Assembly (NCBI GenBank): GCA_016936815.1
Contig: JAFGXD010000029.1
Location: 482 to 64,481, forward strand
Source: Bacteroidales bacterium
GTDB taxonomy: Bacteria > Bacteroidota > Bacteroidia > Bacteroidales > GWF2-38-335
Length of the DNA stretch: 64,000 nt
Direction: 5' to 3'
Both the position numbers and the translations under genes were made by a program. Shown piece by piece: positions 1-64,000 of this stretch. How positions within the stretch are numbered: the stretch's first letter is position 1; each line of letters begins with the position of its first letter. Below the pieces are notes generated by a model. That model saw only the letters and a program-made list of their open reading frames with translations, had not been told where the DNA came from and ran no database searches.

Positions 1-25
1 GTCCTGTAATTTCTTCGTGTTTCAT
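1..25 (-). CDS. 5' end of a gene running off the window; probable GxxExxY (PD-(D/E)XK-like) family protein
   Basis: Minus strand reads ATG AAA CAC GAA GAA ATT ACA GGA (MKHEEITG), resembling typical GxxExxY N-termini. Only 8 codons are visible. Confidence 0.4.
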
Positions 26-33
26 ATTAAGAT

Positions 34-172
34 GTCTGAACCATGACTTTTATAATTTAAGGAATATTTTACAAAAATAAATAAATCCTGAAAATCAACA
101 AATCCTTCTAATCCCAGTTCAGACTATTTATAATCCTGAAAATCTAATAATCCTTCTAATCCTGGTCCAGAC
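34..172. repeat. Two 41-bp direct repeats plus a partial inverted copy
   Basis: 84-124 AATCCTGAAAATCAACAAATCCTTCTAATCCCAGTTCAGAC and 132-172 AATCCTGAAAATCTAATAATCCTTCTAATCCTGGTCCAGAC. 34-46 GTCTGAACCATGA is a near reverse complement of the repeat 3' end. Confidence 0.85.
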
Positions 173-180
173 ACCCTTTT

Positions 181-1110
181 TCAAAAATTCCCCCCCGAAA
201 CAATTATTCCAACCTTCCTTCCCGAAAAAATTTCCCTATTTTCCATTATTGCAGCCAGTGGCACAGCCGATGATGGTTCTACAAGTATTTTCATTCGTTC
301 CATAATAAGTTTTTGCGCTTGCTTTATGCTTTCTTCTGTAACTGTTAAAATATCATCAACATTTTTTCTTATTATGCTTAGGGTTAGTTGGCTAAGGGAG
401 GTCAATAGGCCGTCGGCTATGGTTTTTGGATTAACAGACGGAAAAAGCTTATCGGAATAAAACGACCTAAAAGCATCATCGGCTCCTTTCGGTTCTCCCG
501 CAATTACTTTTATTTCGGGCTTCATACTTTTGGCCGAAATAGCCGTTCCACTTAATAAGCCTCCTCCTCCAACGGGAGCCATTATTATTTCCAAATTGGG
601 ATATTCTTCAAGAAGCTCCTTGCATGCTGTTCCTTGTCCTGCAATAATTCTGGAATTGTCGTAAGGATGAATAAAAGTTGCACCCGTTCTTTCCACCACT
701 AGTTTCAAAGTTTCTTCTCTGGCTTCGAGAGTAGGCTTGCAAAAAGTAATTTCTGCCCCATAAGCTTTTACTGCATCAATTTTTACCTGTGGAGCTGTTT
801 CCGGCATAACTATATAAGCTTTAATGCCTTTGTTAGCAGCAGCCAGTGCCAAAGCTCCTGCATGGTTTCCCGACGAATGTGTTGCCACTCCTCTACTTGC
901 TTCCTCCTTGGTTAATAGCGCAATTGCATGAGATGCTCCCCTAAACTTAAATGCTCCTGCTTTTTGAAAATTCTCGCATTTAAAAAATAATTCAGCTTCC
1001 ACAATATTGTTTATTAATCTGGAAGTCATTACCGGTGTTCGGTGAATTAATGGTTTTATTAAATCGTGAGCTTTACAAATATCTTCAAAAACCGGAGCTA
1101 TTTTATTCAT
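181..1110 (-). CDS. PLP-dependent serine/threonine dehydratase / serine racemase-like enzyme (PALP family, no ACT domain)
   Basis: KCENFQKAGAFKFRGA PLP-lysine motif, SSGNHA, PVGGGGLLSG, and C-terminal SGGN. Confidence 0.9.
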   Translation of the reverse strand: MNKIAPVFEDICKAHDLIKPLIHRTPVMTSRLINNIVEAELFFKCENFQKAGAFKFRGASHAIALLTKEEASRGVATHSSGNHAGALALAAANKGIKAYIVMPETAPQVKIDAVKAYGAEITFCKPTLEAREETLKLVVERTGATFIHPYDNSRIIAGQGTACKELLEEYPNLEIIMAPVGGGGLLSGTAISAKSMKPEIKVIAGEPKGADDAFRSFYSDKLFPSVNPKTIADGLLTSLSQLTLSIIRKNVDDILTVTEESIKQAQKLIMERMKILVEPSSAVPLAAIMENREIFSGRKVGIIVSGGNF

Positions 1111-2140
1111 TTTTTACTCTAAAGTTTAGTTTGCTGAAAATTGTTGTTTTTCCTAAAAAATATTCTTTTACTATCGACCCATTAAATATCTCGGGATGAA
1201 TTTGATTAATAGCATTCTCCAAGTTTTCTTCTCTGGATTTTTTCATTTTTCCAATATTTGAATAAAAACCTACATGAGCATCTAACACTGCAAAAAAATC
1301 ATCTGTCTTACACGAAAGCAGAAACTTTGCTCCGGCTATTCCATCAAGAATTAATCTTAAAAAAAATATTGAATAAAACCCCTGCTTTGGAAGGTTTTTA
1401 TATAGCAAATAGAGATTATTTCTGAAATTTAGAAAGGTCTTTTTTGGGTTCGACGCCGAAAGACTTGCTCCTCCAACATGAAATACTTTTGATGCAGGCT
1501 CACAAAATAAATTTAGCCCACGGTTCTTCATCCTCCAACATAAGTCAATTTCCTCCATGTGGGCAAAAAATCTGCCGTCAAGTCCGCCATTTTCCAAATA
1601 ATATGCTCTTTTTGTAACAAAGCATGCTCCAGAAACCCAGAAAACTTTCGAAAGCTTATCGTACTGACCTTCATCCTTTTCCAAAAAATCGAAAACTCTT
1701 CCTCTGCAAAATGCAAAGCCGTATTTATCTATAAAACCTCCTGCTGCTCCTGCATATTCGAAATATTCTTTTCTTTTGAAATCCAAAATTTTCGGCATTA
1801 CTGCTCCTACATTTTCTTCTTTAGCAAATACTTGAATAAGAGGTTGAAGCCAATTCTCACATACCTCAACATCAGAATTTAGAAGAACAACATATTCATC
1901 TTTAATTATTTCCACAGCCTTGTTATATCCCTCTGCAAATCCGTAATTTCTGTCAAATTCCAATACCTCAATTTCTGGAAAACTCTCTTTTACAAACATT
2001 ACCGATTCGTCGCCGGAATTATTATCGGCAACCACTAGCCGGCAATTAGGTATGGATGTGTGCTCTATTAAAGAAGGAAGGAATTTTGCAAGTAAGTCCC
2101 TTCCGTTCCAATTCAATATTATTACTGCAACATTAGGCAT
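1103..2140 (-). CDS. Glycosyltransferase family 2
   Basis: VIILNWNG, VADNNS, LLNSD, FFAHMEEIDLCWR and VFHVGG motifs. Confidence 0.9.
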   Translation of the reverse strand: MPNVAVIILNWNGRDLLAKFLPSLIEHTSIPNCRLVVADNNSGDESVMFVKESFPEIEVLEFDRNYGFAEGYNKAVEIIKDEYVVLLNSDVEVCENWLQPLIQVFAKEENVGAVMPKILDFKRKEYFEYAGAAGGFIDKYGFAFCRGRVFDFLEKDEGQYDKLSKVFWVSGACFVTKRAYYLENGGLDGRFFAHMEEIDLCWRMKNRGLNLFCEPASKVFHVGGASLSASNPKKTFLNFRNNLYLLYKNLPKQGFYSIFFLRLILDGIAGAKFLLSCKTDDFFAVLDAHVGFYSNIGKMKKSREENLENAINQIHPEIFNGSIVKEYFLGKTTIFSKLNFRVKNE

Positions 2141-3047
2141 ATACTTTAAATTTTTGATTAAATTTTTTCTCCAAGTCTTCTCTTTTGTGCTTCCATCTTC
2201 TATGTGTCCATAACCAAAGCTCCGGATTTCTTCTAATTTTCTCCTCCATTATTGCCATAAATTTTTGCACAAGCCCCATTTCCGGCTCCAAAGCAGGATT
2301 ATCTGATATTTCTATGAATTCAACCTTATAAAATCCCCTCTTTACTTTCATAATATCCACATACACCACTGCATGGTTAAGTTTTTTGGCAATTTTTTCG
2401 AAACCAATAATAACAGGCGTTTCATGATTTAAAAAGGGGATATACACCTGAATCTCTGTTCTGGCAGGCGATTGATCAGAAAGAAACAAACTCAAAACCG
2501 GAATTCCTTTACTGTCCATTTCAACAAGTTTGCGGTATGTTTCTTTCATTGAAACCATAATATTCCCATATCGCGAACGTAATTTATTAGAAAGTTTATC
2601 AATAGATTTATTCGATTGAGGCTTATACACCGAAACCATCTGATGCGGAATAACCAGCGGAGCAGCCTGCATCCACTCCCAATTTGCGTAATGCCCAAAA
2701 ACTGCAATAACCGACTGACCTTTTTTATGGTATTTATCAAGCATTTTGGGATTTACAAATTCGAACCTCTTTAAATGAGCAGGGGGGGAAAGATGAATTG
2801 CCTTAAAAGTTTCAAAAACCAAATCGCAGAAATGTTTGTAGAACTTCTTCGCAATTTCTTGTATTTCCTCTTCGGTTTTTTCCGGAAACGAATTCTTTAA
2901 ATTCTCGAAAACAACCTTTTTTCTGTAGCCAACAATATAAAAAACAAAATAGTAAAACAGTTCAGAGAAAAAAAACAAAACCCTGAAAGGCAGCAAAGTA
3001 AACAACCAAACTACAGAATAAAACAAGAAAAAAGAAAATGTTTGCAT
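2133..3047 (-). CDS. Lipid A biosynthesis acyltransferase (LpxL/HtrB family)
   Basis: GHYANWEW, LSDQSP and PELWLWTHRRWK motifs. Start placed at ATG 3047 because a promoter -7 box overlaps the upstream GTG. Confidence 0.88.
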   Translation of the reverse strand: MQTFSFFLFYSVVWLFTLLPFRVLFFFSELFYYFVFYIVGYRKKVVFENLKNSFPEKTEEEIQEIAKKFYKHFCDLVFETFKAIHLSPPAHLKRFEFVNPKMLDKYHKKGQSVIAVFGHYANWEWMQAAPLVIPHQMVSVYKPQSNKSIDKLSNKLRSRYGNIMVSMKETYRKLVEMDSKGIPVLSLFLSDQSPARTEIQVYIPFLNHETPVIIGFEKIAKKLNHAVVYVDIMKVKRGFYKVEFIEISDNPALEPEMGLVQKFMAIMEEKIRRNPELWLWTHRRWKHKREDLEKKFNQKFKVYA

Positions 3048-3062
3048 TTTTGCATTTTTGCA

Positions 3063-3070
3063 CAAAGATA
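3063..3070 (-). promoter_or_regulatory. Bacteroidota sigma-A -7 box (TATCTTTG) for the acyltransferase-GT2-dehydratase operon
   Basis: Matches TAnnTTTG consensus, about 15 nt upstream of ATG 3047. Confidence 0.6.
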
Positions 3071-3239
3071 ATTTTTTTGAGCCAATCTAACTATTTTCCT
3101 TTTTACCAAGTTTCAAAATATACACTTGGTTCAATTAGTCAATTCCTTAAGCACAATAAGTATTGAAAAGCAGACGTTTGGTTATTTTATTTTCGTTATA
3201 GATTATTGATAATTCCAAAAAAAAAACTAGGTTTGTAAT

Positions 3240-3863
3240 ATGAAAAGATTAATTATTACTGTTTTTGTAATTACTATAATGCTACCCGGATTTTCTCAGG
3301 ATACACTAAATGTTGATGATGACGGCTATTTGCTGAATGATGAGGTTCACATTTCCGGATTTGGAGGACCTTCTATTGGTTTTTCAAGCATAAATAACAA
3401 TTTTGCTTTACTAATGGGCGGTTCGGGAGGTATAAATTTTAATAATAATCTTTTTTTTGGAGGTTATGGATCTGGAATAACTAACAAAATTACTGTCGAT
3501 TCTGCTGTATATGAAGGAAGCAATATTGGTTTTGCAAGTGGAGGCTTGTTTACTGGTTTTGTATTGTTTAATAAAATGAAATTGCATCCAGTAGTTTCAT
3601 TAATGGTTGGCTGGGGAAGTGTTTCTATTGCAAATGATCTTGGTTATATTATTGATATTGACAATGTTTATGTGGTTACACCGGCTTTTGATTTGGAATA
3701 TAACTTTGCCGATTACTTCCGGCTATGCATTGGGGTTTATTACAGAAACATATCAGGTATTGAAAAACTTGAATTCGATAATAAGGATTTTAGTAATTTC
3801 GGGGGACATCTAACTTTGAAATTCGGATGGTTCGGTGAAAATAATCTAGAAGATTACGAATAA
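3240..3863 (+). CDS. Hypothetical outer-membrane beta-barrel-like protein
   Basis: Signal peptide, Gly/aromatic-rich amphipathic strands, and a terminal LTLKFGWF strand. Confidence 0.65.
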   Translation: MKRLIITVFVITIMLPGFSQDTLNVDDDGYLLNDEVHISGFGGPSIGFSSINNNFALLMGGSGGINFNNNLFFGGYGSGITNKITVDSAVYEGSNIGFASGGLFTGFVLFNKMKLHPVVSLMVGWGSVSIANDLGYIIDIDNVYVVTPAFDLEYNFADYFRLCIGVYYRNISGIEKLEFDNKDFSNFGGHLTLKFGWFGENNLEDYE

Positions 3864-4886
3864 TTTCTCAGACCAAGTTTCATTATTATTCCAAACTTTT
3901 AAAAGAAAAACCCCGCTGTTTTTTATTTCAACCTCAATATTTTCTTTTTCATTGCTTATTCCTGAAAGTAAAACAAATCCTGTTAATGAGACTATTTGAT
4001 ACTGCAAATCCTTTTTACTAAATTCAAGGGATAATTTGCTTTTGTTAATTTGATAGCTGTATGGGGTATGATTTATAATGTTTTCAATATATAAATATGC
4101 ACCATAAATCGAGTCAACCCAATTGGGATTGTCAATAAACGGATTTCTATTACCTTGAATATTATATACTTCATTATTTCTATCTATTTCTTTTGTGCTT
4201 ACCGGATCTTCAAAATCCCATTTTCTCATTAATTCCAGAGCCCAGGGTTTCAATTGAGCTCCGGTTGTCATATCGCTTCCGGGCCAACCGCTGTCTTCAC
4301 CTAAATATCTAACAGTCATGTAAAAATAGGCTCTGGCAAAATCGCCCTTATATTCATCAATGGGTTCGAAAACTGTACCATTGTAACCTGGAAAATTGCA
4401 TGTTCCTAATTTGCTTCCATTCATTGATGTCCAAGTTGCTGAACCAACCTCTCCGTAAGGAAAACTAGATCTTTTACCATTTACGTAACCATCCGTAGGA
4501 TAAAGAATAAATAAGTCGCTATACATTGGGGAAACTTCCCCGCCAAACCAGCTTTTTGGCCATGAATGTTCCCTGTTGTAGCAATCTGCTTCGCTATTAT
4601 AGCTGCCACATTGGTCTCCCGATACAAAACTATATTCGTATGGAGGTGTTCCGCCGGGCACATCGCTGTACATATCCCATACTTTTCCATTCGGCTTTTT
4701 GTCGGTATTCTCGAAATGATTGTGTAAATCGGAATACGATTGTACATCGTGATTATCGATAATGTTATGAAGTGCTGATTTTAAAGCAGTTCCACTTAAT
4801 CCTTCTGCCGAATCGTAGTAGCCCGCAGGAATTTGAGAAAAAACAAAAGCGGGTAATAACAATAATAGAAATAGTAATTTCTTCAT
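3846..4886 (-). CDS. Secreted endonuclease I family nuclease (EndA/Bsn-like) with degenerate T9SS-like C-terminus
   Basis: Signal peptide; YNREHSWPKSW, KGDFARAYFYM and GNRNPFID motifs. Confidence 0.9.
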   Translation of the reverse strand: MKKLLFLLLLLPAFVFSQIPAGYYDSAEGLSGTALKSALHNIIDNHDVQSYSDLHNHFENTDKKPNGKVWDMYSDVPGGTPPYEYSFVSGDQCGSYNSEADCYNREHSWPKSWFGGEVSPMYSDLFILYPTDGYVNGKRSSFPYGEVGSATWTSMNGSKLGTCNFPGYNGTVFEPIDEYKGDFARAYFYMTVRYLGEDSGWPGSDMTTGAQLKPWALELMRKWDFEDPVSTKEIDRNNEVYNIQGNRNPFIDNPNWVDSIYGAYLYIENIINHTPYSYQINKSKLSLEFSKKDLQYQIVSLTGFVLLSGISNEKENIEVEIKNSGVFLLKVWNNNETWSEKLFVIF

Positions 4887-5159
4887 TTAATTAATTTTTG
4901 TAAATTTTCTTTCATTGCAAAAATACTACTTTCTATTGTCTTTTTAATTTTATCTAAAAAAATAAATCGTTGTAGTCCGATAAAACCAAAAATGGGATTG
5001 CATTATTAAAACAAAGGATATGTTGTCAATACGACACTTTTGTTAATGTTAAACTTTCGAGTTTTGACGGTATTTCTGTCAAATGAGGCTGTCGATATTA
5101 AATTTAGCCGAAGGCTCACAAACGCAAGGAGTAAACCACAAACGAACAACTCCCTCCCT

Positions 5160-5834
5160 TTAAAACCTATTTACAAAACTAACAACAAACAATCCACTTT
5201 CACCTAAACTTGTCTTATACAAATATATTCCTGCTTCTAATTTACTTACATCTAAAGAAATCGAAAATTCAGTTCCGGAAATCAATTTGCATTTTGCACT
5301 TACATCTTCTCCGGATATATTAAATATTTTAAATTCCTCGCCAATAAATTCATTAGAACTAATGGTTAAATAGCTATTACAAGGATTTGGGTAAATTGTA
5401 AGTTTGTTCTCTTTTGCTGTTACATTAACCGCTTCTATCTTACTAAAGGTATAAGTACCATCAAAATCCACTTGTCTTATCCTATAATAATTTATTCCCG
5501 GCGAAGGACTGCAATCAACATCATAATACAAAACCAACTCATTAGAATTCCCTTTTCCGTTAATACTCGAAATAACTTCCCAATTATTTGCTTCATCAGC
5601 CTTTTCAATTAAAAAATAATCGTTGTTAATTTCTGAAACCGTCTCCCATTCAAGTATTACTTCCTCGTTTTCTAAATAGGCCACAAAATTACCAAAAGAA
5701 ACGGGCAAAGGAACTTCATTGTAATTATTGCCAACACAATTACAATCAAAACCATCACCTATTCCGCTTGAATAAATATTTTGAGAAAAAGCGTTATTAA
5801 ATATTAACAAACAGATAATTAACAAATTTTTCAT
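5160..5834 (-). CDS. Small T9SS type A sorting-domain protein
   Basis: Signal peptide, PLPVSF...WETVSEINNDYF...YYRIRQVDFDG Ig-like module, and IYPNP...GIYLY CTD. Confidence 0.85.
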   Translation of the reverse strand: MKNLLIICLLIFNNAFSQNIYSSGIGDGFDCNCVGNNYNEVPLPVSFGNFVAYLENEEVILEWETVSEINNDYFLIEKADEANNWEVISSINGKGNSNELVLYYDVDCSPSPGINYYRIRQVDFDGTYTFSKIEAVNVTAKENKLTIYPNPCNSYLTISSNEFIGEEFKIFNISGEDVSAKCKLISGTEFSISLDVSKLEAGIYLYKTSLGESGLFVVSFVNRF

Positions 5835-5862
5835 CTCTACAATTTTTTAATTAATCAAAATT

Positions 5863-7461
5863 TTATGGAGCAATACGAACACCGCGACTTCCATCACTAT
5901 TGTGGTGAATGTTTAACCCAAACGAACCGTAGTAGCGGTCAGACACACGTAAGTACGATGCAGGAGCTCGCCAATAGCCGCCTCGGGAGTTGGCACCAAT
6001 TGCATCGCTACCGGGCCAGTTGCTAACATCGGCATTACCTGTGGCATTTAATTCCCCGTTGCCATGCGTTCCTGTAAATTCCCTCCCTTTAGTGTTTCCA
6101 ACAGATATAGCTCGTTCCCAGTTGTTTCCACTCATTTCCATAATACCGTAAAACGTAGCACCAACCCCTACTCTTGTGCTTACTCCTTGCCCAAAATTGC
6201 CCGCTCTCATGGGACCTTGCACGCTGGCATGGTTATCGGAAGCAGCGTTGGCTCCTACATTGCTTGCTGTTTCGTTGTTGGCTCCGCTATTGCTAATTCC
6301 TGTGGCTTTTGCAATGCTAGAGCTACCCCAAGCATATTCGTTAGCTACGGCAGATAGTGTACCTCGGCAGGCTTTTTCATATTCCAACTCCGTCATAGGA
6401 CGCAAGGCTGCCCAATCTAAATATGCAGCAAGGTCTGCCCAATTTACCCAGTTGCAAGAAATGTTTTGACCGTCATCACTTTCGTTGGCAATATCGTTAC
6501 CGTTATAATCGCAATAAAAACTAATTGGGTCAGAACTGTGTATACTGGCATCGCAACGTACCCCATTGCGAGATATTATAGTTGCAGAATTACTCATTAC
6601 ATATCTATTAGTAACGGAAGTTGTTCCGGAAGAAAGATTAGTATTTGTTCTTACATTTTGCTGAGTACGGTCTAATTTATTTAGAAATACCACATACTGC
6701 TCTTGAGTAATCTCATATTTCATGCAATAAAAGGCATTGTATCCTTTCGGAAAATCAGCGGGGAGGGTTTGACTGTCTACATCGTTAAAATCATCTTTAT
6801 AACCAACAGCCATACCTAATGCATTATTGTTTCCTAAACTACCTGCACCACCACCACCAAGGGTAAGAGCTCCTTCGGAAGTGATTTGCAAGGCCGCTCC
6901 GCTTGTGCCACTCTCAAACTGTCCTCTTATAGAGATACTTGTACCATCGCCCACGTAAAAACTTCCTTGAGGAACATACACCATTTCAATAGCCATTACG
7001 CAATATTCAATGCTATCGGTATCTGAAACTCCATCGAAACCGTAATTCCACCGCAATTTTACTCCTGTGTAACTTACCGAACCTTGAGGAAATTCGGTGT
7101 TGCCGTAAATAAAAATTCCTTTTGAATGTCCCATTCCATCGTCGTTGGAACTTGAAATGGCAGCATTAGCAGGAACTGTATGTCCATCGCCACTGCCTGT
7201 TCCGTCAACCCAATTCAAACTTGCATGATTCCATATTGTTGAATTTTTAAGACGGTATTTAATAAAAACCCAAGATGCATCCCAGTTCGAAGGCCCTGTG
7301 GCTACACGCCAAGAATTTTCCCATGAAATATCAAACTCAATAAATGTGCAGTGATTTACAATATCCTGATTGCATATATTAACATTGCTAATCGAAATAT
7401 TGTTTGCAAACGATTCAAAAGATAAAATGACAAATATTATTAACCATACTATTTTCCTCAT
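5863..7461 (-). CDS. Secreted FGE-sulfatase/SUMF1-family (C-type lectin fold) protein
   Basis: Signal peptide from ATG 7461; MVYVPQGSF, MKYEITQEQY, LRPMTELEYEKACRG, YGIMEMSGNNWE and RGGYW...RGVR motifs. Confidence 0.88.
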   Translation of the reverse strand: MRKIVWLIIFVILSFESFANNISISNVNICNQDIVNHCTFIEFDISWENSWRVATGPSNWDASWVFIKYRLKNSTIWNHASLNWVDGTGSGDGHTVPANAAISSSNDDGMGHSKGIFIYGNTEFPQGSVSYTGVKLRWNYGFDGVSDTDSIEYCVMAIEMVYVPQGSFYVGDGTSISIRGQFESGTSGAALQITSEGALTLGGGGAGSLGNNNALGMAVGYKDDFNDVDSQTLPADFPKGYNAFYCMKYEITQEQYVVFLNKLDRTQQNVRTNTNLSSGTTSVTNRYVMSNSATIISRNGVRCDASIHSSDPISFYCDYNGNDIANESDDGQNISCNWVNWADLAAYLDWAALRPMTELEYEKACRGTLSAVANEYAWGSSSIAKATGISNSGANNETASNVGANAASDNHASVQGPMRAGNFGQGVSTRVGVGATFYGIMEMSGNNWERAISVGNTKGREFTGTHGNGELNATGNADVSNWPGSDAIGANSRGGYWRAPASYLRVSDRYYGSFGLNIHHNSDGSRGVRIAP

Positions 7462-7555
7462 TATCACTTTATATACTAATTTGATAGTTATTTTTTTCTT
7501 AATATTCATTTGCGTAAAAGTTTGTTAAACATTAGAAAAACAGTTTGTTTGAAAT

Positions 7556-7762
7556 AATAATCCGTCTCCTTTAATTTTTACACATGCACAAAGAAACTCC
7601 TATAACACAAGATAGGATTTGTGAATTAACACCACTATTAGCAACCATAAACTGAGGTGGACGTCGGATAGGATATGCCGACAAAGGAAGGAATTTTGTG
7701 CTTAAGAAAAATCCTTCTTTACTGCATGTTAATGTGAAAATTGAAAAGGAAGACGGATTATT
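7556..7762. ncRNA. Putative structured RNA or MITE-like element of unknown class
   Basis: Perfect 12-bp terminal inverted repeat AATAATCCGTCT/AGACGGATTATT extends inward as an interrupted stem enclosing four hairpins. Strand and transcription are unknown. Confidence 0.5.
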
Positions 7763-7807
7763 TATTAATATCATTGACTTTTTCTGTTTATTGTTTTTAC
7801 TTTTTTG

Positions 7808-10800
7808 TTATTTTATTAATGTAATGGCTCCGGCTCTTTCATGCAAAATAGTATTAACATCTCGGTAAACCACTAACCAGGTGTAAACGTCATTTGGTAC
7901 TGTCTTTCCAAATCTGTTTTTTCCATCCCAGCCAATTTCAATACTATTGCTTTCGAAAATCTTTTCACCCCAACGATCATAAATTATCATCAAAAAATCG
8001 TTTTTAGAAATACCGGTTCCTACTACAAAAAAACGGTCATTTATTCCATCATTGTTAGGGGTGAAAGCTGTTGGTGCATAAAATGAACTTATATCGTCAA
8101 CCATAACCAAAGTACTTGTACTGTCTTTACAACCGTGCTGCGAAATTGTAATTAACTGAACTTCATAAGAACCAGGAAATGAATATGTATGCAAGGGACT
8201 TTCGCTCTCAGAACTGTTCCCGTCGCCAAATTGCCAAAAATTTAAATCGTTATTAATGGATGTGTTTTGAAAAAATATTTGCGGATTAAGCATTGTTGCA
8301 ACTCCCGGCTGTGAAATAAACTCTGCAACGGGTAAAGGGTAAACTTCAATATAATTAGAAATCTCAAATATACTGCTGCAACCATAGTCATCTGTAATTG
8401 TAAGAGAAACATCATATACCCCCGGGTAATTATATACGTGAATCGGATTGGCAATCCAATCGGTATCAAAACTGCCGGGGTCACCAAAATTCCATAACAA
8501 ATCAACATTTTCATTTCCCGGTAATGCAGTAAAATTTACTTCTAATGGTTCACATCCTTTTGTAATATCTGCCATAAACGAGCACGTGGGATTACCCAGT
8601 ACAAGAATATTTTCACTATCGTAAACAATGGGTGTATTACAATTGTCTTCAATAGATAATACTATTTCTAAAGACTCATTGGGTGTAAATTCGTAAGGAA
8701 AATTAATTAATTCATTGTTATAATAAATTGAATATGGCCCGCCATTACCTCCACCAAATGAAGCGTTTAATGTAACAGATTCCCCAAAACATATTGTATC
8801 ATCGGAAACTAAAATATCAATGTATAATGAATCGTAAAGATTTACATAAATTCCGGCAGGGCTAGCAGTGCATCCGTTGCTATCTGTAATACTTACTGTA
8901 TAGTAATCTGAATTTGCAGGTGAAATGATTATTGGATTTCCGCTTGGCCCAAAATTCCATTGGTAATAATATGGATATGTTCCTCCTGTTCCCGATGCTG
9001 TTAATGCAATTGTGTCTCCAATACAAGCATTTACGGCCTGAGGAAGATTTAAAAACAGTTGGTTTGGCTGGTTTACAACAAAACTTTCGGTGGTTGTGCA
9101 AGAATTCGCATCAGTTATTGTTACTGTGTATGAACCTGCGTTTAAACCATTCATATCCTGGTACTGCAAACCATTCGACCACAAATATGAATAAACCGGC
9201 ATTCCTCCTGTTACTTCAATATCAATAGAACCTGTTGAATCTGCATAACAAGTTAAGCTCGTAACAGTTGAGCTAATTATCATTTGGGTTGAATTGTCGG
9301 ATATTACGGCTGTTCCTTCATTTGTACATCCATTTGCGTCGCTTACACTTACTGAATATGCACCTGAAGGAAGATTTTCTATTGTTGAGGAATTTCCGGT
9401 TTCAACATAATCGTTAGACCAAGTGTAAGTAAATGGCGAAACACCCCCGCTTATAACCTCTGCTGTAATGCTTCCGTTTTCAGAGCCAAAACATGAAACA
9501 TCCAATGCCTCAACCTGTAGAATTATTTCTTCAGGCTCAAATATTTCGGTTTGAATATCAATCTCACAGCCATTAGCATCAATTATAGTTACTGAATAAG
9601 AATTTGCCGTTAATCCTGTTACTTCAGAACTATTTATTGAAATTCCTTGCCAAGTGTAATCGTAATCCGGACTTCCACCTGTAACAGAAACCGAAATGCT
9701 GCCATCGTTCATTGCAAAGCAAGAAACATCATTTGTGGCAAAATTAGCTTGCAATACCGGAGGCTCATGCACAGTTATTTCAAAAACCGACATACACATT
9801 AAATTATTATAAACGCTTACCGAATAATTGCCTGCTGAAAGATTTGTTAAACTTGATGTTGTTGAATTATCATCCCATAAATATGTATATGGAATTAGAC
9901 TTCCTGAAGGGGTTAATACAATTGCTCCATTGGATTCTCCATGGCAAAGCACGGAATCTATACTGATATTTACTTCGGGAACACTTGCAACAAAAACGGT
10001 AAAACTTGTATCCGATAAACAACCATCGTTATCAATCTGTAAATTCACATTATGCGCTCCGGTAGCATTCCATACTATTTCTCCCGGGTTTATTAGGTTT
10101 GAATTTGAAGGTTCACCATCAGAAAAAGTCCATGATAAGTTTACTCCTGTTGTACTTGATGAACCGATATAAGTAAAAATTACTCCTTCTCCCAGACATA
10201 CAGAATCGTTTGAAACAGAAAATTCAGGAGCAAAGGGATTTGTAATGGAAATAGTTGTGGATAATACTTCCTGAATACCACAAACTCCTGTAACGGTAAC
10301 TTCATAAGTAGTTGTTACCAAAGGTGAAACCGAAATACTTGATGTAGTATCGCTTGTACTCCATTCAAAACTCAGAACATCTTCGGGAATTTCAGGATTC
10401 ACACTAACTTCAATTGTTAATGATTCTCCTTCACAAACACTCTGTGGTGGAGTAATATCTCCAACAATTGCTTCATTATCTAAAAATGTTAAAGTAAATG
10501 AGCTAGATACTCCTGTACCGCACATACAAGAAACATTTGAGCCTAAAATTAATTCTTCCGAAGTCTCGCTAATTCCATCGTATATCACTGAATACCATAT
10601 TGTATCTGTTGCTTGGTAAGGTAATAAAACAATTGAATCCGGAAAACCTGACAAATCTGTTGAAACATCTAAACTTCCGCTATTAGTAAGATATACAACC
10701 AGTGTATCTCCAAAGTTTTCTGAGGTATCTCTGAAATAAACTAAATAATTATCGCATCCTTCAAAAGATGTATTGGTTTCATTACCTTGCGAATCATAAT

Positions 10801-12640
10801 TAACCAATTGAAGTGCTTCGGCCTCAAATGGATTTCCTTCAATTAGCAAATATGAAGGCTGATAGTCACAGGTCATATCTGCTATTACGAGTTTCACATG
10901 ATATGTTTGACAGGGTTCAAGTCCAGTCGCAATTGCTTTCATAGGAACTGTCCAACCCTCGGCGTTAATATTTGGCACATTAGTTCCGCCCCACCACATA
11001 TTAGGAACAAAGTAATTAGCAATATCCGGATATGTACCTAAAAGCAAGTTATCAGGTCTGTCGTTAATCGTAGTAACTGCAATTGGAACTTCAATAGGTA
11101 AATCAGGAACAACGGCTATATTTATTGCATTGTCGGTATATGGACCCGATATGCCAGGTCCGCTTAGGAACATTGCACACATATCGCTGTATGGGCTTTG
11201 GTCGTAAATTCCCCAAAACACCATATTCTCGTACCCGGTATTGGCAAACACATATTTTAGTTCAAAAGTATCCGAATTAGGCACGAAATCAAACTCTAAG
11301 ATAGCTACATCTACTACTTGAGTTATTCCCCATGAGGGGTTTATCGGAGCTGTCAATGACCAAACATAATTACCCATTTGAACCAAATCTTGTTCAATTG
11401 GTGTTCCGGTGTAATTAAGCCCAAACCAGTCATTAGCAACAGGATGTCCGGAAAAATCTTCTACTCCCAGAGTAGATAATATAACACCGGAGCTTAGTCC
11501 AAAAACATCACCATGTTCAAAATACCCTACAGCCGCAGGGTTACCGGTAAATTCCACATTCGAAACTTCAACACAACCCGGAAACAAAACATCTTGTGCC
11601 AATTCCTCAGGTGAATATAGATTTTCACTATTCTGAATTTCAATAATCTGTTCAGGAATATATGCACAAAGACCAAAATCGCCATGTGGTGTCATACTAT
11701 TTAGCCACCAGAAACGCACATAAACCAATTGCCCTGCTAATTCTTGTATTTCAAAAATATGAACGTAAGGCATAATATTAGAGCCTATTTCACAACCTAC
11801 TTCATCGGCCAGTGTAATATTATTGCAATCATCTGCTGCATAAACTGTAAGTCCGCAATTCGAATTCACTTCTATGGGCAATCCTTCAATAATAAAATAT
11901 CCATCATCCGGAACTACTACTGTAAACCACATATCTCCCAAAAAATCAATCCAAGGGTAAGGAGTATGACAGCTTGGATTATCTACGCCGGACCAGGTTG
12001 CAGCTTCCATATTAAATACTTGTTGAACACAATTTGTGTTTACATCCAGATGAATAGCATCGCATGGATTATCATTAAAAGGTTCCGGGGGTGTTTCATA
12101 AGCACAAATAGAAAATTCTCCCGATTGAAAACCTCCATACATTGGGTCGTCTTCGTACCAAACTCTAACCCAAACTGTTTGTCCGGCAAGCCCATCGGAT
12201 GCAAATACTTCAGTGGCAGGAAATGCATCACCTGTTGACCACCATGTTCCATTTTCACATCTTAATTCAGTAAGGGTGTTACAATTCGGACCTGTATAAA
12301 TTGCCAAACTTGTATATTCCAATCCTCCGGCATCTCCTGTATCGAAAGTAATAACTCCCGAAGCCGGAACAGTAGCGGTAAACCAAACATCTCCTCCCGA
12401 ATAATTTCCACACGTTGGATTTGGAACTGATGAATTGGTAGCATCTACAGTTGTAAAAATCTGAAAGTTACAAGCAGATGTAATAGGATTAAGACTTGTT
12501 GCACCACAGGGCGAATCGTTTACAGGAGCAGGAGGTGGCAACAGCTTGGCACCGGCGAATCCGCCAAAAACTGTACTGCTAATAAGCAATACTAAGCTAA
12601 TTATTAACAATCGGGACATCATGGCTTTTTTTTTAATCAT
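7808..12640 (-). CDS. Large surface protein: choice-of-anchor L-like region, SprB repeats, PKD domains, T9SS type B CTD
   Basis: GVILST...LEFDFVP...YHVKLVIAD region, C..DG.I.....GG..PY.Y.W repeats, WNFGD/WQFGD PKD motifs, and PTAFTPNNDGIND...IYDRWGE CTD. Confidence 0.88.
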   Translation of the reverse strand: MIKKKAMMSRLLIISLVLLISSTVFGGFAGAKLLPPPAPVNDSPCGATSLNPITSACNFQIFTTVDATNSSVPNPTCGNYSGGDVWFTATVPASGVITFDTGDAGGLEYTSLAIYTGPNCNTLTELRCENGTWWSTGDAFPATEVFASDGLAGQTVWVRVWYEDDPMYGGFQSGEFSICAYETPPEPFNDNPCDAIHLDVNTNCVQQVFNMEAATWSGVDNPSCHTPYPWIDFLGDMWFTVVVPDDGYFIIEGLPIEVNSNCGLTVYAADDCNNITLADEVGCEIGSNIMPYVHIFEIQELAGQLVYVRFWWLNSMTPHGDFGLCAYIPEQIIEIQNSENLYSPEELAQDVLFPGCVEVSNVEFTGNPAAVGYFEHGDVFGLSSGVILSTLGVEDFSGHPVANDWFGLNYTGTPIEQDLVQMGNYVWSLTAPINPSWGITQVVDVAILEFDFVPNSDTFELKYVFANTGYENMVFWGIYDQSPYSDMCAMFLSGPGISGPYTDNAINIAVVPDLPIEVPIAVTTINDRPDNLLLGTYPDIANYFVPNMWWGGTNVPNINAEGWTVPMKAIATGLEPCQTYHVKLVIADMTCDYQPSYLLIEGNPFEAEALQLVNYDSQGNETNTSFEGCDNYLVYFRDTSENFGDTLVVYLTNSGSLDVSTDLSGFPDSIVLLPYQATDTIWYSVIYDGISETSEELILGSNVSCMCGTGVSSSFTLTFLDNEAIVGDITPPQSVCEGESLTIEVSVNPEIPEDVLSFEWSTSDTTSSISVSPLVTTTYEVTVTGVCGIQEVLSTTISITNPFAPEFSVSNDSVCLGEGVIFTYIGSSSTTGVNLSWTFSDGEPSNSNLINPGEIVWNATGAHNVNLQIDNDGCLSDTSFTVFVASVPEVNISIDSVLCHGESNGAIVLTPSGSLIPYTYLWDDNSTTSSLTNLSAGNYSVSVYNNLMCMSVFEITVHEPPVLQANFATNDVSCFAMNDGSISVSVTGGSPDYDYTWQGISINSSEVTGLTANSYSVTIIDANGCEIDIQTEIFEPEEIILQVEALDVSCFGSENGSITAEVISGGVSPFTYTWSNDYVETGNSSTIENLPSGAYSVSVSDANGCTNEGTAVISDNSTQMIISSTVTSLTCYADSTGSIDIEVTGGMPVYSYLWSNGLQYQDMNGLNAGSYTVTITDANSCTTTESFVVNQPNQLFLNLPQAVNACIGDTIALTASGTGGTYPYYYQWNFGPSGNPIIISPANSDYYTVSITDSNGCTASPAGIYVNLYDSLYIDILVSDDTICFGESVTLNASFGGGNGGPYSIYYNNELINFPYEFTPNESLEIVLSIEDNCNTPIVYDSENILVLGNPTCSFMADITKGCEPLEVNFTALPGNENVDLLWNFGDPGSFDTDWIANPIHVYNYPGVYDVSLTITDDYGCSSIFEISNYIEVYPLPVAEFISQPGVATMLNPQIFFQNTSINNDLNFWQFGDGNSSESESPLHTYSFPGSYEVQLITISQHGCKDSTSTLVMVDDISSFYAPTAFTPNNDGINDRFFVVGTGISKNDFLMIIYDRWGEKIFESNSIEIGWDGKNRFGKTVPNDVYTWLVVYRDVNTILHERAGAITLIK

Positions 12641-12672
12641 TATTTATTTTTTTGCAGGCTTTATGCTACTTT

Positions 12673-13050
12673 TTAGACAAATACCCCTACCAGATTTTCA
12701 ATTTTTCTCAAAAGGTCTTTTTCCATAAATGGTTTGCAAATACAATCATCTGCTCCGGCTGTAATTATCTCTTTTACTAAGTCACCATGAGCAATTGAAG
12801 AAACCACCATAATTGGAATTCCCCCCAAAAACTTACTTTTCCTTATAATTTGGATTGCTTCTAAACCATCTAATTCAGGCATTTCAAGATCCGTTATAAT
12901 AAGGTCATATTCTTCTCGAAGCAATTCCTTAATCATTTCAAAACCGTTATATACATTCTTTAATGAATACAAATCTTTATCTAAGATTGAATCCATAAAA
13001 AAATGACATAATTCATCGTCATCAGCGTATATTACTTTCGTTTTTCTCAT
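12673..13050 (-). CDS. Single-domain response regulator (CheY-like receiver)
   Basis: ADDD acidic pocket, DLEMPELDG phosphoacceptor region, and KPF. Confidence 0.9.
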   Translation of the reverse strand: MRKTKVIYADDDELCHFFMDSILDKDLYSLKNVYNGFEMIKELLREEYDLIITDLEMPELDGLEAIQIIRKSKFLGGIPIMVVSSIAHGDLVKEIITAGADDCICKPFMEKDLLRKIENLVGVFV

Positions 13051-16000
13051 TATTTCGTTTTTAAAATTTGTTTGTTTATTATGCTTCCTTCAAATTGAAT
13101 AGATAAAAGATACAATCCATTTGGGTAATTACTCAAATCAATTCCTTTCACTAAACTATTATTAATTAATTTTGAAAAACTGAAAATGCATTTGCCTTGC
13201 ACATCATAAATTTTTAGCATTATTGAACCTTTTTTCCCGGATTCAAATTCAATATTTATTAACCCACTGGTAGGATTAGGATAAACATTGGCATTAATAC
13301 CCCTTTCAATTTCAGAAGAAAAAGTACAAGGATCGAATGTTACTGTAATTGAATCTGTTGAATAACAAGTATTTTGACCAACACTTACAAAAAATGTGAA
13401 AGTTCCGTAACCAAATCCTGTTGTATCGGCATTAATTGTTTGAGTTGAAGACCCGTTATTCCATAAATATGAGTCGAATCCTAATCCTGCATCCAGATTA
13501 ATGCTTGTTCCACAAACGGTTGTGTCGTTTCCCAAATATATTTCCGGAAGAGGATAGAAAATTACTTCAACTTCATCTACTCCCTCACATCCATTAGCAT
13601 CTGTTACACTAACCTGATAAGTTCCGCTGGTATTAACACTTATTATTTGCGATGTTTCACTATTCGACCAAGAATAAGTTGCAAATCCGCTTCCGGCATC
13701 AAAATCAGCACTTTCTCCTTCACATATTTCAATATCGCTGCCCAAATCTACTGTTGGTATTGCTAAAGTTGAAACAGTTATTTCGTTTGTAAATGCTGAA
13801 CAAGAAACATTAGTTATTTTGGCGGTATAAATTCCGGATTGACTTGCTGCAAAACTATATCCGTTAGCTCCTGATATTTCAGAGCCATCTAAAAACCAAT
13901 CTATTGTATATCCTGCAGAAGCATTAACTGTTAATTCAACATTATTTCCCTCACAAATACTTGTACTTCCGGAAGCTGAAATTGTATTTCCATCGGGTGC
14001 AGAGCTGTATGTTACAATTAAATGTTCAGAACTGCCATCACAACCGTTTTCGTTAACCACAACCCAGTATTCGCCTGAGCTATCAATCATTAGCATATTT
14101 GAATTTGCTCCATCTATTACTACACCATCTTTGTACCATATATAATATGGATGACCTGATTCTGCCATAAAATGAACCGGACCTGAACCATCGCATCTAT
14201 CAAGAGCTCCAAAAACATTTACTGCAGGATTGGGACATTCATCGGGCATATTTATCAATATAGAATAGGCTCCTTCAATGCCGGTTTCTCCATCTGTTAC
14301 AAAAAAGTATTCTGCTCCTGCATTAACTGTTAGATTGAAACTAATTAGAGTATCTGCCGGATTCCAAATAGTTTGTAAATCCAAACAAGAGTTTTCATTG
14401 CATGATGAAAATACCATAAGATTAATATCCCCAATTATTTTTTCAGAAAACTCAATAGTTGCTACTCCTGAATAAGTTGCAGTTATCTTATGTATTACTT
14501 CTTTTGCACTTAGAGAACCCCAAGCACAAGAATATGAAGCAATATTTGGACTTCCGTTTGTTTGTGTATTTCCAAAATATCTTACTCCTGAAACCAATTC
14601 AACAGCAGAAGAGCAATTTATTGAACCTGTTGCAGGAACCTCGGCATTTACCAAATAATTGTTTAAAGTCTCATCCGATTCAACCACATCATTTTCGGCA
14701 TCGGCAACAAATATAATATTGTAAGAGCCGGGAGTTAATCCATTTGGCATACTTACAATTTTTGTTACTAAACTTGTTTCTCCTATAGCTAACGCTGAAA
14801 CAGAAGACTCATCAATGAAAATATCCGATCCGTCAAGAAAATTGTCTGTAGACAGGTAATATTTTACTTTACTTGCAGAAGCATTGGCATTTCCAATATT
14901 TTCGACAGTGCAATTCATAGAAACTCCGGATTGCAAGGATTCTACATAATATGGGTTTATGCTTGCTGAGCTAATTACCAAATCGGCATCACCGGTAGGA
15001 CAATTAAATGTAATGGAATATGCACCCTCATCATTATAAAGTCCATCAACAACCACATAGTAAGTTCCGGGCTGTGAATTATATGATAATGAATTGTTTC
15101 CATAAGCTTTAAGGCTATCAATACTGCAGTCGCTTAACAGAAAAACAGCCAAATCAGCCGAAGATGATAAAGAAATTGTAATATTTCCGGGGGTTAATGT
15201 TGTAATTGAATGAACAACCTCAGACCCTGTTGCATTATAGGCGCTACCTGTATATTTATTTACAATTGAAGGTGCACCAACCGTTGTACCATTATAATTT
15301 ATTCCACATGTTAGTGGCACGGCTGAAGAACAATCAAGTCCCGGAAAAGAGGAAGAAGGTTCAATACCAATAATTGCAGCTTGATTGTCTGTGAAATTTG
15401 CAGTACTGGGATTTAGAGCATTCAAATAAAAATAGCCATTATAATAACCACTCCATCCCCAATTAACATGAAAATAATCTATTCCCTGATAACCATCTAA
15501 AACAAAAGCATGTTTGCCGCTAGAAACAGATTGACCTGAATAAAGCAATGGTCTTCCGGCATCAAGTTCTTTTATCATCAATTTTCTCCAATTTTCTTCT
15601 GTATAATTAGCTTTTACATTCCACAAAGAATTATATGAGTATTTGAAATTGTCAACCAAAGCGCTTCTGGCAGTATTAGTGCTAAAAATTCCGGAACCTG
15701 TTGGGCCGTAAACCATCCAAACAGAAACACCAATATGAAATAATAGTTGTTGAACATCGGCATTGTACATTCCATGAGGACTTGGCATAGAGCTCCAATT
15801 GTAGGTTGTGGCTCCAAAATCTGCCGACAAAGTACCATAAGAAGAGCTATATGAATTTGAACCTTGTCCTGTTGTTGGATAGGAGTGATATTTCATAATT
15901 TGTCCCATTGCTGTGGCAACGCAACCGGCATAAGTATATCCGCATGCGCCGGCAGCATCGGCAGGGCAATATTGGTTATAGCCACAACCCTGATCCCAAG

Positions 16001-16490
16001 TTGTAGTTAATAAAGGCGCAACATCTTTTGCTGCCCCTGATTTAATTTCACTATTACTAGTATATTTTTCCCATAATTTGCCTATTTCGGCTGTTTTAGG
16101 GTAATTATTAATCCTTATTTCTCTAATTTGATTATTAATATCATCCAGCCATTCATTTAAGGCGTTTGGAATTTCAGTATTTAAGTCGAAATTACTCTCG
16201 AAAGAATATCCAAGCACAGGAATTGTTCTATCTTCTGCTGAAACAATTACAAAACCGGTTTGGTTAGCAAAGGCATAGATTCTTTGACTTGGAAGGCCGT
16301 TAGAATAATAAGTAGAAACAAGTTGTAAATCATCAATTTCTGAAGAAACGATACTATTGTTTTTGCTTATTGTTTTTAGAAATTTTATAGCAACAGTCTT
16401 AGAAGTAATTGTATCTACCAGTTTTGCCTTTGCAGATAAACTTAAAAATATTAAGAATAAAATAACTAAAGGAAAAGATTGTGTTTTCAT
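13050..16490 (-). CDS. C10 family cysteine peptidase (streptopain-like) with propeptide, CARDB/Ig domains and T9SS type A CTD
   Basis: WDQ, AGCVATAMGQIM (catalytic Cys), HAFVLDGY (catalytic His), HVNWGWSG and VYPNP CTD. Confidence 0.92.
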   Translation of the reverse strand: MKTQSFPLVILFLIFLSLSAKAKLVDTITSKTVAIKFLKTISKNNSIVSSEIDDLQLVSTYYSNGLPSQRIYAFANQTGFVIVSAEDRTIPVLGYSFESNFDLNTEIPNALNEWLDDINNQIREIRINNYPKTAEIGKLWEKYTSNSEIKSGAAKDVAPLLTTTWDQGCGYNQYCPADAAGACGYTYAGCVATAMGQIMKYHSYPTTGQGSNSYSSSYGTLSADFGATTYNWSSMPSPHGMYNADVQQLLFHIGVSVWMVYGPTGSGIFSTNTARSALVDNFKYSYNSLWNVKANYTEENWRKLMIKELDAGRPLLYSGQSVSSGKHAFVLDGYQGIDYFHVNWGWSGYYNGYFYLNALNPSTANFTDNQAAIIGIEPSSSFPGLDCSSAVPLTCGINYNGTTVGAPSIVNKYTGSAYNATGSEVVHSITTLTPGNITISLSSSADLAVFLLSDCSIDSLKAYGNNSLSYNSQPGTYYVVVDGLYNDEGAYSITFNCPTGDADLVISSASINPYYVESLQSGVSMNCTVENIGNANASASKVKYYLSTDNFLDGSDIFIDESSVSALAIGETSLVTKIVSMPNGLTPGSYNIIFVADAENDVVESDETLNNYLVNAEVPATGSINCSSAVELVSGVRYFGNTQTNGSPNIASYSCAWGSLSAKEVIHKITATYSGVATIEFSEKIIGDINLMVFSSCNENSCLDLQTIWNPADTLISFNLTVNAGAEYFFVTDGETGIEGAYSILINMPDECPNPAVNVFGALDRCDGSGPVHFMAESGHPYYIWYKDGVVIDGANSNMLMIDSSGEYWVVVNENGCDGSSEHLIVTYSSAPDGNTISASGSTSICEGNNVELTVNASAGYTIDWFLDGSEISGANGYSFAASQSGIYTAKITNVSCSAFTNEITVSTLAIPTVDLGSDIEICEGESADFDAGSGFATYSWSNSETSQIISVNTSGTYQVSVTDANGCEGVDEVEVIFYPLPEIYLGNDTTVCGTSINLDAGLGFDSYLWNNGSSTQTINADTTGFGYGTFTFFVSVGQNTCYSTDSITVTFDPCTFSSEIERGINANVYPNPTSGLINIEFESGKKGSIMLKIYDVQGKCIFSFSKLINNSLVKGIDLSNYPNGLYLLSIQFEGSIINKQILKTK

Positions 16491-16642
16491 AAAAAGTAGT
16501 TTATTAGTTGTTGCAAAATCAAAACTACCTCATATTAATACCTAAATATTCATCTTAATGAGTGAATCATATTAAAATCATCCGGGGTGGTGAATTGAGA
16601 AAATAAACTCAAAAAACTAAAATTCAATGACTTATCAGAAAG

Positions 16643-18226
16643 CTATCTGGAAAGTTTCATTATTTCAATAACCAAAGCTATTTTTTGGTTGTCTACCTTT
16701 TCAATTTCAAATAGACTATACATTTTTCTTAAAGAAGAGCGAACGCCATCAACACTTAGAAAGATTTCGTTTGCTATTAGCTTGTTTGTTAGAAGAGGAT
16801 TTTTGTAAAGAATGTTTATTATTTTCCAATCGGTTTCGTTTAGTTTGCAATTAGTTGCATTGTCTATTTTGTTTCGGTCTATTTTTCCATCTTTCAAATC
16901 GTCAACAGATTTATTAATAATGGTTTCTGTCTTAACTATTTTCAATTCATTCAAAAGTTTTTTCTTTTCCACATCCTTACGTCTTTTGTAATTTCTGTGG
17001 TTTAATAGAATTAAGATGATAAAAACAACACCTGAAATAATTATAATGATAAGAATATTTTGTTGATAATTACTTATTTCCAGTTCCTGTTTCAAAATAA
17101 GGTTTTCTTTCTCCTTTTTTTCAAAATTATATTTAGCTTGCATTTCAACCAAAGCTTTATTTTTTTCAATAGCAAATATTGTTTCTCCAACTTCAATATT
17201 TTTTGTTGCAAACTCTATGGCTAAATTAAAATATGTTGACGATAATTTATAATCTTTTTCGGAAGAATATGTGTTTCCAAGCTTTTGATAGGCCTCCATT
17301 AACGTAGATGTAGAATTCAATACGGATTCCAATGAGTTTATCTCTAAAGATAAGTCATACCCAATCTTTCCATAAGCAATAGCCTCCAAATACGATTTAA
17401 TTTTCACTTCAACATTATCTTCTATTGAATCGGCATTAGTTATGAAGAGGTCTGCAATATTAATGCAAACCAATGCTATTCCATATTTATTATCTGATTT
17501 TGTTTCAATTTCGAGAGATTTTTGAAAATAGCTAATAGCTGTATCGTATTTATACTGCTGTTTGTAAATTAATGCAATATTGTTATAACAAGCCGATTGT
17601 CCGTATGAGTTTTTAATCTCTTCATTAATTGTAAGAGCCTTACTAAAATATTTCAAAGCTTCGTCGTAATTTTTTTGAAGGAAATAAACATTGCCCATAT
17701 TGTTGTAACAATCGGATAGCCCGGTTTTAATATCTAATTCCTTGTTAATTTCCAATGAAAGTAAAAAATAATCCAAAGCTGTATTATATTCCTCTCTAGA
17801 CAAATAAATTGCGCCAATATTTGAATACGAATAAGCAGCACCCTTTTTACCTTCCACAGAACTTTTCATATCTTCTGATTTTGAAAGTTCCTCATAAATT
17901 TTAAGAGCGTCAATTGCATATTTAAGGGAAAGTTCATGATTTCCCATGTAATAGTATATAATACCAAGATTTGTATTACTAATTGCAATAATTTCTCTAT
18001 TAGTTTTGCTGTTTCCGGTTGTCTTAGAAATTACTTCGGAAAAGAATTCTATCCCTTCATAAAAACTGCTTCTGTTTCTTAATTCCACGCCAATTTCCTT
18101 AATAGTACGAATTTTTGTTGTTGCTTCATTACTTGTATTATACAAAGACTTCAACGAATCCAAATAATTATTTGCACTAATATTTAGAATTAAAAAACTT
18201 AAAACTATTGTAATCAGATATTTCAT
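16643..18226 (-). CDS. TPR-repeat transmembrane protein with C-terminal LuxR-like HTH (putative one-component regulator)
   Basis: Signal peptide, several YNNxGxxY-type TPRs, one TM segment, and LNETDWKII...TNKLIANEIFLSVDGVRSSLRKMY HTH. Confidence 0.8.
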   Translation of the reverse strand: MKYLITIVLSFLILNISANNYLDSLKSLYNTSNEATTKIRTIKEIGVELRNRSSFYEGIEFFSEVISKTTGNSKTNREIIAISNTNLGIIYYYMGNHELSLKYAIDALKIYEELSKSEDMKSSVEGKKGAAYSYSNIGAIYLSREEYNTALDYFLLSLEINKELDIKTGLSDCYNNMGNVYFLQKNYDEALKYFSKALTINEEIKNSYGQSACYNNIALIYKQQYKYDTAISYFQKSLEIETKSDNKYGIALVCINIADLFITNADSIEDNVEVKIKSYLEAIAYGKIGYDLSLEINSLESVLNSTSTLMEAYQKLGNTYSSEKDYKLSSTYFNLAIEFATKNIEVGETIFAIEKNKALVEMQAKYNFEKKEKENLILKQELEISNYQQNILIIIIISGVVFIILILLNHRNYKRRKDVEKKKLLNELKIVKTETIINKSVDDLKDGKIDRNKIDNATNCKLNETDWKIINILYKNPLLTNKLIANEIFLSVDGVRSSLRKMYSLFEIEKVDNQKIALVIEIMKLSR

Positions 18227-18237
18227 ATTAATGTTTA

Positions 18238-18903
18238 TTACTCCACCTTCTTTTCCTTCTCAATTATTTCTTCTAAAACTTTTTGTTGGGTTTCAATTTC
18301 TTTGGTTTTATCCTGTTGATTGCCTTCGTTTGTTTTAATATCTGACTTGGCTTTTTCAATATCTTTTTCCCATCCTTCAATGTTTTTGTGAAGAGTTTCA
18401 TTTTCCTTAACCAGTTTTTCTTTATCAGACTCAAGTTTTTTCATTACTTTTTCTGCCTCTTTTAGTTTTTCTGCAATTGCATCTTTAGTGGCGCTTACAC
18501 CAAATTCACGAACTATTTTTTTGGCTGCCTTATATTTGTCTGGGTGAGAGGATGATGATAAATATGCGCCTCCTAAATCAAAACCCACATAAACAGTTAC
18601 ATCTCCATCTTTGTTAACTTCAAAAGCGGCATAAACATCTACTGTATTAGGTGAAACATCTTTAATTTCACAATCGTCGGCAAAAATTTCTTTTTTGGAG
18701 CTAACTTTTCCTTTATAGTTTTTAATAAACTTCTTCCATGCTTTTTCAACATCGTCTTTGTTGCTTTCGTAAACTGTTACAGTTAAGGCATTTTCCCTTC
18801 CTGCAGAAAAGCTGTAAGAATTTTCTTCAACCTCAATTTTCTTTTGAGAAAAGCAGTTGAAAGAAAGAAATAAAACTACGCCAATAATAAAAACTGTTCT
18901 CAT
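18238..18903 (-). CDS. Hypothetical exported protein with C-terminal coiled coil
   Basis: Signal peptide and a K/E-rich heptad-like C-terminal third. Confidence 0.75.
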   Translation of the reverse strand: MRTVFIIGVVLFLSFNCFSQKKIEVEENSYSFSAGRENALTVTVYESNKDDVEKAWKKFIKNYKGKVSSKKEIFADDCEIKDVSPNTVDVYAAFEVNKDGDVTVYVGFDLGGAYLSSSSHPDKYKAAKKIVREFGVSATKDAIAEKLKEAEKVMKKLESDKEKLVKENETLHKNIEGWEKDIEKAKSDIKTNEGNQQDKTKEIETQQKVLEEIIEKEKKVE

Positions 18904-18968
18904 AATTTTCTAATTAAAATTTTAAATAAATGTGCATAAAAGTAGGCAAACTGATGTTGTTTTCAAAA

Positions 18969-19544
18969 TTAATTATCCATTTTTGTTACACCTCCAGAAA
19001 CAATAAACTTCATGGCATCGGATGTTGGAATATTAAGTTTTGTAATGTTTTCGGCAGGCACAATGCATAAATCACCCATAAAAGTAAAAGCATAAGGGAA
19101 ATAAACAGCTACTTTATTGCCGGGAATTCCTAAATCAGATAAATCTTTTTGGGTTACAAATCCAATTTTTTCGACATTAGATCCATAAATCTGAACTAAA
19201 ACAGGGTTTTTGAATTTCTTGTCCTTGCCCAAAAAGGCTCCCAAAACATCTTTAATAGAGGAGTATACAAATTTTACAAATGGGGTTCTTTTAATTATCT
19301 GTTCAAAAAGTGAAATTAAAGGTTGAGCAATAATTGTTCTTCCTAAATATCCTAAAAGGGTTATTATTACAATAATTGCAACAATACCGTACCAACTTCC
19401 ATATTCAAAATATTGGTCGAAATAATTGGCAAGAAATAAATAAATTTGAAAAATCAAATAGGTCGTTATTCCAATTGGAGTAAGGTATAACAATCCTTGC
19501 AGGAAATACTTAACAAATCTTCTAATGTATACTAAAGTTCTCAT
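18969..19544 (-). CDS. DUF502 family membrane protein
   Basis: FLQGLL..PI, P.VK.VYSSIKD, IGFVT and AMKFIVSGG motifs. Confidence 0.88.
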   Translation of the reverse strand: MRTLVYIRRFVKYFLQGLLYLTPIGITTYLIFQIYLFLANYFDQYFEYGSWYGIVAIIVIITLLGYLGRTIIAQPLISLFEQIIKRTPFVKFVYSSIKDVLGAFLGKDKKFKNPVLVQIYGSNVEKIGFVTQKDLSDLGIPGNKVAVYFPYAFTFMGDLCIVPAENITKLNIPTSDAMKFIVSGGVTKMDN

Positions 19545-19562
19545 AATAAATTAAATATTATT

Positions 19563-19919
19563 TCAAAAGTTATTTTTTAACTCTAATTTTTTATTATTTG
19601 GTAAACTGTTATAAATTAAAGAATAAGAATCATCAATCCATTCTCTAAGTAGCTGTTTACTAATACTTCCATCAATATTTACGGTATTCCAATGAGTCTT
19701 ATTCATATGATAACCAGGTTTTACAGCATCATAAGTTTCTCTAAGTTGAATGGCTAATTCCGGATTACATTTAAGATTTATTCCGTAAGGCTCATCAAGA
19801 CTTATTAATGCAAACATTTTATTGCCAACTTTCATTACTAATGTAACATCGTCGAAAGGAAAACTCTCGGTAACACCGGGTTTGGACAGGCAATAATTTC
19901 TAAGATCTTCCACATTCAT
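19563..19919 (-). CDS. MmcQ/YjbR family DNA-binding protein
   Basis: FPFD..TLVMKVGNKMFAL, NLKC and PGYHMNKTHWN motifs. Confidence 0.92.
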   Translation of the reverse strand: MNVEDLRNYCLSKPGVTESFPFDDVTLVMKVGNKMFALISLDEPYGINLKCNPELAIQLRETYDAVKPGYHMNKTHWNTVNIDGSISKQLLREWIDDSYSLIYNSLPNNKKLELKNNF

Positions 19920-19921
19920 AT

Positions 19922-20287
19922 TTAAGCAGTTAAAGGATGAAAAGCATTAACAATATGTTCAATTATTGCTTTATTGTTTTTTCGCACTATTGAAATAATA
20001 TCAAATCTTACATCTTCCTTAATTGCATTTCTGTTTATGTAAGCCTGTGCTGCAAATAATAGGTTTTGTCGTTTTTTATAATTTACTGCCTCCTTAGGTT
20101 CATGAAAAACATTTGTTGAACGAGTTTTTACTTCAAAGAAAACAATTGTATTATCTTTTTTTCCAATAATATCTATTTCTTTATGACCAAAGTTCCAGTT
20201 TTTTTCGATAATCTCATATCCTTTATCAATCAGATAATCAATAGATTCATTCTCGCCAGCTTTTCCCAATGCTATTTTGTCAGTCAT
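19922..20287 (-). CDS. yraN: YraN family (UPF0102) putative endonuclease
   Basis: LGKAGE, EIDII, FEVKTR and RFDII motifs. Confidence 0.9.
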   Translation of the reverse strand: MTDKIALGKAGENESIDYLIDKGYEIIEKNWNFGHKEIDIIGKKDNTIVFFEVKTRSTNVFHEPKEAVNYKKRQNLLFAAQAYINRNAIKEDVRFDIISIVRKNNKAIIEHIVNAFHPLTA

Positions 20288-20403
20288 TTTTTTACTTTTT
20301 TTGTAATTTCTTTGAAACTTTAGTTATCCATTGCCGTATAATTACTAGTTTTGCGGACTTTTTGCAAAGAAATATAATTTTTGACCAAATTATTTCAAAG
20401 ATA

Positions 20404-21078
20404 ATGATATTATTACGACCTACAATAATTTATTTTATTTTCTTGTTTTTGTGCTTTTCAGCTTATACCCAGCCGAGAGTAAATCCGCAGCAACCGGAAG
20501 TTAATAAGCCTGTTTTCGAGGGAAGTATTAAATGTGTTCAACAATCTAAAGTTGACACTGTTTATTATACTTTTTATGTTAAAGATAAGAAAGTTAGGGT
20601 TGATGAAATAAATAATGGAATTGATAATAGTCTAATTTTCGATTTAGACAAGAAAACAATTGTAGCACTTAGTCCTCAGAAAAAGCTTTATATGAACATT
20701 CCAACCACTCCTTATGTGGATGGAGAAAACGAAAATTTCAATATTATTAAATCAAACAATTCTAAAATAATTAATGGTTACAAGTGCTATCAGTGGAGGG
20801 TTAGAAATACAGAGCAAAATACAGAAATAGCTTATTGGGTTGCTTACGATAATTTCGAGTTTTTTGAAGAATTTCTAAAGCTTTGGAATAAAAGAGAAAA
20901 ACAATTTACTTTTTTTCTCAAAATTCCGGATATTTCAGGAGTATTTCCTATGCAGCAGGTGGAAAGAACCCTTCTTCGGGATGAACGTTGTAGACAAGAG
21001 GTGGTTTCTGTAGAAAAAAAAGAAATTAAGGATGATATTTTTGCAATTCCAAAAGATTTTAAGAACTACGATCACTAA
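20404..21078 (+). CDS. DUF4412-like exported protein
   Basis: Signal peptide from ATG 20404; FEG.I, K.INGYKC and F.IPKDF motifs. TAGTTTTG -7 box at 20346-20353. Confidence 0.75.
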   Translation: MILLRPTIIYFIFLFLCFSAYTQPRVNPQQPEVNKPVFEGSIKCVQQSKVDTVYYTFYVKDKKVRVDEINNGIDNSLIFDLDKKTIVALSPQKKLYMNIPTTPYVDGENENFNIIKSNNSKIINGYKCYQWRVRNTEQNTEIAYWVAYDNFEFFEEFLKLWNKREKQFTFFLKIPDISGVFPMQQVERTLLRDERCRQEVVSVEKKEIKDDIFAIPKDFKNYDH

Positions 21079-21979
21079 ATTTTAATTGAACTTTCTCTTT
21101 TTCAACTATTAGATCTATTTTCCTTCCCATAATTAATGCAATATTTGGTTCCTTATGTCCAACAGGAAACTCAAAACAAACGGGATAATTATATTCAGAA
21201 ACAGCCTCAGATATTATTTCACAGGCATCTTTGCCAAAAGGTACAAGATTATCGCTCATGTTTGTCATTCCTCCAACAATCAGTCCTTTTAGTTTGCTTA
21301 ATTTACCTGAGACTTTCAAATTCCATATCATTCTATCTATATGGTAAAGGTATTCATCCAAATCTTCAATAAATAGAATTTTGCCATCAGTATCTAAATC
21401 GAAGGAGGTTCCTCTTACACTATAAAGAACAGAAAGATTTCCACCAACTAAAATACCATCTGTGTTGCCAATAATATTTCTTTCGTTTCCTTCAATATCA
21501 TTATATTGCGGAGCCTTTCCAAATAATGCCGATTTTAAACTATCTGTTGAAATTGTATCTTTGCCGTTATAAGAAAAATTTATCGGCATGGTGGCATGCA
21601 TTGTTTCAATTCCAAGTTTTTGATGAATATATGTATGCAAAACAGTTACATCACTATATCCAATTATCCATTTAGGTTTTTTGCTGAATTTAGTGAAATC
21701 AAGTTTTTCAATTATTCTAACCGTCCCATAACCGCCTCTACCACAAATTATTGCAGAAATATTATCATCATCCAGAAGGCTTTGAAAAGATTTTGCTCTC
21801 AATTCATCATTACCTGCAAATTGATTATCGGCTTTATCAATATTATCAGCAAAAACCACTTTTAATCCCCATTCACTAAGTTTATCTATTGCCGGTTTTA
21901 ATTCAATACTTGAAATCTTTCTGGCTGTTGCAGCTATTCCAATTGTGTCACCCTGTTTTAGAAAATTTGGTCTAATCAT
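21059..21979 (-). CDS. ldcA: LD-carboxypeptidase (peptidase S66)
   Basis: RGGYG, IGYSDVT (Ser nucleophile), GGNLS, LFIED and FPVGH. Start at ATG 21979 (MIRPNFLK). Confidence 0.88.
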   Translation of the reverse strand: MIRPNFLKQGDTIGIAATARKISSIELKPAIDKLSEWGLKVVFADNIDKADNQFAGNDELRAKSFQSLLDDDNISAIICGRGGYGTVRIIEKLDFTKFSKKPKWIIGYSDVTVLHTYIHQKLGIETMHATMPINFSYNGKDTISTDSLKSALFGKAPQYNDIEGNERNIIGNTDGILVGGNLSVLYSVRGTSFDLDTDGKILFIEDLDEYLYHIDRMIWNLKVSGKLSKLKGLIVGGMTNMSDNLVPFGKDACEIISEAVSEYNYPVCFEFPVGHKEPNIALIMGRKIDLIVEKEKVQLKFSDRSS

Positions 21980-22003
21980 TAATTCATTGTTGTTTTGATT
22001 ATT

Positions 22004-22011
22004 TATCTTTG
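22004..22011 (+). promoter_or_regulatory. -7 box TATCTTTG upstream of metG
   Basis: TAnnTTTG consensus about 40 nt before the ATG. Confidence 0.55.
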
Positions 22012-22050
22012 CCAAAATATAAATAATTTTAATGATAACCATATTTAAAC

Positions 22051-24093
22051 ATGAAAAATTTTAAAAGACATACAATTACAGCAGCACTTCCTTATGCTAA
22101 CGGCCCAGTTCATATTGGTCATTTGGCCGGTGTTTATGTGCCTGCAGATATTTTTTCGCGTTACTTAAGGCTAAAGGGAGAAGATGTTCTTTTTGTATGT
22201 GGATCCGATGAACATGGAGTGCCCATTACTTTAAAAGCCAGACAGGAAAATACTACACCCCAGAATATTGTTGATCGTTATCATTCTATTATTAAGAATT
22301 CTTTTGAAAAATTTGGTATTTCTACTGATATTTATTCAAGAACTTCTTCACCAACTCATCATACAACTTCTTCAAATTTCTTCAAGAAATTATACGATGA
22401 TGGTTTGTTTGTTGAAAAAACTTCAGATCAATTTTACGATGAAGATGCAAAACAATTTTTAGCAGACCGTTATATTACCGGCACTTGTCCCCATTGTAGC
22501 AACGATAGAGCTTATGGCGATCAGTGTGAAAATTGTGGTACCAGTCTAAATGCAACAGACCTTATTAATCCTGTTTCAACTATATCAGGTTCTAAGCCCA
22601 TAATGAAAGAAACAAAGCACTGGTATTTGCCCTTGGAAAATTATGAAGACTTTTTAAAAAAATGGATACTTGATGATCATAAGGATTGGAAACCAAATGT
22701 TTATGGACAGTGTAAATCGTGGCTAGATCAGGGTTTGCAAGCTAGAGCAGTAAGTAGAGATTTAGATTGGGGAGTTCCTGTTCCTGTTAAAAATGCCGAT
22801 GGAAAAGTGCTTTACGTTTGGTTCGATGCGCCAATCGGTTATATTTCAAATACTATTGAATGGGCCGAAAAAAATAATAAGAATTGGGAAGATTATTGGA
22901 AGTCGGAACAAACAAGGCTGATTCATTTTATTGGAAAAGATAACATTGTGTTTCATTGTATTATTTTTCCCGCAATGCTAAAGGCTCATGGCGATTTTAT
23001 TCTTCCCGATAATGTTCCTGCCAACGAATTTTTAAATCTTGAAGGCGACAAAATCTCAACATCCCGTAATTGGGCTGTTTGGTTACACGAATACTTGGAG
23101 GATTTTCCGGGACAGCAAGATGTGCTTAGATATGTGCTTTGCGCTGGAGCTCCAGAAACAAAAGATAACGATTTTACATGGAAAGACTTTCAGGCAAGAA
23201 ATAACAATGAACTTGTTGCAATACTTGGAAATTTTATTAACAGAGCATTGGTGCTAACACAAAAATATTACGACGGAAAAGTGCCGGAAAGAGGTAGTTT
23301 GAATGATTTCGACAAGGATACTCTTAATCAATTAAAAGATTGCAAAGCTAAAATTGAAACTCAATTGGATCAATTTCGATTTAGAGAGGCATTGAAAGAG
23401 GCAATGAATGTGGCTCGTTTAGGTAACAAATATCTTGCAGATTCTGAGCCTTGGAAAATTATTAAAACTAATCCCGAAAGAGTAAAAACAATACTTAATA
23501 TTTCTTTGCAAATTTCCGCAAATCTTGCCATTATTTTCGAACCTTTTCTTCCTTTTACTTCAGAAAAAATAAGAAAATTTCTAAATTTGGAAATAGCAGG
23601 ATGGAATTTACTAGGCAACGATAACATTTTAAACCCCGGTGATAATATTGGAACACCGGAATTGCTATTTTCAAAAATTGAAGATAGTCAAATTGAAGTT
23701 CAGATTGAGAAGCTTATGAAAACTAAAGCCATTAATGCTGCAAATACAAAACAAGTGCCTGTTAAAGAGGCGATTAATTTTGAAACTTTTTCCGGGATGG
23801 ATTTAAGGGTGGGTACTATTATTGAAGCTGAAAAGGTGCCAAAAACAAAAAAGCTCCTGAAACTGAAAATAGATACAGGTATTGACCAAAGAACGGTTGT
23901 TTCGGGAATAGCAGAATTTCATAATCCTGAAAAAATTATTGGAAAGCAAGTAACATTATTACTTAACCTCGAACCAAGAAACATCAAGGGAATTGAATCT
24001 CAGGGTATGATTTTAATGGCTGAAAATTCTGATGGAGAATTGATTTTTGTTTCACCGACACAACTAGTAATTAATGGAGCTGCCGTGAAATAA
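22051..24093 (+). CDS. metG: Methionine--tRNA ligase
   Basis: [28 protein letters not shown] (KMSKS variant), and C-terminal tRNA-binding domain. Confidence 0.98.
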
Positions 24094-24113
24094 TGATTTA
24101 TTGATGCAAAACT

Positions 24114-25499
24114 TTAATAACCGTAGTAGTTTCTAAAGAAATTTTCTAAGTATCTGCTGTTTACTTTTTTACCAATTATTTCTTTATTTTTGTTAAGCAA
24201 ATAAATTGTAGGGGTAATATCAACAAAATACAAGTATTGGTAATTAGAAATATTATCGGAATCCCAAGTGTTTATCCAATTTAGGTCATTTTCCTCTATA
24301 TAGTTAATCCACTCTTCTTTATCTGTATTTGTATTTACGGCATAAACTTCAATTCCTGATTTTTGATATTTTTGGTACAGTTTATTTATGGCTGGAACTT
24401 CCGTTTTACAAAAACCACAATCGGGTTCATAAAACAACAAAATTGTAAAATCGGCATTTACCTGATGAAGAGAAAAATACTCGCCGGAAGTAGATTCAAG
24501 TACCAGATTTTTGCCAATACTTCCATATTGATTAGGTACGTTTCTAATAAGTTTTTCCCTTATATAAAGGTTGTTTAAGGAGTCGGTTTGAATTTTTTCT
24601 GTAAGGTAAAATTCACCGGCAATTTCCATAAAAACCTTTTCCATAGACATGTTTCCGGTATGTTCCTGGAAGTCTAATATAAAATTTCCGGTATATTCTC
24701 TAAAAACCGGATAATCTTCAAGCTTATTAAGCAGGAATCTTGCACCTTCTATAATACTATCAGGATGCATAGTGTAATAACCTGTAAAATAGCTATATAT
24801 TCTTTTAAAGTATATTGAACTATTAAGTAAACCGTTTTCAGAAAAATCAATATTGTCGAAAAAATGCTTTTGATAATATTCATTAATTAATGCCGAATCC
24901 CTTGTAGATGAAATGTTTTCAGGAATTTCTACTTCCACCATTGCCATAATTATTTTTGAAAAAAAAGTGCCTGAATTAGTAGTTAGAATTTCTTTCCAGC
25001 CGGCTTCGTTTTGCTGAAAAATTTTTTCAGATTCTTCTTCAATTAATATTAAAGAATCCATGTTATTAATATTTTGTTTACGCCTTGTTTCAAGATTTTT
25101 TCTTTTTTTAAACTGGCTCATCATAAATCGCTGATAATTATTGAAAATAAGATTTTCTTTACAGCCTTTTGTTTTCATATTATAAACAAAATCTTCAACA
25201 TTTGTTTGAAGACTAAATCTCTTAGAATCGGCAACAAGAAATTCAAAATAATAGTGGTTTGGAACAACGGCAAGATAAATTCCTTTTTTTAATTCTGTAT
25301 TCCCTTTGTAAACTGCCTTACCTTTCTTATTGGTTCTTATAGTATCTATTAAAATTCTTTCATTTCCATAATGATGCCCAAGGTAAATTTCGGAATTGTT
25401 GGCTCCTTTTATTTTGAATTTAATTTCAAATTGTGAAAAACTTGACAAATTAATGATAATAATACAGTGAAGTAGCAATAATTTTGTCTTGAACATCAT
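24114..25499 (-). CDS. Exported TlpA-like thioredoxin/redoxin domain protein
   Basis: Signal peptide and C-terminal FYEPDCGFC (CxxC) ... TPTIYLL thioredoxin fold. Confidence 0.85.
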   Translation of the reverse strand: MMFKTKLLLLHCIIIINLSSFSQFEIKFKIKGANNSEIYLGHHYGNERILIDTIRTNKKGKAVYKGNTELKKGIYLAVVPNHYYFEFLVADSKRFSLQTNVEDFVYNMKTKGCKENLIFNNYQRFMMSQFKKRKNLETRRKQNINNMDSLILIEEESEKIFQQNEAGWKEILTTNSGTFFSKIIMAMVEVEIPENISSTRDSALINEYYQKHFFDNIDFSENGLLNSSIYFKRIYSYFTGYYTMHPDSIIEGARFLLNKLEDYPVFREYTGNFILDFQEHTGNMSMEKVFMEIAGEFYLTEKIQTDSLNNLYIREKLIRNVPNQYGSIGKNLVLESTSGEYFSLHQVNADFTILLFYEPDCGFCKTEVPAINKLYQKYQKSGIEVYAVNTNTDKEEWINYIEENDLNWINTWDSDNISNYQYLYFVDITPTIYLLNKNKEIIGKKVNSRYLENFFRNYYGY

Positions 25500-26614
25500 A
25501 ATAACTCAACAATTTTGGCTGCATTTTGAAAGTTAAGAAAACCTGAATTTAGAATTTCAGTCCTACTTTCAACCTGCATTTTGGTGAATGTAATGGAAAA
25601 TAGTCTCTTAATTTCTTCAGCAATTTCTTGCGCAGAATCTTTAATGGAACAAAGGCTTTCAAGACCTGTATTATCAACCATATCGTGGTTTACAATACAA
25701 TGACGACCAGAAAATAAAGCTGCTATTAATTTTAGTTTTATTCCGGTTGATTGAAACGTGGGAAGTACATTAATTTGTGCATTTTCAATTAATTGACTCA
25801 TTCGCTGGTTTGAAGGATTTGCAATTATTTCGTAATCCCGAAGGTGTTTTGAAGCATTTGCAAAAATAGATTTATCAGGATTTTTACCTGCAATTTTTAC
25901 AGGAATGCCTTTTATCTTGCTAAAAACATTTTCAATAAGGAAGTTAGCCGCTTTGCAGTTTTCAGCTACCGATAAATTCCCATGGTAAAGAACGTAATTT
26001 CCTCTTCCTTCTTTTGATTTTACTTTTTCGTTCGGGTGAAAAGCCGGTACAAATAAAGAGTTTTGGTATAGATTATTGAAATGAGTATGGTCGTTTGGCG
26101 AAATTGACAAGACACAATTTGCCATTACAAGTATTCTTTCAAACTTTTCGAGTTTTGAGGCTTCTTTTTTAAAGAAAAATCTCTCCTTAAATTTATTTTC
26201 AATACCGGCAAGTTGCCTGTAATAATGATGTTCAACATTATGAGCTCTTACAATTTTTAATCGATCTTCAAGTAATCCATTGTTTAAAATGCCACATGTA
26301 TGTAAGCCTTCAAAAAGAACTGGAAACTTGTCGTTTGCTAAATTTTGTAATAATATGTCTGAAATTCTAGTATTTACAATATATGGAGTTTTACTAATGA
26401 AGTATTTCAATCCGGATTTTCTTTTGTAATAATAGACTTTTTTACAAAAACTTTCCAGAATTTCAGCCTTTGGCCTTCCATATTCAAAACAATGAAGAAT
26501 AATTTCTACACCTGCTTTGTGTAAACTTTCAAGTTTATAGAAAACGTCTATAACTCCACCATAATCAGCAGGGTAGGGGACATTAAAAGAAACAATATGT
26601 AGATGTTTTTTCAA
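25496..26614 (-). CDS. GT-B fold glycosyltransferase (GT4-like)
   Basis: VPYPADYGGVIDVFYK, HNVEH and TGIKLKL motifs; TTG start. Confidence 0.82.
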   Translation of the reverse strand: MKKHLHIVSFNVPYPADYGGVIDVFYKLESLHKAGVEIILHCFEYGRPKAEILESFCKKVYYYKRKSGLKYFISKTPYIVNTRISDILLQNLANDKFPVLFEGLHTCGILNNGLLEDRLKIVRAHNVEHHYYRQLAGIENKFKERFFFKKEASKLEKFERILVMANCVLSISPNDHTHFNNLYQNSLFVPAFHPNEKVKSKEGRGNYVLYHGNLSVAENCKAANFLIENVFSKIKGIPVKIAGKNPDKSIFANASKHLRDYEIIANPSNQRMSQLIENAQINVLPTFQSTGIKLKLIAALFSGRHCIVNHDMVDNTGLESLCSIKDSAQEIAEEIKRLFSITFTKMQVESRTEILNSGFLNFQNAAKIVELL

Positions 26615-26733
26615 AAAAATAAATTAAACTCAAACTTATTATTTTTTTTGGTATTGATGTTAATAAAACATGAAAAATATTGATTATTAGATATTATTTA
26701 ATATTTTTACTTTTAAATCAAACATTTTCAGCT

Positions 26734-27042
26734 ATGAGAAAAATATTATTGTGCTAAATATGTGCGATATTTTCATTACTGTCTCCTTCGCAGGTGTTTT
26801 TAAAAGGTCAGTTTTTGGAATTAGGCATTCATTCATGTGGCTCATATGGAAGTGATGTTGCTGCTCCCCCCGATTTTCATCCAACAAACGGCAATTTGGG
26901 TTTTGTATATGATTATACGCTTGACGGATGGACAATAGGAACCCCTCCATTTATGGGAGATTATTTTGTTAGGTTTAACAATGGTAGTGAGCTAAATACT
27001 AAAAAGATTTTTAAAATTAACTTTAAGATTAACCTAAACTAG
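26734..27042 (+). pseudogene. Remnant of a secreted T9SS protein gene (premature stop and probable large internal deletion)
   Basis: ATG 26734 begins a signal-peptide-like stretch broken by in-frame TAA at 26755. The frame continues VFLKGQFLELGIHSCGSYG...GDYF directly into a CTD-like tail VRFNNGSELNTKKIFK. Confidence 0.6.
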
Positions 27043-27168
27043 AAGATTAAAAATTAAAAGAAAGTAGATAAAGCTATATTTTTTATTTATACTATTGAAT
27101 AATATTTTACAACACTTCTGTTGAAAAAACAATTATAATAACTATTTTTACATCAGAAAAATACTTTT

Positions 27169-27231
27169 ATGGTACACTGGATTCTTAACTTCATTATATG
27201 TATCAATCGTGCAGGGCTTTTTTGCTGTTAG
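27169..27231 (+). other. Possible 20-aa leader peptide (MVHWILNFIICINRAGLFCC)
   Basis: ATG 27169 to TAG 27231, ending 73 nt upstream of the ammonia-lyase start. Translation is unproven. Confidence 0.25.
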
Positions 27232-27298
27232 CTGTTAGCTCTTAGCTGAGGTAAATAAAACTCAAAACTCAAAACTCAAAACTTAAAACTTAAAACTT
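27224..27298. repeat. Two heptamer tandem arrays
   Basis: GCTGTTA-GCTGTTA-GCTCTTA-GCTG at 27224-27248, and (AAAACTC)3(AAAACTT)3 at 27257-27298. Confidence 0.92.
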
Positions 27299-27304
27299 AT
27301 AATA

Positions 27305-28843
27305 ATGGATACTTTAATTATAAAAGGTGCCGGATTAACAATTTATGATGTTGTTAATGTTGCAAGACACGGACAAAAAGTTGCTTTAGCTCCTGAAGCT
27401 GTTGAAAGAATTAATGTTTGTCGTGCAATGCTTGAAAAAAAGATTGTTGCAGGAGAAATAATGTACGGAGTAAACACCGGAATTGGTGAGTTTTCGGAAG
27501 TTGTTTTAAACGACGATCAAGTAAAAGATTTTCAAAAATATCTGGTATACAACCATGCTGCCGGTATTGGCGACCCTGCTCCAATTGAATATGTTCGCGG
27601 CGCTATGCTTGGTAGAATTAACGTGCATGCTCACGGAAATTCAGGTTGTAGAATTGAAATAACTCAAACTTTGGTCGATATGCTAAACAAAGGCGTAACA
27701 CCTTTTGTTTGTCAGAAAGGCTCTGTTGGAGCATGTGGAGATTTGGCACCAATGTCGCAAATTGCTCTTTTAATGATGGGTGAGGGAAAGGCATACTACA
27801 AAGGCGAATTACTTGAAGGAAAAGATGCTTTAGAAAAAGCAGGAATACCTGTTCCTGGATTAATGGCACGTGACGGGCTAGCTACAATTAACGGCTCTAA
27901 TGTGCTTACTGCTATGTCGGCAATATTTTTAGTTGACGCTAATAACTGGCTAAAACAAGCCGAAATAGCAGCCTCTATGTCGCTTGAGGCTCTTAAAGCA
28001 AATATGAAACCTTATACAAAATTACTTCATGAAGTTCGTGGTTTTAAAGGAGCTGTTCGTTCAGCCGAAGCAATTAATAAATGTGTTTCCGGTGGCGACC
28101 TTAAAGAGGGTAGAGTAAAATGTAAAGTTCAGGATGCTTATTCAATGCGTTCAACACCTCAGGTTATTGGTGCTGCTCACGATGCCTTGGCTTATGCTCG
28201 TTCTCAGGTAGAAATTGAACTTAACGGTGTTGGCGATAACCCAATTTTCTTCCCCGACAAAAATCTTCAACTGTCAGGAGCAAACTTCCAGGGTAGTCCT
28301 GTTGCTGTTCCTATGGACATGGCAGGTTATTGTATTACAATGGTTTCCGTTCTTTCAGAAAGAAGAATGAACAGACTTAACAATCCTGCTTTAAGTGTTG
28401 GTTTACCTGCATTTTTAACTAAAGGAGCCGGAATGTTTTCAGGCCTTATGCTTTCTCAGTACACTGCCGATATGATGATTGTTGAACAACGTATTCTTAG
28501 TGCGCCGGCTTCTGTTCAGTCAATTCCGGCCGCTGCCGATCAGGAAGATTTTGTTTCAATGGGAATGAATACTGCCATTAAAAACTTCCAGATTCTTGAT
28601 AATGCCTATGGTATTTTGGGTATTGAATATATGGCTGCAGCTCAGGCTTTAGATTTCAGAAAGGAAGAATACAGCTTCGGAAAAGGAGTTCAGGCTGCTA
28701 AAGATGTTATTAGGAAACATGTTGATTTTCTTGACATTGATAGACCTCTGTATCCTGACCATACTGCAATGAAAGAACTGGTTAAATCTTGTGAAATTCT
28801 TACTGCCGTTGAAAAAGCTGTTGGAAGTTTGGAAGAATATTAG
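27305..28843 (+). CDS. Histidine/aromatic amino acid ammonia-lyase family enzyme (MIO-type) with atypical Ala-Cys-Gly triad
   Basis: YGVNTG, GSVGACGDLAP, ING, VQDAYSMR..PQV, DNP, GANF and QEDFVSMG motifs. Confidence 0.92.
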   Translation: MDTLIIKGAGLTIYDVVNVARHGQKVALAPEAVERINVCRAMLEKKIVAGEIMYGVNTGIGEFSEVVLNDDQVKDFQKYLVYNHAAGIGDPAPIEYVRGAMLGRINVHAHGNSGCRIEITQTLVDMLNKGVTPFVCQKGSVGACGDLAPMSQIALLMMGEGKAYYKGELLEGKDALEKAGIPVPGLMARDGLATINGSNVLTAMSAIFLVDANNWLKQAEIAASMSLEALKANMKPYTKLLHEVRGFKGAVRSAEAINKCVSGGDLKEGRVKCKVQDAYSMRSTPQVIGAAHDALAYARSQVEIELNGVGDNPIFFPDKNLQLSGANFQGSPVAVPMDMAGYCITMVSVLSERRMNRLNNPALSVGLPAFLTKGAGMFSGLMLSQYTADMMIVEQRILSAPASVQSIPAAADQEDFVSMGMNTAIKNFQILDNAYGILGIEYMAAAQALDFRKEEYSFGKGVQAAKDVIRKHVDFLDIDRPLYPDHTAMKELVKSCEILTAVEKAVGSLEEY

Positions 28844-28867
28844 TAAAAAAGCAAAAAGAATATTTTT

Positions 28868-28896
28868 AGGGATGGCTTAGGCTATTCCTTTTTTTT
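28868..28896 (+). terminator. Rho-independent terminator
   Basis: AGGGATGGC...GCTATTCCT stem (with G-U pairs) followed by a T run. Confidence 0.7.
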
Positions 28897-29020
28897 GTCA
28901 CCAATTTTTAAATGAAAACCCGTATAATCTGTTGTTTTGACAAAAAAACCGTATTAATTGCACAACATGTAATACTTTTATATATTTTTATTCCGAAAAA
29001 TAATCAAAAAAACATCTAGT

Positions 29021-32000
29021 ATGAAAAATTTATTACTTGCACTTTTAGTATTTGTGTCGACCATACTAACTGCTCAATTACAATTTACCAATTACTCAAA
29101 TGTTAACGATGTAACATGTCTGCTCGAAAACGGAAACAATATTTGGGTTGGAACCACCGGAGGAATTGTGGTTAGAAATAAGAGCAACGGAAGCATTGTA
29201 AACACCTTTACTACTAACAATGGACTTTCCAATAACCATGTTAGAGATATGGAAATGGATGCCTCCGGAAGAATTTGGATAGCTACAAGCTTTGGAATTA
29301 CTGTTTACGATAATGGGTCATGGACATACTACACTCAGGAAGAAACAGGAGTTGGAGATTTTTTAATTATGGATTTGGCAATAGATTATAACAATAACGT
29401 TTGGTTAGCAGCTACTTACTATGGATTAACAAAGTTTGATGGATCGCAATGGACAAATTATTCAGAAGCTGATGGTTTACCCGATCAACATGCCAGATGT
29501 GTTGCCATTGACAATGGAGGTAATGTTTGGATTGGAACTCCAAGCGGGCTTTCTTTTTTCGATGGATTTAGTTTTGTGAATTATACTGAATCTTCTACAT
29601 CAGGCGATTTGGTTTACGACAACATAATCAACTTAAGTGTTGATAATTTGAATAATAAATGGATAACTTATTATGATTATGGTGGAATTACAAAATTTGA
29701 TGGAATAAATTGGACTACATATACTACATCTTCTACAGGTGGAGGTTTACCAAGCAATGCTACAACTTGTTCAGGTTTTGATGCTTTGGGAAATATTTGG
29801 GTTGGAACTCCTTATGGAATTTCAAAATTTAATGGAACAACATGGACTTACTGGGATGAATCAGATGGTATGGTTGAGGATAATGTTTCTTGTTTTATTG
29901 TTGATGCCGAAGGAAATAAATGGGTTGGGTCTTTTAAGGGATTAATGAGATTTAATGATAGCGATTGGAGTAGTTTTATTCAAACAAACGGCATTGCTAA
30001 CAATCTTGTGTATGATGTTCTTTCTTTAGCATCCGGAGAAACATATTTTGCAACTCAGAATGGTTTTTCAGAACTTACCGGAGCAAACTCTTGGTTAAAT
30101 TATACTAGTACAACAGGATTGCCAGCATACGCAGTTTATGGCTTAGCAAAAGACGATGCCAATAATGTTTGGTTAGCAACAAATAACGGTGTTTTTACAT
30201 ACAATGGAACTTCATTTGGAACAGTGCATTATCCGGGTTTAAACGTTAATTGCGTAACTTACGACGAATTAACAGGAAATATCTGGATTGGTTTTGGTTC
30301 TAATGGTGCAGCAGTTTATAACGGGTCAACATGGACAACATATACTACAGCCTCAGGATTAGCCGACAATATTGTTTTCGATATTGCAATACATCCCGAT
30401 GGTTCTGTTTGGTTTGCTACCTACAATGGCCTTACAAAAAAGGTTGGATCAACTTGGACAACCTACAATACATCTAATTCTGACTTGCCCCATAATTGTT
30501 GCAATGCAGTTGCTTTTGATGATGATGAAAATATTTGGATTGGAACCAACGCGATGCTTGCAAAATTCGATGGAGCATCGACATGGCAAATTTATTCTAC
30601 TGTTGATAGTTCAATTCCTAATATGTACGTTAGATCTCTAATGGTTGACAATTTAGGCAAAATTTATGCAGGTACTTTCGGAGGCTTTTCTGTTGGCGAT
30701 GGCATAAATTGGAGCATTTATAGTGTTCCTGAGGGACTTGTTGGAGAAGATGTTCTGGCAATTTCACAAAATCCTTCAACAAACGATATTTGGGTTGCTA
30801 CAGGAAATGGAGTTTCTAAAATTACTTGTACATCACCTGTAGCCGATTTTGAAGCCGATACTATTTGTTTTATTCCCGGTGCTAACCTAATTACAACTAT
30901 TACAAGTGTTTCTGAAGGTGTAGACAATAATACTCATTTTTCCTGGGATATTGGCAATGACGGAGATATTGAACATGAAGGAGAAGAAATTAATGTTATT
31001 TTTGATGGTCCCGGTACTTTTCCTGTGAAATTAATTGTGGCAAATTATCATTGTTCTTCAGAAATTATTAAGAATGTTGTAGTTAAAGAAATGCCTCAAA
31101 TTGCTCTTTCAAGCTCCGGAACCGTAAATGTTTGCGAAGGATCCGGTTTTCAAATTACAGCTCAAAATCTTGCAGATGCATCAACTATTTATGTAGAAAA
31201 CTTTAATTATTCTTCTTTAGCATTTTCAGGATGGGCTCAAGAGGGATTAGGTGCAGGAAACTGGAATTTATCCACTTCAACAAATATGGCAGGAGTTATG
31301 GCGCCAGAATTGCATTTTTACTTTAATCCAAGTTTTACAGGTGAATCAAAAATGATTAGCCCTATTATTAACACCACTGATAATTCAACCATATACCTTT
31401 CCTTCAACCATATGGTGGATCATTATGCTTCAAATTACACTATTGGGGTAAAAACAAGCTCCGATGGAACTAACTGGACTACAGTTTGGTCAAACAACGT
31501 TGGTGCCGATATTCCAACAACAGTTCAATCTGTTACAATTAGCAACTCCGATGTTGGGTCTCCAAATTTTAGATTGGCTTTTTTCTTTGAAGGAAATTCT
31601 TATAATATCGACAATTGGTACATAGATAATATTACTATTTCCAAGACTCCCGGAACTGTTTCAAGTGTTTTCTACAACTACCAATGGTCAACAGGTGAAA
31701 ATACTAATAGCATTAATGTTGAAGAATACGGTAGATACAATGTTGTTGTAAGCAACTCAGGTTGTGTTGCTTATTCGGATACTGTTGAGGTTAACTTTGT
31801 TTCCCCAATTGAAGAACAAATTTGTATGGTTACTGTTGACACTGTTTCCGGAAAAAATATTGTTGTGTGGGAAAAAACTCCAACAAATTCAATTGTTTCA
31901 TATAATGTTTATAAACTTCAGGGAAGTGGTTACACTTTACTGGCAACAATTCCATATCAGGACAGCTTAAGTGTATTTATAGACCCAACTTCGCAACCTG

Positions 32001-32983
32001 AAGTTCATGCAGATAGATATAAAATTTCAACAATTGATACTTGTGGAAATGAATCAGAACTTAGTCCGTATCACCAAACAATTAACCTTGGTGTAAGCCT
32101 TGGTACCGGTGCAACTCCTCCTATTGTTCTTGCCTGGAACGATTATGTTGATGAAGACGGCAATTTTACTCCTTTGTATTACTATATTTACAAGGGTGAA
32201 AGTCCCGGTTCTATGGAGCTATACGACTCACTAACTTACGGTTTGCCCCCAAGTTTCAACGTTATAAACCCCGGAACTTATCAGTATTACAGAGTTTCTG
32301 TTAGAAAAGACGATTTGTGTTATCCAACTTATGGTGGAGGTGCTTCTGTAAGTTGTGAATACTCTCTTGAAATGATTGATAGTTACGGCGATGGTTGGAA
32401 TGGAAATACTCTTACCTTAACTATTGGAGGAGTTCCTCAGGTATTTACCCTTGAAGCGGGTGCCGGCCCTGAAACAGTTAGTTTTACTGTAAATAGTGGG
32501 GATGAAATTTATGCTACTTTTGCAAGTGTTCAATGGCCATACGAGAATCAATATACAATTTTCGATTCCGAAGGTAATCCAATTTTTACAGACGGAACTG
32601 CAGGAACAACTGCCCCCTCTGCTAATAATACCTTTGTTGCAATTGCAAGTTGTAATGCAGCAAAAGATGTAAGCGGACCATACAGCCAGTCTGTTTCAAA
32701 TCTTGAAGACAATGGTATTGCTGTTGATATTTCAGAAAATGTAATAGGAAGGCTTTCTGTTTCTCCAAATCCTTTTTCCGATTTCACAATAATTACTATT
32801 CCGGATGAAAATGCTGGAAACTACTCTGTTAGAATTTCTGATGTAACTGGTAAAATAGTTAGAACAGAAACTAACATTTCCGGAAACAGATTCCTCTTTA
32901 AAAGGGAAAATCTGGAATCGGGTTTATATTTTGTTGAAATCAACGGTGAAAATGTTTATGTTGAAAGGGTTATAATTAAATAG
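29021..32983 (+). CDS. T9SS type A protein with two-component-regulator-type beta-propeller repeats, a PKD-like domain and further beta domains
   Basis: Many D..GN.W.GT..G...FDG..W..Y repeats; VSPNPFSD...GLYFV CTD. Confidence 0.88.
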   Translation: MKNLLLALLVFVSTILTAQLQFTNYSNVNDVTCLLENGNNIWVGTTGGIVVRNKSNGSIVNTFTTNNGLSNNHVRDMEMDASGRIWIATSFGITVYDNGSWTYYTQEETGVGDFLIMDLAIDYNNNVWLAATYYGLTKFDGSQWTNYSEADGLPDQHARCVAIDNGGNVWIGTPSGLSFFDGFSFVNYTESSTSGDLVYDNIINLSVDNLNNKWITYYDYGGITKFDGINWTTYTTSSTGGGLPSNATTCSGFDALGNIWVGTPYGISKFNGTTWTYWDESDGMVEDNVSCFIVDAEGNKWVGSFKGLMRFNDSDWSSFIQTNGIANNLVYDVLSLASGETYFATQNGFSELTGANSWLNYTSTTGLPAYAVYGLAKDDANNVWLATNNGVFTYNGTSFGTVHYPGLNVNCVTYDELTGNIWIGFGSNGAAVYNGSTWTTYTTASGLADNIVFDIAIHPDGSVWFATYNGLTKKVGSTWTTYNTSNSDLPHNCCNAVAFDDDENIWIGTNAMLAKFDGASTWQIYSTVDSSIPNMYVRSLMVDNLGKIYAGTFGGFSVGDGINWSIYSVPEGLVGEDVLAISQNPSTNDIWVATGNGVSKITCTSPVADFEADTICFIPGANLITTITSVSEGVDNNTHFSWDIGNDGDIEHEGEEINVIFDGPGTFPVKLIVANYHCSSEIIKNVVVKEMPQIALSSSGTVNVCEGSGFQITAQNLADASTIYVENFNYSSLAFSGWAQEGLGAGNWNLSTSTNMAGVMAPELHFYFNPSFTGESKMISPIINTTDNSTIYLSFNHMVDHYASNYTIGVKTSSDGTNWTTVWSNNVGADIPTTVQSVTISNSDVGSPNFRLAFFFEGNSYNIDNWYIDNITISKTPGTVSSVFYNYQWSTGENTNSINVEEYGRYNVVVSNSGCVAYSDTVEVNFVSPIEEQICMVTVDTVSGKNIVVWEKTPTNSIVSYNVYKLQGSGYTLLATIPYQDSLSVFIDPTSQPEVHADRYKISTIDTCGNESELSPYHQTINLGVSLGTGATPPIVLAWNDYVDEDGNFTPLYYYIYKGESPGSMELYDSLTYGLPPSFNVINPGTYQYYRVSVRKDDLCYPTYGGGASVSCEYSLEMIDSYGDGWNGNTLTLTIGGVPQVFTLEAGAGPETVSFTVNSGDEIYATFASVQWPYENQYTIFDSEGNPIFTDGTAGTTAPSANNTFVAIASCNAAKDVSGPYSQSVSNLEDNGIAVDISENVIGRLSVSPNPFSDFTIITIPDENAGNYSVRISDVTGKIVRTETNISGNRFLFKRENLESGLYFVEINGENVYVERVIIK

Positions 32984-33003
32984 AACTTATTCAAAAAAAA
33001 AGA

Positions 33004-33040
33004 AATAGGGTCTGACATTTTTGGCAGACCTTATTTTTTT
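33004..33040 (+). terminator. Rho-independent terminator
   Basis: AATAGGGTCTG...CAGACCTTATT stem followed by a T run. Confidence 0.75.
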
Positions 33041-33206
33041 GCTTAAACAATCAGAAACTAGGAATATCCATTATTTCTAAACTTTTTAATCAACTTTTTT
33101 AATATGTTTATAATGACTTAACATCATTTAGTCTGAAAAAGGTTTAATTAAGACAAAAATAATTGTAAATTAGCGGAAAATTAAGGTATGTAAACGAATA
33201 ACAACC

Positions 33207-33214
33207 TATCTTTG
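33207..33214 (+). promoter_or_regulatory. -7 box TATCTTTG for the glycogen operon
   Basis: TAnnTTTG consensus 30 nt upstream of ATG 33245. Confidence 0.6.
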
Positions 33215-33244
33215 CACTTCAATTCCGGAAAACTTCTAAATTGT

Positions 33245-35206
33245 ATGACTTACATAAAATTTGATAAAACCAAACTCATTAACCTAGAGTATTCACTTAA
33301 CAAAGAGCTTATTCGCTCAAATCGCGCAGGATCTTATGCAAGCACAACTGTTATTGGTGCAAACACAAGAAAATACCATGGCTTGCTAATATGTCCAATG
33401 GAAGATATTGATGGTGAAAACCATGTTTTGCTCTCATCTTTGGATATTTCAGTTCACCAACAAGGTGCCGCTTTTAATCTGGGAGTAAGGAAATACCCGG
33501 GAATTTATGAGCCAAAAGGGCATAAATATATACGGGATTTTTCTACTGAACCAATTCCTCATCAGATTTTTCGTGTTGGAGGTGTGGTTCTTAGGAGAGA
33601 AAACCTTTTGGTTGAGGAAGACGATAGAATCCTTATTAAGATAACTTTGCTTGAAGCTCATTCTCCCACAAAACTAACTTTTAAACCTTTTCTTGCCTTT
33701 AGAAAAGTACATGCTCTTTCAAAGGCAAATATGTTTGTTAATCGTAAATACAAATCGGTTGAAAATGGTATAAAAGTAAAGATGTACGACGGTTACAAGA
33801 GTCTTTTTATGCAATTTTCAAAAAAGGCAGAATATGTCCATGTGCCCGACTGGTACTATAATGTTGAATATATTGAAGAACAAAAAAGAGGATACGATTT
33901 CCGGGAAGACCTATTTGTGCCCGGTTATTTCGAGCTGCCCCTAAAAAAAGGGGAGTCTGTTGTTTTTTCTGCAGGACTTTCAGAAATAAATACTAAGACA
34001 ATTAGTAAGAAATTCGACTCCGAGGCAAAAAAACGTATTCCCAGAACAGGTTTTGAGAATTGCCTTGTAAATTCTGCACAACAGTTTATTGTAAAAAGAA
34101 ATAAGAAAACCGAAATAATTGCAGGTTTTCCATGGTTTGGCCGATGGGGAAGAGACACTTTTATTGCTCTCCCGGGGCTTACTCTTGCCCAAAATGATTT
34201 AAAAACTTGTAAAGGCGTTCTCGATACAATGTCGGCAGAAATTAAAGACGGATTATTCCCAAATATTGGTCATGGCGAACACTCTGTTCTTAACTCAGTT
34301 GATGCTCCTCTTTGGTATTTTTGGGCTTTGCAGCAATATCACGAACATATTGACGATAAAGAGCTTGTTTGGAAAGACTATGGTAAGAAAATGAAAGTTG
34401 TTCTTAATAAATTTAAGGAAGGAACTCATTTTAATATTAAGATGCACGATAATGGCCTTATTTGGTCTGGAGAACCCGGTCATGCCCTTACATGGATGGA
34501 TGCAGTTGTTCATGGCAGACCTGTTACACCGAGAATTGGCTTCGATGTGGAAATAAATGCTTTGTGGTACAATGCAGTATGCTTTACTCTTGAACTTGCA
34601 GAAAAAGCTGGCGATAAAAAGTTCGTTTCACAGTACAAAAACATTCCCAATTTAACAAAAACTTCATTCGTTGAAATGTTCTGGGATGAAAAGAAGAAAT
34701 ATCTTGCAGATTACGCTACTTATGAAGCAAAGGATTGGTCAATTAGACCTAACCAGATTTTTGCAACTTCCCTTCCTTATTCTCCGATAAATGTTGATAT
34801 TGCCGATTCTGTTTTGGAAACAGTAAGACAGGTTCTTCTTACTACAAAGGGTTTAAGAACACTTTCTCCTAGTCACCCCGATTATATTGGAAGATACGAG
34901 GGTTCTCAGGAACAGCGAGATAATGCATACCATCAAGGAACTGTTTGGCCATGGTTGCTAGGTCATTTTGCCGAAGGTATTCTCAAAATTCATGGAAAAA
35001 GCAGATTAGCTTTTGTTCAAAAACTTATTTCAAGTTTCGAGGAAGATATGTCTATGCACGGCATTGGATCAATTTCTGAGGTTTACGATGGTGATCCTCC
35101 TCATAACCCCAATGGAGCTATCTCACAAGCTTGGTCGGTGGCCGAAGTCTTAAGAATGATAAGACTTACAGAAAAATATAAAACTAAATGCGATTCAAAT
35201 AATTAA
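33245..35206 (+). CDS. Glycogen debranching enzyme (amylo-alpha-1,6-glucosidase, GH133-like)
   Basis: TRKYHGLL, AGFPWFGRWGRDTFI, TWMDA, YHQGTVWPW and SQAWSVAE motifs. Confidence 0.93.
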   Translation: MTYIKFDKTKLINLEYSLNKELIRSNRAGSYASTTVIGANTRKYHGLLICPMEDIDGENHVLLSSLDISVHQQGAAFNLGVRKYPGIYEPKGHKYIRDFSTEPIPHQIFRVGGVVLRRENLLVEEDDRILIKITLLEAHSPTKLTFKPFLAFRKVHALSKANMFVNRKYKSVENGIKVKMYDGYKSLFMQFSKKAEYVHVPDWYYNVEYIEEQKRGYDFREDLFVPGYFELPLKKGESVVFSAGLSEINTKTISKKFDSEAKKRIPRTGFENCLVNSAQQFIVKRNKKTEIIAGFPWFGRWGRDTFIALPGLTLAQNDLKTCKGVLDTMSAEIKDGLFPNIGHGEHSVLNSVDAPLWYFWALQQYHEHIDDKELVWKDYGKKMKVVLNKFKEGTHFNIKMHDNGLIWSGEPGHALTWMDAVVHGRPVTPRIGFDVEINALWYNAVCFTLELAEKAGDKKFVSQYKNIPNLTKTSFVEMFWDEKKKYLADYATYEAKDWSIRPNQIFATSLPYSPINVDIADSVLETVRQVLLTTKGLRTLSPSHPDYIGRYEGSQEQRDNAYHQGTVWPWLLGHFAEGILKIHGKSRLAFVQKLISSFEEDMSMHGIGSISEVYDGDPPHNPNGAISQAWSVAEVLRMIRLTEKYKTKCDSNN

Positions 35207-35252
35207 AAATTAATAACTTGAATACAGAATTTCAATTAATAGGTATTGGTTT

Positions 35253-36533
35253 ATGAAGGTATTAATGTTCGGATGGGAGTTTCCTCCACATATTACCGGA
35301 GGATTGGGAACAGCTTGTTATGGGCTTTCTAAAGGGCTTGCAAAGCACAATGTGGAGATGATTTTTGTTGTTCCAAAATTATATGGCGATGAAGACCAAA
35401 GTCACCTTAAACTATCTGCTGCCGGCGATGTGTCGGTTACAGAAACTTTTCTCAATTACGAAGAGTTTTGGAAGAAAATTACTTATTTAGAAGTGGGATC
35501 TTCTCTTATACCCTACATGTCGCCTGAAGAATTTGCTATGATTTATGAGGGTAAAGAGCTTTCTCATCTGGATATAAAAAAGGAGGTATACCAGAAGAAT
35601 TTCTTTTTTTCAGGTACTTATGGAAAAAATTTATTACAAGAGGTCTCCAGATACGCCTTAATTGCTTCTGTAATCGCTAATAAAAATAGTTTTGATGTTA
35701 TTCACGCTCACGATTGGTTAACATATCCGGCAGGTATTGCTGCAAAAGAAGTTTCCGGTAAGCCTTTGGTTATTCATGTGCATGCAACAGAATTCGACCG
35801 TTCCGGAGAAAATGTTAACCAAAATGTTTATGATATAGAACGACGAGGAATGGAAGTTGCCGATAAAATTATTACTGTTAGCAACCTAACTCGTCAGATT
35901 GTTATTGAAAGATACGGCATTAATCCCAATAAAATTACAACCGTTCATAATGCTGTTGAACCGGTTGATATTATTAAAACGCCTCAATATCCTAAAGGAG
36001 TTAAGGAAAAAATTGTAACTTTCTTGGGAAGAATAACTTTTCAAAAAGGCCCCGACTATTTTGTTGAAGCCGCTTATAAAGTTCTTCAAAAAGACCCAAA
36101 TGTTCGTTTCGTTATGGCTGGTTCGGGAGATATGACAAACAGAATGATAAAAAGGGTGGCTGCTCTAGGAATTGCTTCACGTTTTCATTTTGCAGGCTTT
36201 CTTAAAGGACAGGAAGTAATTGAAATGTTTAATATGTCGGATGTGTATGTAATGCCTTCTGTGTCAGAGCCTTTTGGCATCTCGCCTCTGGAAGCTATGA
36301 GAAGTAATGTTCCGGTAATTATTAGTAAACAATCCGGTGTTTCAGAAATTTTAAGACATGCTCTTAAAGTAGATTTTTGGGATATTGATGATCTTTCAGA
36401 TGCTATTTATGGTATGCTTAATTATGAGAGTCTTGGTGAAATGTTTAAGAAATTTGGTAAAGACGAGGTAGATAACCTTAAATGGGAAAATGCTGCAATT
36501 AAAGTTAAAGAAGTTTATAAATCTGTTGTTTAG
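35253..36533 (+). CDS. GT4 glycosyltransferase (putative glycogen synthase)
   Basis: GWEFPPHITGGLG, HAHDW and PSVSEPFGISPLEA motifs; operon context. Confidence 0.9.
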   Translation: MKVLMFGWEFPPHITGGLGTACYGLSKGLAKHNVEMIFVVPKLYGDEDQSHLKLSAAGDVSVTETFLNYEEFWKKITYLEVGSSLIPYMSPEEFAMIYEGKELSHLDIKKEVYQKNFFFSGTYGKNLLQEVSRYALIASVIANKNSFDVIHAHDWLTYPAGIAAKEVSGKPLVIHVHATEFDRSGENVNQNVYDIERRGMEVADKIITVSNLTRQIVIERYGINPNKITTVHNAVEPVDIIKTPQYPKGVKEKIVTFLGRITFQKGPDYFVEAAYKVLQKDPNVRFVMAGSGDMTNRMIKRVAALGIASRFHFAGFLKGQEVIEMFNMSDVYVMPSVSEPFGISPLEAMRSNVPVIISKQSGVSEILRHALKVDFWDIDDLSDAIYGMLNYESLGEMFKKFGKDEVDNLKWENAAIKVKEVYKSVV

Positions 36534-36542
36534 ATATTTGTT

Positions 36543-37730
36543 ATGCGAAAAATTTGTTTTTATTTTCAGGTTCATCAGCCGTTTAGGTTGAAAAGATATA
36601 GATTTTTTGATATTGGTAACGATCCATATTATTTCGACGAACACGCAAACCGTTCAATTATGAAAAAGGTTGCTGAAAAATGCTACCTTCCAACAAATCA
36701 GGTCTTTTTGGATTTGATAAAGATATACGGCTCAAGGTTTAAAATTTCTTATTCCATTTCAGGAGTGGCTCTCGATCAGTTTGAAATGTATGCTCCTGAA
36801 GTGCTTGAAAGTTTTAAGAGATTGGCTGAAACAGGAAATGTTGAGTTTTTGGCTGAGACCTATTCTCACTCACTTTCTGCTCTAAAAAGCCGAGAGGAAT
36901 TCGAACGTCAGGTTAAAGCTCAGTCACAAAAGATTGAACAATTCTTTGGTCAAAAACCTAAGGTGTTTAGAAATACTGAGTTAATATATTCCGACGAAAT
37001 TGGAGAAATGGTTGCAGATATGGGCTATGAAGCTATGCTTACCGAAGGTGCTAAGCATGTTTTGGGATGGAAAAGTCCAAATTATGTCTACTGTAATGCA
37101 ATAAACCCAAAACTAAAACTCTTATTGAAAAACTTTACCTTAAGCGACGATATTGCTTTTCGTTTTTCTAACAGAGCTTGGGAAGCATGGCCATTAACCG
37201 CTGATAAATTTGTGGATTGGCTTAATGCCATTGATCCAAAACAGGAAATAATAAATCTGTTTATGGATTATGAGACTTTTGGGGAACATCAATGGGCTGA
37301 AACAGGTATTTTTGAATTTTTGAAAGCATTACCTGATCAAGTTTTTGGAAAATCTAACTTTGGTTTTGCAACACCATCAGAAATAATAAAAACTTTTGAC
37401 CCGGTAGGTGCAGTTCATGTTCCTTATCCAATTTCATGGGCCGATGAGGAAAGAGACTTAACAGCATGGCTTGGAAATGAACTTCAAGACGAGGCTTTCA
37501 ATAATTTGTATTCATTTTACGAAAAAGTTAAGAAATGTGGAAACCCGGAGTTGGAGAAAGTTTGGACCTACCTTCAAACTTCCGACCATTTTTACTATAT
37601 GTGTACTAAGTGGTTTTCCGATGGCGATGTACATAAATATTTTAATCCTTATGATAGTCCTTACGAGGCTTTCATTAATTTTATGAATGTATTAAGCGAT
37701 TTTGTGATTAGACTCGATGAATGTAAATAG
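36543..37730 (+). CDS. Glycoside hydrolase family 57 (alpha-amylase-like)
   Basis: HQP, ETYSHSL, FRNTEL, FMDYETFGEHQ and SDHFYYM motifs. Confidence 0.93.
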   Translation: MRKICFYFQVHQPFRLKRYRFFDIGNDPYYFDEHANRSIMKKVAEKCYLPTNQVFLDLIKIYGSRFKISYSISGVALDQFEMYAPEVLESFKRLAETGNVEFLAETYSHSLSALKSREEFERQVKAQSQKIEQFFGQKPKVFRNTELIYSDEIGEMVADMGYEAMLTEGAKHVLGWKSPNYVYCNAINPKLKLLLKNFTLSDDIAFRFSNRAWEAWPLTADKFVDWLNAIDPKQEIINLFMDYETFGEHQWAETGIFEFLKALPDQVFGKSNFGFATPSEIIKTFDPVGAVHVPYPISWADEERDLTAWLGNELQDEAFNNLYSFYEKVKKCGNPELEKVWTYLQTSDHFYYMCTKWFSDGDVHKYFNPYDSPYEAFINFMNVLSDFVIRLDECK

Positions 37731-37760
37731 TAGATATTTAAAAGATTACATTAACTATAT

Positions 37761-40700
37761 ATGACAAAAACAAATCAAATGCTTCCAGATGCGCTTTTTG
37801 AGGTTAGCTGGGAAGTTTGTAACAAAGTTGGCGGTATTCATACTGTTATTTCAACAAAAGCAATTGCTCTTAAAGAAAAAGTAAAAAAGAAACATATATT
37901 TATTGGTCCAGATGTTTGGCGCGATACAAAAGAGAATCCGGAGTTTAAGGAAGATGAGAATATTCTTGCTGCTTGGAAAAATAAAGCAATGGAGGAAGGG
38001 CTTGCAATTAGAATAGGGCATTGGAATATTCCCGGAAATCCAATGGTTATTACTGTAGATTTTTCTTCCTTTATTAGTCAGAAAGATGAAATTTTTGCTA
38101 GATTCTGGGAAAAATATAAACTAGATTCCCTTTCAGGTCAATGGGATTATATTGAACCAATGCTTTTTGGATACGCTGCTGCAAGAGTAATTGAAAGTTA
38201 TTCAAGATTTAATCTTTCTCCAAACGATTGCATTATTGCACAGTTTCATGAATGGATGACAGGTTCCGGAATTCTTTATTTAAAGGAAAGTATGCCTCAA
38301 ATTGGCACAGTATTTACTACACATGCCACTGTTCTTGGTCGCTGCCTTGCCGGAAATGGAATGCCTTTGTACGACAAATTACCGGATTATAATGGAGAAT
38401 TTATTGCCAGAGATCTTGGTGTGGTTGCAAAATATTCTTTAGAGAAAATCTCAGGTGAACAAGCTGATGTTTTTACAACAGTTAGTGATATTACAGCCAA
38501 TGAATGCAAGTTTTTATTAGATAAAGAAGTGGATTTGGTTACTCCAAATGGTTTTGAGAATTCTTTTGTGCCTGAAGCCGGTGAATTCGAGAAAAAAGCA
38601 TCCGAGGCTAGAAAACTACTCATGAAAGTTGCCTCTGCTCTTACGGGTAACGAAATTTCTAAAGATGCTGTTATTTTAGGAACTTCCGGACGCTATGAAT
38701 TTACAAATAAAGGATACGATTTGTTTATTGATGCTTTGGGTAGTTTAAATAAAAATGAAAATCTTGAAAAAGAGATTCTTGCATTTATTTTAGTGCCTGC
38801 AAATAATTATGGACCAAGAAAACAATTGGTAAATAAACTTGCCGATTGTGGAAACACCGATCAAATTGAAGGTAATGTTCTTACTCATAATCTTCATGAT
38901 GCCGATTATGACCCAATTTTAAACAGAATTAGAGATAAAGGTCTGTTTAATAAGCTAAACGATAAAGTAAAAGTAATATTTGTGCCAAGTTACCTTAATG
39001 GCGATGATGGAATTTTTGACCTAAAATATTGGGATTTATTAATCGGCTTAGATTTAACAGTTTTTGCATCATATTACGAACCATGGGGTTACACTCCTTT
39101 GGAAAGTGTTGCTTTTGGTGTTCCAACAATAACAACAACTTTGGCAGGTTTTGGCAAATGGATGCAAAAGGAACTTGGCGAAAATCATGATGCTGTTTTC
39201 GTAATAAATAGAACAGATTCAAATGCAGGCGAGGTTGTTAATGCTATAGCCGACAAAATCCTGAAATGCTCAAAAAGACCATTAATAGACAAAATAAAAA
39301 TAAATGAATTGGCAAAAACAGCCGGATCCCATGCCTTATGGGTAAATCTTGTCGATTATTATATTAAAGCATATCATTTGGCTCTTGAAAAAGTTTCAGA
39401 AAGGAAAAGTATTTTTGCGCCTATACCTTTACTTACTGCCGAACAGAAAATAATTCCTTCAAATACTAATATTCCAAATTGGAGGAAAGTAGAGGTTTTA
39501 ACCTCACTTCCTGAATGTTTTGCCGGATTAAATGAAATTGCTCGAAACCTTTGGTGGTGCTGGAGTTTTAATGCAATGGATCTTTTCAAATTAATTGATA
39601 TCGACCTATGGCGAGAAAAAAAATATAACCCAATTGCATTTCTTGAAGATTTACCGGCTATAAGACTTAAAGAACTTGAAACAGACGATATTTTTGTTTC
39701 AAAATACAACGAGGTTTACTCTGAGTATAAGGCTTATATGCAGGAAAAGCAAAATAAAAAGTCTCCCAAAATAGCCTATTTCTCAATGGAATACGGAATG
39801 CACGATAATGTGAAAATTTTTTCCGGAGGATTGGGAATACTTGCCGGAGATTATCTTAAAGAGGCTAGCGACCAGAATGTTGATATGGTTGGTGTAGGGC
39901 TTCTTTACAGATATGGCTATTTTAAGCAAACACTTACAGTTAACGGCGAACAGCAAACTACTCTTATCCCACAGGATTTTACTAAAATGCCTTTGGAACC
40001 TTTAAGAGATAAAGATGGTAATATTCTAATTGTAAATGTGAAATTTCCCGGACGAAATGTATATATTAAAGTATGGAAACTACTTGTTGGAAGAATTGAT
40101 CTTCTGCTTCTGGATACCGACCACGATTTGAATCAGGAGGCAGATAGGAAAATTTCTCATCAACTTTACGGAGGTGGAAACGAAAATCGTTTTATGCAAG
40201 AAATGGTTCTTGGAATTGGAGGAATTAGGGTATTATCGGCTTTAGATATTAGACCGGATGTTTATCATTGTAACGAAGGACATGCTGCTTTTATTGGCCT
40301 TGAACGTCTTAGAATGCTTAGGACTAAAAGAAATCTTAAATTTAATGAAGCACTTGAAATTATTAGAGCTTCAACATTGTTTACTACTCATACTCCCGTA
40401 CCGGCCGGTCACGATATGTTCGAAGAAGATTTAATGAGAATATACATGGCGCACTATCCTGAACGCCTTAAAATTACTTGGGAAGAAATGATGAGCTTGG
40501 GGAAACTTCACCCCGGTGATAAATTTTCAATGAGTAATTTAGCAGTGCATGTTTCTCAGGAAGTTAATGGTGTTAGCTGGCTTCATGGAGAAGTTTCAAA
40601 AGAAATGTTTACAGACCTTTGGCCCGGTTATTTCCCCGAAGAAAGTCCTATCGGATTTGTTACCAATGGGGTTCATTTCGATACTTGGACTGCAAAAGCA

Positions 40701-41999
40701 TGGAAACTTCTTTATTTAAAAGAATTTGGAGAAGGATTTAAACAAAATCTTTCTGATACAAATTATTGGAAAAAAATATATAATGTGCCCGATGAAACTA
40801 TTTGGGATATAAGACTTTATCAAAGATTTAAGCTTATTGAATATGTAAGAAATCGTGTGAGAAGAAATTGGGTTAGGCGCTACGAAAACCCAAAAAATAT
40901 TGTAGAAGTAATAAATAATATTGATGAAAATGCCTTAACCATTGGTTTTGCAAGACGTTTTGCTACCTATAAACGTGCTCATCTACTTTTTAGAAATATT
41001 GACCGATTATCGGCAATTCTTAATAATCCAAATAAACCTGTTCAGATAATTTTTGCCGGAAAAGCACATCCTAACGATAAAGCCGGTCAGGATTTAATAA
41101 AATATATTGTTGAAATTTCAAAAAGACCAGACTTTTTGGGAAAAATTGTTTTTCTTGAAAATTACGATATAGAGCTTGCGAGAAAAATGGTGCAAGGTGT
41201 TGATATTTGGATGAATACCCCAACAAGACCACTTGAGGCATCAGGTACCTCAGGAATGAAAGCCGTTATGAATGGAGCATTACATTTTTCTGTTCTCGAT
41301 GGTTGGTGGGTTGAAGGGTACATGAAAGAAGCCGGCTGGGCATTACCGGAAGAAAGAACTTACGAAAATCAGGATTTTCAAGACGAACTTGATGCGGAAA
41401 CAATTTATTCAATGCTTGAAAATGAAATAGTACCTCTTTATTATAAACGCAATGAAAAAGGAATTCCAACAGACTGGGTGAAATTTGTAAAAAATAGTAT
41501 TGCCAACGTAGCACCAAAATTTACAACCAAAAGAATGATGGATGATTATTACTCCAGATTTTATAATAAGTTGTATACTAGATCATTGGAAATGAAAAAG
41601 AATGATTATCAAATGGCTATTGAAATTGCTTCATGGAAAGAATCCATGAAAGAAAAATGGAGCCGGTTGGAAGTTGTTTCTGTGGAAATTCCCGATTACG
41701 AGAAAAATCCTATAAAACTTACAGAAAACTATAGAGGAGAAATTAAAATTAATTTAAATGATATTTCTTCCGAAGAGATTGGTGTAGAATTAGTTGTTGC
41801 CGACAAGGTTACCGATGGAAATGTGAGGCTGTTTAGTAAGTATTCGGCTGAACTAAAAGGTATTGAAGGAACAATTGCAAGTTATTTTATTGAACGTAAC
41901 CCAATGAAACCGGGTACTTTTAATTATTCAATAAGAATATTTGCCAAAAATAGTTTATTACCTTATCAACAAGATTTCCCATTAATAAAATGGGTGTAA
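37761..41999 (+). CDS. glgP: Fusion of GT3 glycogen synthase-like domain and GT35 alpha-glucan phosphorylase
   Basis: N-terminal EVSWEVCNKVGGIHTV and SYYEPWGYTPLE; C-terminal YFSMEYG, GGLGILAGD, ARRFATYKR and EASGTSGMK. Confidence 0.93.
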   Translation: MTKTNQMLPDALFEVSWEVCNKVGGIHTVISTKAIALKEKVKKKHIFIGPDVWRDTKENPEFKEDENILAAWKNKAMEEGLAIRIGHWNIPGNPMVITVDFSSFISQKDEIFARFWEKYKLDSLSGQWDYIEPMLFGYAAARVIESYSRFNLSPNDCIIAQFHEWMTGSGILYLKESMPQIGTVFTTHATVLGRCLAGNGMPLYDKLPDYNGEFIARDLGVVAKYSLEKISGEQADVFTTVSDITANECKFLLDKEVDLVTPNGFENSFVPEAGEFEKKASEARKLLMKVASALTGNEISKDAVILGTSGRYEFTNKGYDLFIDALGSLNKNENLEKEILAFILVPANNYGPRKQLVNKLADCGNTDQIEGNVLTHNLHDADYDPILNRIRDKGLFNKLNDKVKVIFVPSYLNGDDGIFDLKYWDLLIGLDLTVFASYYEPWGYTPLESVAFGVPTITTTLAGFGKWMQKELGENHDAVFVINRTDSNAGEVVNAIADKILKCSKRPLIDKIKINELAKTAGSHALWVNLVDYYIKAYHLALEKVSERKSIFAPIPLLTAEQKIIPSNTNIPNWRKVEVLTSLPECFAGLNEIARNLWWCWSFNAMDLFKLIDIDLWREKKYNPIAFLEDLPAIRLKELETDDIFVSKYNEVYSEYKAYMQEKQNKKSPKIAYFSMEYGMHDNVKIFSGGLGILAGDYLKEASDQNVDMVGVGLLYRYGYFKQTLTVNGEQQTTLIPQDFTKMPLEPLRDKDGNILIVNVKFPGRNVYIKVWKLLVGRIDLLLLDTDHDLNQEADRKISHQLYGGGNENRFMQEMVLGIGGIRVLSALDIRPDVYHCNEGHAAFIGLERLRMLRTKRNLKFNEALEIIRASTLFTTHTPVPAGHDMFEEDLMRIYMAHYPERLKITWEEMMSLGKLHPGDKFSMSNLAVHVSQEVNGVSWLHGEVSKEMFTDLWPGYFPEESPIGFVTNGVHFDTWTAKAWKLLYLKEFGEGFKQNLSDTNYWKKIYNVPDETIWDIRLYQRFKLIEYVRNRVRRNWVRRYENPKNIVEVINNIDENALTIGFARRFATYKRAHLLFRNIDRLSAILNNPNKPVQIIFAGKAHPNDKAGQDLIKYIVEISKRPDFLGKIVFLENYDIELARKMVQGVDIWMNTPTRPLEASGTSGMKAVMNGALHFSVLDGWWVEGYMKEAGWALPEERTYENQDFQDELDAETIYSMLENEIVPLYYKRNEKGIPTDWVKFVKNSIANVAPKFTTKRMMDDYYSRFYNKLYTRSLEMKKNDYQMAIEIASWKESMKEKWSRLEVVSVEIPDYEKNPIKLTENYRGEIKINLNDISSEEIGVELVVADKVTDGNVRLFSKYSAELKGIEGTIASYFIERNPMKPGTFNYSIRIFAKNSLLPYQQDFPLIKWV

Positions 42000-42007
42000 A
42001 AAAGCAT

Positions 42008-42043
42008 AAAAAAAACCGCACAAATCAATGTGCGGTTTTTTTT
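42008..42043. terminator. Bidirectional Rho-independent terminator
   Basis: A8-CCGCACA-loop-TGTGCGG-T8 between convergent glgP and rplI. Confidence 0.9.
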
Positions 42044-42055
42044 ATATTAATACTT

Positions 42056-42508
42056 TTATTCGGAAACAACCTCAAAAGATATTTCGGCTGAAACCTCACT
42101 TTTGTAAAGTTTAACATGAGCTTTGTAAGTACCGACTTCTTTAATATTTTCGTCTTTTACGGAAATGTTTTTTCGGTCTAATTCAAAACCAAAGTCTTCC
42201 TTAATTTTTTCAGCAATTTGAATATTGGTTACAGAACCGAATATTTTTCCGGTAGTACTAGTCTTTGCACCAATTTTTAGAGTAATTCCATTAAGCTTTC
42301 CGGCCAAAGCAATTGCCTCATTCTTAATTTTTTCTTCTTTATGCGCACGTTGACGTACGTTCTCGGAATGCACTTTCTTTGCACTTGCAGTTGCCAAAGT
42401 GGCGTAACCTTGTGGAATAAGGTAGTTTCGTCCATAACCCGGCTTAACATCAACGATTTCGTCTTTGTGACCAATTCCGGGCATATCTTGTTTTAGAATA
42501 ATTTCCAT
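42056..42508 (-). CDS. rplI: 50S ribosomal protein L9
   Basis: VKPGYGRNYLIPQG and GKIFGSVT motifs. Confidence 0.98.
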   Translation of the reverse strand: MEIILKQDMPGIGHKDEIVDVKPGYGRNYLIPQGYATLATASAKKVHSENVRQRAHKEEKIKNEAIALAGKLNGITLKIGAKTSTTGKIFGSVTNIQIAEKIKEDFGFELDRKNISVKDENIKEVGTYKAHVKLYKSEVSAEISFEVVSE

Positions 42509-42525
42509 TTCTTTTCCTCCGTTTT

Positions 42526-42801
42526 TTATTTCAACATATCGGTTACGTATGGTAGCAAGGCTATGTGTCTGGCTCTCTTAATGGCAGTTGACACTTTTCT
42601 TTGGTATTTCAAAGAAGTTCCTGTAATTCTTCTTGGAAGAATTTTCCCTTGTTCATTAAGGAATTTCTTTAAGAATTCGCCGTCTTTATAATCGATAAAT
42701 CTAATTTTGTTTTTCTTAAACCTACAGTATTTTTTCTTCTTAATCTCCACAGTTGGAGGAGTTAAATACCTAATTTCTGATTGTGATTGTGCTACTGCCA
42801 T
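42526..42801 (-). CDS. rpsR: 30S ribosomal protein S18
   Basis: [15 protein letters not shown] and AIKRAR..ALLPY motifs. Confidence 0.98.
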
Positions 42802-42802
42802 G

Positions 42803-43150
42803 TTATACCTCCTTTACTTCTGCTTTCATTTTACGTTTTTTCTCAGAATAAGCAACTGCAAATTTGTCCATGCTTACTGTTAAGAATCGAATAATTCGCT
42901 CATCGCGACGGTAGTTCACTTCCAGCCTGTTAATAATACTTGTGTCGGCTCGAAATTCTAATAGGTAATAAAATCCTGTAGATTTCTTTTGAATAGGGTA
43001 GGCGAGTTTCCTTAAACCCCAATTCTCTTCGTGTACAATTTCAGCTCCTTCGGCAACAAGGTAGCTTTTAAATTTCTCTACCACCTCCTTCATCTGTGCC
43101 TCAGACAAAACGGGAGTTAGAATGAAGGTGGTTTCATACTGGTTAATCAT
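42803..43150 (-). CDS. rpsF: 30S ribosomal protein S6
   Basis: YET.FIL.P and [10 protein letters not shown] motifs; rpsF-rpsR-rplI synteny. Confidence 0.98.
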
Positions 43151-43189
43151 ATTTAATTTGTTTAGTTAAAAAAAATAAATTTTGGCCTG

Positions 43190-43197
43190 CAAAAGTA
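43190..43197 (-). promoter_or_regulatory. -7 box TACTTTTG for the rpsF operon
   Basis: TAnnTTTG consensus about 40 nt upstream of rpsF. Confidence 0.6.
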
Positions 43198-43305
43198 TAA
43201 AAAAACTATTATTTATCAAATATTTGACAGTCTTATTTGTAAAAATTTGCTTTATTTTTTTTAAAACTGTTAACAACTCTTTTATGAAATGTTGTTTTAC
43301 TGTAT

Positions 43306-43313
43306 TATCTTTG
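43306..43313 (+). promoter_or_regulatory. -7 box TATCTTTG for dnaX
   Basis: TAnnTTTG consensus about 30 nt upstream of the ATG. Confidence 0.55.
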
Positions 43314-43342
43314 GTTTAAATTTTTTTAATTTTTTTTATTAA

Positions 43343-45091
43343 ATGGATAATTTTGTTGTTTCGGCTCGTAAATACAGACCAGCCTCTTTCGATATGGTGG
43401 TAGGGCAAAAGGCACTTACTGCAACCTTGAAAAATTCCATTAAAAACAACCATTTGGCTCACGCTTATTTATTTTGCGGTCCAAGAGGGGTTGGAAAAAC
43501 TACCTGTGCAAGAATTTTCGCAAAAACAATCAATTGTTCGGCATTAACTCCCGATTACAATGCTTGTGATAAATGCGATTCGTGTGTTTCTTTTAATACT
43601 TCTCGTTCCTTTAATATTCATGAACTTGATGCTGCCTCTAATAATTCTGTAGAAGACATTAGATTGTTAATTGATAAGGTTAGAATTCCCCCTCAAATGG
43701 GAAAATATAGCGTATATATTATTGATGAGGTTCACATGTTATCAGCAGCAGCTTTTAATTCATTTCTTAAAACTCTTGAAGAACCTCCTGCACATGCTAT
43801 TTTTATACTTGCAACTACAGAAAAACATAAAATTATTCCAACAATACTTTCTCGATGCCAAATTTACGATTTTGTTAGAATAAAAATTGAAGATATTGTT
43901 GAACAGCTTCAGTTTGTAGCCAAAAACGAAAATGTTACTGCCGAACCTGAAGCCTTGGGACTTATTGCACAAAAAGCCGATGGAGCTATGCGTGATGCTC
44001 TTTCTATTTTTGATCAGTTGGTTAATTTTTCCGGAGGAAACATTACTTACCAAAATACTCTGGCTAACTTAAATGTCTTAGACTACGACTTTTACTTTAA
44101 CTTAACAGATTGTTTTCTAAATTCTGATGTAAAAAAAGCACTATTAATTTTTAATGAAATTCTTGACAAGGGCTTTGATGGACAGCATTTTATTTCCGGA
44201 TTAGGAAGCCATTTTAGAGATTTGCTTGTTTGCAAAGATGAAGCAACTGTTCAGCTATTAGAGGTTGGAGCATCAATTAAACAGAAATATCTAAATCAAG
44301 CAGCCGCTTGTGAGCAAACTTTTCTTTACCAGGCAATGAAAATTGCTAACGAATGCAACATTAATTATAAATTAAGCCAAAATAAAAGGTTTCATGTAGA
44401 GCTTTCTCTTTTAAAACTTTCATATATTATGGAAGAAAAAAAAAAGCCTGATAATATAGAAGTGCCTGTTGTCCCAGAAAAAAAAACTTCTGAACCAACA
44501 ATTATAAAACCTGATGATAAACAGATTATTGCAACTGAAAATAAGCAAGTTGAGGTTAATCTTGGGCAAGATAAAGCTTCTGATAATGACTCCGTTATAC
44601 AAAGACAGGTGGAAAATGTTACCCCTAGTATTTCTATTAATCAGCTAATTAAAAATAGTGAGGAAGAAAAGAAAAAGGAAGAAAGCTTGGTTGCAAATTC
44701 AATTGAAAAAAAGTTAACGCTTTTTGATAATGAACAACTTATTGATAATCTAAAAAGTTTTTCTTCACAATTTGAAAAAACTAAACCAAGACTTTTTAAT
44801 GCGCTTACCTCTTGCTCACCAACCCTGCTCGATGATTTTGCTGTGGAAGTTTCTTTTATTAACGATTTGCAAGAAAGTATTTTTAATGATGTAAAATTTG
44901 ATTTTCTTGAATTTTTGAAAGAGAATCTCCACAATAACCAGATTTCTATTGTAACTAAAATTGAGTCTAAACTAGATGATAAGCAGTTGGTTAACAGGCT
45001 TTACACCGACGATGATAAATTCAAATTTATGTGTACTCAAAATCCTGATCTAGCTGTAATGAAAGATGTGTTTAAACTGGATTTTTGTTAA
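43343..45091 (+). CDS. dnaX: DNA polymerase III subunit gamma/tau
   Basis: ARKYRP, GPRGVGKTT, ELDAASNN, IIDEVHMLS and SRC motifs. Confidence 0.97.
   Translation: MDNFVVSARKYRPASFDMVVGQKALTATLKNSIKNNHLAHAYLFCGPRGVGKTTCARIFAKTINCSALTPDYNACDKCDSCVSFNTSRSFNIHELDAASNNSVEDIRLLIDKVRIPPQMGKYSVYIIDEVHMLSAAAFNSFLKTLEEPPAHAIFILATTEKHKIIPTILSRCQIYDFVRIKIEDIVEQLQFVAKNENVTAEPEALGLIAQKADGAMRDALSIFDQLVNFSGGNITYQNTLANLNVLDYDFYFNLTDCFLNSDVKKALLIFNEILDKGFDGQHFISGLGSHFRDLLVCKDEATVQLLEVGASIKQKYLNQAAACEQTFLYQAMKIANECNINYKLSQNKRFHVELSLLKLSYIMEEKKKPDNIEVPVVPEKKTSEPTIIKPDDKQIIATENKQVEVNLGQDKASDNDSVIQRQVENVTPSISINQLIKNSEEEKKKEESLVANSIEKKLTLFDNEQLIDNLKSFSSQFEKTKPRLFNALTSCSPTLLDDFAVEVSFINDLQESIFNDVKFDFLEFLKENLHNNQISIVTKIESKLDDKQLVNRLYTDDDKFKFMCTQNPDLAVMKDVFKLDFC
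44436..44459 (+). other. Candidate slippage / programmed frameshift site in dnaX
   Basis: A10 run followed by G, containing A-AAA-AAG. TGA in the -1 frame at 44449 and TAG in the +1 frame at 44457. Confidence 0.6.
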
Positions 45092-45177
45092 TCTTGCACT
45101 TTTTGTTTTGTATGATTAATAAATATTGAGAATACGTAATAAATCTGAATTATTTTGAATGTTTTACTTAGCTGTAA

Positions 45178-46527
45178 TTGGAAATAATTATTAAATTTGT
45201 TAAAAAATATCAATTGCAAAACGCCAAAATAAATAAAACTTTAAACCGTATTGTTGGTGAAGAGCCTGAATTTACTCTTGAACACAGATTCTTTAATAGT
45301 GTTTGTTTTTTTACTTTTCTGTTAGGAATTATTTCAACAGTTTTTAATATTCTGGCCGGCTTAGATTTGATTCTTGTTCTTTCGGTTTTTGTGGGGAGTT
45401 TTGTGTTATTGATTTTATTGTTTTTGTCGAAAACTATTCTTAAACAAAATTTCAGGCTATTAGTTTGGATAATGATGATTGTTGCATTTTTTGTTATGCC
45501 AGTTATTTGGTTTTCGAATGCAGGATCCGAAGGTTCAATTTTTCTTACATATTTTGTTCTGTTAGGTATTTTTTCAGTAATAGCTAAGGGAAAGGAGGTT
45601 TATTTATTTCCGGCAATAATTATTATTAATTTTGTTGTTGTTTACCTTCTTGAAAAAGAAATGCCCCAAATTATTACTCCATATGAATCTGAGGGACAAC
45701 GTTATTATGATGTAATGTATACAGCTCTAAGCAGTATGATTCTTTTGGTTGTGATTATTAACTTTATAATGAGGAAATTTCATCAGGAGAAAATGAAGGC
45801 CGAGGAAGCAAATTCATTAAAATCAGCTTTTCTTGCCAATATGAGTCATGAAATACGATCACCAATGAATAGTATTCTCGGGTTCTCTGAGTTATTGGGG
45901 GAGGAAGAATTATCTGATGAAAAAAGAAAAGAGTATGTGTCAATTATTAGACAAAATGGTAAACAATTAATGCACATTATCAACGATATTATTGACATTT
46001 CCAAGATTGAGGCAGGTCAAATTACCCTTAAAGAAAGTTTTGTTTCCTTAAATATCTTAATTGATGAACTTGAAAATTTTGTAAAAATAAACGAAAAGTT
46101 TCGTGCAAAACCAAATCTATTTGTTAAAACAAATAAAGGTTTAGACGATTTACATTGTATTGTTAAGGCTGATCAAACAAGATTGAGTCAAGTGCTTAGA
46201 AATCTTCTCGATAATGCTCTTAAGTTTACAAATGAAGGAGAAATTAATTTCGGATATAAGCTATTACAACAAGAAAAGCAAATAGAGTTTTATGTAAGAG
46301 ACAGCGGTACAGGTATTGCGGAAAGTAAAAAGCAATTGGTTTTTGAAAGATTTAGGCAAGCTGATGACTCTATATCTAAAAAGTATCAAGGAGCCGGAAT
46401 AGGTCTATCAATCTCAAAAGGATTGGTTGAACTCATGGGTGGAAAAATACGATTTGAATCTACAGAAGGTGTGGGAACAAGTTTTTATTTTACTCTTCCT
46501 TTCATAAACATGTTGAAAAATAATTGA
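45178..46527 (+). CDS. Membrane sensor histidine kinase (HisKA + HATPase_c); start codon uncertain
   Basis: About six TM segments; FLANMSHEIRSPMN, NLLDNALKFT, DSGTGI and GAGIGL motifs. Confidence 0.92.
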   Translation: MEIIIKFVKKYQLQNAKINKTLNRIVGEEPEFTLEHRFFNSVCFFTFLLGIISTVFNILAGLDLILVLSVFVGSFVLLILLFLSKTILKQNFRLLVWIMMIVAFFVMPVIWFSNAGSEGSIFLTYFVLLGIFSVIAKGKEVYLFPAIIIINFVVVYLLEKEMPQIITPYESEGQRYYDVMYTALSSMILLVVIINFIMRKFHQEKMKAEEANSLKSAFLANMSHEIRSPMNSILGFSELLGEEELSDEKRKEYVSIIRQNGKQLMHIINDIIDISKIEAGQITLKESFVSLNILIDELENFVKINEKFRAKPNLFVKTNKGLDDLHCIVKADQTRLSQVLRNLLDNALKFTNEGEINFGYKLLQQEKQIEFYVRDSGTGIAESKKQLVFERFRQADDSISKKYQGAGIGLSISKGLVELMGGKIRFESTEGVGTSFYFTLPFINMLKNN

Positions 46528-46671
46528 GGTATTATCACAATCTTTTTCTTTAAGCTGTTGTAAATTAATTTGATATAATATTTTATTGCAAAACAGACCA
46601 AAATACTTTTTTATAAAACTAAAAATTACTACTTTGCTTGCAATTAAGTAAACAGAAAAATTGATTAACAG

Positions 46672-49101
46672 ATGAAAATTTTTTCCTTAAGAAAAGTCCT
46701 TTCTTTTTCAATATTATTTTTAATTTTATTTAATGTAAGTGCTCAAATATCAGATAGTTCTAAGTATAAGGCCGAGTATTTTCAATCTATTGATCCCTTA
46801 GACTTTCAAACAGAAAGATTTTCTGAAGTATTGCTTTTAGAGATCAACAAATACAGGAAATCGCAAGGTGTTGACACTTTAGAGACTCTGCAATGTCTTC
46901 AGCATGCTGCCGAAGATCAAGCTTTATATAATGCTACTTTTCAAAAAACTGATGTTATTCAGCCACAGGGAAAAAAGAAGGATACCGGAACACGAGTGGT
47001 TTATTATGGGGGCTCCAAAAATGCTGTTGAATTAGTTGATAAAGCAAATCTAAAAATGGGTTCTGAGTTTTTAAACTATCAAAAGGCTGCGGAAGAAATA
47101 GTTTTCAAGTTAAAAACTAATCCTAAAAAGGAAGCTCTGCTTGTTAAGGCTGATGCCGTGTTTGTTGGCATTGGAGGTTCTGTAGATGCTGATGGAAAAA
47201 AACTCTTTTTCTCAATTGTGTTAGGAGATTACAGTTCACTTAATGAAGGTGCAAATAGAAGAAATGAGCTTGATATTCCATTTTCACCAAAAAGGTTTGG
47301 ATTATTCCCCTATGATGAAAAAGCATGCAAAAAGTGTTTGGCGTACAAAGGATTAACTGAATTCCAAAAAGGACTTTATACAAAAGATGGTAAAGTATAT
47401 TTTAAAACTTCAAATTACAAGGACTTATCTAAATTCATGAGAAATTCAAAAGATGGTATTGGTGTAGACTTTGTTCAAAAAGAACAGTATCCTTGTATTG
47501 GCGACAATATTATTGATCAAAATCTGGTTAATAAGGGGGTGATGATAAAGCCAATTTGGTCGTCGAAATTTGAGAAGAAGAATTTGGTGCAGGGAAAAAA
47601 AGAAAGAAAAAAAATGTTGGAAGTTTGTATTGGTAAAATTCCTAAAGCTTTTCTTAATTTAGATCCATCTGAATATGAAATGAATTTGGTTTTTATTCAG
47701 GATAAATATGTTTGTAAAAACATTTCCCCGGCTTATGTTGAAATGGCCGGCCTTGAGTATAATAACCAGTTGCAATTACTTGCAGATACTGTTACTCCAG
47801 CTCATGAAACACCATATTCTCCTAGTGCAACCAGTTCAAATCTAAGTTTTAGAATTCCTTTCGAAAAAGCAAAATCAAATTACAAGCCTGAAGATATGTT
47901 TCCATTTATTAAGGCCTTAAAAGAACCGGACTTTAGAATTGATGAGTTAAATATTTTTGCATACTCTTCAATTGAGGGCACAGATGAAGTTAATGAAAGT
48001 TTGCAAAAACGACGGGCAGAGAGTATTCAAAATGCCCTAAAATCAAGACAAAAAGGAGATATAATATCAAATATTTCTACCGACCAAAACTGGACAGATT
48101 TTCAAAGTGATGTTGCCGGAACTGAATTTAGTAATCTTGCTAATGGAACAGTTGAAGAGGCTCAACAGAAAATAAGAGAACAAAAATTGGAAAAGAAATT
48201 AGAGCCAATTCTAAAAAATCATAGATATGCCAGAATAGATATGAAAGTTACTTATGAAATTGAAGGAGATAAGGAACAGGCTTATGTGGTAAAAATGTTT
48301 AATGATGCTGTAAAATCATACGATTATGATAAAGCCTTGAAAATTCAGAAATACTTATTTAAGAAAGTAGTTGAAAAAAAATACACAAAAGAGGCTGTTT
48401 CCGATATGGATATTCCTGAACAACAGGCTACTGCCGGACTATTAATGAATAAACTTTGGCTTGAACAATTTGTTAATGAAGATGATATTAATGACGATTG
48501 TTGTACAAGAATCGATAATCTTAATCAACTCGATGGAGCAAACCAATATATTCTGTTTAATAATCTCCTTTGCAATTTTATTTATTCAAAACTTAAAGAA
48601 GACGAAATACCTGTTATTCAGGGTGCAATTAACTCACTGTATGAAGGTGGATTAGATAAAGGAACAGTTGACCTCTTAAATTTGGAATTTCAATTTACAA
48701 TTATTGATGCCCTTGATACAACAGAAACAGAACATCCTCTTGTAACTGAAAGTCTTGCAAGGGTTAAAGAAATTGTAAATCTAGAGGAATCTAATTGGCA
48801 AAACTCTCTTAAACTTGCTTATATTTTTATTTCCAATGGAGATTATAATTTTGCAGCAAGATTGTTAACGCCTTTTATAAATGAAAAATACGTTTTCGAA
48901 GAAGTTCTGTTTACTTATATAGCTCTTTGTACTAATTTGCCTGAGAGACTTAATACTGCAAGTTTTGTAAATGCAGTAGACAGAGCCTTAAAAATGAATC
49001 CCGATCGTTTCTGTAAACTTATTAAGGATGGAAAACTGACTTTCCAGGTTTTTGGAAATACCAAGGTAAAAGAAAAATATTGTAACCAATGTAAAAACTA
49101 A
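46672..49101 (+). CDS. Large exported hypothetical protein (CAP-like N-terminus, OmpA-like central segment)
   Basis: Signal peptide; EINKYRKSQG...L..AAEDQA (CAP-like); IPFEKAKS...AYSSIEG..EVNESLQKRRAESI (OmpA C-like). Confidence 0.6.
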   Translation: MKIFSLRKVLSFSILFLILFNVSAQISDSSKYKAEYFQSIDPLDFQTERFSEVLLLEINKYRKSQGVDTLETLQCLQHAAEDQALYNATFQKTDVIQPQGKKKDTGTRVVYYGGSKNAVELVDKANLKMGSEFLNYQKAAEEIVFKLKTNPKKEALLVKADAVFVGIGGSVDADGKKLFFSIVLGDYSSLNEGANRRNELDIPFSPKRFGLFPYDEKACKKCLAYKGLTEFQKGLYTKDGKVYFKTSNYKDLSKFMRNSKDGIGVDFVQKEQYPCIGDNIIDQNLVNKGVMIKPIWSSKFEKKNLVQGKKERKKMLEVCIGKIPKAFLNLDPSEYEMNLVFIQDKYVCKNISPAYVEMAGLEYNNQLQLLADTVTPAHETPYSPSATSSNLSFRIPFEKAKSNYKPEDMFPFIKALKEPDFRIDELNIFAYSSIEGTDEVNESLQKRRAESIQNALKSRQKGDIISNISTDQNWTDFQSDVAGTEFSNLANGTVEEAQQKIREQKLEKKLEPILKNHRYARIDMKVTYEIEGDKEQAYVVKMFNDAVKSYDYDKALKIQKYLFKKVVEKKYTKEAVSDMDIPEQQATAGLLMNKLWLEQFVNEDDINDDCCTRIDNLNQLDGANQYILFNNLLCNFIYSKLKEDEIPVIQGAINSLYEGGLDKGTVDLLNLEFQFTIIDALDTTETEHPLVTESLARVKEIVNLEESNWQNSLKLAYIFISNGDYNFAARLLTPFINEKYVFEEVLFTYIALCTNLPERLNTASFVNAVDRALKMNPDRFCKLIKDGKLTFQVFGNTKVKEKYCNQCKN

Positions 49102-49559
49102 TGATAAAGCTAATTCCCCTATTACTAATCTTAATTTTCTGTGGCAATCTTAATGCACAAGTAAAGCCTATAAAAAAGGATTTTGATCTAGAAAAAACTT
49201 TCAATCCTCAGCTTACTGATACTGAAAGGAAAATAATTAAAGAAAACATCAGACAATATTCAGAGCAAATTAGAGAAGACCCATCTAACCCTTATTTGTA
49301 CTTAAACAGGGGTGTTATGTATGCCAATTTGGGTCTTTTTCCGGATGCAATTACTGATTACAATAAAGCAATAGGATTGAAGGATAATTTTGCAGAAGCA
49401 TTCTATAACAGAGGAATTGCGCGTGCAAGATTCATGTTTAACGAGAGAGCCTGTGATGATGTAAAAAAAGCAGCCGATTTAGGTCTTCAGGATGCAAAAG
49501 ACCTTTTTAAACAGCATTGCGGAAGATTTGTTCCCGAAATTGGCGACATCAAAAAATAA
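49101..49559 (+). CDS. Exported TPR-repeat protein
   Basis: YLNRG...AITDYNKAI.L....AEAFYNRG repeats; ACDDVKKAADLG. Confidence 0.85.
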   Translation: MIKLIPLLLILIFCGNLNAQVKPIKKDFDLEKTFNPQLTDTERKIIKENIRQYSEQIREDPSNPYLYLNRGVMYANLGLFPDAITDYNKAIGLKDNFAEAFYNRGIARARFMFNERACDDVKKAADLGLQDAKDLFKQHCGRFVPEIGDIKK

Positions 49560-49568
49560 TAGTTTTTT

Positions 49569-50387
49569 ATGGAAAGAAAAATCCATAATTCTCTACCACT
49601 TTATCATTTTGGCAATTTAAATAGATTTAATGAAATTTTTCATTTTGTTACTTCCAGAGAAGGAGGTTTTAGTACAGGGGTATACTCCTCATTTAATTTG
49701 GGTTATGGAACTAAGGAGCCTGTAGAAATTATTATTAAGAACAGAAAACTACTTGCTGAATCTATTGGCATTAATCCTGAACAATTAGTTTTTCAGTACC
49801 AAATACATTCCGATAAAATTGAATATATTTCTGAATTGCAACATGAGAGAGAATCTTGCGAAAGAGACGCAATGGTTACCGATAAACCCGGTATCTGTTT
49901 ATGTGTTAAGGGTGCCGACTGCGTTCCACTTTTGTTTTACGACAAAGAAAACAGAATTATTGGAGCAGCCCATGCAGGTTGGAAAGGAACACTTTCACAA
50001 ATAGGACGAAAACTTGTTGAAAAAATGATGCAGGAATTTGGTTCTAAACCACAGAATATCTATGTTGGAATTGGCCCATCTATTGGTCCAAAAGATTATG
50101 AAGTAGGTGAAGATGTTGCCGAACAATTTGCTTTTGTTTTTAAATCCAATACTGATTATGTTATGCGGCATCAAAATAAGAAAGTTTTTCTAGATTTTTG
50201 GACAGTTAACAAAATACAAATTACACAATTAGGAGTTCCTGAGGATAATATTGAAATATCGGGAATATCTAGTTTTTCCAATAGCAACATATTTTACTCG
50301 CACAGAAAATCGGGAGGCAAAACAGGAAGATTTGCTGCGGGAATAATGTTAAAAAGTAATATTAATAAAACTAATGCAACCAATTAA
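49569..50387 (+). CDS. pgeF: Peptidoglycan editing factor PgeF / YfiH family
   Basis: QIHS, DAMVT, ADCVPLL, AHAGWKG, IGPSIG and YSHR motifs. Confidence 0.92.
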   Translation: MERKIHNSLPLYHFGNLNRFNEIFHFVTSREGGFSTGVYSSFNLGYGTKEPVEIIIKNRKLLAESIGINPEQLVFQYQIHSDKIEYISELQHERESCERDAMVTDKPGICLCVKGADCVPLLFYDKENRIIGAAHAGWKGTLSQIGRKLVEKMMQEFGSKPQNIYVGIGPSIGPKDYEVGEDVAEQFAFVFKSNTDYVMRHQNKKVFLDFWTVNKIQITQLGVPEDNIEISGISSFSNSNIFYSHRKSGGKTGRFAAGIMLKSNINKTNATN

Positions 50388-50512
50388 CAAAAACCAGAGT
50401 CTTTGTCATGTGAAATAGAAAATGTAATTTTGCATGGTTTAATTGAGATTAAAAATATCCTAAAAAACTGTTAAAAATGATTAAGGTCATATAACATGCT
50501 ATAGAAACAATG

Positions 50513-50520
50513 TACTTTTG
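50513..50520 (+). promoter_or_regulatory. -7 box TACTTTTG
   Basis: TAnnTTTG consensus about 37 nt upstream of ATG 50558. Confidence 0.5.
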
Positions 50521-50557
50521 TATTTCTTATTTATAAATTAAAATAATTAAAAAGCCT

Positions 50558-53500
50558 ATGAGAAAAATTAAATTTACTTTATTGATGCTAATTGCATTTA
50601 TCGGATTTTCGGTGAATGTTAATGCACAATATTTTACGGAAGATTTCGAGAATGCTGGAGCCTTTCCTACGGGATGGACTCTAACTAACGGAACTGATGA
50701 TTGGGACATTGATATGGGGAACGATTATGGCCCCGGTTCTGCCCAAGAAGGCACTTATTGTGCTTTTTTTAATGATTATGATTATACAGCTGGAGTAACA
50801 GCGGACATGATTAGTCCTGTTATTAATCTTTCAGGAGCTACAGCACCTGAGCTTAAGTTTTGGTATTGGGATAGTGGTGGATCTGACGTTGTAGAAGTTT
50901 TAGTATCCACTGATGGAACAACCTATACCTCTGTTTATACAACTGCTGGTACAGTTAGTCCATGGACTGAGATTACTGTAGATTTGACAAGCTATGCTGG
51001 AGAATCTAATTTCACTATTGCCTTTAGAGGTCTAAGTGTATGGGGTACTTCTAATCCTCATGTTGATAATATTGTTATTGCAGAGCCACCATCATGTCCT
51101 GCACCTTCTGCTTTAACTGTAGCAAATATTACTGGAACAGGTGCTGACTTAGGTTGGACTGAAAATGGTTTGGAATCAGCATGGAATATTGAATATGGTG
51201 TGACTGGTTTTACTCTAGGAACTGGAACAGAAATAGCTGCCAGTACTAATCCTTATTCTATTTCAGGACTAGCCCTTAGCACAACTTATGATTTTTATGT
51301 TCAGGCCTATTGTGATGTAACAGACCAGAGCGTTTGGGTTGGCCCATTATCTTTTACTACATTGTGTGGTGTAATTTCGCCAGATTATTTAGCTGATTTC
51401 ACAACATTTCTTCCAAATTGCTGGGATGAAAATGAAGGTCCAATTACGGGTCCAACAGGAACACCAGGAATTGGCGGTTGGGGAGCTGATGGTTTTGGTA
51501 ATGTTGGTACAACTGGTGCTGCAAAATTCAATTTATACAATATTGGTGATCAGGATTGGTTGATTTCACCTGAATTTGATTTATCTTCAGGTGGTTATGA
51601 AATAAATGTTGATGCTGCTGTTTGCGCTTGGAATACTACAAGTGCAAGTGCTATGGGTTCTGATGACGAAGTTCAAATTCTTTACACTACTGATGGAACT
51701 ACTTGGAATAGTTTATATACATGGAATGCAGGTAATGTTCCTTCAAATACAGGCTCTAATGTAACAATTGATATTTCTGCAATTACAGGTTCAAATGTAA
51801 CTTTTGCAATTTGGGTTAATGAAGGTACAACTGATGATACAGAAGACTATGACTTTTTCATTGATAACTTTGCTGTAAGAACTCCTCCTGCTTGCCCAGA
51901 ACCTACTGCTCTTACAGCAACAAATATTACCCAAACTTCAGCAGATCTTGGCTGGACAGTTGGTGATTCAGAAACTAGCTGGAATATTGAGTGGGGATTA
52001 CAAGGGTTTACTCTCGGAACTGGAACTCCGGTTGCAGGAACTGGTGACAATCCTTATTCTCTTAGCGGGTTATCTGCTGCTACAAGCTACGACTTCTACG
52101 TCCAGGCCTATTGTAGTGTAACAGAGCAAAGTACATGGGTTGGTCCGCTTACCTTCTCAACCGAATGTGATGTTTTTGCTCTTCCTTTTACTGAAACTTT
52201 CGATGGCACTGATTTTCCTTTGTGTTGGTCACAAACTATTGAAGGCGCATTAACATCAAATAGATGGTCTGTTAATTCAGGTAATGCTGCCGGCGGTGAT
52301 GCTAATGAAATGATTGCAAGCTTTCAATTTACTACTGGGATTTCTAGATTAATTACCCCAGGCATAAACACTAGTGGTGAAACAGAAGTAGAACTTTCTT
52401 TCCTTACTTATTACGATGATTATGCTGCAGGAGCTACTCTTAAAATTCAATCAAGTACCGATGGAATAACTTGGACTGATGAAGCATATTCTTACGTTAC
52501 AGGAAGTGGAAATATACCAACCGGAACAACTATTACTGTTCCTATTACAAGTAATGTTGGAGCTACTACTTACATTGCTTTTGTAATAGAAGGAAACCAC
52601 GCACAAATTGATTACTGGTATGTTGATAATGTGTCTATTCATACACCTCCTGTAACTCCAGAACTAACTTGGGATGCTACAACTTTCACAGAAGCTGTTG
52701 CTAACGATGGTTCTATTTCTACTGTTGTTAATCTTAGCTTAACCGATGAAACTTTTGCAACTACAGGCGACTTAACTGCTGCTACTCATTACAATGTTGC
52801 TAACGTTCCTGCCGGTCTTACAGTTGTTATTAATGCTTCAGATGCAAATACTGCAACTGTAACTTTAACAGGTAACGCTGCTGCTCACGAAAATGCAAAC
52901 GATGTAACTGATATGGAAATTACTTTCCTTGATGCTGCATTTACAGGTGGTGTTGCTGCTGATGTTACAGGCTACACTCAAACTGCATTGGTTGTTGATT
53001 TCGAAGATGCTGCTCCGGTTGTTGCTCTTATTATTAACGAGGTTGATGCCGACCAGAATAGTACTGATGGTAATGAATTTATTGAATTATTCGACGGTGG
53101 AGTTGGTAATACTTCTCTTGATGGATACTCCATTGTTCTTTATAATGGTGGAACTACAGACCTCTCTTATGATGCAATTGATTTAACAGGATATTCTACA
53201 GATGCTGAAGGCTATTTTGTAATTGGTAGTGCTACAGTTCCAAACGTAGATTTGGTAGCCTTTACTACTAACAGCATTCAAAATGGTCAAGATGCAGTTG
53301 CTCTGTATTATGATGTGGCTACAAATTTCCCTGACGGTTCTGCTATTACTACAACAAACCTTGTTGACGCATTGGTTTACGGAACCGATGATCCGGATGA
53401 TGCCGAACTACAGGTGCTTCTAAACGCAGGTCAACCTCAAATTAGTGAAGGTACTAGTTCAACTGCTCCATTCTATTCTTGCTCAAGAATACCAAACGGT

Positions 53501-55123
53501 TCAGGTGGTGCTAGAAATACCGATACTTATGCTCAGGCCATACCAACTCCTGGTGCTTCTAACCAAGCTATTCCGGTTTTAACCTGGGATGCTACTACTT
53601 TTGTTGAAGCTGTTGCTAACGATGGTTCTGTTTCTACTGTTGTTAACTTAAGTCTTGCTGACGAAACTTTTGCTACTGTTGGAGCTCTTACTGCTACAAC
53701 TGACTTTACTGTTGCTAATGTTCCTACAGGTTTAACAGTTGAAATTACAACTTCTAGTGCAACTGAAGCTACTGTTTCTTTAACAGGAAATGCTGCTGCT
53801 CATGCTAATATTGATGATGTTGCAAATATGGAAATTACTTTTACTGATGCTGCATTTACTTCAATAACTGCAAACCTTGTTACAGGTTCTTCTCAAACTG
53901 CTTTGGTTGTTGATTTTAACGATCCAGATCCAGCTCAACTTGCTTGGGATGCTACTACTTTTGTAGAAGCTGCTGCTAACGATGGTACTATTGAAACTGT
54001 TGTTAATCTTACTCTTACCGATGAAACATTTGTTACTGTTGGAGCTCTTACTGCTACAACCGACTTTAATGTTGCAAACGTTCCTGCAGGTTTAACAGTT
54101 GAAATTACTACTTCAAGTGCTACAGAAGCTACTGTTTCTTTAACAGGAAGTGCTGCTGCCCATGAAAATGCAGATGATATTGCAAATATGGAAATTACTT
54201 TCCTTGATGCTGCTTTCACAGGTGGTGTTGCTGCTGATGTTGTGGGTTACTCACAAACTACTTTAGCAGTTGATTTTAACGATGCTGTAGTTCTTACTAC
54301 TGACCTTACTATCGTTTTCCCTGAAGCTGAAAACTATGTTTGCGACTTCGACGGAACTGATACTATTCCAATCGCTATCATGAATATTGGCGAAACTACA
54401 ATTGCTTCAGGTTCTACAATTAACATTTTCTACCAATTCGACGGTGGTCCTGTTGTTAGCGATGCTATTGTTCTTGCAAGCGACCTTGCTCCAACCGAAA
54501 CAGTAATGGATTTGTTTGATGCTGAAGAAGACCTTGCTTCACCAGCAACTTATAACTGGACTATGTGGCTTGAGTTTGCAGACGACGATGTTGCTGCTAA
54601 CAACACTATTACAGGTATTCTAGTTTCTTACGATGTTATGGTTGACCTGGGTGGAGTAAACGATACTATTACTGTTTCTGCTTACCCAACTACTCTTGAT
54701 GCCGGTACTCATCCTTACACTGCTACTTATTTGTGGGGGGATATGTCAACTAACCAAACTCTAACAGTTACCGCTGATGGTTGGTATGGTGTTGTTGTTG
54801 AGGACGAAAACGGATGTTGGGACGAAGATTCAGTTTACGTTATTTTAGATGTTAACGTAAGTGATGTTGAAGCTTCTACAGTATTTAATGTTTATCCAAA
54901 CCCAAACAAAGGTATCTTTACTTACGAAATTAACACTACCGCTTCAGAAAACATGGTTGTTGAGTTAACTAATGTTCATGGACAGGTTGTTTATTCACGT
55001 GAAGAAAATGCTGTTTCTGTTCTTACAGAAGAAATCGACATTCGCTCATTTGCTGATGGCGTTTACTTCCTTAAAGTTAGAACTCAAACTCAGAACCTCG
55101 TTAAGAAAATTGTTGTACAATAA
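50558..55123 (+). CDS. Acidic T9SS type A surface protein: cleaved-adhesin-like domains, two FN3 domains, lamin-tail-like domain, three ~120-aa repeats
   Basis: FTEDFE..FP.GW and DWLISP motifs; CPAP/CPEP FN3 units; INEVDADQ..EFIELFD; VYPNP...GVYFL CTD. Confidence 0.88.
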   Translation: MRKIKFTLLMLIAFIGFSVNVNAQYFTEDFENAGAFPTGWTLTNGTDDWDIDMGNDYGPGSAQEGTYCAFFNDYDYTAGVTADMISPVINLSGATAPELKFWYWDSGGSDVVEVLVSTDGTTYTSVYTTAGTVSPWTEITVDLTSYAGESNFTIAFRGLSVWGTSNPHVDNIVIAEPPSCPAPSALTVANITGTGADLGWTENGLESAWNIEYGVTGFTLGTGTEIAASTNPYSISGLALSTTYDFYVQAYCDVTDQSVWVGPLSFTTLCGVISPDYLADFTTFLPNCWDENEGPITGPTGTPGIGGWGADGFGNVGTTGAAKFNLYNIGDQDWLISPEFDLSSGGYEINVDAAVCAWNTTSASAMGSDDEVQILYTTDGTTWNSLYTWNAGNVPSNTGSNVTIDISAITGSNVTFAIWVNEGTTDDTEDYDFFIDNFAVRTPPACPEPTALTATNITQTSADLGWTVGDSETSWNIEWGLQGFTLGTGTPVAGTGDNPYSLSGLSAATSYDFYVQAYCSVTEQSTWVGPLTFSTECDVFALPFTETFDGTDFPLCWSQTIEGALTSNRWSVNSGNAAGGDANEMIASFQFTTGISRLITPGINTSGETEVELSFLTYYDDYAAGATLKIQSSTDGITWTDEAYSYVTGSGNIPTGTTITVPITSNVGATTYIAFVIEGNHAQIDYWYVDNVSIHTPPVTPELTWDATTFTEAVANDGSISTVVNLSLTDETFATTGDLTAATHYNVANVPAGLTVVINASDANTATVTLTGNAAAHENANDVTDMEITFLDAAFTGGVAADVTGYTQTALVVDFEDAAPVVALIINEVDADQNSTDGNEFIELFDGGVGNTSLDGYSIVLYNGGTTDLSYDAIDLTGYSTDAEGYFVIGSATVPNVDLVAFTTNSIQNGQDAVALYYDVATNFPDGSAITTTNLVDALVYGTDDPDDAELQVLLNAGQPQISEGTSSTAPFYSCSRIPNGSGGARNTDTYAQAIPTPGASNQAIPVLTWDATTFVEAVANDGSVSTVVNLSLADETFATVGALTATTDFTVANVPTGLTVEITTSSATEATVSLTGNAAAHANIDDVANMEITFTDAAFTSITANLVTGSSQTALVVDFNDPDPAQLAWDATTFVEAAANDGTIETVVNLTLTDETFVTVGALTATTDFNVANVPAGLTVEITTSSATEATVSLTGSAAAHENADDIANMEITFLDAAFTGGVAADVVGYSQTTLAVDFNDAVVLTTDLTIVFPEAENYVCDFDGTDTIPIAIMNIGETTIASGSTINIFYQFDGGPVVSDAIVLASDLAPTETVMDLFDAEEDLASPATYNWTMWLEFADDDVAANNTITGILVSYDVMVDLGGVNDTITVSAYPTTLDAGTHPYTATYLWGDMSTNQTLTVTADGWYGVVVEDENGCWDEDSVYVILDVNVSDVEASTVFNVYPNPNKGIFTYEINTTASENMVVELTNVHGQVVYSREENAVSVLTEEIDIRSFADGVYFLKVRTQTQNLVKKIVVQ
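52670..54290 (+). repeat. Three ~340-360 bp intragenic repeats
   Basis: Units begin TGGGATGCTAC at 52670, 53585 and 53945 and encode WDATTF.EA.ANDG...VDF. Copies 2 and 3 are in exact 360-nt tandem. Confidence 0.9.
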
Positions 55124-55140
55124 TTCTTATCATAGCTAAT

Positions 55141-55177
55141 AAAAAGAGCTGTTTCCTAGAGACAGCTCTTTTTTTTT
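55141..55177 (+). terminator. Rho-independent terminator
   Basis: AAAAAGAGCTGTTT-loop-AGACAGCTCTTTTT followed by further Ts. Confidence 0.88.
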
Positions 55178-55220
55178 CTTTTAATCGTAGCTTTTGGGTA
55201 CTTTTGTAGAAAAATTAATT

Positions 55221-56972
55221 ATGAAATGTTTTAGTCTTTTATTATTAGTAATAATTAGTTTGATTGGATTCTCGCAAACTAAAGAGGAGATATGCAAAGA
55301 AGATATTAGTTTGCACCTGAATTTTCTGGCCGGAGATTCACTTAAGGGCAGATATCCGGGAACTCTCGAAGATAAACTTGCGGCTGAATATATTAAGAGC
55401 TCCTTTAAAAACTTTGGTCTAAAACCACTTTTTAAGGACTTTCTTCAGCCATTTACTATTCTTGTTGATGTTGAACCAGGTCAATACAATTCATTGGAAT
55501 TTGGAGAAAAGAAATTCAAATTGGAAAAGGATTTTATTCCTCTGTCGTTTTCTGCTAATTTAACTTTAGCAACTGAAGCTGTTTTTGTAGGTTATGGTTT
55601 TGATGTTGAACAAGATAATTTTAAATGGAACGATTACGAAAATGCTAATTGCAAAAACAAATGGGTAATTGTTCTAAAAGGATTTCCTGAAATAAAAGGA
55701 GAAAATCCATTAACAGCTTTTGCCAGATTAAGAAACAAGGTTACTGTTGCAAAAGATTATGGTGCAGCAGGAGTAATTTTTGTTTCAGGAGTAAAATATG
55801 AAAAGCAAGATGTTTTGTCAGGAATTTTTTACGACAGAATAGGAGCAGATTCGGGAATTCCTGTAATTCAAATTACTAGAAAAACAGCAAATACTATTCT
55901 TGGAGGAATTTCTGATACATTAAAGATTGAAGTTTTGGAAAAACAGATTGACGAATCCAAAAAACCTATAGTATTTGACGTCTCGAAGAAAATTTCTGCC
56001 CAAACGGAGATAATAAAAAGAACGGCAACAACTTACAATGTAGTAGGCTTAATAGAAGGAAAAAGTTCTGTTCTAAAAACTAAATATATTGTTATAGGAG
56101 CTCATTACGATCATCTCGGTTTTGGAGGGCCGGGCACAGGAAGTCGTAATCCCGACACGTTGGCAATTCATTACGGTGCAGATGATAATGCTTCGGGAAC
56201 AGTTGGAATAATGGAATTGGCAGAAATACTATGTTCAGAAAAAACAAACCATTCTGTAATTATAGTAGCTTTTGGAGCCGAAGAAATGGGGCTTTTAGGA
56301 AGTAAGCATTTTATGGAAAACTTGCCAGTTGATAAGAAAGATATTTCATTAATGATAAATTTGGATATGATTGGTAGATTGGAAAAATCGTTTACTATTG
56401 GGGGAACAGGAACGGCCGTGGAATTCGATTCAATTTTAAATACAATAAGTACGGAAACTCAATTTTTTAAGAGTCCTGAAGGTTATGGTCCTTCCGATCA
56501 TGCTTCTTTTTACTCCGAGAATATTCCGGTTTTATATTTTAATTCAGGTATTCATACAGATTATCATACACCCGAAGATAAGATTGAAAAGATTAATCAG
56601 GAAGGAATGAAAATAATTCTTGATTTTGTTTATAATGTATTTAAACAAACTGATAAATCTGATAACAGATTATCGTTTAAAGAAGCTGGTTCTAAAACTC
56701 AATCGAAACAACAAAATTTGAAAGTAACCCTTGGGATAATACCCGATTTTGGAGGTGCAAAAGAAGGTCTAGGAATAGGCGGAGTGAAAAAGGGTGGCCC
56801 GGCAGAAGCGGCAGGACTGAAAAAAGGAGATATAATTAAATCTATAAATGGCAATAAGGTTGGGGATATTTATGAGTATATGCAAAGGCTTTCGAAACTA
56901 AAAGAAGGAGAGACTGCTATTTTAGAGATAGAAAGAAATTTGGAAAAAATTGTAGTGTTGGTGCAGTTGTAA
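55221..56972 (+). CDS. M28 family aminopeptidase with PA and PDZ domains
   Basis: GAHYDHLG, GADDNASG, AEEMGLLGS, NLDMIGR, SDH and YH motifs; C-terminal LGI.P...GPAE.AGL..GDII PDZ. Start at ATG 55221. Confidence 0.92.
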   Translation: MKCFSLLLLVIISLIGFSQTKEEICKEDISLHLNFLAGDSLKGRYPGTLEDKLAAEYIKSSFKNFGLKPLFKDFLQPFTILVDVEPGQYNSLEFGEKKFKLEKDFIPLSFSANLTLATEAVFVGYGFDVEQDNFKWNDYENANCKNKWVIVLKGFPEIKGENPLTAFARLRNKVTVAKDYGAAGVIFVSGVKYEKQDVLSGIFYDRIGADSGIPVIQITRKTANTILGGISDTLKIEVLEKQIDESKKPIVFDVSKKISAQTEIIKRTATTYNVVGLIEGKSSVLKTKYIVIGAHYDHLGFGGPGTGSRNPDTLAIHYGADDNASGTVGIMELAEILCSEKTNHSVIIVAFGAEEMGLLGSKHFMENLPVDKKDISLMINLDMIGRLEKSFTIGGTGTAVEFDSILNTISTETQFFKSPEGYGPSDHASFYSENIPVLYFNSGIHTDYHTPEDKIEKINQEGMKIILDFVYNVFKQTDKSDNRLSFKEAGSKTQSKQQNLKVTLGIIPDFGGAKEGLGIGGVKKGGPAEAAGLKKGDIIKSINGNKVGDIYEYMQRLSKLKEGETAILEIERNLEKIVVLVQL

Positions 56973-57053
56973 CATCTCACATTAATAATTTTACCACTTC
57001 AATACCATAAAAAAATTAATAGTTTCATCCTATTCGAGAATAAAACCATACGC

Positions 57054-57995
57054 TTATATCTTCGGTCTGGTTTTAGATTGCTTTATTTTATTAAATCTTG
57101 CAACAACCATTATTTCATGTGTGCCACTTGTGTAATTCTTTAAATCCGAAAAAATAAGGTCGTAGGAATAGCCAAAATACATCTGGTTTTCGTAGTTGTA
57201 GCCAATCATTATTGGCATAGATTTTTCATGAGTTCTGAATGAAAAGCCCAACCAAACCATGTTTTTGTAGGTGGTTTTAAGGTTTATTTCAAATTCATAA
57301 GGGGTAGGAGCCATTTTCTTAATTAAAAATCCGGGCTCAAGAAGAAAATCATCGTTAATTTTATATTTGTATCCTCCCATTAAGAAAAAGTGGTTTTTTA
57401 GCCTGTTTAGCCCTCCCTGTGTTAGGGTTTCATTATATACATTATCATATAATTTTACTTTTCCTCCTAAAAGTTGTCCGGTAGAAAACCCTGCATAATA
57501 AGTATTTGAATACAAATACATTCCAAAAGTTGCATCGGGCACATAATCTACATACATAACTTCATTGTAGTAATCTCCATCATCGTGCCAGGTTATCTTA
57601 GAACCATCTATTTTAAACTGAAGTAGTCCCGCAGAAAGTCCAAACGATAATCGTATATCATTTTGAATACGAATATTATAAGCGTAAGCACCTTGAAAAC
57701 CTGTTCTGGAAGTTGGTCCTGTAACATCGTTGTAAACCATTCCTCCAAAACCCATGTCTTGCTTTTTATGTGGCCCATAAATACTTAGTATATAAGTTTT
57801 TGGAGCATCAACAATTCCACTCCACTGGTAACGGTTGTTTAATCTGGCCTGATAATACTCATGTGTTCCTGTTATAGCAGGGTTGAAGGCAAAGTCGTTA
57901 AGCATGTATTGAGAATACATTTGAATCTGTTGAGCCTGAACTTGTACAATTCCGGTAATCAACAACAACGGCAATATATATTTTAGTAATTTCAT
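57054..57995 (-). CDS. Type IX secretion system membrane protein PorP/SprF family
   Basis: SQYMLN...NPAITG, RYQWSGI..APKT and GYSYD...GTHE motifs; directly downstream of a type B CTD gene. Confidence 0.93.
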   Translation of the reverse strand: MKLLKYILPLLLITGIVQVQAQQIQMYSQYMLNDFAFNPAITGTHEYYQARLNNRYQWSGIVDAPKTYILSIYGPHKKQDMGFGGMVYNDVTGPTSRTGFQGAYAYNIRIQNDIRLSFGLSAGLLQFKIDGSKITWHDDGDYYNEVMYVDYVPDATFGMYLYSNTYYAGFSTGQLLGGKVKLYDNVYNETLTQGGLNRLKNHFFLMGGYKYKINDDFLLEPGFLIKKMAPTPYEFEINLKTTYKNMVWLGFSFRTHEKSMPIMIGYNYENQMYFGYSYDLIFSDLKNYTSGTHEIMVVARFNKIKQSKTRPKI

Positions 57996-57996
57996 A

Positions 57997-60900
57997 TTAT
58001 CTGATAATTGTTATTGGACCGGTAACCGGTTTTGTTCCCATTTCATTATAGAAATCAATTGTAAAATAATACGTTCCTACAGGCAAATCTTTTCCATTAA
58101 ATGTTCCGTCCCACTGGTTGCTTCTTTGTTCGTAACCTGCTCCGGAACCCGCATATTCAAATAGTTTCTCTCCCCATCTATTGTAAATTGTAATGTGCAC
58201 TTGTTCAAAGAAACCAATGTAATCTATTTCCCAGGTATCGTTTAAATTATCTCCATTGGGCGAAATACCGGTTGGGAAAATTATTTTTGGTATAACTTTT
58301 ACTTTAACGGTGTCTATTCTTGTGCAACCATCTGGAGAGGTTGTTAAAAGATAAAATTCAGTCGTTACAAGTGGCGTTACTGTTGGGTTCATGCTTGTTG
58401 GGTCGTCAATTACTCCCGGATATTCTACCGAATCGCTATAAAACCAAAGGAAGGTGAGACCGTCGTTTCCGAAATTGTCTATATTTAAGGTAGTCGAATA
58501 ATCAAGCAAAACAATACTGTCGGTAGCCCATGCAAGTACTTCAATTTGAGGTCTTACAAAAACCAATGCAGAATCTACATCGAAACAACTTCCTGTTGAA
58601 TCCCAAGCTGTAAAATAATACATTGTGGTTGTAAGTGGACTTGCCCACGGGTCGTATATTAGTGAATCGCTTAAACCGTAAGCAGGTGCCCAATAAATAC
58701 TATCGCCTCCGTATCCGAATAATTGAACTGAATCGCCGTAACAAATTATTGTGTCTGCCAATGCCAGAGCATCAACTACAATGCCTGCTCCTGTAGAAAC
58801 AGAATCTTCCATTGAACAACCGTTTGCATCAATAATTGTAATGTAATATGTTCCGGACTCAAGACTGTCTATGCTTTGACTTGTACTGTCGTTGGACCAT
58901 AAATATGTGTAGGGAGCTGTTCCTCCTGTTACCAATACATTTATTGAAGCATCAAAGCTATTGTTGCTGCAAAGTGCTGTATCTACAACAAAATTTGCAT
59001 CTAATGGATCCGGTGATGAAACTGTATAATTAAGATTTCTTATGCAACCATTTGCATCACTAACTTCCACTTCAACATAGCCGGGACAAAGGTTTATTTC
59101 GGTACTGTCAACTCCTCCAGTGGTCCACAAATAATTGTATGGTGATACTCCTCCTATAGGTGTAACTGTTAACATTCCGTTGCATGAGTCGGCACAAAGC
59201 GGTGAAATACTGTCGGTGAAATTCACAAAAAGAGTATCCGGTTCAATAATATCTACCATTGCTTCTCGGCTACATGTGTTAATGTCGTAAACCGTTACAT
59301 AATAGGTTCCGGGACATAAATTTACTAATGTATCTGAAACTTCGCCGTTAACTATTTGACCTGTTGACCATTCAATTGTATATGGTGTGGTGCCTCCGGT
59401 TACAACAGCAACAAGCGAACCGTTGCAATCTCCTGCGCATTGCGGGTGCAAGGTATCTGTAATTGTTAGTAATAAGTTTGAGGTATCGGTTATTTCTATA
59501 CAAGAGAAGAATTCACATAAGTTAGCATCAATAACAGTTACACAGAAAATGCCTGCACATAGGCCAATCGCAGTAGAATCTGTCTGCCCGTCTTCCCAAA
59601 TATAAATGTAAGGTGGTGTTCCTCCAACAGGAGTTACTGTTGCTGAACCTGTGCACAAACCATCACAAAATACTTGTACAGTATCAGTAAATGTTGCATA
59701 TAAGCTATCAGGTTGAATTACTGTGTAAGAATCTGCTATTGTACAACCATAGTCGTCAGTAACTGTTACTGTGTGTGTTCCAGCAGGAAGACCTGTTGCA
59801 GTTTGCAGTGTATCACCATTTGACCATAGGTAGTGATAATTTGGAACTCCTCCCGAAGGTGTTGCTGTTGCTGTTCCTGTGCTGTCTCCGTAACAGTTTG
59901 TTGTTGTTCCCGATATTACCAGACTTAAAGGACTTAGCGGTTCATTAATTATTGTGCCGTCCGTATTTGTACAGCCATTTGCATCAGTAACTGTAACAGT
60001 GAAAGGACCTGCAGAAAGTCCTGTTAAATCTTCGTCAGTAAGGGTGTTAGACCATGAATAGGTATATGGCACTGTTCCTCCAGATACTTCCAAATCAATT
60101 TCACCATTGGTTTCTCCAAAACATACAACATTAGTGACGTTAAAGATCATTTCTATTGAGTCGGGCTGGGTTATTTCTACTGTTCCGGCAAGTCCGCAAC
60201 CATTAATATCTGTTACCACAACACTTGCTATACCTGCACACAAACCTGTTGCTGTTTGAGTGTTTTGTCCATCTCCCCAAGCCCATGATGCTGCTGCATC
60301 TCCACCAATAATATTTACTGTTGCTTCTCCATCACAAATTCCGTAGCAGGAAGCAGGAATTGAATCAAAATTCAGTGTTCCTACATCGGCATCAGATACA
60401 GAAGCGATATCTGAGGCTGTACAACCGTTTGCATCGGTTATAACTATTGTGTAGTTTCCAAAACTTAAATCTGAATATGTGTCAGTTCCGTCTCCGGTAA
60501 AACCATCGGGTGACCAATCGTAAGAGTAAGCCGTTGTACCTCCTACAACTGCGGCTACAACAGAACCATCTGCTATTCCACAATGAGAAGGTGAAATGGT
60601 AAAAGTAATTTCTATTGAATCGGGCTGATTTATTGTGTAGCTGTCTTCAGCAGTACATCCATTTGCATCGGTTACGGTAACATTGTATATTCCTGCAATA
60701 AGTCCTGAAATATCTTCTGTAAGTTCTGTATTCGACCATTCAAAAGTGTAAGGTGCTGTTCCGCCCGAAACAGTCATATCTATTGCTCCATCGTTACCTC
60801 CAAAGCAGTTTACATCAGTTCCTGTAAGCACAATATCTATTGGCAAAGGAGGTTGTGAAATAGTAATATTGTCGCTAGCTTCACAAGAATTATCGTCTGT

Positions 60901-63900
60901 TACTGTTACAAAATATGTTCCTTCACAGAGAGCAGTTAAATCTTCAGTGGTTTCAAAGTTCGACCATACGAAACCATAAGGAATTGTTCCTCCTGAAACG
61001 GTTAGGTCAATTTCACCGGTACATTCACCATTACAGAGTATATCTGTACCGGTTAGACTTATTATTAATTCATCAGGTTCAGTAATTTCAATACTTCCAA
61101 GTAGTTGACAACCATTTAGGTCTGTTACGGTAACAAAATGAGTGTTTGCATCTAAATTAATGGCTGTTTGTGTTATTTGTGAACTTGCCGACACACTCCA
61201 AAGGTATGTATAACCGCCTGCTCCACCTGTAATTTCCACGGTTGCTTGTCCTAATGAATTGCCAAAACAAGGGTTATTCTGAACATCAATAAAGGATAAA
61301 GTTCCGGCATCTTCATCGGTAACAATGTATGCTTCTGTAATTGAACAGCCTGTTGCATCGGTTATTTCAACATCATAAGTCCCGGCAGGCAGGTCAGAAT
61401 AGGTATCTGTTCCATCACCTGTAAATCCATCGGGCGACCAATCGTACGAATAGCCTCCTGCACCTCCGGAAACTGTTAGTGCCACGGAACCATCTGATAA
61501 GGTACAATGCGAGTTGACAATCGTAGCATTCGCTGAAATTGCTGTTGGTTCATTTATTGTGTACGAATCGCTTGCTGTACAACCATTGTCATCTGTTACG
61601 GTAACTGTATATGTTCCTGCAATTAAACCAACTAAGTCCTCAGTAAGTATTCCACTCGACCATTCAAAACTTAAAGGCAGAGTTCCTCCTGAAACACTTA
61701 AGTCAATAGTACCGTCATTTTCCCCGTTACAACTCGCATCCGTACCTGTTAATGATAGTGTAATTGGGGCAAGAGGTTCATTTACAATAAAGTCTGTGGT
61801 GTTTGTACATCCATTGTCATCAGTTATTGTAACTGAATAAGTATTAGCACAAAGACCTGAAATATCTTCAGAAAGATAGCCGCCTGTCCAAGCAAACGAG
61901 TAAGGAATTGTTCCTCCAATTACCGAAAGATCAATTTCACCATTGCAATCTCCAAAACATAAAACATCAGTTGTAACACCTGTTATTTCTATTGAATCAG
62001 GTTCTGTTATTTCAATATTTCCCGCGTAAACACATCCATTAATATCAGTTACCATGATGTTAACAAATCCGGCAGGCAAATCTGAATATGTATCAGTACC
62101 ATCTCCTGTAAATCCGTCGGGAGACCAATCGTATGTTGCAATTGCATCGCCTCCTGTAATTTGAACAGTTGCCGAGCCGTTTGTATTTCCAAAGCAGGTA
62201 TTATTAACAACATTAATAAAGGAAAGAGTTCCCGGTACTTCATCTGAAATTGGTATGCTTGCTGAAGCTGTACATCCTTCATTATCGGTTGTTGTAACGC
62301 TGTATAATCCTGCGGGAAGATTAGAATATGTTATTGTACCATCTCCGGTAAAGCCATCAGGACTCCAATCGTGGTTTGCATAAACTCCTGAACCTCCGGT
62401 AACTGCAATACTTATTGAACCATCAGCCAATCCGCAATGTGGGTTAGTAATACTTGGTGTAATAATAATTTCGGTAGGTTCAGTAATTGTTTCTGAATCA
62501 CTTGCCGTACAGCCATTTACATCTTCTACAGTTACAAAGTATGTTCCGGGAGCAAGTCCTGAAATATCTTCTGTTGAAAGTCCTCCTGTCCAGCTATAGG
62601 TGTAAGGTAAAGTTCCGTTTGAAACAGTCATGTCAATTGCTCCATCGTTCTCTCCAAAACAACTTACATTAGAAACAACGAAAGAAAGGTTTATTCCTGT
62701 GGCAGGCTCATTTACCACAAATGCATCTGTGTTAGTACAACCATTTGCGTCGGTTACAACAACAGAATATGTATTAGCTGAAAGAAATTCAATATCTTCA
62801 ATCAACTGTCCACCCGACCACAAGTATGTGTATGGTGAAGTTCCTCCAATAACTGTTAAATAGATTTCTCCATCGCTACCTCCTAAACAAGTTACGTCTG
62901 TAATAGCTGCTGTCATTTCTATTGAATCCGGTTCAGTAATTGTCTCACAACCTGTAGATAAACAACCGCTTGCATCGGTAACTGTTACGCAGATAATTCC
63001 TGCCGGGAGATTGGTTTCCAGTTGGTTAGTACCGCCCGATGACCATAAATATGTAAAAGGTGCAGTTCCTCCTGTCATTTGAGCAAAGGCCTGTCCGTTA
63101 GATTCTCCAAAACAGTTATTATTAACTATGTTTATTATTGCTACAGTTCCGGCATCTTCGTCGGTTATTGCATAAGTTTCTGTTTCGGAACATCCTTGGT
63201 CGTCTGTAACGGTTACAGAGTAAGAGCCTGCTACTAAGCCTGTGTAATTGGTTCCGTCCCATGCGCCGGTATTTGGATTCCAGACAAAGCTATTGTTACC
63301 ATTTCCTCCGGTTATTACAAGAGATATTTGTCCATCTGCCAGTAAACAATGAGAATTTGTTATGGTTTCGGTAATAACAATAGGATTTGGTTCAGTAATG
63401 TCAATGTCATCTGTTTCTCTACAACCATTGGCATCTGTTACTGTAACAGAATAATTATTTGGTGCAAGTCCTGTAATGTCTTCCGAACTTGCTGAGTTTG
63501 ACCATAAGTAAGTGTAGCCGGGTGTACCTCCATTTACTGTCAAATCAATTTCTCCATCATTTTCTCCATTACAAGTAATATCTGTAGCTGCAAGACCTAT
63601 TACAAGAGGGTTGGCCGGTTCAGTTATTGAATAGTTTGCAGTTGTTGAACAACCATTTACATCAGTTATTGTAACAACTCCATTTCCTGCACAAAGACCT
63701 GTAGCAGGGTTGGTAGTTTCACCATTACCCCAATCGTAAGAATAAGGAATTGTTCCACCGGCAACATTCAAGGTAGCAGTTCCTGTACATTCGCCAAAAC
63801 AAAGCACGTCTGTAAAGGCTGAAATATTTGCAAGCAAAGGAGCAGGTTCGGTTAAAGTTACGCTGAAAGTTTGGGTACAATTATTTGCATCTGTAACCGT

Positions 63901-64000
63901 TACTCCTGTAACTCCATCGCAAAGAGCTGTTGCAGGGTTTGTAGTTTCGCCATTTTCCCAAAGATAAGTGTAAGGAGCCGTTCCGCCCGAAACATCCAAA
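57997..64000 (-). CDS. SprB-repeat adhesin-like protein with T9SS type B CTD (5' end outside the window)
   Basis: More than 20 C.G..DG.I.L.V.GGT.PY.Y.W...V.VTD.NGC repeats; PTGISPNGDNLND...IYNRWGE CTD. Confidence 0.93.
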   Translation of the reverse strand, partial: LDVSGGTAPYTYLWENGETTNPATALCDGVTGVTVTDANNCTQTFSVTLTEPAPLLANISAFTDVLCFGECTGTATLNVAGGTIPYSYDWGNGETTNPATGLCAGNGVVTITDVNGCSTTANYSITEPANPLVIGLAATDITCNGENDGEIDLTVNGGTPGYTYLWSNSASSEDITGLAPNNYSVTVTDANGCRETDDIDITEPNPIVITETITNSHCLLADGQISLVITGGNGNNSFVWNPNTGAWDGTNYTGLVAGSYSVTVTDDQGCSETETYAITDEDAGTVAIINIVNNNCFGESNGQAFAQMTGGTAPFTYLWSSGGTNQLETNLPAGIICVTVTDASGCLSTGCETITEPDSIEMTAAITDVTCLGGSDGEIYLTVIGGTSPYTYLWSGGQLIEDIEFLSANTYSVVVTDANGCTNTDAFVVNEPATGINLSFVVSNVSCFGENDGAIDMTVSNGTLPYTYSWTGGLSTEDISGLAPGTYFVTVEDVNGCTASDSETITEPTEIIITPSITNPHCGLADGSISIAVTGGSGVYANHDWSPDGFTGDGTITYSNLPAGLYSVTTTDNEGCTASASIPISDEVPGTLSFINVVNNTCFGNTNGSATVQITGGDAIATYDWSPDGFTGDGTDTYSDLPAGFVNIMVTDINGCVYAGNIEITEPDSIEITGVTTDVLCFGDCNGEIDLSVIGGTIPYSFAWTGGYLSEDISGLCANTYSVTITDDNGCTNTTDFIVNEPLAPITLSLTGTDASCNGENDGTIDLSVSGGTLPLSFEWSSGILTEDLVGLIAGTYTVTVTDDNGCTASDSYTINEPTAISANATIVNSHCTLSDGSVALTVSGGAGGYSYDWSPDGFTGDGTDTYSDLPAGTYDVEITDATGCSITEAYIVTDEDAGTLSFIDVQNNPCFGNSLGQATVEITGGAGGYTYLWSVSASSQITQTAINLDANTHFVTVTDLNGCQLLGSIEITEPDELIISLTGTDILCNGECTGEIDLTVSGGTIPYGFVWSNFETTEDLTALCEGTYFVTVTDDNSCEASDNITISQPPLPIDIVLTGTDVNCFGGNDGAIDMTVSGGTAPYTFEWSNTELTEDISGLIAGIYNVTVTDANGCTAEDSYTINQPDSIEITFTISPSHCGIADGSVVAAVVGGTTAYSYDWSPDGFTGDGTDTYSDLSFGNYTIVITDANGCTASDIASVSDADVGTLNFDSIPASCYGICDGEATVNIIGGDAAASWAWGDGQNTQTATGLCAGIASVVVTDINGCGLAGTVEITQPDSIEMIFNVTNVVCFGETNGEIDLEVSGGTVPYTYSWSNTLTDEDLTGLSAGPFTVTVTDANGCTNTDGTIINEPLSPLSLVISGTTTNCYGDSTGTATATPSGGVPNYHYLWSNGDTLQTATGLPAGTHTVTVTDDYGCTIADSYTVIQPDSLYATFTDTVQVFCDGLCTGSATVTPVGGTPPYIYIWEDGQTDSTAIGLCAGIFCVTVIDANLCEFFSCIEITDTSNLLLTITDTLHPQCAGDCNGSLVAVVTGGTTPYTIEWSTGQIVNGEVSDTLVNLCPGTYYVTVYDINTCSREAMVDIIEPDTLFVNFTDSISPLCADSCNGMLTVTPIGGVSPYNYLWTTGGVDSTEINLCPGYVEVEVSDANGCIRNLNYTVSSPDPLDANFVVDTALCSNNSFDASINVLVTGGTAPYTYLWSNDSTSQSIDSLESGTYYITIIDANGCSMEDSVSTGAGIVVDALALADTIICYGDSVQLFGYGGDSIYWAPAYGLSDSLIYDPWASPLTTTMYYFTAWDSTGSCFDVDSALVFVRPQIEVLAWATDSIVLLDYSTTLNIDNFGNDGLTFLWFYSDSVEYPGVIDDPTSMNPTVTPLVTTEFYLLTTSPDGCTRIDTVKVKVIPKIIFPTGISPNGDNLNDTWEIDYIGFFEQVHITIYNRWGEKLFEYAGSGAGYEQRSNQWDGTFNGKDLPVGTYYFTIDFYNEMGTKPVTGPITIIR

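Follow-up and report, generated by a model that had tools for sequence, protein, structure and literature searches.

Can an ammonia-lyase of the MIO family carry cysteine at the site where its cofactor is made, and if so, what does such an enzyme act on and how is its gene controlled? In the textbook precursor triad, from which the cofactor makes itself, Ser holds the position that Cys occupies in one gene of the window, by which we mean the whole stretch of DNA analysed (64,000 nt from a contig of a Bacteroidales bacterium). The gene and its landmarks are:

27305..28843, + strand: open reading frame for a MIO-family ammonia-lyase (PF00221), 512 aa, uninterrupted, of a subfamily with NTGIG, YNH, NFQG and DQEDF; likely a histidine ammonia-lyase
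27731..27739, + strand: cofactor-precursor triad Ala143-Cys144-Gly145, GCA TGT GGA, within GSVGACGDLAP
28868..28889, + strand: intrinsic-terminator-like hairpin and then a U run (9 pairs, 4 of them G-C, tail TTTTTTT); a consensus match only

The original prediction described the gene itself accurately. GCA-TGT-GGA at 27731-27739 encodes the Ala-Cys-Gly triad, the motifs YNHAAG, NTGIG, QEDFVSM, MYGVNTG and QDAYSMR all read as claimed, the unbroken frame shows no decay, and the terminator credited to the gene corresponds, by consensus match, to the hairpin and U run at 28868-28889. No hut gene adjoins it, as had been said; it is flanked by a 372-aa ORF that runs on the opposite strand and by the gene of a 1320-aa T9SS-sorted propeller protein, neither of them hut-related. 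A Logan contig is identical to window positions 27269-28567 (0 differences), from a run that may be the source sample and thus not independent; the leader bases described below lie outside the listed contigs. Elsewhere in the window, positions 33212-41999 hold a glycogen-metabolism-like cluster, judged from translations, whose products we take to be a debranching-type enzyme, a glycosyltransferase, a GH57-type enzyme and a 1412-aa synthase/phosphorylase-like fusion.

The lyase matches the PF00221 profile over the full model length with 523 bits, which exceeds the cut-off. Its nearest solved relatives by sequence are the HALs of Thermoplasma acidophilum and Pseudomonas putida, and its AlphaFold model (pLDDT 94) has P. 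putida HAL as top Foldseek match. The fold is thus that of HutH (EC 4.3.1.3; P. putida HAL 1b8f and 1gkm, T. acidophilum HAL 7tqr; TM 0.93-0.94), at only ~33-34% identity.

In alignment, A143-C144-G145 falls on A142-S143-G144 of P. putida HAL. The ACG triad recurs in 44 of the 120 nearest proteins, which are 86-100% identical (the other 76 have ASG), and at 59 of 81 genome loci, where two Cys codons are used (TGC 34, TGT 25); the 22 ASG loci use both Ser codon families. This rules out a sequencing error or a private mutation, each of which the original prediction had entertained. NTGIG, YNH and NFQG occur in all 120 closest proteins, Ser members included, and DQEDFVSM in 119. In 76 of 221 order-level genomes we found a gene 73-100% identical to the query, the next relatives being at most 40% identical, and the triads of these 76 genomes divide into 49 ACG and 27 ASG. 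The Ser codons of the 27 ASG genomes comprise 15 TCN and 12 AGY, each one base off TGY. Codon 144 is a natural case of Cys bridging both Ser codon sets at a catalytic site.

Metagenomes were scanned with the pattern G-S-x-G-A-C-G-D-L-x-P, which gave 120 loci, 116 of them with a lyase ORF. Most of these ACG lyases (106) belong to the same subfamily, and 10 come from other lineages; the seven full-length sequences among the outsiders take three separate tree positions among ASG enzymes, so Cys arose more than once. The 10 outside loci, at 33-43% identity, are L149 and L263; L175, L188, L195 and L261; and L173, L197, L220 and L249. Searches seeded with deep ACG members, which are biased to Cys through kinship, returned 110 ACG and 10 ASG in one case and 118 ACG in the other, with two unparsed sequences that proved to be Cys once aligned.

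A set of 430 subfamily sequences, not selected by triad, has Cys at position 144 in 319 members and Ser in 111, with no other residue; positions 140-143, 145 and 147 are invariant. On a tree of these sequences, built with the triad column left out of the alignment, Cys and Ser exchanged at least 31 times, against a mean of 98 when the states were shuffled, and a Cys/Ser pair can be up to 97% identical. The subfamily forms a single long-stemmed group in both trees (node support 0.95 and 0.26). The first tree, skewed by the ACG scan, places Cys at the root; the second leaves the root state ambiguous. The searches made undersample the breadth of the subfamily. Its named hosts include Bacteroidota, Elusimicrobiota, WOR-3, Aminicenantia, Delongbacteria, Myxococcota and Thermoplasmata, all named records being MAGs or candidate divisions, and the members listed for ten clusters comprise no named cultured isolate.

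Of the clade of ACG enzymes that the original prediction proposed, the distinct group survives and its restriction to Cys does not: 76 of the 120 closest proteins are ASG and share the signatures, and Cys and Ser members are interleaved by those 31 or more exchanges. Judged by its sequences, the subfamily is distinct, HAL-like and long-stemmed, with the hallmarks NTGIG, Y[NS]H, NFQG and DQEDFVSM. At the active-site positions examined, Cys and Ser groups are identical, i.e. there is no compensating change there. The columns best associated with the Cys/Ser state are 238, 24 and 223, by a statistic that ignores kinship. Cysteines 39 and 136 of the window lyase are ~98% conserved across the subfamily.

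Does the Cys mature? Langer, Lieber and Retey reportedly found in 1994 that an engineered P. putida HAL, S143C, matured to a fully active enzyme; this has the same Ala-Cys-Gly precursor as the window lyase. The Cys of the subfamily, unlike the engineered one, is natural, is the commoner state in our sample and has been repeatedly exchanged with Ser. 10.64898/2026.04.22.720169 and PMC3903478 describe the ASG triad as strictly conserved, or as a requirement in every characterised ammonia-lyase, and the latter gives a >1000-fold activity loss for Ser143Ala in P. putida HAL. That literal X-Ser-Gly precursor is absent from the window lyase. A site that admits only Cys or Ser (430 of 430) amid invariant 140-143, 145 and 147 argues for selection of a β-eliminable side chain, and for this reason, together with the precedent of S143C, we infer that a Cys-derived MIO is the best account. 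The chain would fold, the Ala-Cys-Gly triad would cyclise, and Cys144 would shed H2S in place of water to leave an ordinary MIO. The mature enzyme is probably ordinary as well, and the chemical novelty modest as a result. Our literature search, which was thin on subscription journals, found no report on natural ACG lyases; the related literature compared includes PMC12054356.

The Cys might also never mature; the protein would then be a trimethylammonia-lyase that does without MIO, as the histidine-betaine and ergothionase enzymes do, and would likewise yield urocanate. Such lyases, without Ala-Ser-Gly, keep the His/Glu/Gln/Arg/Asn/Tyr set, and the histidine-betaine lyase forms urocanate (10.64898/2026.04.22.720169 and 10.1101/2025.08.13.670108). 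The window lyase shares with them (ergothionase 6s7j of Treponema denticola, histidine-betaine lyases of Shewanella) the fold, a histidine-type pocket and the lack of a literal ASG, and ergothionase is as close to its model as TM 0.94. We nevertheless consider this very improbable: a full ASG stands in 111 of the 430 members, which are scattered among the Cys members and up to 97% identical to them, and the subfamily, unlike the MIO-less lyases, retains A-[CS]-G-D-L under strict constraint (A-[CS]-G in all 430, within an invariant neighbourhood). Identity to them is 30%, the sequence lies nearer to HAL (E 1e-90) than to ergothionase (E 8e-64), and the gene shares a leader, described below, with canonical hutH. 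A histidase carrying a Cys-derived MIO is the reading that we hold with good confidence.

The substrate assignment begins with the active site. Compared with P. putida HAL, the window lyase keeps Y54, H84, D146, N196, Q276, Y279, R282, N312, F328, M382 and E414, and these 11 residues vary little or not at all over 215 subfamily rows, whether of Cys or of Ser members. They include, as in HutH, the catalytic Tyr pair, the His and Glu of the imidazole site, the carboxylate residues, and D146, F328 and M382. 10.1101/2025.08.13.670108 assigns imidazole binding to His and Glu, carboxylate binding to Gln, Arg and Asn, and the base to Tyr; by alignment, H84, E414, Q276, R282, N312 and Y54 are those HAL role residues. 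Specificity motifs given in PMC3903478 are SH for HAL, FL for PAL and HL or HQ for TAL. The window lyase has N83-H84 there, with the His kept and the Ser replaced; SH itself occurs in 117 of 120 deep-branch relatives. Unlike HutH, it has F59I, H330Q, N412D and H416F in the pocket region, common to essentially all members, and S82N, found in most; these five fixed differences suggest some functional shift.

On the hutH equivalog model TIGR01225 the lyase scores 502.5, below the cut-off of 539.15, which one deep-branch member of the subfamily passes (572), and it narrowly passes PRK09367 (525.7 vs 524). The enzyme would likely act as HutH while missing two literal features, the ASG triad and the TIGR01225 cut-off.

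The original prediction had favoured a substrate other than histidine and a maturation sensitive to redox state. In its fullest form this would make the ACG enzymes a Cys-specific clade that takes Phe, Tyr or Trp as substrate and whose maturation is redox-gated. The pocket changes are indeed hydrophobic and smaller, and Cys is fixed in one large branch (119 of 119, in one count); some database records of subfamily members are also auto-named 'phenylalanine ammonia-lyase'. Against it, His84 and Glu414 are retained, the motif is NH with neither FL nor HL, scores lie far under the PAL, TAL, TAM and PAM family cut-offs, and the hutU profile and common leader given below point to His. Nor are heme-copper oxidase genes scarcer in genomes with the Cys form. 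COX1-family matches above the cut-off occur in 27 of 49 Cys and 11 of 27 Ser genomes, and a strong short-frame match in 23 of 49 and 6 of 27, opposite to the expected direction, although such matches are a proxy only and mix heme-copper oxidases with NO reductases. Cys as a state of anaerobes only is not supported, and this reading as a whole is to us the least credible of all. A non-histidine substrate in general is unlikely.

The original prediction had also allowed for a separate canonical hutH in the same genome. None was found: the lyase is the sole PF00221 gene found there. The HutH partner genes hutU, hutI and ftcD are present, scattered over three other contigs, so the lack of hut neighbours, or of a hut operon as known for HutH, carries no weight. 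Among the 221 order-level genomes, hutU was found in 39 of 40 with a subfamily gene and no canonical hutH, 84 of 87 with canonical hutH only, 35 of 36 with both lyases and 4 of 58 with neither, a profile that overstates the case because related genomes are not independent. In 26 genomes no PF00221 gene other than that of the subfamily was matched; 25 of these have hutU and 17 the Cys form. Five further genomes, from other loci, all have hutU, and in three of them the ACG gene is the sole PF00221 match. Where a genome without canonical hutH has a second PF00221 copy, those copies that were fetched group with the FlxA-type TAL; one of them was profile-scored. By this presence and absence, the subfamily fills the hutH gap in genomes lacking canonical hutH. 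The tetramer would deaminate L-His to urocanate and ammonia, feeding HutU, HutI and FtcD.

Most subfamily neighbourhoods hold no hut gene. At locus L217, the ACG gene is followed by hutU and hutI on the same strand, and at L149, a separate ACG lineage, the order is hutH-hutI-ftcD-hutU, a full hut operon. The ACG gene is convergent with hutU at L051, L157, L162, L187 and L191, which form one tree cluster. L051 comes from a Thermoplasmatota archaeon, and the 81% identity of its protein to the query suggests transfer between domains. A search of the neighbourhoods for genes pointing to a different substrate turned up only hutU and canonical hutH as conserved neighbours, the other frequent ones being lineage synteny. 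The proposal of a different substrate is not supported, in view of the hut genes of the genome, the filled hutH gap, the L217 run and the leader in common with canonical hutH.

Both lyases occur in 36 of the 76 subfamily genomes, as direct neighbours in 10, and a tandem pair is found at 16 of 80 other genome loci. Canonical hutH is followed by the subfamily gene at L016, L028, L033, L037, L050, L052 and others. In the order-level genomes, tandem pairs include those of G105, G116, G225, G071, G051 and G061; the leader precedes the pair in G116, G225, G051 and G061 and lies between the genes in G105 and G071. Simple redundancy does not account well for this co-occurrence. The subfamily might instead make MIO and prefer an Nα-substituted histidine (e.g. 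N-methyl-His), or conditions unlike those of HutH, with urocanate still passing to HutU. This would suit the conserved pocket changes and the 36 genomes with both enzymes, often in tandem behind one leader, and the hutU link is equally explained by any route to urocanate. It would, however, leave the 26 genomes with a sole PF00221 match without a route for plain His, no conserved transporter or methyl-handling gene occurs among the neighbours, and a ring-methylated substrate would require a second hydratase, whereas nearly all order-level genomes have one hutU match. We judge it unlikely, and retain plain histidine as the likely substrate.

The control of the gene is the remaining part of the question. 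Upstream of the lyase we found:

27143..27150, + strand: predicted Bacteroidota sigma-A '-7' promoter box, TAnnTTT[GA], 26 nt before the leader ATG
27169..27231, + strand: 20-codon leader ORF, MVHWILNFIICINRAGLFCC, family consensus MxxWxLxFKIKINRTxLx; candidate regulatory or arrest peptide
27232..27304, + strand: spacer from leader stop to lyase start, 73 nt; candidate termination or translation-control zone

Farther 5′ of the promoter, the frame at 26734-27043 (+ strand) opens like a signal peptide, is interrupted by a stop at codon 8 and then stays open for ~95 codons more; it has the look of a secreted-protein gene in decay. Heptamer arrays at 27224-27297 (GCTGTTA x3.6, AAAACTC x5.9) run across the leader stop and occupy the spacer; comparable short repeats lie 3′ of the leader at L280, L009 and L279.

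A motif scan of the loci gave 69 distinct matches, of which 68 lie directly 5′ of a HAL-family gene, one from the subfamily in 56 cases and a canonical one in 12. Several features of these 68 leaders were not imposed by the motif: Trp ten codons before Arg (62), an ATG within five codons of the Trp (66), and a stop no more than two codons past the final Leu (54). The box TAnnTTT[GA], which we take to be the Bacteroidota sigma-A promoter consensus, lies 28-48 nt 5′ of the Trp codon in 55, against a mean of 4.3 and a maximum of 11 in shuffles. All six Arg, all six Leu and all three Ile codons are used, and single-base codon differences are synonymous in 8864 cases and non-synonymous in 3325, partly by construction of the motif. 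We infer that the leader is translated.

A DNA pattern for the leader matched at 41 places, spread over 39 of the 221 genomes, and nowhere when reversed; a HAL gene follows in 36 cases, and of the 5 other matches two have a stop. A leader profile gave 43 hits in 43 genomes, each 56-292 nt before a hutH-type gene: 27 of the subfamily, many of whose leaders belonged to the training set of the profile, and 16 canonical, 11 of these in genomes without the subfamily. The window's own genome has a single copy. Beyond the order, a search of 300 genomes from the phylum yielded nothing but partial matches at chance level, and the peptide matched no Pfam family at E up to 10, for which 20 aa is a weak query. 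That the leader is common to the subfamily and to canonical hutH is separate support for histidine. At many of the loci L037-L087 there is another ORF of ~20-25 codons, of the type 'KRTWATAILSARSMIIGAE', after a hisS-like gene and upstream of the lyase; Bacteroidales loci with this type mostly have no WxLxF leader.

Two other kinds of leader were considered and rejected. An RNA element in place of a peptide is not indicated by the fold of the window region (z 0.08), by Rfam, where the leader region gave chance-level hits only and none near the gathering score, or by the consensus structure of the 68 leaders, which was empty. A classical hisL-type attenuator does not fit leaders of which 21 of 68 contain His, with no His run, no conserved His and no consensus hairpins.

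TnaC (tryptophanase) and SpeFL (ornithine decarboxylase) are metabolite-sensing arrest peptides, and in tryptophanase control the ribosome stalled on TnaC blocks Rho-dependent termination. Like them, the leader is a short uORF whose protein sequence is conserved and which stands in cis ahead of a gene for amino-acid catabolism; a Trp is fixed before the stop, no terminator hairpin is conserved, and Rho is present in the genome. Unlike them, it has another consensus and no Pfam match, and it precedes hutH in Bacteroidales-order lineages. Transcription would start just 5′ of the leader. When the inducer (His or urocanate) is abundant, the nascent peptide would stall the ribosome near the R-x-G-L-stop end, and the stalled ribosome would block Rho-dependent termination in the pyrimidine-rich spacer, so that the lyase would be expressed. 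The first 60 nt after the stop average 35% U, 22% C and 14% G over the 68 leaders, a modest bias of C over G. It is likely that the leader switches lyase expression on when histidine is available; for the ribosome-stalling mechanism, the most speculative step, we see not quite an even chance.

A translated uORF that senses no metabolite, acting by translation coupling, as a reporter of translation rate or as a small lyase-binding protein, is possible if somewhat doubtful. The absence of both a His run and a conserved hairpin agrees with it, the alternating hydrophobic residues might form a strand for binding, and the spacer varies in length from about 56 to 292 nt. It sits less well with a leader that is always in cis, on the same strand and directly upstream (43 of 43), that precedes two enzyme classes only ~35% identical, and whose W, L, I, N and R keep a fixed spacing to the stop, as a peptide acting in the ribosomal tunnel would be expected to show. 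We prefer the stalling model, at the strength given above. In place of a leader ORF, HutH systems have HutC or HutP, and neither was found in the window's own genome (95% complete). Two RNA runs of the same study yielded only short pieces from other organisms for the lyase and leader, and the literature search, with its thin coverage of subscription journals, found no report of the leader.

The widespread natural Ala-Cys-Gly branch corrects the rule of a strict ASG, and its genes should neither be dismissed as cofactor-less nor be mis-named PAL; pairs of Cys and Ser enzymes 97% identical make the elimination step of MIO formation directly testable. To our knowledge, few metabolite-sensing arrest peptides have been described, and the leader, as far as comparison of sequences can tell, is the more novel part and matters more than the triad, which is a modest correction of the textbook. 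Taken whole, our tentative proposal is that in environmental lineages of the Bacteroidales order an undescribed arrest peptide, MxxWxLxFKIKINRTxL, senses His or urocanate and controls a natural lyase with a Cys-derived MIO. A histidine-responsive arrest peptide, if true, would add a new ligand, would explain hut control without HutC or HutP, and would offer a compact biosensor.
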